DNA of 63,466 nucleotides from Candidatus Parcubacteria bacterium (GTDB lineage Bacteria > Patescibacteriota > Minisyncoccia > Phycocordibacterales > PALSA-1337), in NCBI GenBank assembly GCA_963766795.1, contig CAVYBN010000006.1, positions 1 to 63,466 on the forward strand, read 5' to 3'. The notes below the pieces were generated by a model. That model ran no database searches, had not been told where the DNA came from, and saw nothing but the letters and a program-made list of their open reading frames with translations. Both the position numbers and the translations under genes were made by a program. Shown one piece after another: positions 1 through 63,466 of the stretch. Every line of letters starts with the position of its first letter. Positions within the stretch are counted from its first letter, which is position 1.

Positions 1-568
1 AACGGCGCCTCGAATTCATTCGCGTTGACGGTAGAGGCCAGCCTGCCTGCTTCCAAAGCCGATACCAATCGCTCCAACAATCCCGATCTCGATGACTGCC
101 TCTTTCTTGCCAGCCTTGGCTTCTTTGCCAAGCGAATTCTTGCGCTTGGTCGCGGTTTGTAGATCGGCTAAAACCAATTCAAGGTTGATGACTTCGATAT
201 CTTTGACCGGATCGATCTTGCCGTGGACATGGATGACATTGTCGTCCTCGAAGATGCGCACAACTTCAGCTATGGCATCGGTCTCGCGGATGTGAGAGAG
301 GAATTGGTTGCCGAGGCCTTCGCCTTCGGATGCGCCCTTGACCAGGCCGGCGATGTCCGTGAACTCGACCGCGGCCGGAACGGTTTTGGCGGATTTTGAA
401 AAGTCCAAGAGCTTTTGAAGCCTGTCATCCGGCACGGCCACGACACCCACCGAAGGATCAATGGTGAAGAGGATAATTTTCGGCTGGTACGCTTTTCCGA
501 ATCAGCGCATTGAAAAGCGTAGATTTTCCGACGTTGGGTAATCCGACTATTCCTATTGATAATGACAT
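1..568 (-). CDS. ychF: Redox-regulated ATPase YchF, 5' part (runs off the window; two apparent frameshifts)
   Basis: ATG at 568 gives [22 protein letters not shown] (G1 motif). After an indel near 465 it continues [13 protein letters not shown]...[31 protein letters not shown]. Confidence 0.95.
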
Positions 569-704
569 TTGACTTATTGTATGGTAATTTCAACTAAATC
601 AAGCACCCAACAATGAAAGGAAGTACGTTCAATGAAAACAAATGTGAATTTGGAGACGGAAGTTACAAGCCTGCCAGGGAAAGAATGGTCACTAAGAGCC
701 CAGA

Positions 705-1100
705 GTGTTCTTCAAGACCGAACTGTGTTTAGTGTTCCTGAAGCATATGCTTAACGGCGGCGTACATTATGACGGATTCGGTTTTAGGGTCGATGGGGTT
801 GGTATGGGAACATACCAGGAAATCCGCCGACGCCTTATGAGTAATGGTTTTCCGGATTTGAGCCATGAGGTTTTTGGGCGGGGGTATGACGGAACCATCT
901 CCACGGAATTAGCATTGAAATACATGCTTAACAGATGGCCGGAGGCCACAAGGAAACAAAGGAGGGCCCTGCTTAAGAATTGGGCGAACATTGGAGCGAC
1001 GGCTGTTGAACTATTTGATAAGCACATTTCACAGAGCGGGAAACCGCTCTTTTTTGCAGATAAAGAACTCGCCTGTTCTATTGCAACGCACTACATTTGA
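705..1100 (+). CDS. Hypothetical protein (true start may be the ATG near 632 across a frameshift)
   Basis: 131-aa ORF in the intergenic gap; no recognisable motif. Confidence 0.45.
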   Translation: MFFKTELCLVFLKHMLNGGVHYDGFGFRVDGVGMGTYQEIRRRLMSNGFPDLSHEVFGRGYDGTISTELALKYMLNRWPEATRKQRRALLKNWANIGATAVELFDKHISQSGKPLFFADKELACSIATHYI

Positions 1101-1130
1101 GTGTAGTGGCACTACATCAAAGTGTAGTGG
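1089..1130. repeat. Two tandem 21-bp palindromic units CACTACA-N6-TGTAGTG-G
   Basis: cactacatttgagtgtagtgg followed directly by cactacatcaaagtgtagtgg. Confidence 0.85.
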
Positions 1131-1157
1131 CATAAAAAGCAATGCAGCTCCATAAAC

Positions 1158-2629
1158 TTATCCGACTTGTTTCGCCCCTTTCGGATATTTTATCAATGGT
1201 AATTTGCCCCGATTATCCAGGATTGATGTGACGAATCTCCATGACGCCATGATCTCGTCAGTCGAAGCAAACAGGGTCTGGTCGCCGACGAAAGCGTCGC
1301 TGATCAAACGCTCGTAATCGTTCGAGTCGCCGGAAAGCGGCAGAGAGTCGGCGTATTTGAATTTTAGCGGCTTAGGTTCGAGCTTGAACTCGGCGCCAGG
1401 AGTTTGACGAAGAATTTCAACCGAATTCCTTCATCCGGCTGAATTCGAAGCGTCAAAATGTTCTGCCCATTTGATTGAGTGCCTTCTTCTGTCCCTGCGT
1501 CAACTTTTGACTTTTGACCCTCGATCGCTGTCGAGGGCAAGCTTTTGACTTTTGAATTTCCTTTGAAATAAACATCGATCTCCGTCTTGGCCTCATTCAA
1601 AGCCTTGCCATTCTCGAGCCAGATCGGCACGCCTCTCCAACGCGCGGAGTCTATGAAGCACCGGATGCGGAAATAGGTCTCGGTCGAGGAATCGTTCTTG
1701 ACGCCGGCCTCGCCGGTATAGCCGACATATTGCCCCTTCACGACCTGCTCCGCGATCCGGCGCGGCTTGATCCTGGCGAGCTTGCGGAGAACCCGCGCGC
1801 GCTCATGCGCCACGGCCGGTCCGAGAAAGACGCCGGCCGGTCCATGGTCGCGATCGCGAGCATAGAGAGCATGTGATTCCGGCCAATCTCCCTTTAAGGC
1901 GCCCAGGGAATCGTAGAACGCACCGCGGCCTTCCATGCCGTAAGTTTCGTAGAGCTTGATGTGGATCTTGTATGAATTCGCGCCTCCAGATCGGCTCGAA
2001 TATCGAGTTGGCGAAACGGAATGCCATGATGTTTGCAAAGTCTCCTTGGCGATGCAATGGTCGATGCGGAAGATCTGCTCCTCCTTGAAGAGCTTGCCCA
2101 AGAGCTTGTCGAGGCGGCGGGCATGCTTCTGGTCGGAACCGAAGGGCTTTTCGATCAGGATGCGCGTCCAACCAGTATCGTCCGCGCACGGCACGGTCAG
2201 GCCGGAAACGGACAGTTGGTTCAGGATGCCTTCGTAGAGATGCGGCGGCACTGACAGATGGAAGAGCTTGTTCGAGCACTGGCCCCACTCCGCGTCTATG
2301 CCCTTCAGGCGCTCAGAAGCCGCGCGATGCCGCGGCATCGTCGAAGAAGCCCTGCTCGTATGACATGTGGTCGAGGAAATGCTTGATGTCCTCTTCCTTG
2401 AATCGGCCGGGCGGACGTTGATATGTCCGCGGATGAACTCGCGGAATTCCTTGCGATTGAAGGAGCGGCGCGAGAAGCCGATGACCGCGAAACGCAAAGG
2501 CAAGAGCTTCTTGGCGTAAAGACCGATCAAGGCCGGGATGAGCTTGCGTCCGGCCAAGTCGCCGGTCACGCCAAAGATCACGAATATGGTCGGATGAAGA
2601 GCGGCAGGCGATGATTGAGATACTGGCAT
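1158..2629 (-). CDS. zwf: Glucose-6-phosphate 1-dehydrogenase (several apparent frameshifts)
   Basis: IFGVTGDLAGRKLIP Rossmann motif, ILIEKPFG, RIDH, WRGVP; C-terminal YERLISDAFVGDQTLF...*, with the stop at 1158-1160 in another frame. Confidence 0.93.
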
Positions 2630-2929
2630 GGATGAAGTATAAGGTATAAAGGTATAAAAGTATAAATGTATACCCTGATACTTTTATATCTTGCGTTTAA
2701 AACTCTTCGCCCCATTTGACCCAAGCCGGATAGATGTTGCCAGCCACAAAGACGCATGGCAGGATGATGATCGCCGAGATGACCCACAACACGAAATGTA
2801 TGACCTTAGGCAAAACGCCGATCACGGCGGCAAACATATCGCCTATGGCTTTGAAGAATTCGCTCATCATAGATGTAAGAAAAACGCTAACACATTATAG
2901 TGCATTAACGCAAGAACGCCTCTTTCGTG

Positions 2930-3003
2930 TGCACCCTGCAAGATTCGAACTTGCGGCCTCGCCCGTGTGAAGGGCGCGCTCTAGCCAACTGAGCTAAGGG
3001 TGC
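2930..3003 (-). tRNA. tRNA-Val(CAC)
   Basis: Cloverleaf GCACCCT/AGGGTGC acceptor stem, anticodon arm CGCCC-TT CAC AC-GGGCG, T loop TTCGAAT. Confidence 0.95.
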
Positions 3004-3012
3004 ATCTGATTC

Positions 3013-3055
3013 TGGTCGGGCCGCCGGGAATCGAACCCGGACCGCATCCACCCCA
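3013..3055 (-). pseudogene. 3' half of tRNA-Pro (anticodon through CCA), probable att remnant
   Basis: Minus strand TGG GG TGGAT GCGGT CCGGG TTCGATT CCCGG CGGCCCG ACCA. No D arm or 5' acceptor strand upstream; an integrase is adjacent. Confidence 0.75.
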
Positions 3056-3252
3056 TGAACGCCGCGGAGATTTTTCCCGTGAATAATCTATATTTTTGAA
3101 GACGGAAATGTCTTTTTCCTCTCTAAAGTCATGTCGTTTTGACGCCCTGTTTAATGTCAGAAAATCACCCTGATTCAGGACTTCATTGAAGCCGACTGCA
3201 ATGATTAAATTAGGTTTATAATGTGAACTGTCCATGGTTGAGAGTATCAGAT

Positions 3253-4200
3253 TTAGACCAAGTTATCAAAGCTCAATTTGTTAACAGATTCAGCTAGATC
3301 TTCGACGGTAAGTGACCGCAAATATTGTTGAGTCATCCGGAGGTCGGTATGGCCGAGCAATTTCTGGATCTTATCCAGAGTCACGCCAGCAGCGGCGAGA
3401 TTGTGCGCGAACGTATGACGGAATCTATGCAGGTGGAATGAGAAACCGGACAACCCGACCAAGCGTTTAGTCCAATGTACGATCCCATCACGAGTCAGAC
3501 CAGAATCCTTATTCAAGGAAACGAAAAGAAATGGTGTCGTGTATTTACCCTTGCGTCTTTCGTCCATATAATCCCCAAGCATCGACTTCAAAATAAGATT
3601 CATCGGTATAAGCCGAGTTTGCTTTGATTTAGAAGTTTCGGCCCGTATTCGTACAGTATTTCTGTCGAATTCCAAGTCATCCGGTCTCAAACCGAGCAAT
3701 TCTCCTCTTCTAATACCGGTAAACAGAAGCGTATGCACGATTGCCAGATCTCTCTTAAGTTGCAAACGAGCCGGTGAGTTTGCGTATATAGCCGCTATGA
3801 TCTTATCGATTTCGTCTTTTCGTAACGATCTCGCGTCGTCATATTTTACTTTAGGGCGCTTATGTCTGATCTCCAATAGAGGATTTGCCGCTATCTCCTT
3901 GCGAATCAGCAGCCATTGGAAAAAAGTGTTCAGTTTCGACCAGTAGGTCCGGACCGTCGACTTCCTAACGCCGATTTCCTCGATTCTGGCTTTGCCTATA
4001 TATCTAATCCGTGTTTGCAATCTCTCAAAGAACTTTGTCATGGTAATTGTATTTATTGTCTCGACCGAGATGTCGGGAATCAGTAGTGTTAGTAATTTGA
4101 ACGCTTGCTCATATCCCCGGATCGTGTCTGGTCTGGAAAGCCTAGCGAATTTGCAGTCGCGCGTGAATTCCTCGAATTTTCCGTTTAGCTCATTGTTCAT
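3253..4200 (-). CDS. Tyrosine recombinase/integrase
   Basis: Catalytic set present: GIRRGELL (R), HRFRHT (HxxR), LGH, QQY. N-terminal SAM-like region (RPDTIRGY). Probable start MNNEL at 4200. Confidence 0.95.
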   Translation of the reverse strand: MNNELNGKFEEFTRDCKFARLSRPDTIRGYEQAFKLLTLLIPDISVETINTITMTKFFERLQTRIRYIGKARIEEIGVRKSTVRTYWSKLNTFFQWLLIRKEIAANPLLEIRHKRPKVKYDDARSLRKDEIDKIIAAIYANSPARLQLKRDLAIVHTLLFTGIRRGELLGLRPDDLEFDRNTVRIRAETSKSKQTRLIPMNLILKSMLGDYMDERRKGKYTTPFLFVSLNKDSGLTRDGIVHWTKRLVGLSGFSFHLHRFRHTFAHNLAAAGVTLDKIQKLLGHTDLRMTQQYLRSLTVEDLAESVNKLSFDNLV

Positions 4201-4316
4201 TAGTTTGTTATGGCCCTTTTCCCAACCTCGCAACTAGCACATAGCGGATCCTTTCCGGACCCTTGTTTTATATGGCTAATTTGGCGGCGGTTTTGGCACA
4301 AGGGGCATTGTGGCGT

Positions 4317-4646
4317 TTAGATGAGTTTATTTTCCAGATCATTGGCCGTGTAGGGAGTATCCATATTCTTGAACTTTCCCTTGGCCACCCATTTGTTAAT
4401 ATCTAGTTGTTTTCTTTGAAATTTCCTATACGGCGATTTTAAGCAGACTTTTTCTCCCGGATACCACAAAACTTCATTTTTATAACAAGGATTTGGATCA
4501 CCCTGGCAGATAGGTGTTTCACAACTCTGGTAGTGTTCGTTTTTCATACTATTAGCACGCATTATTGAATTGTTAAGGATGGTCTTCATGGAATTGCCCT
4601 GGCTTAATGCCGTAGCGATTCGATGAGATTGATTTTTCACAGACAA
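4317..4646 (-). CDS. Hypothetical protein (Cys-containing)
   Basis: 109-aa ORF with CETPIC and KVCLK; AT-rich island composition. Confidence 0.5.
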   Translation of the reverse strand: MSVKNQSHRIATALSQGNSMKTILNNSIMRANSMKNEHYQSCETPICQGDPNPCYKNEVLWYPGEKVCLKSPYRKFQRKQLDINKWVAKGKFKNMDTPYTANDLENKLI

Positions 4647-4882
4647 AGAAGCGCCAGTTTGTTATTACTGTCGCTGTTATAGCTTTTACCCTGTTGGTAC
4701 TAAGCTCTCCTGATTAGGGACGACTGCTTACCATGCAAGCAATCAAGTCCGCGATGATCTTTTGAGTTTTTCTATCCTAGATGAAATGGTATCTTTGAAG
4801 ATTCACCGATGAGATACCTAACGGGTCAGTTATATGCTTTTGCTGACTTATATTTACATTATAGCTCCTGCCAATGTAGAAG

Positions 4883-5422
4883 TCAATGAGGGTTAGTTTT
4901 TCTAGACCTTTTTTTCAAAGCCTCAATTTTGGCCAGTTTGTCTTCTTCGTTCAATCCAAAATAATTTTCCGTCATAGTGATCCAAATTCCAAGCCAATAT
5001 TTCATCCTTTCGTCTTTTTCGTTTTTCAATTTATTCTTCATTACATTAACGAAAGTCCTCCATGTGAAATTGAACCTTAGTCCGCATCTGCATTCTCGAG
5101 TGACACTGGTATCGGTAAATCGGCGCGTGAAGAGGGAATGTCCGGTTATTTTCCCTTTAAATCTCCTGTCGATAGCACAATCGCCGCAAACTGGGCAAAA
5201 TTTAGACATAAGGTTTAGGGCCATATTTATATGATACGGCATTTTAGACCGACTTCCTGGAGCAGGAGAATAGATTTCCATGAGAAATTGTTCCTTTGTT
5301 TGATTAGGGCGCACAAGTGGAGAAGCGAGATACAAATAATCTTGAATATACCTTCGAGACTTTCCAAGCGTTACAGTCATTTGATCAATTGGATCTTTTT
5401 CCCTTATTTTCTTCATAACCAC
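4883..5422 (-). CDS. Hypothetical protein with possible Zn-binding Cys pairs
   Basis: 179-aa ORF with CPVCGDC and CRC. Confidence 0.6.
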   Translation of the reverse strand: MVMKKIREKDPIDQMTVTLGKSRRYIQDYLYLASPLVRPNQTKEQFLMEIYSPAPGSRSKMPYHINMALNLMSKFCPVCGDCAIDRRFKGKITGHSLFTRRFTDTSVTRECRCGLRFNFTWRTFVNVMKNKLKNEKDERMKYWLGIWITMTENYFGLNEEDKLAKIEALKKRSRKTNPH

Positions 5423-5704
5423 TAATATTAGGGGAGTTAGTAATAGAAGTCAAATGGTGACTTTAATGTAAAATAGGACTAATTATGGAAAAAGGAATGG
5501 ATCTGTAGGTGAAGTCATGTCGTCTATCGAACTCCGGTAAGAAATATATATTGTGCGACATACAATGTACCTAGAGTGTTGAGAGCAAAGCCTAGCTAGT
5601 TTAGGCCTCCCTATCAACATAAAAGGTCGTTTATAAACAAAACTGAATTATCCGGTGAATTCCCTTTGGGGTTCATGGGGTAATTTTCTTATATAACCAA
5701 AAAT

Positions 5705-5896
5705 ATGCAAACAATAAAATTAGCGTTACTCGAATTCCACGAGGGTGAGTTTCAAGGAATTATGTACTCCAATATTCACGCTCGTTATAATGGCAAGATT
5801 TTAAAGTTCAAGCTAGATCGCAACAAGGTTGGTAATATCTTGAACCTAGTCGATCAGGACGTTGAAGCTGATATAGACATCGTCGCAGGCACTAAC
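5705..5896 (+). pseudogene. Small protein truncated by the IS4 insertion
   Basis: MQTIKLALLEF... reads into the IS terminal repeat at 5897. Confidence 0.5.
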
Positions 5897-7182
5897 CAGA
5901 GCTGTCCCATTAAACTCTAAGGAGGTGCATTTGGATGACTTCTGGCTCGAGCAACTTCGATACCGATGAAGATGTTAACGACAAGAGATCAATGAGTGGT
6001 CGTCGCGTAAACAAGGTCTCTCGCACCATGCGGGTAAGTTCCAGGAGTGATCGCGGGAATCTGGTCTGAAACTTGATGTAGGCAAGCAGGAGGTAGTAGA
6101 TCATGGCCACCCAGATCTGTGAAAGCACCGCGTTCTTTGAAGTCCCCAGAAATGATTTGATATGCAGATTCTGTTTGATCCATTTGAAGAAGTTCTCGAT
6201 ACGCCAGCGTTCTTTGTAGACAAGAGCGACCTCGTCACCGGAAAGTTTAAAATTGTTGGTCAGATATTCGTAAACATCTCCAGTATCGGAGAGATACCGG
6301 ACACGTCGTAATTCTTTGCCGTATTCTGACGCATGAAGTCGCCCAACCCAAATGCGCTCATCAGCCAATACGCGTCCCAAGGGTTCGCTGTGCACACCAC
6401 GTACCTTGATCAACTGATTTCCTCTGGGACGCGTAACGAAGAAAAGATCAAGCAGGTCAATCTCCTCCCACCAGCTGCAGTCAACGTAACCACGGTCAAA
6501 AACCACGATACTGCCTCGTGGTAGAGAGATTAAGAGATTTCTAGCACCAATGATGTCCGCTACCTTTCCATCGGTCACAGTGAGTACTTCTGGCATAGTG
6601 GTGCGGTTGTTGATGACCGTATGTATCTTGATTGCTCCTTTTTCATGCGAGTAGTGAGCCCAGTCAAAGAGCGAGAGGCAGAGGGTGATGGTAGTCGCAT
6701 CAAGCGCGTACAAGGGATTGTCGAATGTAAATGTCCTTTCCGGCGTGATGTCTCGACATTGCGCAAGCAGAGCGTAAAACAAATGCTCGAATATTCTGTA
6801 GTCGCGCGTATTGTTCGCTCTCGCCACCGTTGAGCGGGCGACAGATTGAACGCCGAGATGGTGCCAGACTTCCGGATTGGTGCGAAGTCCGGTCTCGATG
6901 TCGCGCAGACTTTCTTTGCCTGTTGCTTGCGCGTACAGTAGCAATACCAATTGATTCCAGACGGTCATTTTCTTCACATATCTGTCTGCGTTATGCTGTC
7001 CCACAAAACGCCTGAATTCATATTTTGGCAGAAATGCTAAAAGTTGCCCGAAAATCGTGCTAGAGTAATACATACGAAAAGCCCCGTGAGGGAAATTAAG
7101 CTCATACTAAGTCCGACAGACATAGTATGGCTTACCTCATCGGGTTTTTCTAGTTTCGGTCTATTTTAGTGGGACAGGTGTG
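5897..7182 (-). mobile_element. IS4-family insertion sequence (copy 1)
   Basis: 18-bp imperfect terminal inverted repeats CAGAGCTGTCCCATTAAA (5897-5914) and, on the reverse strand, CACACCTGTCCCACTAAA (7165-7182). No target-site duplication seen. Confidence 0.85.
5910..7073 (-). CDS. IS4-family DDE transposase (DUF4372-like N-terminus)
   Basis: YALDATTI, VVFDRGY, Y-x3-RW-x-IE-x-FF-x-WIKQ signature. Confidence 0.95.
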   Translation of the reverse strand: MYYSSTIFGQLLAFLPKYEFRRFVGQHNADRYVKKMTVWNQLVLLLYAQATGKESLRDIETGLRTNPEVWHHLGVQSVARSTVARANNTRDYRIFEHLFYALLAQCRDITPERTFTFDNPLYALDATTITLCLSLFDWAHYSHEKGAIKIHTVINNRTTMPEVLTVTDGKVADIIGARNLLISLPRGSIVVFDRGYVDCSWWEEIDLLDLFFVTRPRGNQLIKVRGVHSEPLGRVLADERIWVGRLHASEYGKELRRVRYLSDTGDVYEYLTNNFKLSGDEVALVYKERWRIENFFKWIKQNLHIKSFLGTSKNAVLSQIWVAMIYYLLLAYIKFQTRFPRSLLELTRMVRETLFTRRPLIDLLSLTSSSVSKLLEPEVIQMHLLRV

Positions 7183-7644
7183 GATATACCCCCTGTTCCT
7201 GTGGAAAGTCAAAATGGAGGGGTAAATGAGTCCTTCGTCGTTGCCACTCCTCAGGATCTCCGACCAGAGAGCAAGACGGCAGAACCACCAAAAGAGCCTC
7301 AAATTGAAGCGGTTTCAGCAACTCCCGTACAATCTGTGTCTGCGCCAGCGCCACAAACATCGGCTACTACACAGACTCAATCGCTGGCGCAACAAGATCA
7401 AACCGGATTCATCAAGAGTCTGCTCATTAAAGCTCAAGCCAAAATTCAATTCAACAAGCAGAAAAAGCTAGATAAGATCATTCTGTTTGCTCAGAAGAAG
7501 AAAATTGTTGCTAATGAGGATATTCAAATGCTTCTGCATGTCTCGAGTGCTACAGCAACCAGATATCTGGTGAAGTTAGTTCAGCAAGGTCGCCTTGCTC
7601 GCGCGGGGAACCCGCGCGACGCCAAATACCAATTCTTGCGCTGA
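7183..7644 (+). pseudogene. 5'-truncated gene with Pro/Gln-rich linker and C-terminal winged helix
   Basis: Begins at the IS edge; C-terminus NEDIQMLLHVSSATATRYLVKLVQQGRL is a typical wHTH. Confidence 0.65.
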
Positions 7645-7653
7645 AATATGTTT

Positions 7654-7680
7654 GTGGCTCAATTCCATCATTTGAGCCAT
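7654..7680 (+). repeat. 27-bp palindromic site, copy a
   Basis: GTGGCTCAA-TTCCATCAT-TTGAGCCAT. Confidence 0.8.
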
Positions 7681-7712
7681 AGGAGTTTCTGATTACCACC
7701 GAAATCTGTCGA

Positions 7713-7883
7713 GAAGCGGTCGACTTCCGCTTCTTCCATCAACCGTTTTTCGCGCCAAGCACATATCTGTATGGCGGACGCGCCCCTCGGTTGCGACCGG
7801 CAACGGAGGGAAGCGCAGGAGCCATTCGGATATGTGCAAAGGCGCGCCCATTATCATCTGTAGAAGCGGAAGTGGGCCGCTTC
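7713..7883. repeat. GAAGCGG long-hairpin element, copy 1
   Basis: GAAGCGGTCGACTTCCGCTTC ... GAAGCGGAAGTGGGCCGCTTC; related copies at 11293 and 62401. Confidence 0.85.
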
Positions 7884-7910
7884 GAACCGCGCGATTGTGA
7901 TAAAATAGTT

Positions 7911-7937
7911 GTGGCTCAATTGGTGGAATTGAGCCAC
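7911..7937 (-). repeat. 27-bp palindromic site, copy b
   Basis: GTGGCTCAA-TTGGTGGAA-TTGAGCCAC; the spacer is inverted relative to copy a. Confidence 0.85.
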
Positions 7938-8695
7938 AACCGCCGCCCCAAAAAACCAGAAGGAGGACGGCACGGCATTCCTCCCCTCAAACCCCTCCTG
8001 CCGTGCCGTCCGACACAACTTTTTTGAGATTGCCGATCAGCAGATCGTGCCGGCGGAGGCAAGAAAAAAGAAAAATAGCGTCGCCAAGCGACTCCGCATT
8101 TCATTCAAGAAAAAATCACACTTGCGGATTTTCGGCGAAAAATGTTCGAACTTCAAGTAAAAACCTCCGCAAAAATCGCAAAAAACGCAGAGTCGCCCGA
8201 AAAAGGCGAAATGCAATCACCGAGTTGAGGGCGGGGCGGAATTCCTCCCCAGACCCAGTATGAGAGAATCCAGAGCGGACAGCTTTTGTACTAGAATGCA
8301 CAGGCGGAAGCCGGCATAGCGTTCCCGCACCCTGTCACCGCCATTCGGCGGACACGACTAAGGGGGGATTGCACCGGCTTCCCCCTGTGCACGGCAATGA
8401 ACCGATAGCGGTTGGTCACCCTCCGGGGACATGACTCACGCATACTGGGTGTGGGGGAAGGCCTCCGTCCGCCCTCGCTATTTGTTTTTTGCCGACACCG
8501 CCTTCGCCTATTTTTTCGGGCGGGCGCGGGGGCAAAATATGATAGAATCGGAATGTTTCGATAGCCCTAACTGTGGATAACCAAGGGATCATCGATATCA
8601 CCATGATTTCCCCTTGATTTCTAGCGGCTAATTTGATATATTTTATTTACCAAAATGGTTAATCAAAATTGCAATACTTAACACCTCATGCTATC

Positions 8696-9037
8696 ATGAA
8701 AATATCCTTCGATAATCCAAAGCATGAAGCATTGGTCAATGACTTCGACGCTCTCTGCCGGCGGTATAACGAGAAGAGCGACGACTGCGCCACGGAGATT
8801 CTGGACACCATCAACGCATTACATGTTGCCGATTCATTATTCGATCTACCACGCATATACCATCCCCATCCGCTTAGCGGAGAGTACAAGGGATGCTTTG
8901 CAGCTAACGCAACCAAGACGCATAGAGTCATCTTCAAACCAGACCATGCAGGCGATCCGGAATTCAGGGTAGACAATCCCAAAAGCATAAAAACAATTAT
9001 TATACTGGAAATATTCAAAAATTATCATCAGAAATAA
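8696..9037 (+). CDS. higB: HigB-like toxin (plasmid-maintenance killer family)
   Basis: MKISF start, HPHPLSGEYKGCFA...HRVIF, directly upstream of a HigA-type gene. Confidence 0.75.
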   Translation: MKISFDNPKHEALVNDFDALCRRYNEKSDDCATEILDTINALHVADSLFDLPRIYHPHPLSGEYKGCFAANATKTHRVIFKPDHAGDPEFRVDNPKSIKTIIILEIFKNYHQK

Positions 9038-9044
9038 TAAAAAT

Positions 9045-10109
9045 ATGAGTTATAACCCAAACAAAGCAATACATCCGGGACATGCGCTTGCCAAAGCGTT
9101 GGATGGTGAGGGTATGACTCAAAAGAGTTTGAGCGAGAGGACCGGCCTTACGGAAAAACATATCAGCCAAATGATAAACGGCGAAGCTTCGATCACGGTC
9201 GAGACCGCTCTACTTTTAGAGAATGTCCTTGGTGGAACCGCTTCTTTCTGGATTAACCTCGAGAAACATTATCAGGAGACAAATGCTCGCTTGGAACGGC
9301 GTTCTTCGGTTGTAAATGAGCTTGGTCTTGTTTCTAAATTTCCATATAAAGAATTGGCAAAAAGAGGTTATGTCGAACAAACCGGCAACCGCGAAAAGAA
9401 AGTTGAAAATCTGTGGAAATTCTTCGGCGTGAATTCGTTGGCTTTTGTCCAAGATACGGATCCCATAGCCTACAGAAAGAAAAGCGGATTGAATGTCAAA
9501 AGCGAACATATAGCCTCGTGGCTTCGATGCGGAGAATTGGAAGCCAAAAAGATTACCTTACCGGAATATTCAGAGACGAAACTAAAGGAGCTCTTGCCGA
9601 CACTAAAGACGCTATCAACGAAAAACGCAAAAGAATATTCGAAGGCGGTAACAGAAATGTTGCACGGAGCTGGCGTCGGACTTACATATACTCCGCATTT
9701 TCCGGGAACTGGCGTCAGCGCGGCCGTGAGATGGGTTGGGAACAATCCTCTTATTCAGCTTAGCATTTACTATCCGTGGGCCGATATCTTCTGGTTCAAT
9801 CTATATCATGAAATTGGCCACCTCGTATTGCATGGCAAGAAAGATAGGTTCATAGAATTTGACGACAAAGCACTGTCTAATGTTCAGGATAAAGAGAAGG
9901 AAGCAGATGAGTTTGCTAAAGAGGGTTTGATACCGTCAAAAGCCTATGCTGAACTTATCGCCAATCCTTTGACCAAGCAAGGGGTTATTGATTTTGCGAA
10001 AAACCAAGGTATCGATACCGGCATCGTGGCCGGTAGGCTATGCCATGATAGGAGGGTAAATTGGAAAAGTGTATCTAGCTTGAGACCAAGGCTTAAATTT
10101 ACTTCGTAG
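9045..10109 (+). CDS. higA: HigA-family antitoxin: XRE HTH fused to ImmA/IrrE-type metallopeptidase
   Basis: AIHPG...MTQKSLSERTG HigA N-terminus; HEIGH zinc motif and EKEADEFA. Confidence 0.9.
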   Translation: MSYNPNKAIHPGHALAKALDGEGMTQKSLSERTGLTEKHISQMINGEASITVETALLLENVLGGTASFWINLEKHYQETNARLERRSSVVNELGLVSKFPYKELAKRGYVEQTGNREKKVENLWKFFGVNSLAFVQDTDPIAYRKKSGLNVKSEHIASWLRCGELEAKKITLPEYSETKLKELLPTLKTLSTKNAKEYSKAVTEMLHGAGVGLTYTPHFPGTGVSAAVRWVGNNPLIQLSIYYPWADIFWFNLYHEIGHLVLHGKKDRFIEFDDKALSNVQDKEKEADEFAKEGLIPSKAYAELIANPLTKQGVIDFAKNQGIDTGIVAGRLCHDRRVNWKSVSSLRPRLKFTS

Positions 10110-10159
10110 AAATTACATTGTGGTATAATATTGTCATTAATAACAAATAACATATTTAT

Positions 10160-10819
10160 ATGGATGCTGTACTATTTATCGTCGGAATTTTCTTTCTTTG
10201 GAAAGGTTCTATGAAATTTTCGAGAAAGACTGAGCCTTGGCCGAAATCAAAAAAGACGGGGCGTATTATTGGTGCGGTTCTTTTGATACCACTTGTAGCT
10301 GAATTAATATTTTTTCAATCTATTGCCGGTGTGCAGATGACAGACCATATTGTAACTCTTCCATCAGGATCCGCATACTCAAATCAACAATATAGTTTTA
10401 ATATTATTCCACCATCGGGTTGGATGGTAGATAAGAGCCCCACGAATGGAGCTGTAGTTGAATTTGTTGATAGATTGAAAGCCGTCCAAGCGATTATGGC
10501 TGTTACTACGATTAACCAACCTCAAGTCACGACTTCTTTCTTTGACACGTATGTTGCTAATGGTGTGCAACAAGCAAAAAATACGCCAGGGATTACGTTT
10601 ATAGGCAGTAATAAAATCGTGTCGGGCAGTATGTCATATTATTTAATTGAGTACAAGCAGAAAATACCCGGTGGTAGTGGCCTTTCCCACGTTCTACAAC
10701 TAAGTATGCTAGGTAAAAGTGGGACAATATTTGTAATCTCAGGCGAGAGCGATGATGCGGTCTGGACAAATTTTGAGAGTGTGATTAAAGCCTCACTGCA
10801 AAGCTTTTCTCTAAATTAA
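10160..10819 (+). CDS. Membrane-anchored PsbP-like/DUF1795-like protein
   Basis: Two N-terminal hydrophobic helices, then YSFNIIPPSGW and a C-terminal SLQSF motif. Confidence 0.6.
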   Translation: MDAVLFIVGIFFLWKGSMKFSRKTEPWPKSKKTGRIIGAVLLIPLVAELIFFQSIAGVQMTDHIVTLPSGSAYSNQQYSFNIIPPSGWMVDKSPTNGAVVEFVDRLKAVQAIMAVTTINQPQVTTSFFDTYVANGVQQAKNTPGITFIGSNKIVSGSMSYYLIEYKQKIPGGSGLSHVLQLSMLGKSGTIFVISGESDDAVWTNFESVIKASLQSFSLN

Positions 10820-10826
10820 ATCCCTC

Positions 10827-11258
10827 ATGTTCACAGATCAAGATAATGGTTTTACTATCATGCCACCGCAAGGATGGACAACTGATAAAAACAAAAGATT
10901 TGGTCTGGTTATATTTAAGGATTCAAGGTGGAGACTAAATTCATCCATAAACATTGAGTCAGAATCCACTAGTCTGAAGCTTGATGAGTATGTCGCCTAT
11001 GAGTTAGATAAGGAACAAAAAATTCCTGGTCTCTCGGTAATCAGCAAGGCGAAAATAGTTTCCGGTGGTATAGATTGTTATCTGATAAGAATGGAAGTCA
11101 AAATGCCGTACGGCGTACTTCATCAATTACAGCTCATAACTGTTACAAATGACGGGAAGTCTTTCCTTGTAACAGGTATGAGTAAAGATAAGGTCTGGGC
11201 TACAAATAAGAAATTGATCAACGATTCACTTATGACCTTTTCCATTTTTAAATCGTAA
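10827..11258 (+). CDS. PsbP-like protein, paralog of the upstream gene's soluble domain
   Basis: FTIMPPQGW..DK aligns with FNIIPPSGW..DK; both contain KIVSG..YLI and H.LQL. Confidence 0.6.
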   Translation: MFTDQDNGFTIMPPQGWTTDKNKRFGLVIFKDSRWRLNSSINIESESTSLKLDEYVAYELDKEQKIPGLSVISKAKIVSGGIDCYLIRMEVKMPYGVLHQLQLITVTNDGKSFLVTGMSKDKVWATNKKLINDSLMTFSIFKS

Positions 11259-11292
11259 ATGGTTTTTTCATCCCATTTATAAACTCAATCGA

Positions 11293-11431
11293 GAAGCGGT
11301 CGACTTCCGCTTCTCTCATCAACTGTTGTTCGCGTCCGGCGGAATGTCGGTGCGGCGAAATGCAATGAAGCCGCACGGACTGACGCAAGGACGCGCCACA
11401 TTCATCCGCTGAAGCGGAAGTGGGCCGCTTC
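11293..11431. repeat. GAAGCGG long-hairpin element, copy 2
   Basis: Same 21-nt arms as copy 1 around a different, shorter interior. Confidence 0.85.
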
Positions 11432-11462
11432 GAACAACTGCGATTCCCATGCTAGAATACAC

Positions 11463-11489
11463 GTGGCTCAATTGGTGGGAATGAGCCAC
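11463..11489 (-). repeat. 27-bp palindromic site, copy c
   Basis: GTGGCTCAA-TTGGTGGGA-ATGAGCCAC. Confidence 0.8.
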
Positions 11490-11743
11490 AAGCAATCTCT
11501 GACTTAGTTCACCTTTTCATCCTAATCCCCGCGCCCGCCGCAAAAAAACGGCAGGGCAGGCCGGCAAAAAACAAATAGCTAGGGCGGACGGAGTCCTTCC
11601 CCCACACCCCCAGGCCTCCGTCCGCCCTCTCCTCATTGTTCCGGATTTTCGGCGAAAAAGGTTCGAACTTTGTTCATGTACTGCCGCCAAGGTTTATTAA
11701 GCAAATAAAAGATTCCGCAGGCACTCTTAAAAGATTAATCTTT

Positions 11744-12493
11744 ATGAAAAAAATCGTAGCAATCGGAGGTGGCGAAATCGGTAGTCCTGGGTATCCGGTA
11801 GAAACCACCACAATTGATAAAGAGATCATCCGGCTAACTGGCAAGAAAAGCCCAAGATTGCTTTTTATTCCAACAGCAAGCTCTGACTCCAGAGGATATT
11901 ATGAGACTGTCCATAAACATTTTGGAAAAAGATTGGGATGCAGAATAGATGTGCTATGGCTGATAAAAGAAAAGCCATCTCATAAAGGAATAGAGCAAAA
12001 AGTGATGACTTCTGACATCGTGTATGTTGGCGGCGGCAATACCCTGAAGATGCTCCGAATCTGGAAGTCCTACGGATTAGATTCAATATTAAAGAAAGCC
12101 TGGAAGAAGGGCATTATCCTCTCGGGTCTCAGCGCAGGATCGATTTGCTGGTTCCGTGCCGGGACCTCCGATTCTAGACGAGATAATGATCCTGATGCTG
12201 ATCTCATAAAAGTCAGCGGGCTTGGGTTTATTCCCGCCACACATTCTCCTCATTATGATGTCGAAAAAGATCGGCGTCCCGGATTGAAGAAAATAATGCA
12301 GAAGACTTCGGGTGTCGCTATCGCCATTGATAATTGCTGTGCTATCGAGTTCGAGGACGATACATATCGTGTCATTACCTCAAAACCGAATGCAAAGGCT
12401 TACAAGGTCTATTGGAAAGCCGGGAAGTACCATGAAGAGGAGATAGTAAAAAGAAAAGACTTTTCGTTGGTATCTGATTTGTTAATGAAGTAA
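11744..12493 (+). CDS. Peptidase E (S51 family, class I glutamine amidotransferase-like)
   Basis: IVAIGGGE, FIPTASSD, YVGGGNT, GLSAGS nucleophile elbow, PHY. Confidence 0.92.
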   Translation: MKKIVAIGGGEIGSPGYPVETTTIDKEIIRLTGKKSPRLLFIPTASSDSRGYYETVHKHFGKRLGCRIDVLWLIKEKPSHKGIEQKVMTSDIVYVGGGNTLKMLRIWKSYGLDSILKKAWKKGIILSGLSAGSICWFRAGTSDSRRDNDPDADLIKVSGLGFIPATHSPHYDVEKDRRPGLKKIMQKTSGVAIAIDNCCAIEFEDDTYRVITSKPNAKAYKVYWKAGKYHEEEIVKRKDFSLVSDLLMK

Positions 12494-12619
12494 GCGGTAA
12501 GTGTTTTGTTGCATGAAGGGCCCAGATAAAGTAGCATAAAGATGGAATCAAATCGGGATTTACTTATTCATGTCGAATGAGCTGGTTTGATTAGCGCTCC
12601 TCAAAAAAAGATTCACATT

Positions 12620-13171
12620 ATGACAACTACGTTAGGACAACCACGGCTGGCTCGAACGGGGACACCAGGACCTCTCAGCGAGGCGATCATCACCGCAGTG
12701 CCAGGCAAATTCTATGCCTACTCGCCTATCTTCACGGACGGCAAACCGCTCTATGCGCTCTTGGATTGCAAGGCAAATAAATCTCGCGAGCTCGCACAAG
12801 CAGCCAAGCTCAGCCGCGAAGTTCACTTGCATTTCGGATTCGGTGGTGCGACTCCCGCCCGAGTCTCTTCGATCAAAATGATCCAAGCTGCAGGTCTGTT
12901 GGCTCGTGCCGGCGCCGAGTTCGACGATGTCTGGGTTGCCCCTGCCCGCATCGCAATCGAGGATTTTTACATCCTCTGTGCGCGGCGAGATTCAGCGAAG
13001 CTTGTGAATATTTGCAAGGCCTCACGCCCGGAATGTGGGACATCCATGGGTGTGGCACCGGGGGTCATCGTCGCTGTGATGACGAGTGCCGGCAAATACG
13101 GATTGTTCCTGGTGAAGGAACTTACGCCGATGTCGGTCAGCATTGACGCTTGTCATGTCCTGTTGCCGTAA
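12620..13171 (+). CDS. Hypothetical protein
   Basis: 183-aa ORF with higher GC than its neighbours; no motif recognised. Confidence 0.55.
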   Translation: MTTTLGQPRLARTGTPGPLSEAIITAVPGKFYAYSPIFTDGKPLYALLDCKANKSRELAQAAKLSREVHLHFGFGGATPARVSSIKMIQAAGLLARAGAEFDDVWVAPARIAIEDFYILCARRDSAKLVNICKASRPECGTSMGVAPGVIVAVMTSAGKYGLFLVKELTPMSVSIDACHVLLP

Positions 13172-13277
13172 CCTCGCTCGAACCCTGATTCAAGACTTCG
13201 TAGCCGCCAAGAGACTTGTCTCCTGGCGGATTTTTATCCCCGCGATTTTCAAATGTCAAGTTATCAACCATTATGGC

Positions 13278-13306
13278 TTGACTTTTTTACATCAGTTTTA
13301 TATACT
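13278..13306 (+). promoter_or_regulatory. Sigma70-type promoter with overlapping GTCAAG...CTTGAC inverted repeat (possible operator)
   Basis: TTGACT-17 nt-TATACT, 8 nt before the ATG at 13315. Confidence 0.7.
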
Positions 13307-13314
13307 CGTTGGAT

Positions 13315-14019
13315 ATGACCAACAAGTATATACAAAAACTCAAAGAGTTTCGTTTAAAAAGAGGTCTTTCTCAAGAGCAAGTGGCACAGGCGATCGGCGT
13401 ATCTCGTCCTACCTATACCGCCATCGAGGCGGGGAAGAAACAGGATCTCGATCTCGGTGAAGCGCAGAAACTCGCCAATTTTTTTGGCATCAGTCTAGGC
13501 GAGCTTATTTCAGGAACGATTGAGAATGTCGAGAAATATAAGCAGATGATACTTTCATATCTGCGGATGAACATCTCTAGCTCTAGAGGCGGAAAAGTGA
13601 CGAAGACCAAACTTGCCAAGCTTCTGTATCTCGCTGATTTCGCGTGGTTCTATGATCATCTGGAAAGCATGAGCGGCATGCAATATAAGAAGTTCGCATA
13701 CGGTCCGGTACCGGACACCTTCTTCCGCGTTCTCGATGAACTGGAAGATTGTGGAAAGATCAATGTTGCCAGGACGAAAGAAGGCGAAAAAGACGTGTTC
13801 TTGATCAGCGAATCAGAAAGCAACAAGAATGAAAAGATCACGACCATTTCGGGGGAAGAACAGAAACTGATGGAGAAGATCGCGGAGAAATGGAAAGACA
13901 AGAACACTCAAGATATCGTGACTTTCACGCACAACCAATTGCCATACACCATATCTCGAGATAATGAGGTGATACCTTATGAGCTCATAATTCAAGAAAA
14001 CCCCGGAGATGTCTACTAG
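13315..14019 (+). CDS. XRE HTH fused to DUF4065 (Panacea/SocA-like) antitoxin domain
   Basis: LKEFRLKRGLSQEQVAQAIGVSRPTY HTH; KLAKLLYLADF, YGPVP and W...H-type Panacea motifs. Confidence 0.88.
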   Translation: MTNKYIQKLKEFRLKRGLSQEQVAQAIGVSRPTYTAIEAGKKQDLDLGEAQKLANFFGISLGELISGTIENVEKYKQMILSYLRMNISSSRGGKVTKTKLAKLLYLADFAWFYDHLESMSGMQYKKFAYGPVPDTFFRVLDELEDCGKINVARTKEGEKDVFLISESESNKNEKITTISGEEQKLMEKIAEKWKDKNTQDIVTFTHNQLPYTISRDNEVIPYELIIQENPGDVY

Positions 14020-14404
14020 CTATACCGTCATTGTTGAACGCTTTGCCGAGCGTCACTTCATAAAGAGTTTCTCAAAAAAGTACAAGGGCGCTTGGGATAT
14101 CACATGGACGGGCATTCTGGCGCAATTCAGAAGTTTCGACGAGCTATTCAAGTCATCTATCGCCGAGACGATCGTTCGCGATTCCGGTCTCAAAATATGC
14201 AAAGTCGAATTCCGTGTTCATGGTACATCTGTATCTCGTCATGGCTCAGGTAATAGATGCATCGTAGCGATCCATGAAAACACAAACACGATCTCTGTTC
14301 TTTTGGTATATGGCAAAACGGATCTGAGCGGCCACAATGAGACTCTGGAGTGGAAGAGGTTGATCGCGGAGAATTATCCGGAGTATAAGGAGCATTGTAA
14401 ATAA
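14009..14404 (+). CDS. Putative RelE/HigB-fold toxin paired with the Panacea antitoxin
   Basis: Overlaps the antitoxin stop; R-CIV...LLVYGKTD pattern of RelE-like RNases. Confidence 0.55.
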   Translation: MSTSYTVIVERFAERHFIKSFSKKYKGAWDITWTGILAQFRSFDELFKSSIAETIVRDSGLKICKVEFRVHGTSVSRHGSGNRCIVAIHENTNTISVLLVYGKTDLSGHNETLEWKRLIAENYPEYKEHCK

Positions 14405-14598
14405 CAAAACCATGTCTGAATATTACCTCACAAAGAGTTTAATGGGTGGGATCGTTAACGATTTAAAAAATGCAGATAAGGCATATGAGGATTGGAGCTC
14501 TGATAACTAAGATGTAGTGAGCTCAGAATCATTATCGACGACAAGGAAGATTGAAACGCTCCGGAGCCGGCAGGGATGTCGTTTACACGCCAAGCTAA

Positions 14599-14625
14599 TC
14601 GGGTCATTCCCACCATTTGACCCGA
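14599..14625 (+). repeat. 27-bp palindromic site, copy e (variant arms)
   Basis: TCGGGTCAT-TCCCACCAT-TTGACCCGA; spacer nearly identical to the reverse of copy c. Confidence 0.65.
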
Positions 14626-14795
14626 TTAAGTCTTCTCATTCCAAAACACTTTTTCGGCTCTGTAATCTTGCGCACCAACGGGTTCGGCTGATAAAATGCA
14701 TCCATTCCTGTCTCTCGGGTCCGCGACGACGAGAGGCCTGCCCAGGAACGGTCACCTAATCCTAAACGCCCAAGTGCTCCTTGGGCACATCATCC

Positions 14796-15353
14796 ATGTT
14801 CAACCGCTTGCGGCAGATCTGCCGCGTTTTTTGGCCTTTCGTTCTGCTCGTCGCGTTGATCGTGCTCGTCACGGCCATGGTCACGGTCCGGATCGCTATC
14901 GCCCGCTATGATTCACAGTTCAGAGTCGTCTATTCGTTGGATCGCAGGGACGTAGACGGCGAGATCATCCGTCTCGTCAACGGAGCCGACCGCTATGTCT
15001 ACTTCGCCGTCTATTATTTCTCCAAGACCGACATCGCCGACGCTCTGATCCGCGCCAAACAGCGCGGGTTGGAAGTGCGAGGCATCACCGACGCCGCTGC
15101 AAGCCAAGACGCCAACAAGGCCGTCTTGGCTTTGCTGGGGAAGGCCGGCATCGCCATCGAGACGCAGAAGCACCAAGACGGAATCATGCACATGAAGGCC
15201 GTCGTCACCGACAAAGCCTACGCTTCCGGCAGTTACAATTGGACGGATTCCGCTACGGAAGCCAACGACGAGGTCTTGGAAATAGGAACGGACAAATCCG
15301 TTCATGACCAATATCTGGCGATCATCAAGAGAGTATTGGAAGTTAATCGTTGA
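14796..15353 (+). CDS. Membrane-anchored phospholipase D/Nuc-like protein (single HKD)
   Basis: N-terminal TM helix; HMKAVVTD (HxKxxxxD) followed by SGSYNWT. Confidence 0.9.
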   Translation: MFNRLRQICRVFWPFVLLVALIVLVTAMVTVRIAIARYDSQFRVVYSLDRRDVDGEIIRLVNGADRYVYFAVYYFSKTDIADALIRAKQRGLEVRGITDAAASQDANKAVLALLGKAGIAIETQKHQDGIMHMKAVVTDKAYASGSYNWTDSATEANDEVLEIGTDKSVHDQYLAIIKRVLEVNR

Positions 15354-15358
15354 AAACC

Positions 15359-15886
15359 ATGAATACAAAAAACTTCATATTGAGATGCAAAGATCTTGCC
15401 GCTAAAAACAAAGATGGACTATTAAAATACAGAAGCTACGCGTTGATAGCGATTGGAATTGTGACGATTGCCATGCTTGCTCTCGGAGCTTACTGGTTCG
15501 CGCACGCAAACGGCGAATCGAAAGGCGTCGACGGATCGGCTGACGTCTCTCCGTCTTCTTCGAACCAATATCAAACGACTGCAAATGCCGCGGATCCCGG
15601 GGTCACGCCGGAATATGATTATTCGGAAGCGCCAAAACATATCGGCGAGCGCGCTACTGTCCGCGGCACGGTCGAGAAGATCTTCACCGCGAAGAGCGGA
15701 GTGACTTTCTTCGATTTTTGCCAAGGCTTCGATGCTTGCCCGTTCGGGGCGGTCGTCTTCGCTTCTGATCTGAAGTCGTTCGGAGATCTGAAGAGATACC
15801 AGCGGGCCGTCAAGCTCTACGGCGTCATCAAGTCGTATCAAGGCAAAGCCGAGATGGTCTTGAACGGTCCCGACCAGATCGAATGA
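15359..15886 (+). CDS. Membrane-anchored OB-fold nucleic-acid-binding protein
   Basis: TM helix, Ser/Thr linker, EAPKHIGERATVRGTV...GVIKSYQGKAEMVL OB-like pattern. Confidence 0.65.
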   Translation: MNTKNFILRCKDLAAKNKDGLLKYRSYALIAIGIVTIAMLALGAYWFAHANGESKGVDGSADVSPSSSNQYQTTANAADPGVTPEYDYSEAPKHIGERATVRGTVEKIFTAKSGVTFFDFCQGFDACPFGAVVFASDLKSFGDLKRYQRAVKLYGVIKSYQGKAEMVLNGPDQIE

Positions 15887-15905
15887 CTGCCGTTCGAGGC
15901 CGCTT

Positions 15906-15932
15906 GTGGCTTATTCCAACCGTTTGAGCCAC
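15906..15932 (+). repeat. 27-bp palindromic site, copy d (degenerate)
   Basis: GTGGCTTAT-TCCAACCGT-TTGAGCCAC, 19 nt after the OB-fold gene stop. Confidence 0.6.
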
Positions 15933-15961
15933 AGCCTTTGTCGTGCTACAATATCGCCATC

Positions 15962-16255
15962 ATGATGCATTCATACGGCAGCTATTCGTGGTGGGGTCCG
16001 GCGCCGGTCGGTAGCTTTGGAGTCTTCGGGGTCTTGGGCATATTGCTCTTGGCCGTATTCCTGATAGCGGTGATCGCCTTGAAGGGCTACGCTCTCTGGT
16101 ACGCGGCTAAGCGCGGCGAAAAGTGGTGGTTCATCGCCATTCTCGTCGTCAATACCGCCGGCATCCTCGAGATCGTCTACTTGGTATTTTTCGTGAAGAA
16201 GTGGCATAGGAGGTTGAAGGCGGAGGATCGAAACCGTGACCAATCTTCGCAGTAA
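15962..16255 (+). CDS. DUF5652-like small membrane protein
   Basis: KGYALWYAAKRGEKWWFIAILVVNTAGILEIVYL pattern. Confidence 0.8.
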   Translation: MMHSYGSYSWWGPAPVGSFGVFGVLGILLLAVFLIAVIALKGYALWYAAKRGEKWWFIAILVVNTAGILEIVYLVFFVKKWHRRLKAEDRNRDQSSQ

Positions 16256-17465
16256 ATTCATTCACGGCATTTACAAGGGTGTTTTGAAGCCTATCTTTTT
16301 CCGCATGGATCCCGAAGCCATTCACGAGCGCATGACGCGCGTTGGCGTGATGCTTGGCGCTTATTCATTGACACGCTCTCTAACGGCTGGATCATTCGAG
16401 TACGAGAATGAGGCGCTCCGTCAAAATGTACTTGGCATAGATTTCAGGAATCCCGTCGGCTTGGCCGCCGGCTTCGATAAGGACGCGCAATTGACTGACA
16501 TATTGCCGGCCGTCGGCTTCGGCTTCGCGGAGGTCGGTTCCATCACCGGCGAACCGTGCGCCGGCAATCCCAAGCCGCGCCTCTGGCGATTGCCAAAATC
16601 GAAAAGCTTGGTCGTCTATTATGGATTGAAGAATGAAGGTTGCGAGGCGATCTCGGCCAGACTTGAAAGGAAGATCCAGGACAACCTTGAAAAGAAGCTT
16701 CAAAACGATTCGCAAGACAGACTCAAAGATGGATTGCAAAACAAGCTCCAAGACGATCTTCAAAGAAAGGTTCAAAATGGATTCCAACCGAAATTGTCCT
16801 CGATCCCGATCGGCGTAAGCGTGGCGATGACCAATTGCCGCGCGAATCTTGAAATTAGCAATGCTGTCGATGATTTCGCCAAAGCCTTCAAAGTCATGGA
16901 GCCATACGGCGATTATGTAACGGTGAATATCAGCTGTCCCAACACCGAGAGCGGTCAGCCGTTCATTCAGCCCGATAATCTTGAAAAGCTTTTCGTCGTT
17001 CTCGACAAGATCCCGACTGTGAAGCCGATCTTCATCAAGCTTTCGCCTGACATGGATCGCGCGGAGCTCGACGCTGTCTTAGATGTCGCTCGCTCGCATC
17101 GCATTCAAGGCATCATCACCACCAACCTGACCAAGAAGAGGGATAATCCGAAGATCCTTGACGTGAATGTGCCGACGAAAGGCGGCATGAGCGGCAAAGT
17201 CGTCCAAGATCTGACCGACGACATGCTGGCGTACATTTACAAGAAAGAAGGGAAGCGGTTCATCCTCGTCGGCAATGGAGGCGTCTTCACGGCCGAGGAC
17301 GCGTATAAGAAAATCAGGCTTGGCGCGTCGCTCGTCCAATTGATCACCGGCATGATCTTCGAAGGCCCACAGGTCATCGGCGAGATCAATCAGGGTTTGG
17401 TCAGGTTGCTCAAAAGAGACGGATTTACGAGCATTCAACAAGCAATCGGGGCTGATAACTGCTAA
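16236..17465 (+). CDS. pyrD: Dihydroorotate dehydrogenase (quinone, class 2) with a repetitive internal insertion
   Basis: NPVGLAAGFDKD, NISCPNT, IKLSPD, GGMSG, SLVQLITGMIFEGP. Confidence 0.95.
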   Translation: MTNLRSKFIHGIYKGVLKPIFFRMDPEAIHERMTRVGVMLGAYSLTRSLTAGSFEYENEALRQNVLGIDFRNPVGLAAGFDKDAQLTDILPAVGFGFAEVGSITGEPCAGNPKPRLWRLPKSKSLVVYYGLKNEGCEAISARLERKIQDNLEKKLQNDSQDRLKDGLQNKLQDDLQRKVQNGFQPKLSSIPIGVSVAMTNCRANLEISNAVDDFAKAFKVMEPYGDYVTVNISCPNTESGQPFIQPDNLEKLFVVLDKIPTVKPIFIKLSPDMDRAELDAVLDVARSHRIQGIITTNLTKKRDNPKILDVNVPTKGGMSGKVVQDLTDDMLAYIYKKEGKRFILVGNGGVFTAEDAYKKIRLGASLVQLITGMIFEGPQVIGEINQGLVRLLKRDGFTSIQQAIGADNC

Positions 17466-17502
17466 GATTAGGATTGTGGGTAAGAGTTTAAGCATTAATT
17501 AT

Positions 17503-17632
17503 CAAAATTTCAAAATCCAAATAACAAATTCCAGATAAAATCCAAATTTCAATGATCAAAAAACGCCGTATCTTATTTTGAAATTTGAATTCTGAGATTT
17601 CTCTGTAATTTGAATTCTGAATTTTGAGATTT
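17503..17632 (-). repeat. Heptamer-arm element family A, copy 1
   Basis: Reverse complement aligns with 19311-19441 (CAGAGAAATCTCAGAATTCAAAT...TTTGATCATTG...TTATCTGGAATTTG). Confidence 0.9.
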
Positions 17633-17664
17633 AATTGAAAACTAGTCTAATCTTTCAATCTTAA

Positions 17665-18304
17665 ATGACTCACAATAGTTGGCAAATTCATCCTCGCTCG
17701 CCATCACGAATCCGAGTGGAACAAGCTCGGGAAATGGACCGGCGTGACCAATGTCGGCTTGAGCCCGTACGGCTTCGAGATGTCCAGGAAAATGGGCGGG
17801 CTTTTGAAAGGCATCCGCGTCGACCAGGCCTTCGCTTCAGATCAAGTCCGCTCGCTGGAAACGCTCCTGTGCATGGAAGACGACGACGGCATAGACGTGC
17901 CGATCATCCGGAATGCCGCCTTGAACGAACGCGATTACGGCGATTACACCGGCAAGGACAAGTGGCAAGTCGAGAAGGAAGTCGGCGAGAAAGCTTTCGA
18001 AGCCATCCGGCGCGGTTGGGATGTACCGGTGCCGAACGGCGAGACCTTGAAGATGGTCTATGAGCGAGCCGTCCCATTCTATTTGAAAACGATCGTGCCG
18101 TTGGTCTCGGCCGGCAAGGACATCTTGGTCGTGGCTCACGGCAATTCTCTGCGCGCTATCGTCAAATATATCGAGAGCATCTCCGCCGAAGCCATCGTCA
18201 AGCTGGAATTTCCGTTCGGAGGCATATTCATATATGATATCGATGCGGACGGGCATATGGTTCACAAAGAAGTGCGGCAGGTTGAGTCGAAGGTGAACGC
18301 GTAA
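17665..18304 (+). CDS. gpmA: 2,3-bisphosphoglycerate-dependent phosphoglycerate mutase (+1 frameshift near the start)
   Basis: Corrected frame gives [19 protein letters not shown]; LNERDYG; VAHGNSLRA. Confidence 0.92.
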
Positions 18305-18356
18305 AACAAATGCAAAGGTTAAAAGTCAAAAGTCAAAATTGCAAGTTAAAAGTTTT

Positions 18357-18439
18357 GTCATTCCCGCGAAAGCGGGAATCCAGGGTCTTGCAAATTTCGA
18401 CTGTAATAATACTCTGGACCCCCGCTTCCGCGGGGGTAC
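18357..18439. repeat. CGTC-type REP doublet, copy 1 (intergenic gpmA-pyk)
   Basis: GTCATTCCCGCGAAAGCGGGAATCCAG ... CTGGACCCCCGCTTCCGCGGGGGTAC, preceded by TCAAAAG heptamers. Confidence 0.85.
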
Positions 18440-18480
18440 AAGGTGAATTAATTACCAATCTTTCAATGATTAACAATCCT

Positions 18481-19290
18481 ATGACCCACTCAAAAGCCCA
18501 AATAGTCGCGACCCTCGGCTCTGTCTCGGACTCTCCCGAGAAGCTCAAAGCCATGATCGAGCACCAGCTCGACGTGGTCAGGCTGAATTTCTCATGGGCA
18601 GACCTTGAGACTAGGACCAGGCAGATCGCGCTCGTTCGGAAGCTGGAAAAAGAATGCGGGCGGCATATACCCATCATCGAAGATCTGCCGGGACCGCGCG
18701 TCCAGGAAGGCGCGGAGCATACCTACGACCGTAAGGCCGCTTCCGTCTCGGCTCTGACAGACCGCGACAGGGATTTCATCAAGTTCGGCGCCAGCCAAGG
18801 CGTGGAATATATCGCCGTTTCGTTCGTCGGCGGGCCCGAGGATATCCAGGCTTGCCGTGAAGCCATCCAAGCTTGTTCTGGCACCCAGCGCGTCATCGCC
18901 AAGATCGAGCGCAAGGTCGCGCTCGAGCGCATAGACGAGATCATCGCCGTCACCGACGCGGTCATGGTGGCTCGCGGCGATCTTGGCAATGAGATCCCGC
19001 TCGAAGCCATCCCGTTCGCGCAGGACATGATCATCAAGAAGTGCAAAGCCGCCGGAAAGCCGGTCATCACCGCCACGCAGATGATGCTCACCATGGTGGA
19101 CGATCCGATCCCGACGCGCGCAGAAGTCACCGATGTCGCCAACGCCATCCTCCAAGGCTCCGACGCGGTCATGCTCTCCGAAGAGACTGCCAAAGGCAAG
19201 TATCCGGTCGAAACGGTGGCCATGATGGAGCGCATCGTGCTCGAAGCCGAGAGGCATATGGGAGGGAAGCTGGTCATCAATCCGCTATGA
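18481..19290 (+). CDS. pyk: Pyruvate kinase, minimal form
   Basis: [67 protein letters not shown]; 269 aa from 18481. Confidence 0.95.
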
Positions 19291-19310
19291 TTGAGGATTG
19301 AAAGATTATA

Positions 19311-19441
19311 AAAATCTCAAATTTCAGAATTCAATTTCCAGAGAAATCTCAGAATTCAAATCTCAAAAATGATATCATAGCGCCATTTGATCATTGGAGT
19401 TTGGAACTTATCTGGAATTTGTGATTTGAAATTTGAATTTT
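19311..19441 (+). repeat. Heptamer-arm element family A, copy 2
   Basis: CAAAT-rich left arm, short spacer, TTTG-rich right arm. Confidence 0.9.
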
Positions 19442-19484
19442 ATTCACAAATATTAACTTTCAATGAAATCTTAGGAATAAAGAC

Positions 19485-20837
19485 ATGACAAACATTAAAT
19501 CCATAGTCGCTCGTGAGATCCTCGATTCTCGTGGAAATCCGACAGTCGAAGCTGACTGCACGCTTTTAAGCGGTGCCACTGGCCGCGCATCAGTCCCATC
19601 CGGAGCCTCGACCGGAGTCCACGAAGCCCTCGAATTACGAGACGGCGACAAGGCTCGCTATAACGGCCTCGGCGTGCTCAAGGCGGTTGGAAATGTCAAT
19701 GAAGAAATCAGTCAGTTCGTTCAAGGTAAGGATTTCAATCAGCAATCGCTTGACGAGGCTTTGATCAAGCTCGATGGAACTGAAAATAAGTCACGATTAG
19801 GAGCCAATGCCATCCTCGCCGTCTCACTGTCATTTGCTCGCGCTTGCGCTGCAGAACAAAAGCTCGAATTATATGAGTATCTCAATGGTTTGATTGGCAA
19901 CGACTATGTCATCCCCGCGAAAGCGGGGATCCAGGGTCAAACCGTTGAAGGTGATAATACACTGGATTCCGGCCTTCGCCGGAATGACAAGACAAATTCC
20001 CAATCTTTCAACCTGCCACAGCCCTATTTCAACGTCATTAACGGCGGCAAGCATGCCGATTCCGGCCTCGACATCCAGGAATTCCTCATAGTCCCGGTCG
20101 GCTTCGATTCGTTCAAGCGCAAAGTCGAAGCGGCTGACGAGATCATCGCGGCTTTGAAGAAGATCTTGGTCAGCAAGAACTATTCGATCGGCGTAGGCGA
20201 TGAGGGAGGCTTTGCGCCGAAATTGTCTTCAAATGAAGAAGCTTTCGAATTACTAGAGCAGGCCATAAAAGATGCCGGTTACAATTTCAATCAGGTCAAA
20301 TTAGCCATAGACGCCGCGGCCTCGAGCTTCTACGTCAAAAGCACGTACCGGCTGAAGATCTACGGAGAGGATAAGAATATGGGCAGCCGGGCCATGGTGG
20401 ATTGGTATAAGAGATTGGTCGGCGCGCATCCGATCGTCTCCATCGAGGACGGCCTGGCCGAAGACGATTGGGACGGGTTCACGCACATGAATGACATGCT
20501 CGGAGATAAAATACAGATCGTCGGCGACGACTTGACTGTGACGAACATCAAGAGGATCCAAACAGCCATTGAGAAGAAAGCAATTAATTCGGTTCTGATA
20601 AAACTTAATCAAATTGGCACCTTGACCGAAACGATCCAAGCGATTCAATTGGCTAAGAAGCAAGGTTGGACCGCGTTTGTCTCGCATCGTTCGGGTGAAA
20701 CGAATGACACCTTTATTGCTGACCTAGCCGTCGGCCTTTCCTGTGAATGCATCAAGTCCGGTTCGTTGGCGCGCGAGGAAAGAGTCTGCAAATACAACCG
20801 ATTGATGGAGATTGAAGAGCGGCTGAAAGCGCGCTAG
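19485..20837 (+). CDS. eno: Enolase with an in-frame REP insertion
   Basis: REILDSRGNPTVE, PSGASTG, GDEGGFAP, VSHRSGET; foreign segment VIPAKAGIQ...LDSGLRRND. Confidence 0.98.
   Translation: MTNIKSIVAREILDSRGNPTVEADCTLLSGATGRASVPSGASTGVHEALELRDGDKARYNGLGVLKAVGNVNEEISQFVQGKDFNQQSLDEALIKLDGTENKSRLGANAILAVSLSFARACAAEQKLELYEYLNGLIGNDYVIPAKAGIQGQTVEGDNTLDSGLRRNDKTNSQSFNLPQPYFNVINGGKHADSGLDIQEFLIVPVGFDSFKRKVEAADEIIAALKKILVSKNYSIGVGDEGGFAPKLSSNEEAFELLEQAIKDAGYNFNQVKLAIDAAASSFYVKSTYRLKIYGEDKNMGSRAMVDWYKRLVGAHPIVSIEDGLAEDDWDGFTHMNDMLGDKIQIVGDDLTVTNIKRIQTAIEKKAINSVLIKLNQIGTLTETIQAIQLAKKQGWTAFVSHRSGETNDTFIADLAVGLSCECIKSGSLAREERVCKYNRLMEIEERLKAR
19908..19988. repeat. CGTC-type REP doublet, copy 2 (inside eno, 81 bp)
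   Basis: GTCATCCCCGCGAAAGCGGGGATCCAG...CTGGATTCCGGCCTTCGCCGGAATGAC. Confidence 0.9.
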
Positions 20838-20849
20838 TATTAAGCGCGT

Positions 20850-22070
20850 ATGAAGACCGTCACTGACCAAAAAAAGATCGAGGAAGCTTTCGCTCGCGGG
20901 ACTGTGGTCGAAGCTTTTCCTTCCAAGGAAGAGCTGATCCATCGCATGATGTCTGGGCAGCCATTGAGGTTATATATTGGCCTCGATGCCACTTCGGGAG
21001 CCTTACATCTGGCGCATGCAAGGATCCTAATCTTTTTAGAAGAGCTTCGTCAGCTTGGTCATGAGGTTATAGTCCTATTTGGCGATTTTACGGCACAGAT
21101 CGGCGATCCTACGGATAAGAGCGTCGCACGGAAGCAGCTTACTCATGAGGATGTAAAGAAAAATGTGGCCGGATGGTTGAGTCAGATCAAGCCTTTGATA
21201 AACACGACCGATTCGAATAACCCTACTCAGATCAAATACAATTCCGAATGGCTTTCTAAGCTTACGTTCACTGATGTGGTCAAACTCGCTTCGAATTTCA
21301 CAGTTCAACAGATGCTCGAACGAGATATGTTCCAGAAGCGCCTAAAAGATAATACGCCAATACATCTTCACGAGTTTCTGTATCCATTGATGCAAGGTTA
21401 TGACAGCGTTGCAATGGATGTCGACGCGGAAGTCTGCGGCACTGACCAGATCTTCAATGCCTTGGCAGGAAGGATCCTTCAAAAGCGATTGAATAACAAG
21501 GATAAATTCGTCATCGCTCTGAATCTCATGGAAAATCCGAAAACTGGCGCATTGATGTCGAAAAGCAAAGGCACTGGCGTATTTCTCAATCAGTCGGCGG
21601 ATGAGCTCTTCGGTTCAATCATGGCTCAACCCGATGAAATGATCGAACCGTTTTTTGTAAACTGCACGCGCATTCCATTAACGGAAAAAGACGCTTTGAT
21701 GGCCAAGGGCCCGCGTGACGCCAAAGCAGCCGTTGCCTTCGACATTGTCAAGCGGTTCCACGGTGAAGATTCCGCCAAATCAGCCAAAGAATCATTCGAG
21801 AACACTTTCGCCAGGGGAGGCGTGCCGGATGATGTGCTTGAATTGAAATTGGCTGGCGATGAATCGCTCGTTGACGCTCTCATAAAAGCCGAAGTTGTTC
21901 CTTCAAAGACAGAATGGAGACGATTGATCGGCGAAGGAGCCGTTAAGGTTATGGGCGGAGCCGGCGAATCTTCTGATGGAATGAAGATCGATGATGTGAA
22001 TTTCAAGCCCGCGAATGGAACCATTCTCAAGATAGGGAAGAGGAGGTTCGTAAAGATCAAGATCTCATAA
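20850..22070 (+). CDS. tyrS: Tyrosine--tRNA ligase
   Basis: ALHLAH (HIGH-like), YPLMQGYD, GTDQIFN, LMSKSKG (KMSKS-like), C-terminal S4 domain IGKRRF. Confidence 0.95.
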   Translation: MKTVTDQKKIEEAFARGTVVEAFPSKEELIHRMMSGQPLRLYIGLDATSGALHLAHARILIFLEELRQLGHEVIVLFGDFTAQIGDPTDKSVARKQLTHEDVKKNVAGWLSQIKPLINTTDSNNPTQIKYNSEWLSKLTFTDVVKLASNFTVQQMLERDMFQKRLKDNTPIHLHEFLYPLMQGYDSVAMDVDAEVCGTDQIFNALAGRILQKRLNNKDKFVIALNLMENPKTGALMSKSKGTGVFLNQSADELFGSIMAQPDEMIEPFFVNCTRIPLTEKDALMAKGPRDAKAAVAFDIVKRFHGEDSAKSAKESFENTFARGGVPDDVLELKLAGDESLVDALIKAEVVPSKTEWRRLIGEGAVKVMGGAGESSDGMKIDDVNFKPANGTILKIGKRRFVKIKIS

Positions 22071-22124
22071 AAAAGTTTTTTATAGATGTGATTGCGGAGC
22101 GGAATATCCCTCTGGTCACTTTTG

Positions 22125-22151
22125 AAAAGTGTCGAAAGTTTCGACACTTTT
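22125..22151. terminator. 12-bp stem hairpin between convergent tyrS and comF
   Basis: AAAAGTGTCGAA-AGT-TTCGACACTTTT. Confidence 0.55.
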
Positions 22152-22420
22152 GCAAAGTGCTGCAGGGGAGATATCGCTTCCCGACGATAAAAAAGAGGGC
22201 CGACGGCGGCACCTCTTGTTGCGGGCATTTTCACCGGCGGCACCTCATTGTGTGTGATGAAAGTGCATATCGAGACAGGCCATGATTGACGCTATCACTA
22301 AGCTAACAATTAGAATTCCGAGTACGGTTTTCGGATTCTTCAAAGGTTCAAGAAAGCGCCATAGTTTAATTTTTTCATTCAGTTTCATTTTGTACCTCCA
22401 CAAGAATTATAGCACCAAAA

Positions 22421-23086
22421 TCAATGTGCCAATGACAGCCCATAGGTGTTCTTGAACCCGGATCTTCTTAGCGTACCAACCGCATCTCTCATAGTGCTGC
22501 CGGTCGTAATCACGTCGTCGATTACCACTACAAATAGGTCGGACCTATTTAGGTCGGACCTCGGATTCACGGCGAAAGTGTCTTGGATGCTCTTCAATCG
22601 TTCGCGCCGATCCTTCAAAGTTTGCCTTGAAGTGTGGCGCACGCGAATGAGCAGGTCGTGCGCAAAAAGAAAATGCTTATCTGAATCGAGTCTAGCAATC
22701 GCGTCGGCGATCAGTTCGCACTGATTGAAGCCGCGCTCGCGGCGGCGTGCCTTGGTGATCGGCATCGGAATAATTAGAATGCGCATGTCTTTTGGTATCA
22801 CTGATTCGAATGAACGCAAGATGCGAAATAGCGCGTGTGCGGCAAGCGAAGCGCCTTTCAAAGACTTCTTGTATTTTATGCTCCAGACCAGATGAAAGAC
22901 CCGCTCGTCCTTATAATGAAAGACGGAGCACGCCTCTGGAATAGGAGCATCAATGGCGCGCGGCAAGAGCTTGAATAAGCCGCTCTCATCCATAGCCAAA
23001 GCCTCTCGCTCCGCCGGATGGACGGGGAACAGGGCGTCGGCCACCGTATTAAAAAAAGCGCTGAAGGCGCGGGTCAGAGGCATACG
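22421..23086 (-). CDS. comF: ComF/ComFC-family phosphoribosyltransferase-like competence protein
   Basis: RERGFNQCELIA, VVIDDVITTGST. Confidence 0.88.
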   Translation of the reverse strand, partial: RMPLTRAFSAFFNTVADALFPVHPAEREALAMDESGLFKLLPRAIDAPIPEACSVFHYKDERVFHLVWSIKYKKSLKGASLAAHALFRILRSFESVIPKDMRILIIPMPITKARRRERGFNQCELIADAIARLDSDKHFLFAHDLLIRVRHTSRQTLKDRRERLKSIQDTFAVNPRSDLNRSDLFVVVIDDVITTGSTMRDAVGTLRRSGFKNTYGLSLAH

Positions 23087-23325
23087 CATTATTATAGCCA
23101 CAAGCGAGGATGCGTGGCAACTCGTTGACACGGCATCCGAGCGCAGCGGATATATGAGCGAAGCGAATATAACACCAAAAATTTCAAGGGGTAGCAGAGC
23201 CGGAGAAATATGTCCGTTCAGGACGGTGCCCCCGCGCCAATATTCCTGGTATTCGTTTTGTTGGCAATGTCCTTCACGGGCATATTTCTCCTGCTCTAGC
23301 GTTGCTGTTATGTTATACTTTCACC

Positions 23326-24420
23326 ATGGCATTTTTCTCATTCTTCAAGAAAGAGACCAGCGTCCTCGGCGTGGACATCGGCTCGTCGGCCATCAAGATC
23401 GTGCAGATCAAGAAGAAACGCGGCCGGGCCGTCTTGGAGACTTACGGCGAGCTGGCGCTGGGCCCTTACGGCGGCACCGAGATCGGCCGGGCGGTCAGCC
23501 TGCCAGCGGACAAGCTGGCCGAGGCGATCCGGGATCTCCTGCGCGAAGCCAAGACGACCACGGTCAATTGCGGCGCGGCACTGCCGCTGTCTTCCAGCCT
23601 GATCACCTTCGTTACCGTGCCTCCGGTGCCTGACAAGCAGATGGCCGACGTGGTCTCGCTCGAAGCCCGCAAATACATCCCCGTGCCGCTCTCCGAAGTC
23701 TTCCTGGATTTCTCCGTCATCCCGACTGAAGAAGGCTACGCCGAAGGCACCGAAGCTGGCAAGGCAGAGAAGCGAGGGCAAGAAGTCCTGGTCGTGGCCA
23801 TCCACAACGAATATCTCTCCGAATACCAGTCGGTCATGGGAGGCAGCGGTCTCCAGCCGGGCTTCTACGAGATCGAGATCTTCAGCTCCATCCGCGCCGT
23901 CGTGGAACAAGGGCTCTCCACGGTCATGATCATCGACATGGGCGCCCGCTCGACCAAGCTCTACATCGTCGAGCGCGGGCTCTTGCGCGCTTCGCATATC
24001 ATCAACAAAGGAGGGCAGGACATCACCTTGGCTCTGTCGAAGGCGCTGTCCATCGAAGTAGCCGACGCCGAGAGCTTGAAGCGTTCGCGCGGCCTCAAAG
24101 GCGGCCCGGAATACAAGGAACCGACTGAGATCATCACGGTCAACCTCGACTATGTCTTCTACGAGGCCAATACGGCCCTCTTGAATTATCAGAAGAAATA
24201 CGGCAAGAACATCGGCTCTATCATCATGACCGGCGGCGGAGCTTTGCTCAAGGGGCTCATAGATCTGGCCAAGATCGGATTCCAGACGCAGGTGGTATGC
24301 GCCGATCCGTTCGGCAAGCTCGAGACGCCGGCATTCCTCGCCGAGGAATTCGCCGCGGCCGGCCCGGAATTCGCGGTAGCCATCGGCGCGGCCTTGCGCA
24401 GGCTGTCGGAGACGGAATGA
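23326..24420 (+). CDS. pilM: Type IV pilus assembly protein PilM
   Basis: LGVDIGSSAIKIV, IDMGARST, IIMTGGGALLKG (actin-like ATPase fold). Confidence 0.95.
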   Translation: MAFFSFFKKETSVLGVDIGSSAIKIVQIKKKRGRAVLETYGELALGPYGGTEIGRAVSLPADKLAEAIRDLLREAKTTTVNCGAALPLSSSLITFVTVPPVPDKQMADVVSLEARKYIPVPLSEVFLDFSVIPTEEGYAEGTEAGKAEKRGQEVLVVAIHNEYLSEYQSVMGGSGLQPGFYEIEIFSSIRAVVEQGLSTVMIIDMGARSTKLYIVERGLLRASHIINKGGQDITLALSKALSIEVADAESLKRSRGLKGGPEYKEPTEIITVNLDYVFYEANTALLNYQKKYGKNIGSIIMTGGGALLKGLIDLAKIGFQTQVVCADPFGKLETPAFLAEEFAAAGPEFAVAIGAALRRLSETE

Positions 24421-24483
24421 CATCCAAATTTATAATTGCCGGTCTGCTTGTATTTCAGCCAAATCCATGCGATATTTAAGCCG

Positions 24484-24603
24484 ATGATAAGCATCGACGA
24501 TCAAGTCAAATACTGGACTGACAAAGAATATGCCGAAGAAAATTCCCAGAAAATAACTAAGATCTACAAAGAACTATGTCAAAAGATAAAACAAAAAAAA
24601 TAG
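24484..24603 (+). pseudogene. Internally deleted HEPN toxin remnant
   Basis: MISIDDQVKYW joined directly to TDKEYAEE...KIYKELCQK. Both ends match the ends of the HEPN gene at 32967, and it overlaps the MNT start in the same way. Confidence 0.65.
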
Positions 24604-24884
24604 TCGAGAGATACGTCGAGAAGCTGAAGGAAAGCAAGATACCGTTGTCCGGAGTGTATCTGTTCGGCTCATTTGCCAAAGGCGAAGCCCGTGAATGGAG
24701 TGACATCGACGTGGCCATCTTCTCCAAGAGAAAAGAGACCGACCAATTCATAATCGAAGCTGGCAGGATTCGGAGGGAAGTCGATCTGCGGATAGAACCG
24801 CATATCTTTTCCGAGGAAGATCTGAAGACGGTCTCGACGCCTTTCGTCGAAGAGATCTTGAGAACGGGAGTAAGGGTGGTTTGA
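24576..24884 (+). CDS. Minimal nucleotidyltransferase (MNT) antitoxin
   Basis: YLFGSFAKG...SDIDVAIFS...IEPH. Confidence 0.9.
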   Translation: MSKDKTKKIVERYVEKLKESKIPLSGVYLFGSFAKGEAREWSDIDVAIFSKRKETDQFIIEAGRIRREVDLRIEPHIFSEEDLKTVSTPFVEEILRTGVRVV

Positions 24885-25045
24885 GCGGCGCTATTCGGTC
24901 TTGTGCCGTTATTCCGTCTAGCGAGCGGCATCGTGGCTGCCGAAGGCAGACATGATGCGCGAGTGAAGACGGAACAACATGCGAAGCATGTTATGCACAG
25001 CCAATATAGCTGGCTTTTCTGGTATAATGCACGACAGCATCACCC

Positions 25046-25724
25046 ATGGAAACCAGATTCCAAACTTCATTCATACCCAGGAAGCCTGTCACGGCTTCAG
25101 GGCCGTCCTTGTCCCAATCCCATTCGCCGGCACATCACTCGTTCGGCGGTATATTCATGGACATCGCCGTGGTTCTGTTCGTCATCTCGCTTGCTCGCCG
25201 CCGGCGGGGCTTACCTCTGGAAGAGCTATCTCTATTCCGCCCAAGCTTCCTATCAGGCCGAGCTCCTCACCCGCGAGAAGCAGTTCAACCTCGACTTGAT
25301 CCAACAGCTCCAAAACCAGAGCGTCAAGATCAATCTCGCCAAACAGCTCCTGGCCAGGCACGTCGCCGCTTCGCAGGTCTTCGGCGTCATCGGAGCATTG
25401 ACCTCGGAGCACGTCAGGTTCTCCTCCTTCGATTTCACCGCGCCGGGGTCCGGATCTTCCAACGCCAAAGTCTCTCTTTCGGGATTCGGAGCCAGCCTGT
25501 CCACGGTGGCCTTCCAGTCTGACGTTCTCGGCTCGCTCAGCCAATACGGCTTGCAGAACATCGTCAAGAATCCGATCCTGTCCAATCCGGCCTTGAACGA
25601 GAACGGAACGGTCGCTTTCAGTCTTTCAGCCGAGATCAGTCCGTCGGTCCTGTCCTATGAGAAAGGGATATCGGGCTCCTCCGGAGGGTCTTCGACCGCG
25701 TCTTCCACGCCTTCAAATCCATGA
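25046..25724 (+). CDS. PilN-like protein (+1 frameshift near 25200)
   Basis: METRFQTSFIP start, one TM helix, coiled coil; position after pilM. Confidence 0.75.
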
Positions 25725-26365
25725 ATCGCAATCTCACAGCTTTCATCCTGATCGTGATCGCCGTCGGCATATATGTCACGGTCACCCAAGGGTTCATGGC
25801 CGAAGCCGGGCAGGTCAAGAGCGTCAATGACCAATATGTCTCGGCCATCGCGAACGCCGCCCGCCTGATCGCCACGCGCGACCAAGTGCTCAAGGATTAC
25901 AACGCCATCTCCGACAACGATCGCGCGCGCCTGGACAAGATGATACCCGGCACGGTCGACAATATCCGACTGATCATAGACTTGAACGGCATCGCCGCCA
26001 GTCATCACATGTCCTTGAAAGGCGTTTCCGCCTCGGCCTCTTCCGGGAATCCCGCGGCTGCTCCGGGCCATGCCGCTCCCGGAGGGAGCGCCCCCGGTTC
26101 GGCGATGACGGCTCCGAACGCTCCCATTGGCGGGGGGTTCGCGGGGAGCCAGCCTAGCCAGGCGATCTCCGCGCCAGTCCTCGACACGGTCGCGGTCTCG
26201 TTCAGCGTAAGCGCGAGCTATCAGGATTTCATCAACCTCTTGCAGGCCATGGAGGCGGATCTGCGCGTCATGGACCTGACCCATCTTTCGGTGACGGCCA
26301 ATGACACCGGGACTTACGATTGGAGCCTGCAATTCAACACGTATTGGATCCGTCAAACGACATGA
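25721..26365 (+). CDS. PilO-like protein
   Basis: N-terminal TM, RLDKMIP...DNIRLI, VSASYQDFINLLQAME...RVMD. Confidence 0.75.
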   Translation: MNRNLTAFILIVIAVGIYVTVTQGFMAEAGQVKSVNDQYVSAIANAARLIATRDQVLKDYNAISDNDRARLDKMIPGTVDNIRLIIDLNGIAASHHMSLKGVSASASSGNPAAAPGHAAPGGSAPGSAMTAPNAPIGGGFAGSQPSQAISAPVLDTVAVSFSVSASYQDFINLLQAMEADLRVMDLTHLSVTANDTGTYDWSLQFNTYWIRQTT

Positions 26366-26721
26366 AGAATCTCTTCCATTCAAAAGGCACTATCTCCGTC
26401 ATCGTCATCGTAGTGATCTTGGTGATAGCCTATTTCTATTACGAAGGCGGCTCGTCTACCGGGAGCGGCAGCTTGCTCCAGTCTCAATCGAGCGACCAGA
26501 GCATCGGAGCCGCCGAACTCAATCTTTTGAACCAGATCCAATCGCTGAATGTCGATTCCTCATTGTTCAAGGATCCCGGCTACCAGAGCCTGGTGGACTA
26601 TTCGGTGGCCATACCGTCCGAGCCCGTTGGCCGTCCGAATCCTTTCGCGCCGTATCCGGGCGAAGTCGTCGTTTCCGGCTCCGCCGGCGCCGCAGGGAAT
26701 CCCGGCACGACCGGCCATTAA
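26362..26721 (+). CDS. Small membrane-anchored pilus-locus protein (PilP-like position)
   Basis: TM helix and C-terminal GRPNPFAP motif. Confidence 0.7.
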   Translation: MKNLFHSKGTISVIVIVVILVIAYFYYEGGSSTGSGSLLQSQSSDQSIGAAELNLLNQIQSLNVDSSLFKDPGYQSLVDYSVAIPSEPVGRPNPFAPYPGEVVVSGSAGAAGNPGTTGH

Positions 26722-26724
26722 CAC

Positions 26725-28470
26725 ATGAGCGTACTCGACATCCTGCTCGAAAAGAAGCTGATCAGCAAGGATGACGTCCGCGAAGCGCGCAAGCGGATGT
26801 CTTCCGGCGCCACTCTGGAAGAAGCCCTGATCTCGGAAGGCGTCAAGCCAGACGACATAACTGCCGCCCGCGGCGAATTTCTGAATATCCCGGTCCGTGC
26901 CATCGCCGAGACTTCCGTGCCGTTCGAGGTCCTCGAATACGTCCCGCAGGAATCCGCCGAGCATTACCGTTTCGTGCCGATCGGCCTCAAAGAAGGCACG
27001 CTCGAGGTCGGCGTCGTCGATCCCGACAACATGGAGGCTCGCGACGCCTTGAATTTCCTGGCGGCCAAGAAGAACATCCCGTACAAGATGTATCTCATCA
27101 CCATCGACGACTTCCAGAAAGTCGTCGAGATGTACAAAGGCCTGACCGGCGAAGTCTCGCGCGCCCTGACCGAGCTCGAGTCCGAGCTCTCGGTTGAGAC
27201 CGAAGCCGTCAAGAAAGCACCGGGATCGCCGGCTCCGGGAGCGCCCGGCAAGGGCGACAAGAACGCTCCGGCCGAAGAGACGATCATCATCGAGGACGCG
27301 CCGGTGGTCAAGATCGTGGCGACCATCGTCCGCTACGCCGTCGAGGGAGAAGCTTCCGACGTCCACATCGAGCACATGCGCGACAAGGTCCGCGTGCGCT
27401 TCCGCGTGGACGGCGTGCTCACGACCAGCCTGGTCCTGCCGCCGCAGGTGCATTCGGCGGTGGTCAGCCGCATCAAAGTCCTTTCCAACATGCGCTTGGA
27501 CGAGAAGAGGAAGCCGCAAGACGGGCGCTTCTCGGCCAGGATCGACGGCCGGCGCATCGATTTCCGCGTCTCCACATTCCCGGCTTATTACGGCGAGAAA
27601 GTCGAAATGCGCATCCTCGACCAAGCCAAAGGCCTGCACGCTCTCGACGACATGGGAATGACGCCCGCCAATCTCTCTATGATCAAGCAAGCCATCGACC
27701 GTCCCTACGGCATGATCCTCATCACCGGTCCGACCGGTTCCGGCAAGTCGACGACGCTCTATTCTCTGCTGAACGAGGTCGACCGCGAGAGCTACAATGT
27801 TCTTTCGCTCGAAGACCCAGTTGAATATCAGATGGAAGGCGTCAGCCAGTCGCAGGTGCGGCCGGAGATCGGCTATGACTTCAGCTCCGGTTTGCGCACG
27901 ACGCTGCGCCAAGACCCGGACATCATCATGGTGGGTGAGATCCGAGACAAGGAGACCGCTCAACTGGCCGTCCAGGCGGCCTTGACCGGCCACCTGGTCT
28001 TTTCGACTTTGCACACCAACAACGCCGCCGGCATCATTCCGCGCTTGGTCGACATGGGCGTCGACCCGTATCTGATCGCGCCGACCCTCATCCTCGGCGT
28101 GGCCCAGCGCCTAGTCGGCCTCTTGCCGCCCAACGGGGGAGAGCTGGTGCCCGTCGAGGGCAGCATCAAGGCCATGATCGACCGACAGTTCAGCGACCTG
28201 CCGGCCGAATACAAGAAGAACATCCCCTGGAGCGACAAGGTGGCCAAGATCAAGGTCACCCCGGAATCGCCGCGCGGCACCCGCGGGCGCATGGCGGTCT
28301 TCGAGATGTTCACCATGGACAAGGACGTCGAGAGCATCATCCTCCACAATCCGACCGAGACCGAGATCGTCAAGTCCTTGCGCGCCAAAGGCATGCTGAC
28401 TTTGAAGGAGGACGCCATCATCAAGGCCTTCGAGCGCAAGATACCCATTGAAGAGGTGAATAAGCTATAG
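26725..28470 (+). CDS. pilB: Type IV pilus extension ATPase PilB/GspE
   Basis: ASDVHIE, PQDGRF, GPTGSGKSTTL (Walker A), LRQDPDIIMVGEIRD, GHLVFSTLHTN. Confidence 0.96.
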   Translation: MSVLDILLEKKLISKDDVREARKRMSSGATLEEALISEGVKPDDITAARGEFLNIPVRAIAETSVPFEVLEYVPQESAEHYRFVPIGLKEGTLEVGVVDPDNMEARDALNFLAAKKNIPYKMYLITIDDFQKVVEMYKGLTGEVSRALTELESELSVETEAVKKAPGSPAPGAPGKGDKNAPAEETIIIEDAPVVKIVATIVRYAVEGEASDVHIEHMRDKVRVRFRVDGVLTTSLVLPPQVHSAVVSRIKVLSNMRLDEKRKPQDGRFSARIDGRRIDFRVSTFPAYYGEKVEMRILDQAKGLHALDDMGMTPANLSMIKQAIDRPYGMILITGPTGSGKSTTLYSLLNEVDRESYNVLSLEDPVEYQMEGVSQSQVRPEIGYDFSSGLRTTLRQDPDIIMVGEIRDKETAQLAVQAALTGHLVFSTLHTNNAAGIIPRLVDMGVDPYLIAPTLILGVAQRLVGLLPPNGGELVPVEGSIKAMIDRQFSDLPAEYKKNIPWSDKVAKIKVTPESPRGTRGRMAVFEMFTMDKDVESIILHNPTETEIVKSLRAKGMLTLKEDAIIKAFERKIPIEEVNKL

Positions 28471-28557
28471 GGGACAGGGTGCAGGGTACAGTAAAAAATC
28501 AGAATTCAACATTTAATTTATACTTTCTACACCCTGTACCCTGTACCCTGTACCCTG
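28470..28557. repeat. GGGTACA heptamer-arm element family B, copy 1
   Basis: gggacagggtgcagggtacag ... ccctgtaccctgtaccctgtaccctg. Confidence 0.9.
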
Positions 28558-28570
28558 ATATACTATACCC

Positions 28571-28969
28571 ATGGCTGATCAACCTAATCAGAAGAAGATC
28601 CTCTTCGTCGACGACGACAAATTCCTGCTCGACATGTACGCCTTGAAGTTCTCCAAAGCCGGCTACGAGGTCAAGACCGCCGATTCGGCCGAAGCGGCCA
28701 TGGCTCTCCTCAAGGGCGGCTTCGCGCCGGATGCCATGCTCATAGACATCGTCATGCCAGGCACTGACGGCCTGGACTTGGTCTCCTCGGTGCGCTCCGC
28801 CCGCTTGGCGCCGGACGCCGCGATCATCATGCTCACCAACCAAAGCGCTTCCGACGACATCGCCCGGTCCAAGAAGCTTGGCATCGACGGCTTCGTCGTC
28901 AAGGCCACGACCATCCCCTCGGAAGTCCTGTCGGAGGTCGAGAAGATGATGGCGACGAAGAATAATTAA
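28571..28969 (+). CDS. Stand-alone response regulator (receiver domain)
   Basis: ILFVDDD, LIDIVMPGTDG, IIMLTN, FVVKA. Confidence 0.93.
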   Translation: MADQPNQKKILFVDDDKFLLDMYALKFSKAGYEVKTADSAEAAMALLKGGFAPDAMLIDIVMPGTDGLDLVSSVRSARLAPDAAIIMLTNQSASDDIARSKKLGIDGFVVKATTIPSEVLSEVEKMMATKNN

Positions 28970-29135
28970 ATTCCAAATTCCAAGCACCAATCTCCAAATG
29001 AAATGAAAATAACAAATTCCAAAAATCAAATTCCAGAAAAATCTCAGAATTCAAATTTCAAAGATAAGCTCAAAAACCTTTTGATCATTGGAATTTGGAG
29101 CTTATCTGGAAATTGTAATTTGGAATTTGTAATTT
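28968..29135 (+). repeat. Heptamer-arm element family A, copy 3 (left arm duplicated)
   Basis: Core CCAGAAAAATCTCAGAATTCAAATTTCAAA...TTTTGATCATTGGAATTTGGAGCTTATCTGGA. Confidence 0.9.
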
Positions 29136-29142
29136 AACTACA

Positions 29143-30202
29143 ATGGACTACCGCAAAGAAATCCAAGAGCTCGTCGACCTGATCATCAAGGAGAACGCTT
29201 CCGACCTGCATCTGTCGGCCGGGCGCACCCCGATCATCCGAGTATCCGGAGGGCTCATTCCTTTGGTCAAGAAGCCGGTCATCACGGATGCCGACATGAA
29301 GGGCTTCGTGGGCATCTTCCTCTCGGCCCCGGGCCGCGAGATCCTAGAGCGCGACAAGACCGCCGATTTCTCGTACAGCCTGGTCCAGACGCGATTCCGC
29401 GGCAACGTCTATTACCGCCAAGGGTCGTTATCCATAGCGCTACGCCTCATCCCGCGGGTCATCCGTACCCTGGCCGAGCTCAATTTGCCGCCGATCCTGG
29501 AGACCTTCACCCGCCGCAGGCAGGGATTCTTCCTGACGGTCGGACCGGTCGGGCAGGGCAAGACCACTACTCTGGCCACTTTGATCGAGATCATCAACCA
29601 GACCCGGGCCGAGCACATCCTGACCATCGAAGATCCCGATCGAATACCAATTCGAGTCGAAGCGCTCCATCATCGACCAGCGCGAGGTCCGCATAGACAC
29701 GCCGGATTTCAGCGACGCCCTGGTCTCGATGTTCCGCGAGGACATAGACGTCTGCATGGTCGGCGAGATGCGCGACGCCATGACCATATCCACGGCCGTG
29801 ACCGCCGCCGAGACCGGCCACTTGATCTTCTCGACCCTGCACACCAACGACGCTTCCCAGACCATCGACCGCATCATCGACTCGTTCCCGTCCGATCAGC
29901 AGGACCAGATCCGCGTCCAGCTGGCCGGATCGATGACCGGCATCTTCTCACAGCGCCTGATCCCGCGGATCTCCGGCGGCCTCATCCCGGCCTACGAGCT
30001 CCTGATCAACAACAACGCCGTCTCCAACCTGATCCGCGAGAAGCGCATACACGAGATCAACACGGTCATAGAGACCAGCTCGCAGGAAGGCATGATCGAC
30101 TTCAACCGCTCGCTGGCTGAACTGGTCAGAGCGGGGGAGATCACGGTGGAGAGCGCATATTTGAACTCGCATAATCCGAAAGTCCTCGAAAAAATGATTT
30201 GA
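29143..30202 (+). CDS. pilT: Type IV pilus retraction ATPase PilT (+1 frameshift near 29637)
   Basis: ASDLHLSAG, GPVGQGKTTTL, TIEDP|IE, VGEMRD, GHLIFSTLHTN, RIIDSFP. Confidence 0.95.
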
Positions 30203-30203
30203 A

Positions 30204-30276
30204 AGGGTACAGGGGTCAGGGAACAGGGTACAGTAAAACTCAAAACCACACCCTGTACCCTGTACCCTGTACCCTG
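30204..30276. repeat. GGGTACA heptamer-arm element family B, copy 2
   Basis: agggtacaggggtcagggaacagggtacag ... ccctgtaccctgtaccctgtaccctg. Confidence 0.9.
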
Positions 30277-30289
30277 ATATACTTAACCC

Positions 30290-31507
30290 ATGCTCTTCAA
30301 CTACGAAGCCCTCGACAATACCGGAGCCAAGAAGATCGGCTCGATCGACGCCGTCAACGTAGACATAGCCATCGCCTCGCTCCAGCGGCGCGGTCTGGTC
30401 ATCACCTCGGTCGTCGAAGCCGGCAAGCCGGCCTCATTCCTGTCGATCAACGTCTCTTTCTTCGACCGCGTCTCGAGCAAGGACGTGGTCATCCTCTCCC
30501 GCCAGCTCTCGACCCTGTTCGAAGCCCAAGTCTCGGCCATGCGCATCTTCCGCCTCTTGGCCTCCGAGACCGAGAAGCGCCCCCTGGCCGTGGTCTTGGA
30601 AGCCGTGGCTGACGATCTGCAATCCGGCGATTCCATCTCCGCGGCTCTGGAGAAGCATCCGAAAGTCTTTTCGGAATTCTATGCCTCCATGGTCAAGGCC
30701 GGCGAAGAATCCGGCAAGCTCAACGACACCTTCCAATATCTGGCCGATTATCTGGACCGCACTTACGAGCTCTCCTCCAAAGTCCGCGGCGCGCTCATAT
30801 ATCCTGCCTTCGTGATGGTCACTTTCATCACCGTGATGATACTCATGTTCACCATGATCATCCCCAAGATCACTCCCATTCTGGAGCAATCCGGCGCCAC
30901 TATTCCCGTCTATACGCAGGTCATCATCGGCATCAGCAATTTCCTGGTCCAATACGGCCTGGTACTCTTGGCGGCTCTGATCGTGGGCGCGTTCTTCCTG
31001 GTGCGCTTCATCCGCACTCCGGCCGGCCGCTTCGCCTACGACCGCGCCAAGCTGCACGTCCCGTACGTCTCGACGCTCTACCGCAAGCTCTATCTCTCGC
31101 GCCTGGCCGACAACATGAATACCATGCTCTCTTCCGGCATCCCGATGGTCCGGGCGCTCGAATTGACCTCGACCGTCATCAACAACGGCGTGTACAAGAG
31201 GATCCTCTCCGACGCCATCGAAGCGGTCAAAGGCGGCGTCTCCCTCTCCGACGCGCTTTCGGTCGACCCCAAGGCCATCCCCGGCATCTTGACGCAGATG
31301 ACCAAGGTCGGCGAAGAAGCCGGCGAAGTCGGCCCCATCCTGAAGACCCTCTCCAATTTCTACGCCCGCGAAGTCTCCACGGCCGTCGACGCCCTGGTCT
31401 CCCTGATCGAGCCGGCCATGATCGTCCTTCTGGGCGCCGGCGTAGGCATCCTCCTCGCGGCCGTGCTGGTGCCTATCTACTCGATCGCGCAATCGAGCGG
31501 GTCGTAA
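30290..31507 (+). CDS. pilC: Type IV pilus platform protein PilC/GspF
   Basis: RQLSTL, AGEESG, ALIYPAF, SGIP, GEEAG, LIEPAMI. Confidence 0.95.
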   Translation: MLFNYEALDNTGAKKIGSIDAVNVDIAIASLQRRGLVITSVVEAGKPASFLSINVSFFDRVSSKDVVILSRQLSTLFEAQVSAMRIFRLLASETEKRPLAVVLEAVADDLQSGDSISAALEKHPKVFSEFYASMVKAGEESGKLNDTFQYLADYLDRTYELSSKVRGALIYPAFVMVTFITVMILMFTMIIPKITPILEQSGATIPVYTQVIIGISNFLVQYGLVLLAALIVGAFFLVRFIRTPAGRFAYDRAKLHVPYVSTLYRKLYLSRLADNMNTMLSSGIPMVRALELTSTVINNGVYKRILSDAIEAVKGGVSLSDALSVDPKAIPGILTQMTKVGEEAGEVGPILKTLSNFYAREVSTAVDALVSLIEPAMIVLLGAGVGILLAAVLVPIYSIAQSSGS

Positions 31508-31635
31508 AAAGCTTGAGATAACATTATCCACAGGCCTATACCCCCGTTTTTAACGGGATGCTACAATTACCCCAAACCATTTAACGCAATGGTCGTGTCC
31601 CTTTAACAGGTGATTAACAGTAAATAACTTATAAA

Positions 31636-32160
31636 ATGAAAAAGCTCACTCGAGGTTTCACCCTCATCGAATTGCTCGTCGTCATCGCCATCATCGGCGT
31701 CTTGGCGTCCATCGTGCTCGTGTCTCTGAACGGCGCCAGAAAGAAGGGTGCAGATGCGCGCGTTATTTCCGATGTTCAGGAGATACGCACGGCTTTGGAG
31801 TCTGGTTATAACGGTAGTGGATATCCGGATGTTACTAATATTCAGACAAGTAGTTTCGTACTGACTCAAAGCTCTGGCTGTAATGCTGGTTATTGGAATA
31901 ATGGCGGTAGTCAGAATGTTGCCATTAGTGCACTGGTTAATGATGCATGTAGCCAAGAGGGCAATACTCCCAATGGTACCAATAGCGCTATAAGTATTAT
32001 TGTCAACAATAATACAGTTCCAATTTCCCAAACTGGTGGGTATCTTATCCAAGGGTATCAATCGTCTACTGGTACTTGGTTTTGTATAGACAATACTGGC
32101 AAGGCAGTTCAAAGTGATACAGTAAAGACAGCATCTGCTACGGCAGCACCAGGTTGTTAA
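31636..32160 (+). CDS. Type IV pilin 1 (probable major pilin)
   Basis: RG|[20 protein letters not shown]; C-terminal Cys pairs. Confidence 0.95.
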   Translation: MKKLTRGFTLIELLVVIAIIGVLASIVLVSLNGARKKGADARVISDVQEIRTALESGYNGSGYPDVTNIQTSSFVLTQSSGCNAGYWNNGGSQNVAISALVNDACSQEGNTPNGTNSAISIIVNNNTVPISQTGGYLIQGYQSSTGTWFCIDNTGKAVQSDTVKTASATAAPGC

Positions 32161-32182
32161 TCCCAGTAGATCTCACCCTTTC

Positions 32183-32210
32183 AACAAAACCCCTCGTGGG
32201 GTTTTGTTTT
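32183..32210 (+). terminator. Rho-independent terminator after pilin 1
   Basis: AACAAAACCCC-TCGT-GGGGTTTTGTTTT. Confidence 0.85.
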
Positions 32211-32370
32211 ACAAGGAAAAGACAAGCTTTAATCTCGGTATCTGTTCAATGTTATCCACATGTCCACATTGGCGTTTTCCGGCAAATGCTATAATTATGG
32301 CACGCCATTAACACTAATGGTACGAGTTCCTTTATAAGAGCTTATTAACAGTTTATTCATAAATCATAAA

Positions 32371-32887
32371 ATGAAAAAGTTCACTCGAGGTTTCACCCTC
32401 ATCGAATTGCTCGTCGTCATCGCCATCATCGGTATCTTGGCGTCCATCGTGCTCGTGTCATTGAACGGCGCTAGAAAGAAGGGATGCTGATGCCCGCATC
32501 ATCTCCGATGTCCAGGAGATTCGCACGGCTCTGGAGACCGGTTATAACGGTTCGGGATATTCTGATCTTGTCGCAATTGCCAACTGCAATGGCACGACGA
32601 ATGCCGTTAATGCGGTTTTGAACACTAACGCGGCTCTTAATGGATGTGTTGCTCCGGCGGGCCCTGACAATAACAATATCAGTACGCTTGCTAATGATGC
32701 CCTAAGCCAAGGCGGCTTTATCTATCTCGATGAGAATGCAGGGTCGCCAGTCAATGGTTATACTCTTCGTGGACAATTGTCTTCGAATAACAAAGGAGAT
32801 TTCTGCATTGACTCGACGGGTAAGACTGATGGGTCCGAACCTTTCGGGACTCCGAACACGAACGCCGCTGTTGTCGGTTGTCAGTAA
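32371..32887 (+). CDS. Type IV pilin 2, paralog of pilin 1 (+1 frameshift near 32487)
   Basis: The 5' ~160 nt are near-identical to pilin 1; divergent C-terminus ending FCIDSTG...GCQ. Confidence 0.9.
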
Positions 32888-32911
32888 TTCCTAGTAATTG
32901 TCTTGCTTCCC

Positions 32912-32940
32912 AACAAAACCCCTCGCGGGGTTTTGTTTTT
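32912..32940 (+). terminator. Rho-independent terminator after pilin 2
   Basis: AACAAAACCCC-TCGC-GGGGTTTTGTTTTT, one base different from the pilin 1 terminator. Confidence 0.85.
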
Positions 32941-32966
32941 GGGCGGAAAAGTGGTATAGTGGCGGC

Positions 32967-33360
32967 ATGAATATGAAAGGAGTAGTCGAATATTGGCTTA
33001 AAACGGCCGCGCATGATTATGAGACCATGGAGGTTTTGTACGATAACGGCAAGATATTCAGATTCATTGTTCTTTGGTCATATCATTCTAGAAAAGGTTT
33101 TGAAGGCGTTGGTCGTCAAAAAGATTGGAGAGCACGCGCCTTTTACGCATGACCTTGTTCAATTACAAGGATTGGCCGGTATTTCATTGTCCAAGGCGGA
33201 GACAGATATTTTAGACGAAGCGAACGATTTCAACATCAGAGCCAGATATCCAGAGCGTAAGCTCGAGTTCTATAAAAAATGCACCAAGGAATTCACCGAT
33301 AAATACATGCCCGCAATCAAGGATCTCTACCAAAAACTATGCAATACAGCGAAATCATAG
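32967..33360 (+). CDS. HEPN-domain protein (toxin partner; +1 frameshift near 33057)
   Basis: VEYWLKTAAHDY...LEKVLKAL...THDLVQL...RARYP. Confidence 0.85.
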
Positions 33361-33653
33361 CCGTAGTTAAGAAATATGCGGAATATCTTAAGAAATCCGG
33401 GATAATTCCGGACGCAGTTTATTTGTTCGGTTCCTACGCCAAAGGAGAACCTCGTAAAGACAGCGACATAGATGTGGCGGTAGTCTCTTCGTATCTGAAT
33501 GATAAATATGATGAAGGTCGTTTCAAACTTTGGAAACTTCGCAGGAATATCGATCTGCGCATCGAGCCGCACGGATTCACTCCGGAAGATTGGGCCGACG
33601 ATTCCAATCCCATGCCGTATGAGATAAAGAAGACCGGCTTGCAGATCGCCTAA
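33339..33653 (+). CDS. MNT antitoxin
   Basis: YLFGSYAKG...DSDIDVAVVS...IEPHG. Confidence 0.9.
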   Translation: MQYSEIIAVVKKYAEYLKKSGIIPDAVYLFGSYAKGEPRKDSDIDVAVVSSYLNDKYDEGRFKLWKLRRNIDLRIEPHGFTPEDWADDSNPMPYEIKKTGLQIA

Positions 33654-33693
33654 AGGTTTTGTTTTTATCCGGCTGGATGCTATAGTCTCATCC

Positions 33694-36075
33694 ATGTCTG
33701 AAGGCAAATCGCAAGCCAAAATAAGGATGCTGTCGGTCGTCATTCCCGTCTATAACGAGCGCCAGACCATAGAAGAAACGCTCAAGAAAGTGATTGGGGT
33801 TGGGCTTCCATCCGGTTGGAGCAAGGAAATAATCATTGTTGACGACGGCTCAACTGATGGCACCAAGGAAGTATTGCAATCGTGGACTTCAAAGGTCACG
33901 GTCATATTCAGTCCTCAAAATGGAGGCAAAGGCGCGGCGCTGAAGCTGGGATTCAAGGCCGCGAAAGGGGATTACGTCATCATCCAGGATGCTGACCTAG
34001 AATACGATCCGGCTGATTATTCGAAACTGCTCCAGCCGATCATCGAGGGGAAGTCGGAAGTTGTCTTCGGCTCGCGCGTTCTGAACAAGAATGCTGTGCC
34101 GTTCAGCCGCATCTATTTCTACGGCGGCCTCTTGATAACCAAGATATTCAATCTTCTCTTCGGGACCAAAATCACCGACGTCGCCACTTGCTATAAGGTG
34201 TTCCCAAGGCAGTATGCTTTGGAAGCAGCTAGCCTGCCAGCCAATGATTTCGTTTTTGATGTCATAGAATTGACGGACTTCCTGCTTCGGAAGACACGGA
34301 ACATAGTCGAAGTGCCGATAAGCTATGTTTCCAGGCATAAGACCGAAGGCAAGAAGCTCAATTGGCGCCACGGCTGGCGATGTTTCAGGCGCTCAGTGAT
34401 GATCTTCTTCGAGTCGCGCAAGAAGCTCCAGCTCTTCCTGACATTCGCTCTATTCTTCGCGGTATTCTTCGCCGTCTATTTCTCCGTCAGCACGGTATCT
34501 TCCAGCGACGATCACTTTTTCCATTTCCGTTTCGCCCAGCAGATGTTCTCGCACGGATTCCTCCAGTCATTTTGGGATTTCAAATCCATATATTTCTCCA
34601 AGATAGCCCAGGGCAACGCCTATTTCGTCTATTACAATTTCCTGTTCTATATCGTCATCCTGCCGTTCACGTTCCTCAATCCGCTATTCCTCGCCATCAA
34701 GCTCTATGCTGTCTTCGCGGTATCATTCGCTTTCACTTTGCTCTACTGGTGCCTCAAGAAGTTCGGCGTTAAATATCCCTTCATTTGGACCTTGCTCTTC
34801 GTGGCGATCACCAATACCGGCGCGATCTGGCGATTCTTCCTGTCGCGTCCGTATGCCCTAGCGCCGTCATTGCTCCTATTGTTATTAGTCTTCCTTTATA
34901 AGAAGAACCACTGGGGCGTCTTCATCGTCAGTATCGTCTATCTGTTCTGGCACAGCGCTACTTTCTTCATGCCGCTCGGCGTGGCGCTGGCTTATTACAT
35001 CTCTGAAAGATTCTACGGCTCGAAAGGCGATCATAAGAATCTTATCGCGGCTTTCGGCGGCACGGCTCTGGCCGTGGCTTCGACGTATCTGGTCTCTTCG
35101 GGATTCCTGCTGTATATGCGCGACATCATCTTCGGCACCTATTGGGATACCATTCTTGGCAAGAAGGTGAATATCGGAGAAGGCGGTGAACTGTATCCTC
35201 TGGATTTCTTCAATGTCATACAGACCAACGCTCTGGTATTCGGCGCGTTCGTCACGGCGATATCCGTGGATGTCTGGAGCTATGTCGCCTATAAATGGAA
35301 GCGCGCCACGGCCGACGAATATTTTGCCGGTTTGCTGCCGGAGCGCCGCCATCTGCAGACCAGCATGCTCGTCATGACAGCCTGCTTCTTCCTAGGAACT
35401 ATAGTCGCGAGCGCCCGTTTTGGAGATTATTTCACGTTCTTCGCGGCGGTATACGTCGCACTGTCATTCGATCATATCCGTTCTGCCATCAAGATCTCCG
35501 GAAGCCGGCTCGTCAAGCGCAGTGTGGCTTGCGGGCTAGCGATCGTCCTCGGCTATCTATTCTTGAGCAACATGCTGTTCCTCCAGGAAAGACTGGCCTA
35601 TGGCGCATCGACGAATGAATTCTATCAAGTTGGGGCATGGCTGAACCACAATACTAAACCCGGCAGCGTGGTATTCAACGCCAACTGGAGCTGGTTCGCG
35701 GAGCTCTATTACAACAGCCCGCAAGACAATTATGTCGGAGGTCTGGAGCCGAGATTCGCGTATACTTATGACGCGAAAGCCTATTGGGAATGGACGCATA
35801 TCTCCAACAATGGGTATGTCTGTGCCACTGAAAAATGTCCAGATATCCAGATAGTGGCGGAAAAAGCTTTCAGCCGAGGCGGAGATCCGCAAGCGTGGGC
35901 GACGACCACTGGGAATGCCATCGCGAATTCGCTGATCGACACTTTTCATTCCCATTATGTCGTGACCTCCAAGGATTATCTGGCCTTCAATTACATCATG
36001 GACCATAATACCCATTTCAAGCACGAGCTGTATGATCCCACCTACGGATTCTCGGTATACTCCGTCAAACCCTGA
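33694..36075 (+). CDS. GT2 (polyprenyl-phosphate glycosyltransferase-like) domain fused to a multi-TM GT-C-like domain
   Basis: LSVVIPVYNE, IVDDGSTDGT, QDADLEYDP; then SSDDHFFH, many TM helices, RPY, and a C-terminal extracytoplasmic region. Confidence 0.85.
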   Translation: MSEGKSQAKIRMLSVVIPVYNERQTIEETLKKVIGVGLPSGWSKEIIIVDDGSTDGTKEVLQSWTSKVTVIFSPQNGGKGAALKLGFKAAKGDYVIIQDADLEYDPADYSKLLQPIIEGKSEVVFGSRVLNKNAVPFSRIYFYGGLLITKIFNLLFGTKITDVATCYKVFPRQYALEAASLPANDFVFDVIELTDFLLRKTRNIVEVPISYVSRHKTEGKKLNWRHGWRCFRRSVMIFFESRKKLQLFLTFALFFAVFFAVYFSVSTVSSSDDHFFHFRFAQQMFSHGFLQSFWDFKSIYFSKIAQGNAYFVYYNFLFYIVILPFTFLNPLFLAIKLYAVFAVSFAFTLLYWCLKKFGVKYPFIWTLLFVAITNTGAIWRFFLSRPYALAPSLLLLLLVFLYKKNHWGVFIVSIVYLFWHSATFFMPLGVALAYYISERFYGSKGDHKNLIAAFGGTALAVASTYLVSSGFLLYMRDIIFGTYWDTILGKKVNIGEGGELYPLDFFNVIQTNALVFGAFVTAISVDVWSYVAYKWKRATADEYFAGLLPERRHLQTSMLVMTACFFLGTIVASARFGDYFTFFAAVYVALSFDHIRSAIKISGSRLVKRSVACGLAIVLGYLFLSNMLFLQERLAYGASTNEFYQVGAWLNHNTKPGSVVFNANWSWFAELYYNSPQDNYVGGLEPRFAYTYDAKAYWEWTHISNNGYVCATEKCPDIQIVAEKAFSRGGDPQAWATTTGNAIANSLIDTFHSHYVVTSKDYLAFNYIMDHNTHFKHELYDPTYGFSVYSVKP

Positions 36076-36792
36076 TGCCAAAACCCAAGGAATACAACCA
36101 GGAGACGCTTTCCGGGGATTTCGAATTCATGGCCTTGCGCGAGGCCGTGAATTACCAGCGCTGGCTGGTCAAGGAGCTGGGGGTATCGATCAGCGGCCGG
36201 ACGATCGAGATCGGCGCAGGCATCGGACAGATGACGACGGCTCTGCGGGCTCTGCCAAGGATCTCGCACTTGCAATCGGTAGAACCCGAAGCGGCCTTCT
36301 GTGAGCGATTCCGTCGAGCCTTGCCTGGGCATCCGCTTATACAGGGGACAATCAGAGACGTGGGGAGTGAAGACTGGCATTCCATAGTCAGCATAAACGT
36401 CCTCGAGCATATAGAAGACGACCAAGCCGAGCTCGCCGCCTATCAGAGGAAATTACGCGGCAATAAAGGTGTCTTGGCGCTCTTCGTACCGGCCCGGCCG
36501 GAATTGTATGCGCCGATAAGATCGCGATTTCGGGCATTACCGTCGCTACGGCAAGCACAGCCTGCGCTCGAAATTGCATAAGGCTGGGTTCAGCGTGGAG
36601 AAGATGCGCTATTTCGACTTCGTCGGCTATTTCGCCTGGCACTTGAATTTCTGCCTACTCAAACGCCGGAATTTCGATCCCCGCTCGGTCAGGCTGTTCG
36701 ACCGGCTGATCTTCCCCTTGGAAAACTTCATAGAAACCAACATCTGCCCGCCTCCTTTCGGCAAGAATCTGCTCGTCATAGCGCGGGCATAG
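36075..36792 (+). CDS. Class I SAM-dependent methyltransferase (+1 frameshift near 36520)
   Basis: IEIGAGIG, VSINVLEHIEDD, LFVPA, D..FGHYRRY in the corrected frame. Confidence 0.85.
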
Positions 36793-36833
36793 CCTGTTGA
36801 TAAGTCGCCCGGATTATCTGCTATAATCCAAGC

Positions 36834-37389
36834 ATGCGTATCCTCAGCCGCGGCTTCACCCTCATAGAATTGTTGGTGGTCATCGCCATCATCGGCGTTC
36901 TGGCGTCCATCGTGCTGGCGTCACTGAGCCGGCGCCAGGAACAGAGGCAAAGATACGCGCATCGTCTCGGATGTCCACGAATTAAGGACGCAGATGGAGA
37001 ATGATCGCACGCCCACTGATTATTCGGGCAGTTTCACTATAGTCACTGCTTCCGCGACCGTATGGTTTGGCAGTGGCACTTTGACGCAATACTCTGCCGT
37101 CGTTTCAGATGCCAAAACGAATTCATCGATCAACGGACCTATCGCCACGACCACTTATATCAGTCCGGGTGGCACGGTCATCAGCGGCACTGCGGCTGCT
37201 GGCGCGGCAAATGGTCCGGAGATTGTTGTCGTTGAAAATGGCGTCGCATCCGGCGGTCTTTGGACGACGAAACCTACGGCTTATTCGATTTGGGGCTATT
37301 TGAGCACTGGCAATTGGTACTGTCTTGATTCCGCGGGAAATTCGAAGAACGGCACTTCAGCGACGCCGACTACCATCACTTGCCTGTAA
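36834..37389 (+). CDS. Type IV pilin 3 (+1 frameshift near 36929)
   Basis: RG|[20 protein letters not shown]; WYCLDSAG...C. Confidence 0.88.
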
Positions 37390-37444
37390 AAGATCAAAAA
37401 AGACAGTTGCTGCCTTTTCCGTGTCAGCCGGCTAAAATAGCATC

Positions 37445-37999
37445 ATGAATCTTCAATCTTCAATCTTCAATATTCAATCGCGCAGTCGCGCCTTCACTCT
37501 GATTGAATTGATCGTCGTCATCGCCATCATCGCGATCTTGACCGCCTTGATTCTGCCGGCTCTGGCCGGCTCAAAAGGCAAGGCTCGCGACGCGCAGAGA
37601 GTTTCCGATATCAGCCAATTGCAGGGCGCTTTGGAATTGTATTTTGACAGGTGCGGAGATTATCCGGCTCCTGATAATAATAAGATAGACAGCACAGTTT
37701 TAACACAAACTGATAGCAATTGTCCGTCCGGCGTCACATTCCAGACTTATATATCCCAAGTGCCTACGCCGCCAGCCGGAGCAGGTCAATCTGCCTATGA
37801 TTATGCGGTTATGAGCACTTCCGGCGGTCTTGCAGTGAACTATGTTTTGCATGCTGCGCTTGAATCGCCTAATGCGGCCGGCGCAAAAAGCCTCAATGGA
37901 ATGCCGACTCCGCCAAACGGTTATAGTTGGTCAGGATCGGCCAGCTATACATGCAGCAATACCAGCGGTTCTGTCGATTATTGCGCGACTTCTAACTGA
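37445..37999 (+). CDS. Type IV pilin 4/pseudopilin
   Basis: RA|FTLIELIVVIAII, KARDAQRVSDI, LELY...YP; the leader is made of AATCTTC heptamers. Confidence 0.9.
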   Translation: MNLQSSIFNIQSRSRAFTLIELIVVIAIIAILTALILPALAGSKGKARDAQRVSDISQLQGALELYFDRCGDYPAPDNNKIDSTVLTQTDSNCPSGVTFQTYISQVPTPPAGAGQSAYDYAVMSTSGGLAVNYVLHAALESPNAAGAKSLNGMPTPPNGYSWSGSASYTCSNTSGSVDYCATSN

Positions 38000-38809
38000 T
38001 GTTTCCGGTCATTCCTCTAATCACTGTCCTAGCTTTCATCTTCGGCTGCGTCATCGGCAGCTTTTTGAACGTGGTGTCTCTGCGATTCAAAACCGGCAAG
38101 GGCTTGAATGGCCGCTCGATGTGCATGTCTTGCGGCAAGACTCTGACTTGGAAAGAATTGGTGCCGGTTTTCAGTTTCTTAGTCCAAAAAGGGAAGTGCC
38201 ATGGCTGTAAGAGCAAGATCTCATGGCAGTACCCGTTGGTCGAGCTGGCCACCGGAACATTGTTCGCGTTGATATTTTGGCAAACTTTGAAGTACGCGAC
38301 GATTTCACCGGCTGTCATTGCGATCACACTGATATACCTGATTTCAACCTGCCTTTTAATTGTAATCACCGTCTATGACATCAGACATAAGATCATCCCC
38401 GATTCGTTGGTCTACACATTCGACACGCTGGCTTTAATCAGCGTATTTGTCGGAGGACCAATCGATGATCCACGCGCCGCATCTCTGGACCTTGCTAGCC
38501 GGTCCGATACTGGCCTTGCCGTTCGCTTTGCTCTGGCTGGGCTCAAAAGGCGCTTGGATGGGCCTTGGCGACGCCAAACTGGTCTTAGGGCTGGGCTGGC
38601 TCCTCGGCTTGAATGCCGGTACCAATGCGGTCATTCTGGCCTTCTGGATCGGCGCGATCATAAGCTTGCTCTGGATGTTCGCGACTTATCGCCGATTCAA
38701 ATCCCGCTTGGAGATCCCATTCGGGCCGTATCTGATCCTTGGACTTTATCTAGTCTTGTTTTTCCATATCCAAGTCCTCGATTTCCGCATGCTGGCGAGC
38801 CTTTTTTGA
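37999..38809 (+). CDS. pilD: Prepilin peptidase (A24; +1 frameshift near 38460)
   Basis: GSFLNVV, RSMCMSC, CHGC, YPLVE, YDIRHKII, MGLGDAKL, IPFGPYL. Confidence 0.93.
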
Positions 38810-38862
38810 CGCATGTGGGCGGTCGCATATCAATGTCAGCCGTTTATTGATACAATAGGCGC

Positions 38863-39513
38863 ATGAGCCGCGGCTTCACTCTAATCGAGCTGGTCATTTC
38901 GATAGCCATCTTCGTCATCATGACGGCTTTGGTCGTCGCCAAATACGGCAATTTCAATCAAGGCGCGCTCCTGACTGACACCGCCTATGACATCGCATTG
39001 GTGCTCCACACCGCGCAGTCTTACGGTTTGAGCGTCAAGAATGCCGGCGCGCTTGGCAGGCGCCGCCAATTTCCAGACGGCTTACGGAGTGGATTTCATT
39101 CAGCTCTCCAAGCGCCAATTCGTGCGCATCGGGTGGAGTGTCGTCGAATCCCACGAATATAACTCTGTTCGCCGATACTGATCCTCCTACTACGCGACGA
39201 TTCCGATCAATGTATGCACCTCGAATGACACAGGCGTCACTTCCTACGCCATCACCCGCGGCGCGACCGTTTCTTGTTTCTACGCCGGGCCGCCGCCTTC
39301 CGGATCAGCAATCAGTCGTTTGCGCTTCCGTCAATGACAATGTCACTCAGCTCGACATCACTTTCCTGCGTCCCAATCCCGATGCCACGATCTGCGGCGG
39401 CGTCAGCGTCTAATTGCAACAATCCGTACGGCCAGATCACTTTGAAGGCGAGCGACGGCAGTCTGCGCACCATCGGCGTGTATCAGAACGGGCAGATCGT
39501 AGTCAATCAGTGA
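38863..39513 (+). CDS. Minor pilin (FimT/GspH-like; several apparent frameshifts)
   Basis: RG|FTLIELVISIAI; the C-terminal part in other frames has ITFLRP and GQIVVNQ. Confidence 0.75.
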
Positions 39514-39522
39514 TAATACAAC

Positions 39523-40312
39523 ATGAATCATTTAACAAAAATCAAGAAGCTAGAAGCCGGAAGTGAATCTGTCACCCCCGCGAAAGCGGTGGTCCAGAGT
39601 CAAACCTCTAGATCTGATTCAGATGGCAAAACACTGGATTCCCGCTTGCGCGGGAATGACACAGCCCTAAGCTCGATGTCTTCGCGTGGTTTTACCCTCG
39701 TCGAGATGATCGTCTCGCTGATGATATTCTCGATCGTGGCCGTGGTGGCTCTGGCCGCGCTGGTCAAGATCATCGACGCCAATAATAAGGCCCAGACCAT
39801 CCAAGCCGCCGTGACCAGCTTGTCATTCTCACTGGACTCCATGTCTCGCGAATTGCGCACGGGGTCGAACATCCATTGTATGTTTCATTCAGACGGAACG
39901 TTTGATTCGAGCAGATTTCTCCCGCAAATTCAAGCAATTGTCCGCTGGGTTCAAGTAGCGGACAGAATCTGATCTTCTTTCCAATCTGCGCGCGTCGAGC
40001 ACGGCGGCTTTCCGCATTGCCGGCTTTGGTACGCATATCTTTTCACTGGAACGAATCCAGTGCAACTCGAAAAAGCCGAACAGCCCTCAAATAGCGCTGA
40101 TTGCACCAGTGACTCATTCGGCCCGGCTTCATACACCTCCGTCGTGCCATCAGAATGTCACCCTGACCTCATACCAATTGGGAGTCAGCTATGATCAGAA
40201 CACACAACCGTATCCGTTGGTCTTCGTGGAGCTTTCGGGCACTGCCGGCAACAAAGAGCAGACCAAGACCTATTTCAGCGTCCAGACCGCCATGTCGCCG
40301 CGAACGCCATAG
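39523..40312 (+). CDS. Minor pilin (PilW-like) with a REP insertion in the leader; frameshifted
   Basis: RG|FTLVEMIVS, SMSRELRTG, C-terminal VQTAMSPR. Confidence 0.78.
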
Positions 40313-40321
40313 AATACCGCC

Positions 40322-40951
40322 ATGAATCATCAAACAGGGTACAGGGTACAGGGTACAGAAAAGAAGAAACATGTTTTTTTCCCTGCACCCTGCACCCTGC
40401 ACCCTGAACCCTTGCGTTCCCGCGGTTTTACCCTCGTCGAGACCCTAGTCGCCATCACCGTCCTCATGATCGCCATCGCCGGGCCGCTGGTCGTGGCCAG
40501 CAAAGGGCTATTCGGCGCTTTGGCTTCGAAAGACCAGATGATCGCCGCGTATCTGGCGCAGGAGAGCATGGAGACGATCAAGAACATCAGAGATAACGAC
40601 ATAGCTGCCAACGCGAGTTCCTGGGTGTTGGCCAATACTTCAGGCTCTCCGACGCATTTGACGGAATGCGGCAATATAGGAGGATTCTGTGACGCCAGCG
40701 CCGTGGACAGTCCGTCGTTTCAGGTCTGTCCATTTAACGGCGTCGCGCAACCCTGCCCGATATATCTGGTGAACGGATATTACAGTCACAACAGCGGCGG
40801 CACGCAGACTCTCTTCACGCGCTACTTCTACGTGTCGAATCTAAATGTCGACGGCAAAGAATTGCTAGTCACGGTGGTGGTCGATTGGCATGAAGGCACG
40901 ACGCCTTATGAGATATCGCTGTCGAGCGAGCTGACGGATTCGACGAGATAA
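40322..40951 (+). CDS. Minor pilin (PilV-like) with a heptamer element in the leader
   Basis: RG|FTLVETLVAI, YLAQESME; leader TGYRVQGTE...PCTLHPEP. Confidence 0.88.
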   Translation: MNHQTGYRVQGTEKKKHVFFPAPCTLHPEPLRSRGFTLVETLVAITVLMIAIAGPLVVASKGLFGALASKDQMIAAYLAQESMETIKNIRDNDIAANASSWVLANTSGSPTHLTECGNIGGFCDASAVDSPSFQVCPFNGVAQPCPIYLVNGYYSHNSGGTQTLFTRYFYVSNLNVDGKELLVTVVVDWHEGTTPYEISLSSELTDSTR

Positions 40952-40953
40952 AT

Positions 40954-41526
40954 ATGAACAATTTTCAATTTTCAATTTTCAATTTTCAATCCCGATCTCG
41001 CGGCTACACTCTGCTCTTCGCCGTGCTGGTGGCCGCTCTGGTCTTGGGCGTAGCAGTTTTCATTCTGGAGATCAGCACCAAGCAGTATGAGCTATCGGCC
41101 TCGGCCAGAGATTCCATGTATTCTTTCTACGCCGCCGATTCCGGCATAGAATGCGTGGCTCTGGATCAGCTGTACGCGACTTCCAGCTCGGCGATCAATT
41201 TCACTTGCGGCAATGACGCGGTGACTTGGACAGTTATCCCGATTTCCGATCCCAACGGTATTTATAAAGACGACGGCTATTACTATGAGCTGGATCTCAA
41301 TCTGCAGTTCTCCAGTCCGACTTGCGCGGTCATAGACATCGTGGCGTTCTATTCGCCGCAGCCTAACAGTTATGAGCATGATATTACGACATCCAGAGGA
41401 TACAACCACTGCGTGAATATCGGAACTTCAGGCGCGCCGAATTGGGTTCCCGACACCTCCAATCCCAATACCGTGGAGCGCGCCCTCCAGCTTTCTCATA
41501 CGACGGCGCCGCCCGGCAGCTATTGA
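40954..41526 (+). CDS. PilX-like minor pilin
   Basis: RG|YTLLFAVLV (no Glu5), AFYAADSGIEC-like motif; the leader is made of AATTTTC heptamers. Confidence 0.8.
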   Translation: MNNFQFSIFNFQSRSRGYTLLFAVLVAALVLGVAVFILEISTKQYELSASARDSMYSFYAADSGIECVALDQLYATSSSAINFTCGNDAVTWTVIPISDPNGIYKDDGYYYELDLNLQFSSPTCAVIDIVAFYSPQPNSYEHDITTSRGYNHCVNIGTSGAPNWVPDTSNPNTVERALQLSHTTAPPGSY

Positions 41527-41567
41527 CCAGAGCTTTTTCCGCGCGGCGATTGTGATATCCTTAACGC

Positions 41568-43835
41568 ATGAAAACCAGCGCGTCGCGGGAAACCATAGGC
41601 CGTTTGGACAAGCTCAAGGAAGCGATAGAGAAATATCGCTATGAATATCACGTGCTCGACAAGGCCAGTATCTCACCTGAAGCGCTGGATTCGTTGAAGC
41701 ACGAGCTCGTTGAGATCGAAGCGAAATATCCTGAATTGGTGACCCCGGATTCGCCGTCACAGCGCGTGGCGGGGAAGCCCTTGCCGGAATTCAAGAAGGT
41801 CCGCCACGAAGTACCGCAATGGTCGTTCAACGACGCTTTTTCGCCGGAGGAGATCCGTGAATTCGACGCGCGGGTGAAGCGGTTCCTCGTCCAAGCTGGC
41901 GTGAATGATCCGCCGACATATACTTGCGAGCATAAGATAGACGGATTGAAGATCGTGCTCTCCTATGAGAACGGCTTATTGAAACAAGCGGCCACGCGCG
42001 GCGATGGAACGATCGGCGAAGATGTCACGATGAATGTCCGGACGATCGAGTCGATACCATTAAAGCTCAAGGGGACAGGGTACAGGGGACAGGGTACAGG
42101 AAAGACTGCACCCTTCACCCTGAACCCTGTACCCTCTCTTTTGATCGTTGAAGGCGAAGTCTGGATGGCCAAGAGCACGCTGGCTATTTTGAATAAGGAA
42201 CAGGCCAAGAAGGGTCTGGAGCCCTTCGCAAATCCACGAAACCTAGCCGCTGGATCTATCCGTCAATTGGATCCGAAGATGACGGCGTCGCGGCATCTGG
42301 ATTCGTTCATCTATGATCTGGCGCAGATAATACAGGGTACAGGGTACAGGTTACAGGGTACAGAAAAGCACAAACACCCTGAACCCTGGACCCTGAACCC
42401 TGTACCCTTTCCTCCGACCCAGCATGAAGAGCTCGAATTCCTGCGGTCGCTTGGCTTCAAGGTAAACTCGCATTACCGGCATTGCCGTGATATCGAGGAA
42501 GTCATCGCTTACTGGAATGAGTGGCAGAAGAAGATGCCCCGCCAGGACTACTGGGCCGACGGGGTGGTCGTCAAAGTGGATTTGCGCAAGCACCAGGAAA
42601 AGCTCGGCTACACCGGCAAGGCGCCGCGCTGGGGCATCGCCTTCAAATTCCCGGGCCAGGAAGTCACGACCGTCCTTGAAGATATCACATTCCAGATCGG
42701 TCGCACCGGCGTGATAACGCCAGTAGCAAATCTAAAGCCGGTTTCAATAGGCGGTTCGACTGTTTCGCGTGCCACGCTCCACAACGAGGACGAGATCAAA
42801 CGCCTCGACTTGCGGCTCGGCGACACGGTCATCTTGAAGAAAGCCGGCGATGTCATTCCCGATATCATTTCAGTCGTCAAGGAATTGCGGCCGGACGACT
42901 CAAAGTCTTTCGTCTGGCCCTCGCATATCCCAGCCTGCGGCGGCGATAGCCGCATTGAAAGAGTCCCCGGCGAAGCGGCTTGGCGCTGCGTCTCCAAAGA
43001 TTCCTTCGCGCAGCTCAAACGACGCTTCTATTACTTCACTTCCAAGAAATGCTTTGACATAGACGGCCTTGGCCCAAAGATCATCGACCTCTTGTTTGAT
43101 CACCAATTGATCGCTTCATTCGACGATATCTTCACTCTAAAGAAAGGCGACCTTTCGAGCTTGCCGCGCTTCGGCGAGAAGTCGGTCGACAACTTATTGG
43201 CAGCGATCGAAAAGGCGCGCAATGTGACGCTTCCGCGATTCCTGGCGTCATTGTCGATCCCTCAAGTCGGCGAAGAGACGGCGTATGACGTGGCGAAACA
43301 CTTTCAACAGGGTACAGGGCACAGGGTACAGGGTACAGAGGGACTCAAAACACATAACTCAAAAGTCAAAACTGAATCACATTCTGTACCCTTCACCCTG
43401 AACCCTGTACCCTCTTCTGCCATTTCTGCAATCACAAAAGCTTCAAAAGATGAATTCGAATCTATCTACGGCGTCGGTCCTATTGTTGCGCAATCTTTGG
43501 CTGACTGGTTTGCTGATAAGGACAACCAAGCACTCGTTAAAAGGCTTTTGAAGCAGGTGACGATTGAAGCCGGCGATTCAGGAACGACTGGCGCGGCTGG
43601 CGGCAATCAAAAGCTTGCAGGGCAATCATTCGTCTTTACGGGAACATTGCCGACTCTCGAAAGGGAAGCCGCCCAACAAATGGTACGCGATCACGGCGGC
43701 GACGTTTCGGGTTCAGTTTCAAAAAAGACCTCATTCGTGGTGGCCGGCAGTGACGCCGGCTCGAAGCTCGATAAGGCGCGCAAACTCGGAGTCAAGATCG
43801 TCAATGAAGAGGAGTTTGTGAAGATTATCGGATAA
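41568..43835 (+). CDS. ligA: NAD-dependent DNA ligase with three in-frame repeat insertions
   Basis: EHKIDG (adenylated Lys), ATRGDG, ANPRN, DGVVVK, QIGRTG, C-terminal BRCT (FVFTG...GSKL.KA). Confidence 0.98.
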   Translation: MKTSASRETIGRLDKLKEAIEKYRYEYHVLDKASISPEALDSLKHELVEIEAKYPELVTPDSPSQRVAGKPLPEFKKVRHEVPQWSFNDAFSPEEIREFDARVKRFLVQAGVNDPPTYTCEHKIDGLKIVLSYENGLLKQAATRGDGTIGEDVTMNVRTIESIPLKLKGTGYRGQGTGKTAPFTLNPVPSLLIVEGEVWMAKSTLAILNKEQAKKGLEPFANPRNLAAGSIRQLDPKMTASRHLDSFIYDLAQIIQGTGYRLQGTEKHKHPEPWTLNPVPFPPTQHEELEFLRSLGFKVNSHYRHCRDIEEVIAYWNEWQKKMPRQDYWADGVVVKVDLRKHQEKLGYTGKAPRWGIAFKFPGQEVTTVLEDITFQIGRTGVITPVANLKPVSIGGSTVSRATLHNEDEIKRLDLRLGDTVILKKAGDVIPDIISVVKELRPDDSKSFVWPSHIPACGGDSRIERVPGEAAWRCVSKDSFAQLKRRFYYFTSKKCFDIDGLGPKIIDLLFDHQLIASFDDIFTLKKGDLSSLPRFGEKSVDNLLAAIEKARNVTLPRFLASLSIPQVGEETAYDVAKHFQQGTGHRVQGTEGLKTHNSKVKTESHSVPFTLNPVPSSAISAITKASKDEFESIYGVGPIVAQSLADWFADKDNQALVKRLLKQVTIEAGDSGTTGAAGGNQKLAGQSFVFTGTLPTLEREAAQQMVRDHGGDVSGSVSKKTSFVVAGSDAGSKLDKARKLGVKIVNEEEFVKIIG

Positions 43836-44061
43836 GTTACGGATAACGCAGCCGCCAGTTCGAGCGAATGGATATCCGGGTATGCCGGAAAATTCTAAGT
43901 CAAAACCGTAAAAGCATGGTGTAATAACGCTGATGGCATAAGGCTCGTTTGGAACTCAAAATATTGTACGACATAAAAAAGGCCCTTCAGTTTTTTCAAG
44001 GAAAGGAGGTACTGATATCCGCCGATTGAGACTTAGCGCCTTAACTGCTAGACTATTTCAC

Positions 44062-44355
44062 ATGATAACCGTCAAAGAACTCGAGCATTTGGCGGCCTTG
44101 TCGCGCATCAATCTCTCCGAGGCCGACAAAAGGTCGCTCATCAAGGAGTTCGATTCGATTTTAGGCTATGTGGATCAATTGAAGAAAGTCGACGTCCCGA
44201 TGGATGCCGAAGGACGCGTTGGGGCCGTTAAAAACGTCACAAGGCCGGATGTCGTCGAAAATACGTCCAAAGAAGACAGAGAACGATTATTGGCCGAAGC
44301 GCCCGATAGAGAAGGGGATTTTATAGCGGTGAAGAAGATCATCGCTCAAGATTAG
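44062..44355 (+). CDS. gatC: Asp-tRNA(Asn)/Glu-tRNA(Gln) amidotransferase subunit C
   Basis: HLAALSRI, ILGYVDQL, RPD, APD, position before gatA. Confidence 0.92.
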   Translation: MITVKELEHLAALSRINLSEADKRSLIKEFDSILGYVDQLKKVDVPMDAEGRVGAVKNVTRPDVVENTSKEDRERLLAEAPDREGDFIAVKKIIAQD

Positions 44356-44356
44356 A

Positions 44357-45923
44357 ATGAAAATCGATTTGAAGACACTAACGATCGTCAAAGCCCACGA
44401 GCACTTGAAGAAAGGCGATTTTACCGCGGTCGAGCTGACACAAGCTTATTTGGATGCGATCAAATCTAAGAATAAGGATATTCACGCTTATCTAGAGGTC
44501 TTTGATGATGCTCTTGACGCAGCCAGGAAAGCAGACAAAAAGATTCAAGATTCAATCCGCCATCCGCCAGCTGGCGGAGCGGACAAGAATGAAGAGTTTC
44601 CAATGCTTACAGGAATACCGATGGCGATCAAAGACAATATTTTGATCAAAGGCCATATCGCCAGCTCGGCTTCGAAGATCCTGGAAAATTACCGTGCGAC
44701 CTATTATGCGACCGCGGCCTTGAAGCTGGCCAAAGAAGGAGCAGTTTTTCTCGGCCGCACAAACATGGATGAGTTCGCCATGGGCGGCTCGACGGAGAAT
44801 TCGGCGTACGGGCCGACGCATAATCCGCATGACTTGAGCCGAGTTCCAGGCGGGACTTCCGGCGGCTCGGCGGCGGCTGTGGCAGCCGGCATGGCTCTGG
44901 CGGCACTAGGTTCCGACACGGGCGGCTCCATCCGCCAGCCAGCCGGCTTCTGCGGTGTGGTGGGCCTGAAGCCGACATACGGAGCAGTTTCGCGCTACGG
45001 CTTGATGGCGGCGGTCTCTTCATTTGATCAAATTGGCCCTATCGCTAAGACAGTCGGAGATGCGGAGATTGTTTTCAGTGTGATTAGAGGGAGAGATGCG
45101 AAAGATGGAACCACCATTCAAGATTCAAGATTCAAGATTCAGGATTCAAGATTCGGGGGCAGAGACAAAATCTGAAATCCGAAATCCAAGACTATCTTCA
45201 AAGAAGCCAGTGATCGGCATTCCAAGGTCGTTTCTTTCAATGGGCGGGATAGATCCGGCAGTCAAAGCGGCATTTGATGCTAGCGAGAAGAGATTCAAAT
45301 CTTTGGGGTACGAGATCAAGGACATCGATCTGCCGAATAATCAATACGCTCTGCCTGTCTATTACATATTGAACTTCGCGGAAGTCTCTTCCAATATGGC
45401 GCGCTATGACGGCATGCGCTACGGTCTGCATGTAGACGGAAAGGACGGCATCGAAGACTATTTCAAAACGCGCAGGGCTGGGCTTGGCAGGGAAGTCATT
45501 CGTCGCATCCTTCTTGGGACATACGTGCTTTCAGCCGGCTATTACGACGCATATTACAATCGTGCCAACGCCGTGCGCCGCATGATCACGGACGATTTCA
45601 ATAAAGCATTCGATCCGCTCCGCCAGTCGGCGGATGGCGGAGTCGATCTCATCGCGATGCCGACGACGCCGGGTCCGGCTTTCAAGATCGGCGAAAAAGC
45701 CAGCGACCCGATGGCCATGTACCTGGAGGACATATTCACTGTCACGGCTAATCTGACGGGATTGCCGGCGATCTCGATACCTTGCGGGGTGGTTGAACCG
45801 AGGTCGGACCTCGGAGCAACGGACAGAGGTCCGACCTCTTTGCCGATCGGTTTGCAATTGACGGCAAGACACGGCGATGAAGAGGCGCTATTCGAAGCAG
45901 GCAAAGAATTCCTCGGAGAATGA
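44357..45923 (+). CDS. gatA: Amidotransferase subunit A (frameshift in the heptamer tract near 45116-45160)
   Basis: AIKDNI, GRTNMDEFAMG, PGGTSGGSAAAV, GSDTGGSIRQPA, RRILLGTY, YLEDIFTV.ANL.GLPAIS. Confidence 0.96.
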
Positions 45924-45955
45924 TATAATGAACGGGTATCCTAACGGATGAACCC

Positions 45956-46633
45956 ATGGACGACGACAAGAAAAAGAAAAAAGAAGAGAATGTCTTCGAG
46001 GCGGTCGGAGGCTTGCTTGCGATAGGCTTCATCATCTTGGCTTGGCCTAACATCGTCGCGTATTTCAATGTGCTGATCTCGACCTATATTCCCGGAGCCA
46101 GCTCCGCCGGCGGCTATTGGGCCGCATTCCTGCATGGCGCAAAGGTTTTCACGGATTGGTTGGTGGTCATATCCATTCCAGTCTCGATATTCTTCATCTT
46201 CGGCATCATCTATTCCGTGGAACGTCTGAAAGTCCTGCGCGAGAAAGAGGCCGAGAAGCACGACCTCAAGGTCGAGCCGGCCTTCGAAGACGAGCCGGCC
46301 GGACAAGGCGACCATGACTTGTCCGTGCGCTGGAAGAAGGCTACTGACCTCCTGGCTTCGGAGAATCAGAACGACTGGAAGCAAGCCATCCTGGAAGCCG
46401 ATACCATGCTCGACGACATCCTGACCGGTCTCGGCTATCAAGGCGAATCGATCGGCGAGAAGCTCAAGCGCGTGGCGCCGGGCGATTTCAAGAGCCTTGA
46501 TGACGCTTGGGAAGCGCATAAGATCCGCAACCAGATCGCTCACGACGGCTCGGCTTTCCAATTGACCCATCACGAAGCCAATCAGACGATCGCGCGATAT
46601 CGCCGGGTCTTCGAGGAGTTCTACTACATATAA
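45956..46633 (+). CDS. Conserved hypothetical membrane protein
   Basis: Two TM helices, then WKQAILEAD.MLD, GE.LK, AWEAHKIRNQIAH. Confidence 0.8.
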   Translation: MDDDKKKKKEENVFEAVGGLLAIGFIILAWPNIVAYFNVLISTYIPGASSAGGYWAAFLHGAKVFTDWLVVISIPVSIFFIFGIIYSVERLKVLREKEAEKHDLKVEPAFEDEPAGQGDHDLSVRWKKATDLLASENQNDWKQAILEADTMLDDILTGLGYQGESIGEKLKRVAPGDFKSLDDAWEAHKIRNQIAHDGSAFQLTHHEANQTIARYRRVFEEFYYI

Positions 46634-46644
46634 TATTTTTCTTG

Positions 46645-46716
46645 TTGCGGGGGCCGGAATCGAACCAGCAATTTTCAGGTTATGAGCCTGACGGGTTACC
46701 GTTACCCTACCCCGCG
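46645..46716 (-). tRNA. Initiator tRNA-fMet(CAT)
   Basis: CGCGGGG...CCCCGCA-A with the C1:A72 mismatch; anticodon arm TCAGG-CT CAT AA-CCTGA. Confidence 0.92.
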
Positions 46717-46778
46717 GCGGAATTGCCATTATGCCATAATGTGGTATTGTTGTGCAAGCGTGACAGAAAATGTAAATA

Positions 46779-46866
46779 TTAAAAATCAAAGATTAAAATT
46801 ACAATGTAAAATGTTAAAAGCCCATGCGACGCACTTTTGACTTTTACCTTTTGATTTTTGATTTTT
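46779..46866. repeat. Heptamer-arm element (AAAAT/TTTTGA type) between divergent tRNAs
   Basis: taaaaatcaaagattaaaattacaatgtaaaatgttaaaag ... cttttgacttttaccttttgatttttgatttt. Confidence 0.7.
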
Positions 46867-46870
46867 CTTT

Positions 46871-46944
46871 GCCGGCGTAGCTCAGGTAGTTAGAGCGAGG
46901 GACTCATAAGCCCTAGGTCGCAGGTGCAAGTCCTGCCGCCGGCA
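46871..46944 (+). tRNA. tRNA with CAT anticodon (elongator Met or Ile2)
   Basis: GCCGGCG/CGCCGGC acceptor stem, CT CAT AA loop, T loop TGCAAGT. Confidence 0.9.
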
Positions 46945-46998
46945 CAGTCGGATTTAGAGGATTATCTTCACGTCCTTTTATGGTACGCCTTTTGAAAT

Positions 46999-47754
46999 AT
47001 GCCGATCCATAAGCAAATCAACAAAGAGTACTTCAAAGTTTGGACTCCGAACATGGCGTACATCCTCGGATTCTTTGCCGCAGACGGATACATGACTCTG
47101 AACAAAAGAGGCGCGCATTTTTGGAATATCGAGATTTCCGATAAGGAATTGCTCGAACAGATCAAGGGAACAATTGGTGCGAGACATAAGATTGGTGTAA
47201 GGAATAGAAATGGAAAGGATAAAACGATGTATCGCCTACAGGTTGGAAGCAAAGAGATGTTCAATGATTTATCGTCATTGGGATTCACCCAAGGTAAAAC
47301 TAAGAGTTTGGTAATTCCAGAAGTCCCAGCCGCCTATTTTAGAGATTTTGTCAGAGGATATTTTGATGGAGACGGACATGTCTGGACTGGGTATATACAT
47401 CTCAATCGTCCGAAAAAATACCTCTCCATTCAATCTGTGTTTACGTCATGTTCTGCGGGCTTTCTTTTGAAGCTCAAACGTCGTCTTAGGATCTTTGGAA
47501 TAAGAAAAGGATTCATTCTTAAAGGAAAAGGCAATTATTACAGACTGTGCTACAGCGTTCTCGATTCTTTGAAATTATACGATTTCATGTATAATCATCC
47601 TATTCTGGCTTCAGAGAGGGACTTGTTCTTGGTTAGAAAGAAAATCATCTTTGATCGGTATTTGACAATGCGGTCGTGGTGTAGCCTGGCAACACGTCTC
47701 CCTGTCACGGAGAAGATCGCGGGTTCAAATCCCGTCGACCGCGCAATAGATTGA
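46999..47754 (+). CDS. LAGLIDADG homing-endonuclease-like protein (reads through tRNA-Asp)
   Basis: AYILGFFAADGY and FVRGYFDGDG motifs. Confidence 0.88.
   Translation: MPIHKQINKEYFKVWTPNMAYILGFFAADGYMTLNKRGAHFWNIEISDKELLEQIKGTIGARHKIGVRNRNGKDKTMYRLQVGSKEMFNDLSSLGFTQGKTKSLVIPEVPAAYFRDFVRGYFDGDGHVWTGYIHLNRPKKYLSIQSVFTSCSAGFLLKLKRRLRIFGIRKGFILKGKGNYYRLCYSVLDSLKLYDFMYNHPILASERDLFLVRKKIIFDRYLTMRSWCSLATRLPVTEKIAGSNPVDRAID
47670..47743 (+). tRNA. tRNA-Asp(GTC)
   Basis: GCGGTCG/CGACCGC-G; TCTCC-CT GTC AC-GGAGA. Confidence 0.95.
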
Positions 47755-47806
47755 AAAGCTTCGGGTTTTCTAGTACCATGGCGCAATGGCGTCATTTTAG
47801 ATGTCC

Positions 47807-47879
47807 GCCGATGTAGCTCAGTTGGTAGAGCACGCCATTGGTAATGGCGAGGTCTCCGGTTCAATCCCGGACGTCGGCT
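47807..47879 (+). tRNA. tRNA-Thr(GGT)
   Basis: GCCGATG/CGTCGGC-T; CGCCA-TT GGT AA-TGGCG. Confidence 0.95.
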
Positions 47880-47913
47880 CACGAAGAGGGTTTTATCAGA
47901 TCCTGTTCGTTTT

Positions 47914-47989
47914 GCCACCTTAGCTCAGTTGGTAGAGCACAGCTTTCGTAAAGCTGGGGTCCTCGGTTCGATCCCGAGAGGTGGCTCCA
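47914..47989 (+). tRNA. tRNA-Thr(CGT), CCA encoded
   Basis: GCCACCT/AGGTGGC-T-CCA; CAGCT-TT CGT AA-AGCTG. Confidence 0.95.
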
Positions 47990-47990
47990 A

Positions 47991-48890
47991 ATGGACAAGG
48001 AAAAAATAAAGCAGAAGATCGCCGAGCTTGAAGCCGCCATGAGCGCGGCTGGTTTTTGGGCGGACAAGGGGAAGGCGCAGGCGGCCATCAGGGAATTGGG
48101 TGAATTGAAGTCGGAGCTCGAGGGCATCGGCAAATACGACAAGGGCGATGCCATCTTGAGCATTCTGTCAGGAGCCGGAGGCGATGATGCTGAAGACTTC
48201 TCGGCGATGCTCCTGAAGATGTACAGGAAATATTGCGACTCGAAAGGCTGGGGTTGGCAGGTCATTCACGAAAGCGGGAATGATCATGGAGGCTATAGGA
48301 ATATTACGATTGAGATAAGCGGGAAGTCCGGCGGCTCTTCATTGGGAGCCTATGGCACGCTGAAGAACGAGACAGGCGTGCATCGATTGGTCAGGATCTC
48401 GCCGTTCGATTCCAATAAGAAGCGCCACACCTCATTCTCGCTCGTCGAAGTCCTGCCGAAATTCGAAAAGACGAATTCCGCCGACCTAGTCATCCCCGAC
48501 AGCGACGTCGAAGTCTCGATCGCCAAATCCGGCGGACCCGGCGGCCAGAATGTGAATAAGCGCGAGACAGCCGTGCGCCTCCTCCACAAGCCGACCAACA
48601 TCTCGATACACGTGACCTCGGAGCGTTCGCAGGCCCAGAATCGCGAGAAGGCCATGGATATCCTGCGCGCCAAGCTCTGGAAACGCATGGAAGACGAGCG
48701 ACACGCCCGGGAGAAGGGGATGCAGGTCTCTTCTACTACTTCAATCGAGTGGGGCAATCAGATTCGCTCATACGTCTTGCATCCTTACAAAATGGTTAAG
48801 GATCACCGCACTGATCATGAGACTTCGCAGGTGGATAAGGTCTTGGAAGGGGAATTGGATGAGTTCATCGAGGCGGAGAAGTCCTTATAG
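47991..48890 (+). CDS. prfB: Peptide chain release factor 2, short form
   Basis: [23 protein letters not shown] (SPF), GGPGGQNVN (GGQ), [13 protein letters not shown]. Confidence 0.95.
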
Positions 48891-48891
48891 G

Positions 48892-49021
48892 AAAATTCCA
48901 AATTTCAAATCACAAATTCCAGAGAAATCTCAAAATTCAAATCTCAAATGGCACCGGCTCATGGTTTTGATCATTGGATTTTGGAGCTTTTCTGGAATTT
49001 GATTTTTGGGATTTGAGATTT
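48892..49021 (+). repeat. Heptamer-arm element family A, copy 4
   Basis: CAAATTCCAGAGAAATCTCAAAATTCAAATCTCAAA...TTTTGATCATTGGATTTTGGAGCTTTTCTGGAATTTG. Confidence 0.9.
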
Positions 49022-49075
49022 CTTTACTCCAATCAGGTTAATTAGGAATTAGGTCAATTATGCTATGATTATCTT

Positions 49076-49756
49076 ATGATCTATTACGACAAAGTCTCGA
49101 AGACCTATCCCGACAAGACCGTGGCTCTGGAAGGCGTCAGCTTCGGCGTGGAACCCAAGGAATTCGTGACGATCGTGGGGCCGTCGGGCGCGGGCAAGAC
49201 CACGCTAGTGAAGCTACTCATAGCCGAGGATTATCCGACCGGAGGCGCCGTCTACTTCGAATCCAGCGATATCCACCGCATGAAGAAGCGCGACATCGGC
49301 AAGCTTCGCCGCCGCATCGGCATGGTCTTTCAGGACTACCGCCTGATCCCCGGGAAGACCGTCTACGAGAACATCGCCTTCGCCATGGAAGCGGCCGGCC
49401 GCAAGGACGCCGAGATCGCGGCCGACGTGCCGCACGTCCTCGAATTGGTGGACCTCGGCCATAAGATCTGGAATTTTCCCGGTGAATTGTCGGGCGGAGA
49501 GCGCCAACGCGCGGCTATCGCGCGGGCAATCGTGACTCAGCCGGACGTGGTCATCGCCGACGAGCCGACCGGCAACCTCGACCCGGCCAACACCTACGAG
49601 ATCGTGCGCATCCTGAAGAAGATCAACGAGCTGGGCACGACTGTATTGCTGACCACGCACAATAAAGGCGTCGTCGATACCGTCGGAGGCAGGATTATCA
49701 CCATGGAAAAAGGGAAGGTGATCAAGGATGACAAGAATGGGAAGTATATATTGTAA
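49076..49756 (+). CDS. ftsE: Cell-division ABC ATPase FtsE
   Basis: GPSGAGKTT, VFQDYRL, LSGGERQRAAIARA, IADEPTGNLDP. Confidence 0.93.
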   Translation: MIYYDKVSKTYPDKTVALEGVSFGVEPKEFVTIVGPSGAGKTTLVKLLIAEDYPTGGAVYFESSDIHRMKKRDIGKLRRRIGMVFQDYRLIPGKTVYENIAFAMEAAGRKDAEIAADVPHVLELVDLGHKIWNFPGELSGGERQRAAIARAIVTQPDVVIADEPTGNLDPANTYEIVRILKKINELGTTVLLTTHNKGVVDTVGGRIITMEKGKVIKDDKNGKYIL

Positions 49757-49762
49757 AGTTGT

Positions 49763-49846
49763 GTCATTCCCGCGAAAGCGGGAATCCAGAGTTGAAGCAC
49801 TAACCTAAATGGTTAAACCCTGGATCCCCGCTTACGCGGGGATGAC
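49763..49846. repeat. CGTC-type REP doublet, copy 4 (intergenic ftsE-ftsX)
   Basis: GTCATTCCCGCGAAAGCGGGAATCCAG...CTGGATCCCCGCTTACGCGGGGATGAC. Confidence 0.9.
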
Positions 49847-49922
49847 AAGGCAATGATCTGTGATTTGGAGCTTGGAATTTTCAAAGGTGTATTAATCAGA
49901 CGAATCCTAGTATAATGACCGT

Positions 49923-50879
49923 ATGGTCTTCACCACTTTTAAGCGTATTACTCGCACCGGCTTCGTGAACTTCTGGAGGAACGGCTTTCTGTCGTTCGCG
50001 GCTATCGTGGTCATCACCCTGTCGCTCCTGGCCTTGGGCGGGCTCATCTTCGCCGGCGCTTTCGGGCGGGCTCTCATCTCAGACGTCAAGGATCAGGTGG
50101 ACATCAACGTATATTTCACTCTGACTGCCCAAGAATCAGACATCCTGGCTCTGCAAAAGAGCGTCAACGCCTTGCCGGAAGTCGCTTCGACGGCCTATGT
50201 CTCGCGCGATCAGGCCCTCACGGCCTTCCAGGCCAAATGGCAGAACAACACTCTGATCATGCAAGGATTGCAAGAGCTCGGCTCGAACCCATTCCCGGCC
50301 TCGCTCAACATCAAAGCCAAAGACCCTGGCGAATACGGCGGCATCGCCGATTACTTGAACAACAAGAGCCCAGTCGATGCTTCCGGCACGCCGATCATCG
50401 ACAAGATCAATTATCAGGAGAACAAGCTGATCATCGACCGCCTCGGCAAGATCATCCCGGCAGTCGAAGAGGCCGGCACGGTCGTCGCGATCATCTTGGG
50501 CCTAGTGGCCGTCGTCGTCGTCTTCAATACCATCCGGCTCATCACTTTCACCGCCAAGGACGAGATCGCCGTGATGAAGCTGGTCGGCGCCAACAATATC
50601 TTCGTGCGCGGACCATTGCTGGTCTCCGGCATCATGTATGGCATCGTCTCCGGGGTGATCGCGCTCGTCGTCATGGCAGCCGCGGCCTATTGGAGCGACA
50701 CGCTCATTTTGCGATTGGCGGGCGTGGACGTGGCGGCCAACTTCTCGCTGGCGGTCAACGTCTTCTCGAGCTATTTCAACCAGAATTTCGGAGAGCTCTT
50801 CGCGATCATCATGGGCAGCGGCATCGTCCTCGGTGGATTATCGAGCTACATCGCGGCTAGGAGGTATTTGAGGGTGTGA
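49923..50879 (+). CDS. ftsX: Cell-division permease FtsX
   Basis: NFWRNG, NPFPASL, NTIRL...EI.VMKLVGA...P; four TM helices. Confidence 0.93.
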   Translation: MVFTTFKRITRTGFVNFWRNGFLSFAAIVVITLSLLALGGLIFAGAFGRALISDVKDQVDINVYFTLTAQESDILALQKSVNALPEVASTAYVSRDQALTAFQAKWQNNTLIMQGLQELGSNPFPASLNIKAKDPGEYGGIADYLNNKSPVDASGTPIIDKINYQENKLIIDRLGKIIPAVEEAGTVVAIILGLVAVVVVFNTIRLITFTAKDEIAVMKLVGANNIFVRGPLLVSGIMYGIVSGVIALVVMAAAAYWSDTLILRLAGVDVAANFSLAVNVFSSYFNQNFGELFAIIMGSGIVLGGLSSYIAARRYLRV

Positions 50880-51026
50880 TGGTGGTAAGCGGTTAGCCGA
50901 ATTAGATGCCCCAAAACCTTCGTAGCACCGCCTTTTCTTGACCGCTTGACTTTTATAGACAAGTGTAGTACCATAATATGCGAAACTAAGGCTCAAAACA
51001 AACCTTAGTAAAAAGGAGATTTTAGA

Positions 51027-51224
51027 ATGAAAATCAGCTCTTTGTTAATAGCCGTAGCGATTGGTCTCGCAATGGCCTTGTTGTTTTCGTGGAAATGGAT
51101 GCCAAAGCGCCGGCGAATTCTCGGGACGGCTCTGCTTGTTTCAAGCCATCCCGCGAATTCAATCCTCTTCGAAAATCATACGCCGTATCAGGTCAATTCT
51201 AGTCATTTTGACAATGACAAATGA
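51027..51224 (+). CDS. Small membrane protein (hypothetical)
   Basis: AGGAG ribosome-binding site 7 nt upstream; hydrophobic N-terminus. Confidence 0.45.
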   Translation: MKISSLLIAVAIGLAMALLFSWKWMPKRRRILGTALLVSSHPANSILFENHTPYQVNSSHFDNDK

Positions 51225-51552
51225 CATTGGTTTGTTATGGCCGGGCGCATCTCATTGTCGTCTACGATTGTGCCAGTAATGGCGATGGAGAGATTTCGTT
51301 ACGGTTGACGGCGACGCGGATCAGGAAAGTCGGATGTCTGGTCAGTGAAACTAGGATCGGAAGCGCCACGCGCCGCATTCACACGGGCACAAACTGCCCG
51401 GCCCAAGCATCGATACTTCGCAGTTTCGATTTCAAATGACCGGCCAATACCGGTTTGCACAACAGAGAGGAAGTCCTCTCTGTTTTTTATTCCTTCACGC
51501 GATATCCCCACCTTTTCCAACCAGAACAATGATTTTAAGCTATTATTAGCGC

Positions 51553-54500
51553 ATGAAAAAGGTACATTCGGCATTAGCGGTTTCTGTATGCGGTATCATA
51601 TTTCTCCTCGTTTTTGTCTTCCAAATCATCCATCCGATTGTAGCCCACGCTCAAAGCTACGACGGCAGCGTGATAGGTTATATGTATCCAAGTGACGGCG
51701 CTTCTCCAACCGCTATCACCGATAGCCCCGGACTTCAGCTTATGAATCAGAGGGCCGTATACGCATGGATCACTTCTATCAAGCTCAACACAAGCGCGGC
51801 TGTCAATGTTGTAGATTGTACGATGGGAAATAATACTTATGTCTATAAAACCTTTACCGGTCCGGGAACTTTTTCCATGAATTATCCGGACCAACGCAAT
51901 GATTCATGCCTCGCCATCCAATTAGTGTTGCCAACCTCTGTCTCTGCTACTATCACTCTCGCCGCCACGACCGTAAACACGAGTTCCATTAAGCTTTCTT
52001 GGAATGACCCGTACACTGATACCACCAAATACTATGTTTGTTCTGACACGAATCCATTCTCCGGTCCTTGTGATACCAGCCCGGGTTCCGGTCTCATTGC
52101 CACTATCGTCTCGAATGCCACCAAGAGCCATGCGAATACTGCGACCTCGTACACCAATACCGGTCTGAATCCTAATACCCAATATTACTACGCGGTCGAA
52201 GCCGCCAATCATCCTGATATACAGTCAGACACTGTTTCAGCGACGACGAATCCAAATCCTGCGCCGGTCATCACTGCTGTTTCACCGACTACAGCTGTTT
52301 CTGGAAGCGGCGCGACTATCACCGTTATAGGCTCAAATTTTAACTCAGCCGATGCACTGGAGATCGCAGAAGGTTCGACTGTTTACTCAAGGCCTACCAT
52401 AACGGCTAACAGTGCTGGGACGACTCTGTCATTTGTTCTTCCAAGCGCTATGACAAGCGGCATATACAACCTCACGGTATTTAACGCAAATGGCATAGGA
52501 AGCAATTCAGTCAGTCTCACGATTACGGCTTTGCCGGTCAATAACCCTCCGAGCAATCTCACGGCGACCGTTATTTTGAATTCCACCCGACAAGGAGTGC
52601 AGCTGAATTGGACCGATAACGCGTCTCAAGCGGCAAATGTCTTCGTCATGCAGACAAATTCTCAAGAAGGAAAGCCTCCCAGCGCGATCGCCATGCTTCC
52701 TTCCGGATCCGCATCATATTTTGACGATTGGAATAGCGCCACTCTGTCAACGCCACAAGAAAATTACGAGGTCTCTGCGATGCTCAAAGACAACTCCTTT
52801 ACCGCCCCATCGAATCTCGTCTCGGTTTCCAACTGTCAGCTTATCGCCGGAAGCGCCACGGCGCCGTACAAGATCGTATTTATGAGAGGCACGAGCGTCA
52901 GCCAGACCAAGAATCAAATGAGCTCCATGGGCGGTTTCTTGGCGAACACACAGAGAGTCATCAGTCAAGGTTTTGACGGGATCCAGCCGTTTGAACACTA
53001 TTTTGACGAGTTTGCTTTCTATCTCGATGCGCAGGCAACTCCCGATACTGATAGCCACGGTAAACATCAATAACGTCACAAGCTCTCTGATGCAAAATTC
53101 AAGCTGTGTCGGCAACATAGATCCCATTGAATATATATTCTACGCCAACGATCCAAATGGCGTAAATAACCCAGGCGGTCCAGCATACGCATATGCGCCG
53201 AATGCTCCTACTCCGGGGTTTGTATACATAAACATCGCACCCATTTCTTTTTTTGGAGGCTCTACCGGCGGAACAATCAATTGGAATTATTTTAATTGGT
53301 CGCCTATCGTCGAGATGCATGAGACCGGACATGCGTTCGGAGGGCTGTTTGACGAATACATAGATGACAAATATGGGAGCCTATGGAATGCCTCTGCGAG
53401 GATGAATCATGCTTCACCGGCGAATTGCACCAGCAATCCTAAGCGCGATTACCGCAGTCCAGTCGATAACCTGATTTACGGATCAGTCAGTGATGTCGGG
53501 TGTCTCTACGTGTATTATCGGGGCGTTCTGAGTCTGGGTCTTCCAGGCATCAACTATTATCGTCCGAGCGTTACCGGCATCATGAACACCGCTGACGACG
53601 GCGAGGGAAATCTGAAAGCCCCATTCGAGTTCAATGTCATAGATTGCGGATACATCGTCGCCCGTATACAAGGAGTGCCATACGGTCAATTGACGCCAAA
53701 AAATGTCGGCCAATATTGGCCGCTGTGCAAAGCCATGGCCCAGCAGGGAACTGTTATTTCAGATGACATACCACCGGCGATTCCTGCGCCTATAATCAAC
53801 AATGGCATATCGTCTGGCGGCATGAACGAAGATGTCGGTTCTTCCAACGCTGAAGACGAATCGTTCATTGTATTAACCCCCGGCGATCCGACTGTCACCG
53901 GCATAGGCTTCACGCCGACGGGGAACAGCGTCCAATTCACGGATGTAACGGACAGCACGAAGACATACGAAGTCAACGACATCTCGTCTCCTAACGGCAA
54001 GACGCTTACATTCACAATGCCGACTGACGATCCGATACCCGCGGGGACATATCAGTTGCGGACCGGCGCGTTCAACAGCCCGTGGAGCAATTTCATTACG
54101 GTCACCGTGCTCGGTTCAGACTTGAGTTCTCTGTCGCCGTCGCTCGCGACTCCTAATGCTCCCGTTACCGTTACGGGGATCGATTTGCCGACCCAACCGA
54201 CCTCTAAGCCCGTGGTCATGGCTTTCTTTCAAAACGGCCGTCAGGTGACGACGGTTCCGGTAACACTCGTGAGTTCTTCGACTCTGCGTTTCAATCCGCC
54301 GCAGAATGTAGCCGCCGGCAATTTTACCGTCGCTCTGGCCTACAATCCGTCCGCCCAGCTCAACGGCCCGACTACCCAGATCAGCAACAGCTTGCCTTTT
54401 ACCGTAGCGGGAAATTCAGCGCCGACCGCATCTTCATGTCCCGCTGGCTATACTTGCACATATACTGCGACATCGACTAAGATCAGCAATGTCGTGCCAG

Positions 54501-55586
54501 CTCTCGTTTCCGGCAAGCTCCCGACTTCCGCCGTCCTTGCCCCTCCCGCCGTCACCGCCTCGAACGTCGCAGCTCCCCTCTCCTTCCACCCTGGCCTCTA
54601 TAAATCCGACTCACGCTCTGCCGGGCGTTACCTTGACCGTCTCCGGCTACAACTATCCCAACTCTGCTTCCCACAGCCTCTTCATCTACGACTCGTCGGG
54701 GATGTTCGTCGGCAAGGTCAGCAATACCGCGCAAGGCTCCGGGGGGATAGCCTTCACGGTGCCTTCAGTCAGCGCCGGCAATTACTCCGTCGCCGACATC
54801 GTCTCCGGCCAGTCCGCGCAAAGTAACCGCCTCCCATTCGCCGTCGACGCTCCGGCGAACCTGACCCCGACTATCACCCAAGGCCCGCTTGAGACCAACA
54901 CCACGCTGATGACACAGTCCAATGTGGCTATATACGGCTCCAACTTCACTCCGACAGGCAATGACGTCAAAGTGAACGGCGTCGACGTCGGCGCGAACGG
55001 CGCCAACGTGGGCAGCCTTCCATCCAGCCAATCAGGACAGATGATCACCTTCAGTCTCCCGTCTCTGCCAGCCGGCACGTATCCGATCATCGTCAGCAAC
55101 GCCAACGGCATCAGCAAGTCAGTGAATCTCGTCGTCGATCCGGCTCCGGCTCTCGCCATCACCCAGATTAATCCCTCTTCAGGCCCGCTCGGCACCACGG
55201 TGACCATCACAGGCAGCGGATTCACGACTGGCACCGGCAGCAACGGAAATGACGTCTATATCACGTCGTTGGACGGCAACTATAGCATCATCGTACGCGG
55301 CGTCCAATCAACAAACGGGACTACTCTCACGCTCACTTTACCAACCACATACTCAGAGACGCCGGGTGTTTACACTGTCAACATCCAGAACACCAACGGC
55401 CAAACCAACTACCAAAGCAGTAATAGCAGTACCGACTTCACGCTGACGGCGCCTACGACTTCCGATGCGGATACCGGCTCGAATAACGCCGCCGGTTGGT
55501 ATGCGGTTAGTTATCCGGCATTTAATGGAGCTGGCATGACCGCTAGCGTGTGGAACATGTTTCTGGATCTATTTAAGAACTGGTAA
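51553..55586 (+). CDS. Large secreted multidomain protein: FN3, IPT/TIG repeats and M64-like zinc metallopeptidase (two +1 frameshifts)
   Basis: Signal peptide ending AHA; SIKLSWN...YYYAVEA (FN3); repeated I..I.P.....G..VTI.GS.F (IPT/TIG); HETGHAFGGLFDEY. Confidence 0.8.
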
Positions 55587-55655
55587 TAACAAAGCTTATA
55601 TACCACTGTCGATATTTTTGGTTATTCACGTGTTTCATGTTAAAATAAAAGCGCT

Positions 55656-56052
55656 ATGCTAAACATGGACGCTCTAAAGCCGCAGATCAAAGAATTAGCC
55701 GAGAGATACGGCCTGTCTTTGGTTGTGCTCTTCGGATCGCAGGCGACCGGAGCGACGCATCCGAAAAGCGACGTAGACATCGCGGTTTTGAGCACGCAAA
55801 CCTTTGACCGCGACAAGCGCCATGACGGTTTTTGGGATATCTTCAAGAGAGACGACGTGGAGATGGTCAATATGGGCACGGCTTCTCCTACGATGATGTA
55901 CGTCTTGATCCGCGACGGAAAAGCTCTTGTATGAAAACGCGTCCGGAGCGTTCATGAAATGGAAATTTTACGCCATATGGGTATGGTTGGATACCGCTTG
56001 GTTGCGGAGATTACGCGATAAAAAAATGATCGAATGGGCCAAGACTGCATAA
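55656..56052 (+). CDS. MntA-like nucleotidyltransferase (+1 frameshift near 55925)
   Basis: VLFGSQATG...SDVDIAV; C-terminus continues in the next frame to TAA at 56052. Confidence 0.85.
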
Positions 56053-56069
56053 TCACATGATCAGAGAGA

Positions 56070-56542
56070 AATAATCAATAACCAAGTATTCCAATAACCA
56101 AACTCTGCTGACCGTGTTTGGTTATTGTATCTTGGTTATTGTGATTTGAGGATGATTGTAGAGAGGATCCTTTTGATTTCATCACCCTCTTGCATCAACT
56201 TCATCATTCTCTTCTTAAGGGTCGGATTTGCTTCAGCGACTAGCTCCAGCCAATGAAGGCACTCCTTGGATTCTCTACGAGATATTTTTAGGCGCAGGAT
56301 GAAATCCTTTTTACCGAGAGCATCATTCGCTTCTCGGTAATTCGCGCCTATTGATCCGGCTGATCCCGCGACCTGACCGGATAAACGCCCATTGACGGCA
56401 TTTTTTGGCAACGCATTGCACAAGCGAATCACCCTCTTGGCAAAATCTGTGGTCCGTTTTTCTAGGTTAAATTGCATATTTGTATGTTTGGTCATTGTGA
56501 TTTGTAATTTGTTTGGTCATTGTATCTTGGTTATTGGTTATT
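56070..56542 (-). mobile_element. Heptamer-arm element carrying a four-helix-bundle gene
   Basis: 26-bp direct repeats (56116-56141 and 56511-56536, one mismatch) flank the gene; an inverted arm lies at 56070-56103. Confidence 0.65.
56136..56477 (-). CDS. Four-helix-bundle protein (TIGR02436/23S rRNA IVS-protein family)
   Basis: NLEKRT, SAGSIGANYREA, KDFI..LKIS.RE..E..HWLEL. An alternative ATG at 56495 lies inside the repeat arm. Confidence 0.92.
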   Translation of the reverse strand: MQFNLEKRTTDFAKRVIRLCNALPKNAVNGRLSGQVAGSAGSIGANYREANDALGKKDFILRLKISRRESKECLHWLELVAEANPTLKKRMMKLMQEGDEIKRILSTIILKSQ

Positions 56543-56555
56543 ATATACTCATTCA

Positions 56556-58592
56556 ATGCCAAAGAAGATATCTCACAGACCTGTCCGGAATCAAAAAAAG
56601 GCCCCGAAACCCCGCCACAAATACATATTCGTGGTCGGCGGCGTGATGTCGGGGGTGGGAAAGGGCGTAGCTACCTCATCTATCGGCATGTTGCTGTCCG
56701 CCAAAGGCTACAAGGTCAACTTGGTCAAGGTGGATCCTTACCTGAATGTGGACGCCGGCACCATGAATCCGACCGAACATGGCGAAGTGTTCGTGCTGAA
56801 TTCAGGTCTGGAGACCGACCAGGATATGGGAAACTACGAGCGATTCATGGGCCACGACTTGGATCCGGACGACTACATGACATCAGGCATGGTCTATAAG
56901 TCGGTGATCGACCGCGAGCGCAATCTCGGCTACGGCGGCAAATGCGTCGAGACTCTGCCGCATGTGCGGAACGAGATCATCGACCGATTCAAGAAAGCCG
57001 CCGTGGCTGCCAAGTCAGACATCTCCGTCATCGAGATCGGCGGCACGGTCGGCGATTTCCAGAACGCGCTCTTCATCGAAGCGGCGCGCGTGATCAGGCT
57101 ATCAAATCCGGGCGACGTGACTTTCATCATGGTTTCGTACCTGCCGGTCCCGGGGACATTGGGCGAGATGAAGACCAAGCCGACCCAGCACGCGTTGTCG
57201 ACCTTGAATTCGTACGGCATCCAAGCGGATTTCATCATCGCGCGTTCGACGCACGAGGTAGATCTGAAGAGAAAAGAGAAGCTCTCGCTCATCTGCAATG
57301 TCAGGCCGGAGCGGGTGATCTCGGCTCCGGATATCTCGAGCATTTATGACGTGCCAGTGAATTTCGAGAAGGATCATCTGAGCGACTTGCTTCTTGAGGC
57401 CTTGAACTTACCGAAGGTTAAGACTTCCGATTCATTCAAGGCCTGGAAGAAGCTGGCCAATGGCATCAAGAATCACGGCCGGCATGAGGTGCATATCGGC
57501 GTGGTGGGGAAGTATTTCAATACGGGCGATTTCATCCTCTCTGATTCCTACATCTCGGTCTTGGAGGCGATCAAATTCTCGGCGTACGCGGTGGGTGTGA
57601 AGGCGGTGATTCACACGATCAATTCGAGAGACTTTGAGAGTGATGCGAAGTCAGCAGTTTCCTCAAGGTCTGCGGGACTCGCTTCGCGAAATGGCACGGC
57701 TCTCCAGTCGCTCGGCCGAAGCCGAATTGCTCCTGTCGATCCGGCCATTTCTGCTCGCTCAAACAGTCCTCGACCTATCGGAACCTCTGACTTCGCATCC
57801 CTCGAAGCCTTCGATGGTATCATCGTTCCTGGGGGCTTCGGATCGTCAGGAATAGAAGGCAAGCTGGCCGTCATTCGCTACGCGCGTGAGAATGGCATAC
57901 CGTATCTCGGATTATGCTACGGCATGCAACTGATGACCATCGAATACGCCCGCGACGTCCTCGGTCTCAAAGGCGCGAACACCTCGGAGATAGACCCGAA
58001 ATCGCCGCATCCGGTCATAGACATCATGCCGGACCAGAAGAAGAAGATGGCTGAAAGCGACTACGGCGGCACGATGCGACTGGGTCAGTATCCGGCCAAG
58101 CTCATGAAAGGCACGATCGCGCAGGAAGCCTACTCTCAATTCGCCGGCAAGAAGCTGCCCAAAGCCACTACAATGATCAAGGAGCGCCACCGCCATCGCT
58201 ATGAGGTCAACCCGAAGTACATCGAACGCCTTGAAAAAGCCGGACTGGTCTTCTCGGGGCGATCGCCTGACGGCACTCTCATGGAGATCGCCGAATTGCC
58301 GCGTGAAGGCACGGCTGGCGCGAAACATACTCACCCGTTCTTCCTAGGAACGCAATTCCACCCTGAATTCCTGGCGCGCCCGCTCATGCCGCATCCCTTA
58401 TTCACGGAGTTCATGAAAGCGGCGAAAAGCAGAAGCCGGGAGCTTGGAGCTAGGAGAGAGGAAGAAGAAAACAAAGAAGAGATTAGAGATAAGAGATTAG
58501 ATATTAGAGAAGAAAAAGGAACGGAAAACACAAGCGGAAATAATGCGCAGGAGATAGATACTGATCGGTTGGAATCAGAGGCGGCGGATTAG
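56556..58592 (+). CDS. pyrG: CTP synthase with an in-frame palindromic insertion and repeat-derived C-terminal tail
   Basis: GGVMSGVGKG, DPYLNVDAGTMNPTEHGEV, TKPTQH, PGGFG, GLCYGMQ, ERHRHRYE, QFHPE. Confidence 0.98.
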   Translation: MPKKISHRPVRNQKKAPKPRHKYIFVVGGVMSGVGKGVATSSIGMLLSAKGYKVNLVKVDPYLNVDAGTMNPTEHGEVFVLNSGLETDQDMGNYERFMGHDLDPDDYMTSGMVYKSVIDRERNLGYGGKCVETLPHVRNEIIDRFKKAAVAAKSDISVIEIGGTVGDFQNALFIEAARVIRLSNPGDVTFIMVSYLPVPGTLGEMKTKPTQHALSTLNSYGIQADFIIARSTHEVDLKRKEKLSLICNVRPERVISAPDISSIYDVPVNFEKDHLSDLLLEALNLPKVKTSDSFKAWKKLANGIKNHGRHEVHIGVVGKYFNTGDFILSDSYISVLEAIKFSAYAVGVKAVIHTINSRDFESDAKSAVSSRSAGLASRNGTALQSLGRSRIAPVDPAISARSNSPRPIGTSDFASLEAFDGIIVPGGFGSSGIEGKLAVIRYARENGIPYLGLCYGMQLMTIEYARDVLGLKGANTSEIDPKSPHPVIDIMPDQKKKMAESDYGGTMRLGQYPAKLMKGTIAQEAYSQFAGKKLPKATTMIKERHRHRYEVNPKYIERLEKAGLVFSGRSPDGTLMEIAELPREGTAGAKHTHPFFLGTQFHPEFLARPLMPHPLFTEFMKAAKSRSRELGARREEEENKEEIRDKRLDIREEKGTENTSGNNAQEIDTDRLESEAAD

Positions 58593-58609
58593 AAGGATTT
58601 TTAAGTGTA

Positions 58610-58637
58610 TTGACAAATAATATACATTGTCTATACT
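58610..58637 (+). promoter_or_regulatory. Sigma70 promoter of the dinJ-yafQ-like operon
   Basis: TTGACA-16 nt-TATACT; near-palindrome TTGTCTA-TAC-TAGGCAA across the -10 box. Confidence 0.75.
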
Positions 58638-58644
58638 AGGCAAT

Positions 58645-58920
58645 ATGAGCATGAACGCCACAGTCCAGTTGCGCATCGACGCGTCAACCAAGAGCAAGGC
58701 CCAGAAAGTCCTGAAGGAGCTGGGGCTCGATCTGTCGTCCGCGGTCAAGCTGTTCCTGACGCAGGTCGTATACAGCAGTTCCGTTCCCTTTAGTATCCGT
58801 ACCGAGAATGGTTTTACCCACGCACAGGAGCGCCGCATTATCAAGGAAACTGAATGGGCCAAGAAGCATGGCAAGAGGTTCACTAGCGCTAGAGCGATGA
58901 TCGATGATATGCTTTCGTGA
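58645..58920 (+). CDS. dinJ: RelB/DinJ-family antitoxin
   Basis: VQLRIDASTKSKAQKVLKELGLDLSSAVKLFLTQV...PF. Confidence 0.88.
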   Translation: MSMNATVQLRIDASTKSKAQKVLKELGLDLSSAVKLFLTQVVYSSSVPFSIRTENGFTHAQERRIIKETEWAKKHGKRFTSARAMIDDMLS

Positions 58921-58923
58921 TAG

Positions 58924-59205
58924 ATGTTCACGATTGTATATGCGCGCAAATTCCGTAAGAAGCTCCGAACCTTCGCACGGTCCGGCGTTTTTGATCTGGA
59001 GAGGTTCGAAATGACCGTTGATACATTACGCCAAGGAAAAAGCCTGGATGCCGTGTTCCGTGATCATCAACTCAAAGGGAAGATGGCTAAATACAGAGAA
59101 TACCATCTCTTTGGAGATCTTCTTGTAGTCTATGAAAAGGATGAATCTGTGAATGTCGTCACTTTTTCGGACATAGGTACTCACTCGAATTTGTTCGGCC
59201 GCTGA
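58924..59205 (+). CDS. yafQ: YafQ-family mRNA interferase
   Basis: RDHQLKG...REYHL.GDLLVVY...IGTHS.LF. Confidence 0.88.
   Translation: MFTIVYARKFRKKLRTFARSGVFDLERFEMTVDTLRQGKSLDAVFRDHQLKGKMAKYREYHLFGDLLVVYEKDESVNVVTFSDIGTHSNLFGR

Positions 59206-63466: not shown

Follow-up and report, generated by a model that had tools for sequence, protein, structure and literature searches.

Between a nucleotidyltransferase gene and the CTP synthase gene (pyrG), a gene for a small four-helix-bundle protein is surrounded by several copies of one arm sequence. The locus raises the question of which of these arms bound the gene and whether gene and arms are copied as one piece. An earlier sequence-only reading interpreted it as a minimal mobile or repeat-propagating system bounded by direct repeats. 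This interpretation was borne out in part: the tie between gene and arms and the copying of the whole block stand, and the direct-repeat bounds do not. The window, i.e., the whole stretch of DNA analyzed (63,466 nt), is contig C6 of a 916-kb assembly of 18 contigs (G000).

The Four-Helix-Bundle Gene and Its Protein

The encoded protein matched the PF05635 profile at residues 13-112 (E 1.6e-16, 60.9 bits vs. a cut-off of 33.8) and the TIGR02436 profile with E 5.5e-22 (78 bits vs. a cut-off of 24). The gene at 56136-56495 is thus a full-length member of the family by the curated cut-offs, and the TIGR02436 assignment made from the sequence alone was correct. PF05635 was the only Pfam match of the cassette-encoded protein, with no match to a Y1 (IS200/IS605-like) transposase. 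The closest solved structure is PDB 2RLD (E 4e-12). A total of 1610 homologues of the 113-aa protein were found at E <= 1e-10, with a top identity of 81%, and their start corresponds to the Met at 56477.

It had been noted that the stop codon and an alternative ATG lie inside the direct repeats. This holds for the stop codon (TAA, 56136-56138), which is located inside the arm 56116-56141, but the ATG of the 26-bp repeat (56517-56519) is not in the reading frame of the gene. An alternative ATG that is in frame, at 56495, sits in a partial third copy of the arm. Between the gene copies found at the same junction in related genomes, dN was 0.13-0.34 and dS was saturated. In the two pairs where it could be computed, dN/dS was ~0.18, which indicates purifying selection on the gene.

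The flanking genes show two irregularities. The MntA-like nucleotidyltransferase gene (window 55656-56052) is broken into ORFs of 92 aa and 41 aa, with an extra A at 55919, and is an intact 128-aa gene in assembly L230. At 56592, in the 5′ part of pyrG, there is an A-run indel relative to L230, which is either a homopolymer sequencing error or a sign that the true pyrG start lies downstream of 56556.

Arms and Folds at the Locus

The features of the locus are collected in Table 1. The arrangement described earlier from the sequence, with the gene between direct repeats and an inverted arm following, was confirmed. The 26-bp direct repeats read GTTTGGT[T/C]ATTGTATCTTGGTTATTG, with one T/C difference between the copies at 56116-56141 and 56511-56536 (two matches vs. 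none expected in 100 shuffles). The partial copy at 56486-56504 repeats 56132-56148 as TTGGTYATTGTGATTTG, and a 25-nt tandem repeat spans 56478-56523.

Table 1. Features of the four-helix-bundle locus (positions in the window).
Feature	Position	Strand	Remark
Outer inverted arm (a3)	56070..56103		reverse complement AATAATCAATAACCAAGTATTCCAATAACCAAAC
12-nt loop of the local hairpin	56104..56115		TCTGCTGACCGT; reverse complement ACGGTCAGCAGA
Inner arm copy (first direct repeat)	56116..56141		holds the stop codon of the gene
PF05635/TIGR02436 four-helix-bundle protein gene	56136..56477	minus	113 aa; 119 aa if the start is 56495
Partial third arm copy in the 5′ leader	56486..56504		GTTTGGTCATTGTGATTTG; holds the alternative ATG
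Outer arm (a'1 in gene orientation), contains the second direct repeat	56511..56542		runs into TATATACT

The arm at 56070-56103 has two possible partners. Its local partner is 56116-56141 (-29 kcal/mol; z about -7.2 and -7.7 on the plus and minus strands, respectively), and the two arms make up a complete short-loop hairpin of the gene-less type, located between the convergent four-helix-bundle and nucleotidyltransferase genes. At long range it pairs with 56511-56542. The latter pairing is the one found in the minimum-energy fold of the 493-nt sense RNA, in which the gene is enclosed (-143 kcal/mol, z -6.3). The stems fold on both strands. The outer arm 56511-56542 together with TATATACT ends 6 nt short of the start codon of pyrG (56556).

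The word TTGGTYATTG occurs eight times in the window, seven of them at this locus, vs. 0.16 expected; its two forms are present in 20 copies in the whole genome, eight of them on the contig of the window. The unit TTGGTCA is what we take to be a cyanobacterial STRR unit. The inverted-repeat score of the cassette is 14, compared with a genome median of 7. A consensus scan of the arms revealed neither a sigma-70-type promoter nor a terminator. The interval 55500-57000 contains no rRNA match, and an Rfam search returned no family.

PF05635 Genes and Heptamer Hairpins in the Same Genome

On inspection of all six PF05635 genes of the genome, at least four of the five outside the locus proved to be flanked by inverted heptamer arms, and the unit differed from gene to gene (ATTCAAG, ACAGGGT, AAAAGTC-like and CTAAG-like). 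When flanking inverted repeats were scored for 928 crudely called genes (99th percentile = 16), four of the five scorable resident PF05635 genes fell in the top 13, with scores of 26, 24, 17 and 14 (Fisher p = 1e-7). The proposed tie between gene and heptamer arms was thereby supported. Higher scores were obtained only for four copies of a 308-aa, insertion-sequence transposase-like gene and for one other gene. The 308-aa gene has terminal inverted repeats (score 28) and is probably an insertion sequence (C9:64134-65058, C8:60314-61238, C7:118580-119504 and C10:21014-21938). Three non-PF05635 ORFs of 144, 230 and 603 aa also lie inside strong inverted repeats (scores 19-29), at C8:46408-46840, C11:38298-38988 and C7:26631-28440, respectively.

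In the 916 kb, we found 109 strict heptamer arrays, with intergenic junctions favoured. The commonest arrays (AAAAGTC, ACAGGGT and AAGATTC) are the arm units of three resident genes. The result of a whole-genome 7-mer profile scan was not used, since the scan lacked stringency in AT-rich DNA.

The gene-less elements at 17503, 19311, 28470, 28968, 30204, 46779 and 48892, which had been regarded as empty versions of the cassette, are real heptamer hairpins but consist of other heptamers and do not belong to its family. An empty hairpin of the same family does exist elsewhere, in the layout predicted to remain after deletion between the direct repeats: C9:56425-56505 consists of an arm, a 12-nt loop and an arm, and its right arm (C9:56474-56499) is identical to 56116-56141 at 26 of 26 positions. 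Lone arms of the family are present at C15:19375-19405 and C7:53004-53035.

Gene-less arrays were found to match the arms of the resident gene of their own genome, as the gene-arm tie would have it. A threefold ACAGGGT repeat has 53 matches in G000 and none in the other 60 genomes of the genus. The only other genus genome with the gene type that carries ACAGGGT arms here is G017; its gene, 61% identical and at the same junction, has TAGGGTA arms. Threefold TAGGGTA has 10 dispersed matches in G017, 19 in G061 and none in the 58 other genomes, and of the nine G017 regions distant from the gene, at least eight fold into gene-less hairpins. The match between hairpin variant and resident gene gave a Fisher p of 0.0016.

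In the family of the cassette (a-type arms, A-type gene), the association of arms with the gene is weak (p = 0.03). Its arms are most numerous in G003 (21 arm matches), where the A-type gene was not found in an assembly that is 88% complete, and G029 (100% complete) has a-type hairpins without an A-type gene. Strict dependence of a-type hairpins on a resident A-type gene was therefore rejected. At least five near-perfect a-type gene-less hairpins occur in G003 (L271-L275), and their loops share a TAGCAGC/CAGCAG-like motif. The 12-nt loop and the arms of the local hairpin at our locus resemble them. PF05635 genes are absent from 19 of the 61 genus genomes.

In the type IV pilus operon of the window (pilB, response regulator, pilT, pilC), a heptamer hairpin is located at three consecutive junctions (28469-28556, 28968-29135 and 30204-30275). 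The pilT gene is read here in two frames, as the overlapping ORFs 29143-30120 and 29729-30202, which suggests a frameshift near 29.7 kb. At the pilT-pilC junction, at least 22 of 29 relatives have a gap of 3-57 nt and no hairpin, and three other relatives carry arrays there that consist of different units. Since these gaps are compact in most relatives, the hairpins are lineage-specific gains.

The ftsX-pyrG Junction

The order ftsX, then pyrG, is conserved in the genus, and about 48 junctions were examined. Four are filled with the cassette (G000, G078, G062 and G073). About 20 are clean, with a gap of 13-150 nt, no arm and a promoter-like GTAGACAA...TAGAAT, and about 15 contain other inserts of 250-1230 nt. 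In G031, a lone arm lies directly before pyrG. Further filled junctions came from other assemblies (L027, L028, L037 and L042). The arm end followed by TATATACT is kept in every filled locus whose gene is antisense to pyrG, and it is what remains in G031. Both filled and empty states thus exist at the orthologous junction, as had been anticipated, but the empty junctions are clean and no hairpin is left in them. We found no allele with the 395-bp deletion. An independent assembly that is 99.5% identical, the only other one to encode an identical protein (L230), is also filled, and an exact search of metagenome contigs with a 24-mer of the hairpin loop gave no other match.

In G000, ftsE and ftsX lie 5 kb upstream of the element, and surface-protein genes and the nucleotidyltransferase gene have been inserted in between. 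The junction (window 49076-56556) is a hot spot, with ~4.7 kb of inserted TIG/fn3 surface-protein genes and the nucleotidyltransferase gene.

On a pyrG tree of 31 rows, left after 24 rows were dropped because their approximate starts ran into stop codons, the filled state requires at least four changes. The identity of the four-helix-bundle protein does not track that of pyrG (rho -0.31; 28 non-independent pairs of a 113-aa protein). Hosts with 84-89% identical pyrG have four-helix-bundle proteins that are only 62-72% identical. In L027 and L028 (pyrG 89%, four-helix-bundle protein 72%), the gene has opposite orientations and belongs to different tree groups. As a weak test, the mismatch between the two proteins and the opposite orientations suggest cassette replacement or repeated insertion at this one junction.

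Arms in Related Loci

Eighty loci with 59-71% protein identity were collected from species-representative genomes of Patescibacteria, Omnitrophota, Planctomycetota and Chloroflexota. In nearly all fetched loci the same word family is shared, with ...AAGATAC AAGAAAC AATAACC AAAC AAATT... upstream and its complement downstream. Among 82 evaluable subfamily loci (protein 59-81% identical; inverted-arm threshold score >=12), 69, from several phyla, have inverted arms of this word family. The earlier reading had proposed to check whether such genes are flanked by direct repeats plus an inverted arm. At 13 of the 82 loci (16%), spread by our reading of the protein tree over at least eight lineages, the upstream arm is repeated in direct orientation behind the stop codon, as at 56070-56542, but 58 of the 82 have inverted arms only. 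By this count, the inner arm 56116-56141 is an add-on. At L112, the two outer arms pair with each other almost perfectly (score 43); it is the inner arm that does not fit.

The similarity of arm 6-mers is 0.095 within the subfamily of the cassette, 0.018 between subfamilies and 0.014 between different subfamilies in the same genome; the difference within vs. between subfamilies was reached by none of 2000 label permutations. At 60-65% protein identity, arm similarity is 0.090 in the subfamily of the cassette, compared with 0.026 and 0.033 in two others, whose arms are of the NNNNYAG and GAATYAN types, respectively. Strong arm conservation is specific to the subfamily of the cassette. Its 32-nt arm is identical at 29-31 of 32 positions among our locus, L027, L042, L043 and L037. 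Since synonymous sites are saturated, such identity means that the arm sequence is either under selection or continually homogenised. A strict, family-wide "cognate arm" hypothesis was rejected, as the arms of subfamilies B and C are at background similarity by ~60% protein identity. This drift implies that a cognate sequence is not strictly recognised throughout the family.

Nested elements were also found. At L021, an a-type arm pair surrounds another gene that has arms of its own, and L029 shows the reverse arrangement, with an A-type cassette before ftsE nested within the arms of a second family. In the window, a hairpin with 56-nt arms of the AAATTCC family (48893-49021) is located just upstream of ftsE.

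The Copied Unit

Two paralogue pairs define what is copied. L046 and L047, located 0.68 Mb apart in one Moraniibacteriota genome, are 94.4% identical over 605 bp, and the homology extends exactly from outer arm end to outer arm end between unrelated flanks. L280 and L281, of another subfamily in G276, are 99.8% identical over 461 bp with boundaries likewise at the arm ends. Gene plus arms is hence the duplicated unit, and the idea that the protein gene travels with heptamer hairpins was upheld. The claim that the element ends at the direct repeats was not, since the copied units end at the inverted outer arms. Judged by these pairs, the four-helix-bundle cassette is bounded by inverted outer arms and not by direct repeats. 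No target-site duplication, as expected of a transposon or MITE, was present at the four copy ends, and the within-genome pairs could result from gene conversion between older copies, not from fresh transposition. The L280 copy abuts a resident array of its own heptamer. The comparison shows the gene with its inverted arms as a unit that is conserved, selected and occasionally copied. In the related bacteria compared, this unit is copied, swapped and lost as a block.

Origin of the Locus

We regard it as rather probable that two members of a single hairpin-repeat family have been joined at the locus, namely an intervening sequence (IVS)-type cassette and a gene-less hairpin. The cassette would consist of the PF05635 gene within inverted arms of CAAG/CCAA-type 7-base words, with 56511-56542 and 56070-56103 as its outer arms. 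The inner arm 56116-56141 and the neighbouring outer arm would represent a gene-less hairpin fused to it, most simply by recombination between members of the hairpin family, and this fusion would give rise to the 26-bp direct repeats. The stem is predicted to form in transcripts of either strand and to be processed by RNase III like an IVS of 23S rRNA. By analogy with Avd, the accessory protein of diversity-generating retroelements (DGRs), the protein would bind heptamer stems of its own family, and the gene-bearing element may act as the master copy for non-autonomous hairpins. Processing, stem binding and the master-copy role are drawn from the Coxiella IVS (PMC4990558) and the fold relation to Avd. 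The arms would permit exchange by homology, which would explain both cassette replacement and fusion with resident hairpins. The arm adjoining pyrG has probably been co-opted as the pyrG promoter, and its conservation may partly reflect promoter function. As the gene runs antisense to pyrG, the upstream arm may be missing from its own mRNA. On the other side, we saw neither an enzyme nor an excision product.

A broader proposal, which we put forward tentatively and consider possible although doubtful, is that PF05635 genes and heptamer hairpins form a self-propagating two-part system of the REPIN-RAYT kind without a recognisable enzyme, with the gene-bearing element as master copy. By recognising stems built from its own heptamer, the encoded four-helix-bundle protein would give rise, at operon junctions, to families of gene-less hairpins peculiar to each genome. 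The direct-repeat layouts would then mark places where a gene-bearing copy was integrated, guided by homology, at a hairpin already present. If this is true, 23S rRNA IVSs and much unexplained bacterial heptamer DNA would be special cases of it.

The composite reading has to be weighed against a model in which the 26-bp direct repeats delimit an insert, the gene, that enters and leaves an empty hairpin by Campbell-type or integron-like recombination. A 395-bp circle would be released, and arm, loop and arm would be left behind. The expected deletion junction (loop, one arm, GGTTATTATATACTC) would read ...CCAAACTCTGCTGACCGT + GTTTGGTYATTGTATCTTGGTTATTG + GTTATTATATACTC, and the circle junction ...TGTGATTTGTAATTT + GTTTGGTYATTGTATCTTGGTTATTG + TGATTTGAGGATG. 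The repeats are real, the empty hairpin on C9 has the shape of the predicted product, the layout recurs in several lineages, and the L280 copy adjoins an array of its own heptamer. All the same, within-genome copies end at the outer inverted arms, most loci have inverted arms only, and the outer arms of L112 pair almost perfectly without the inner one. Moreover, the empty ftsX-pyrG junctions carry no hairpin, the 99.5%-identical assembly is filled as well, the loop 24-mer has no other metagenome match, and no recombinase is linked to the cassette. We therefore consider this model improbable.

A regulatory module that has been domesticated and has no present mobility, with hairpins as processing sites, terminators or promoters and the protein as a host RNA-binding regulator, is unlikely, if somewhat less so than the insert model. 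It would fit the purifying selection, the position of the element at operon junctions, the stems on both strands and the local hairpin between convergent genes. It would also fit the lone arm in G031, and the arm end with TATATACT that stands 6 nt ahead of the pyrG start wherever the gene of a filled locus is antisense. Yet most genus members lack the element at this junction and have a different promoter-like sequence instead, the hairpins are lineage-specific gains and not conserved sites, about a third of the genus genomes (19/61) have no PF05635 gene, paralogous copies lie at unrelated loci, and the consensus scan of the arms gave no promoter or terminator. Chance juxtaposition of an unrelated small gene and heptamer hairpins would be easiest in a hairpin-rich genome such as this one, whose strict arrays favour intergenic junctions. 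It is extremely unlikely in view of the enrichment in G000, of the same arm words flanking the subfamily in other phyla and other gene contexts, and of TTGGTYATTG, with seven of its eight window matches at the locus and only 20 copies genome-wide.

Comparison with Known Systems

The nearest published system is the ORF-bearing IVS of 23S rRNA, known from Coxiella burnetii (the S23p ORF in helix 45) and Leptospira, whose ORF belongs to the same PF05635 family as the cassette gene; it was in such IVSs that the family was originally recognised. In Coxiella, the ORF lies in the loop of a ~28 bp stem formed by terminal inverted repeats, and tandem heptamers GACAGAT adjoin its start codon (Warrier et al. 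2016, PMC4990558). This IVS is a horizontal acquisition; it has been suspected of being mobile, but no movement has ever been demonstrated (PMC4990558). The cassette likewise has terminal inverted repeats that form a long stem around the ORF, as seen in the 493-nt fold. It is not inserted in a 23S rRNA helix (9, 25 or 45), however, but lies between the nucleotidyltransferase gene and pyrG. Furthermore, the Coxiella ORF is decaying, whereas the cassette gene is under purifying selection, and the cassette has an extra inner arm and coexists with gene-less hairpins of the same heptamer. RNase III cleavage has been shown for the IVS (PMC4990558) and is predicted for the cassette.

New in this work are the composite nature of the direct-repeat form, its 16% recurrence, the survey of the ftsX-pyrG junction, the two paralogue pairs that define the copied unit, and the two-genome match between arm and hairpin heptamer variants. 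IVSs of 23S rRNA and heptamer arrays have stayed unexplained for ~30 years and have been treated separately; the cassette and its relatives link the two, as the PF05635 family travels with inverted heptamer arms outside rRNA. The function of the protein becomes a direct experimental question, that of binding to own vs. foreign stems and of mobilisation of the element. The findings also bear on how the very small genomes of the candidate phyla radiation acquire promoters, terminators and processing sites.

The cassette protein is related in its four-helix-bundle fold to Avd. Avd forms a pentamer and binds nucleic acids. In contrast to a DGR, the locus has no reverse-transcriptase domain in ORFs of >=150 aa at 49.5-63.5 kb, and neither a reverse transcriptase nor a template/variable repeat was found within 6 kb on either side of the cassette. 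PF05635 is mentioned in a DGR context (PMC10053308), and a literature search under the family names returned only papers on DGRs and rRNA insertions.

As in REP/REPIN-RAYT systems, inverted copies of a repeat stand on both sides of a gene, the same repeat also occurs scattered through the genome without the gene (C9, C15 and C7 for the cassette family, and the hairpins of the ACAGGGT and TAGGGTA families), and the families are lineage-specific. Unlike a RAYT, the cassette protein is a small helical bundle without Y1-transposase motifs, its arms are tandem heptamer arrays and not a single palindrome, and heptamer hairpins also occur in genomes without the matching gene. The arms resemble the GGGNATC heptamer arrays of Xanthomonas and Nostoc in their period of 7 and in having about four units per array. 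Those arrays lie between co-oriented genes and are transcribed (Rehm et al. 2015, PMC4692102). In that paper, the arrays are accounted for by G-quadruplexes, and no gene family linked to them is mentioned; the arms of the cassette differ from these arrays in being AT-rich and paired as inverted arrays.

With integron attC cassettes, the locus shares a small ORF attached to an imperfect hairpin, and direct repeats that would permit excision of a circle. It differs in having no integrase, attI or cassette array, and in a copied unit that ends at inverted arms. The only recombinase genes nearby form a cluster downstream of pyrG (window 59307-63450) and encode a serine recombinase, an IS110-family transposase and a DDE transposase; they lie 3-7 kb away from the element and are unrelated to it.
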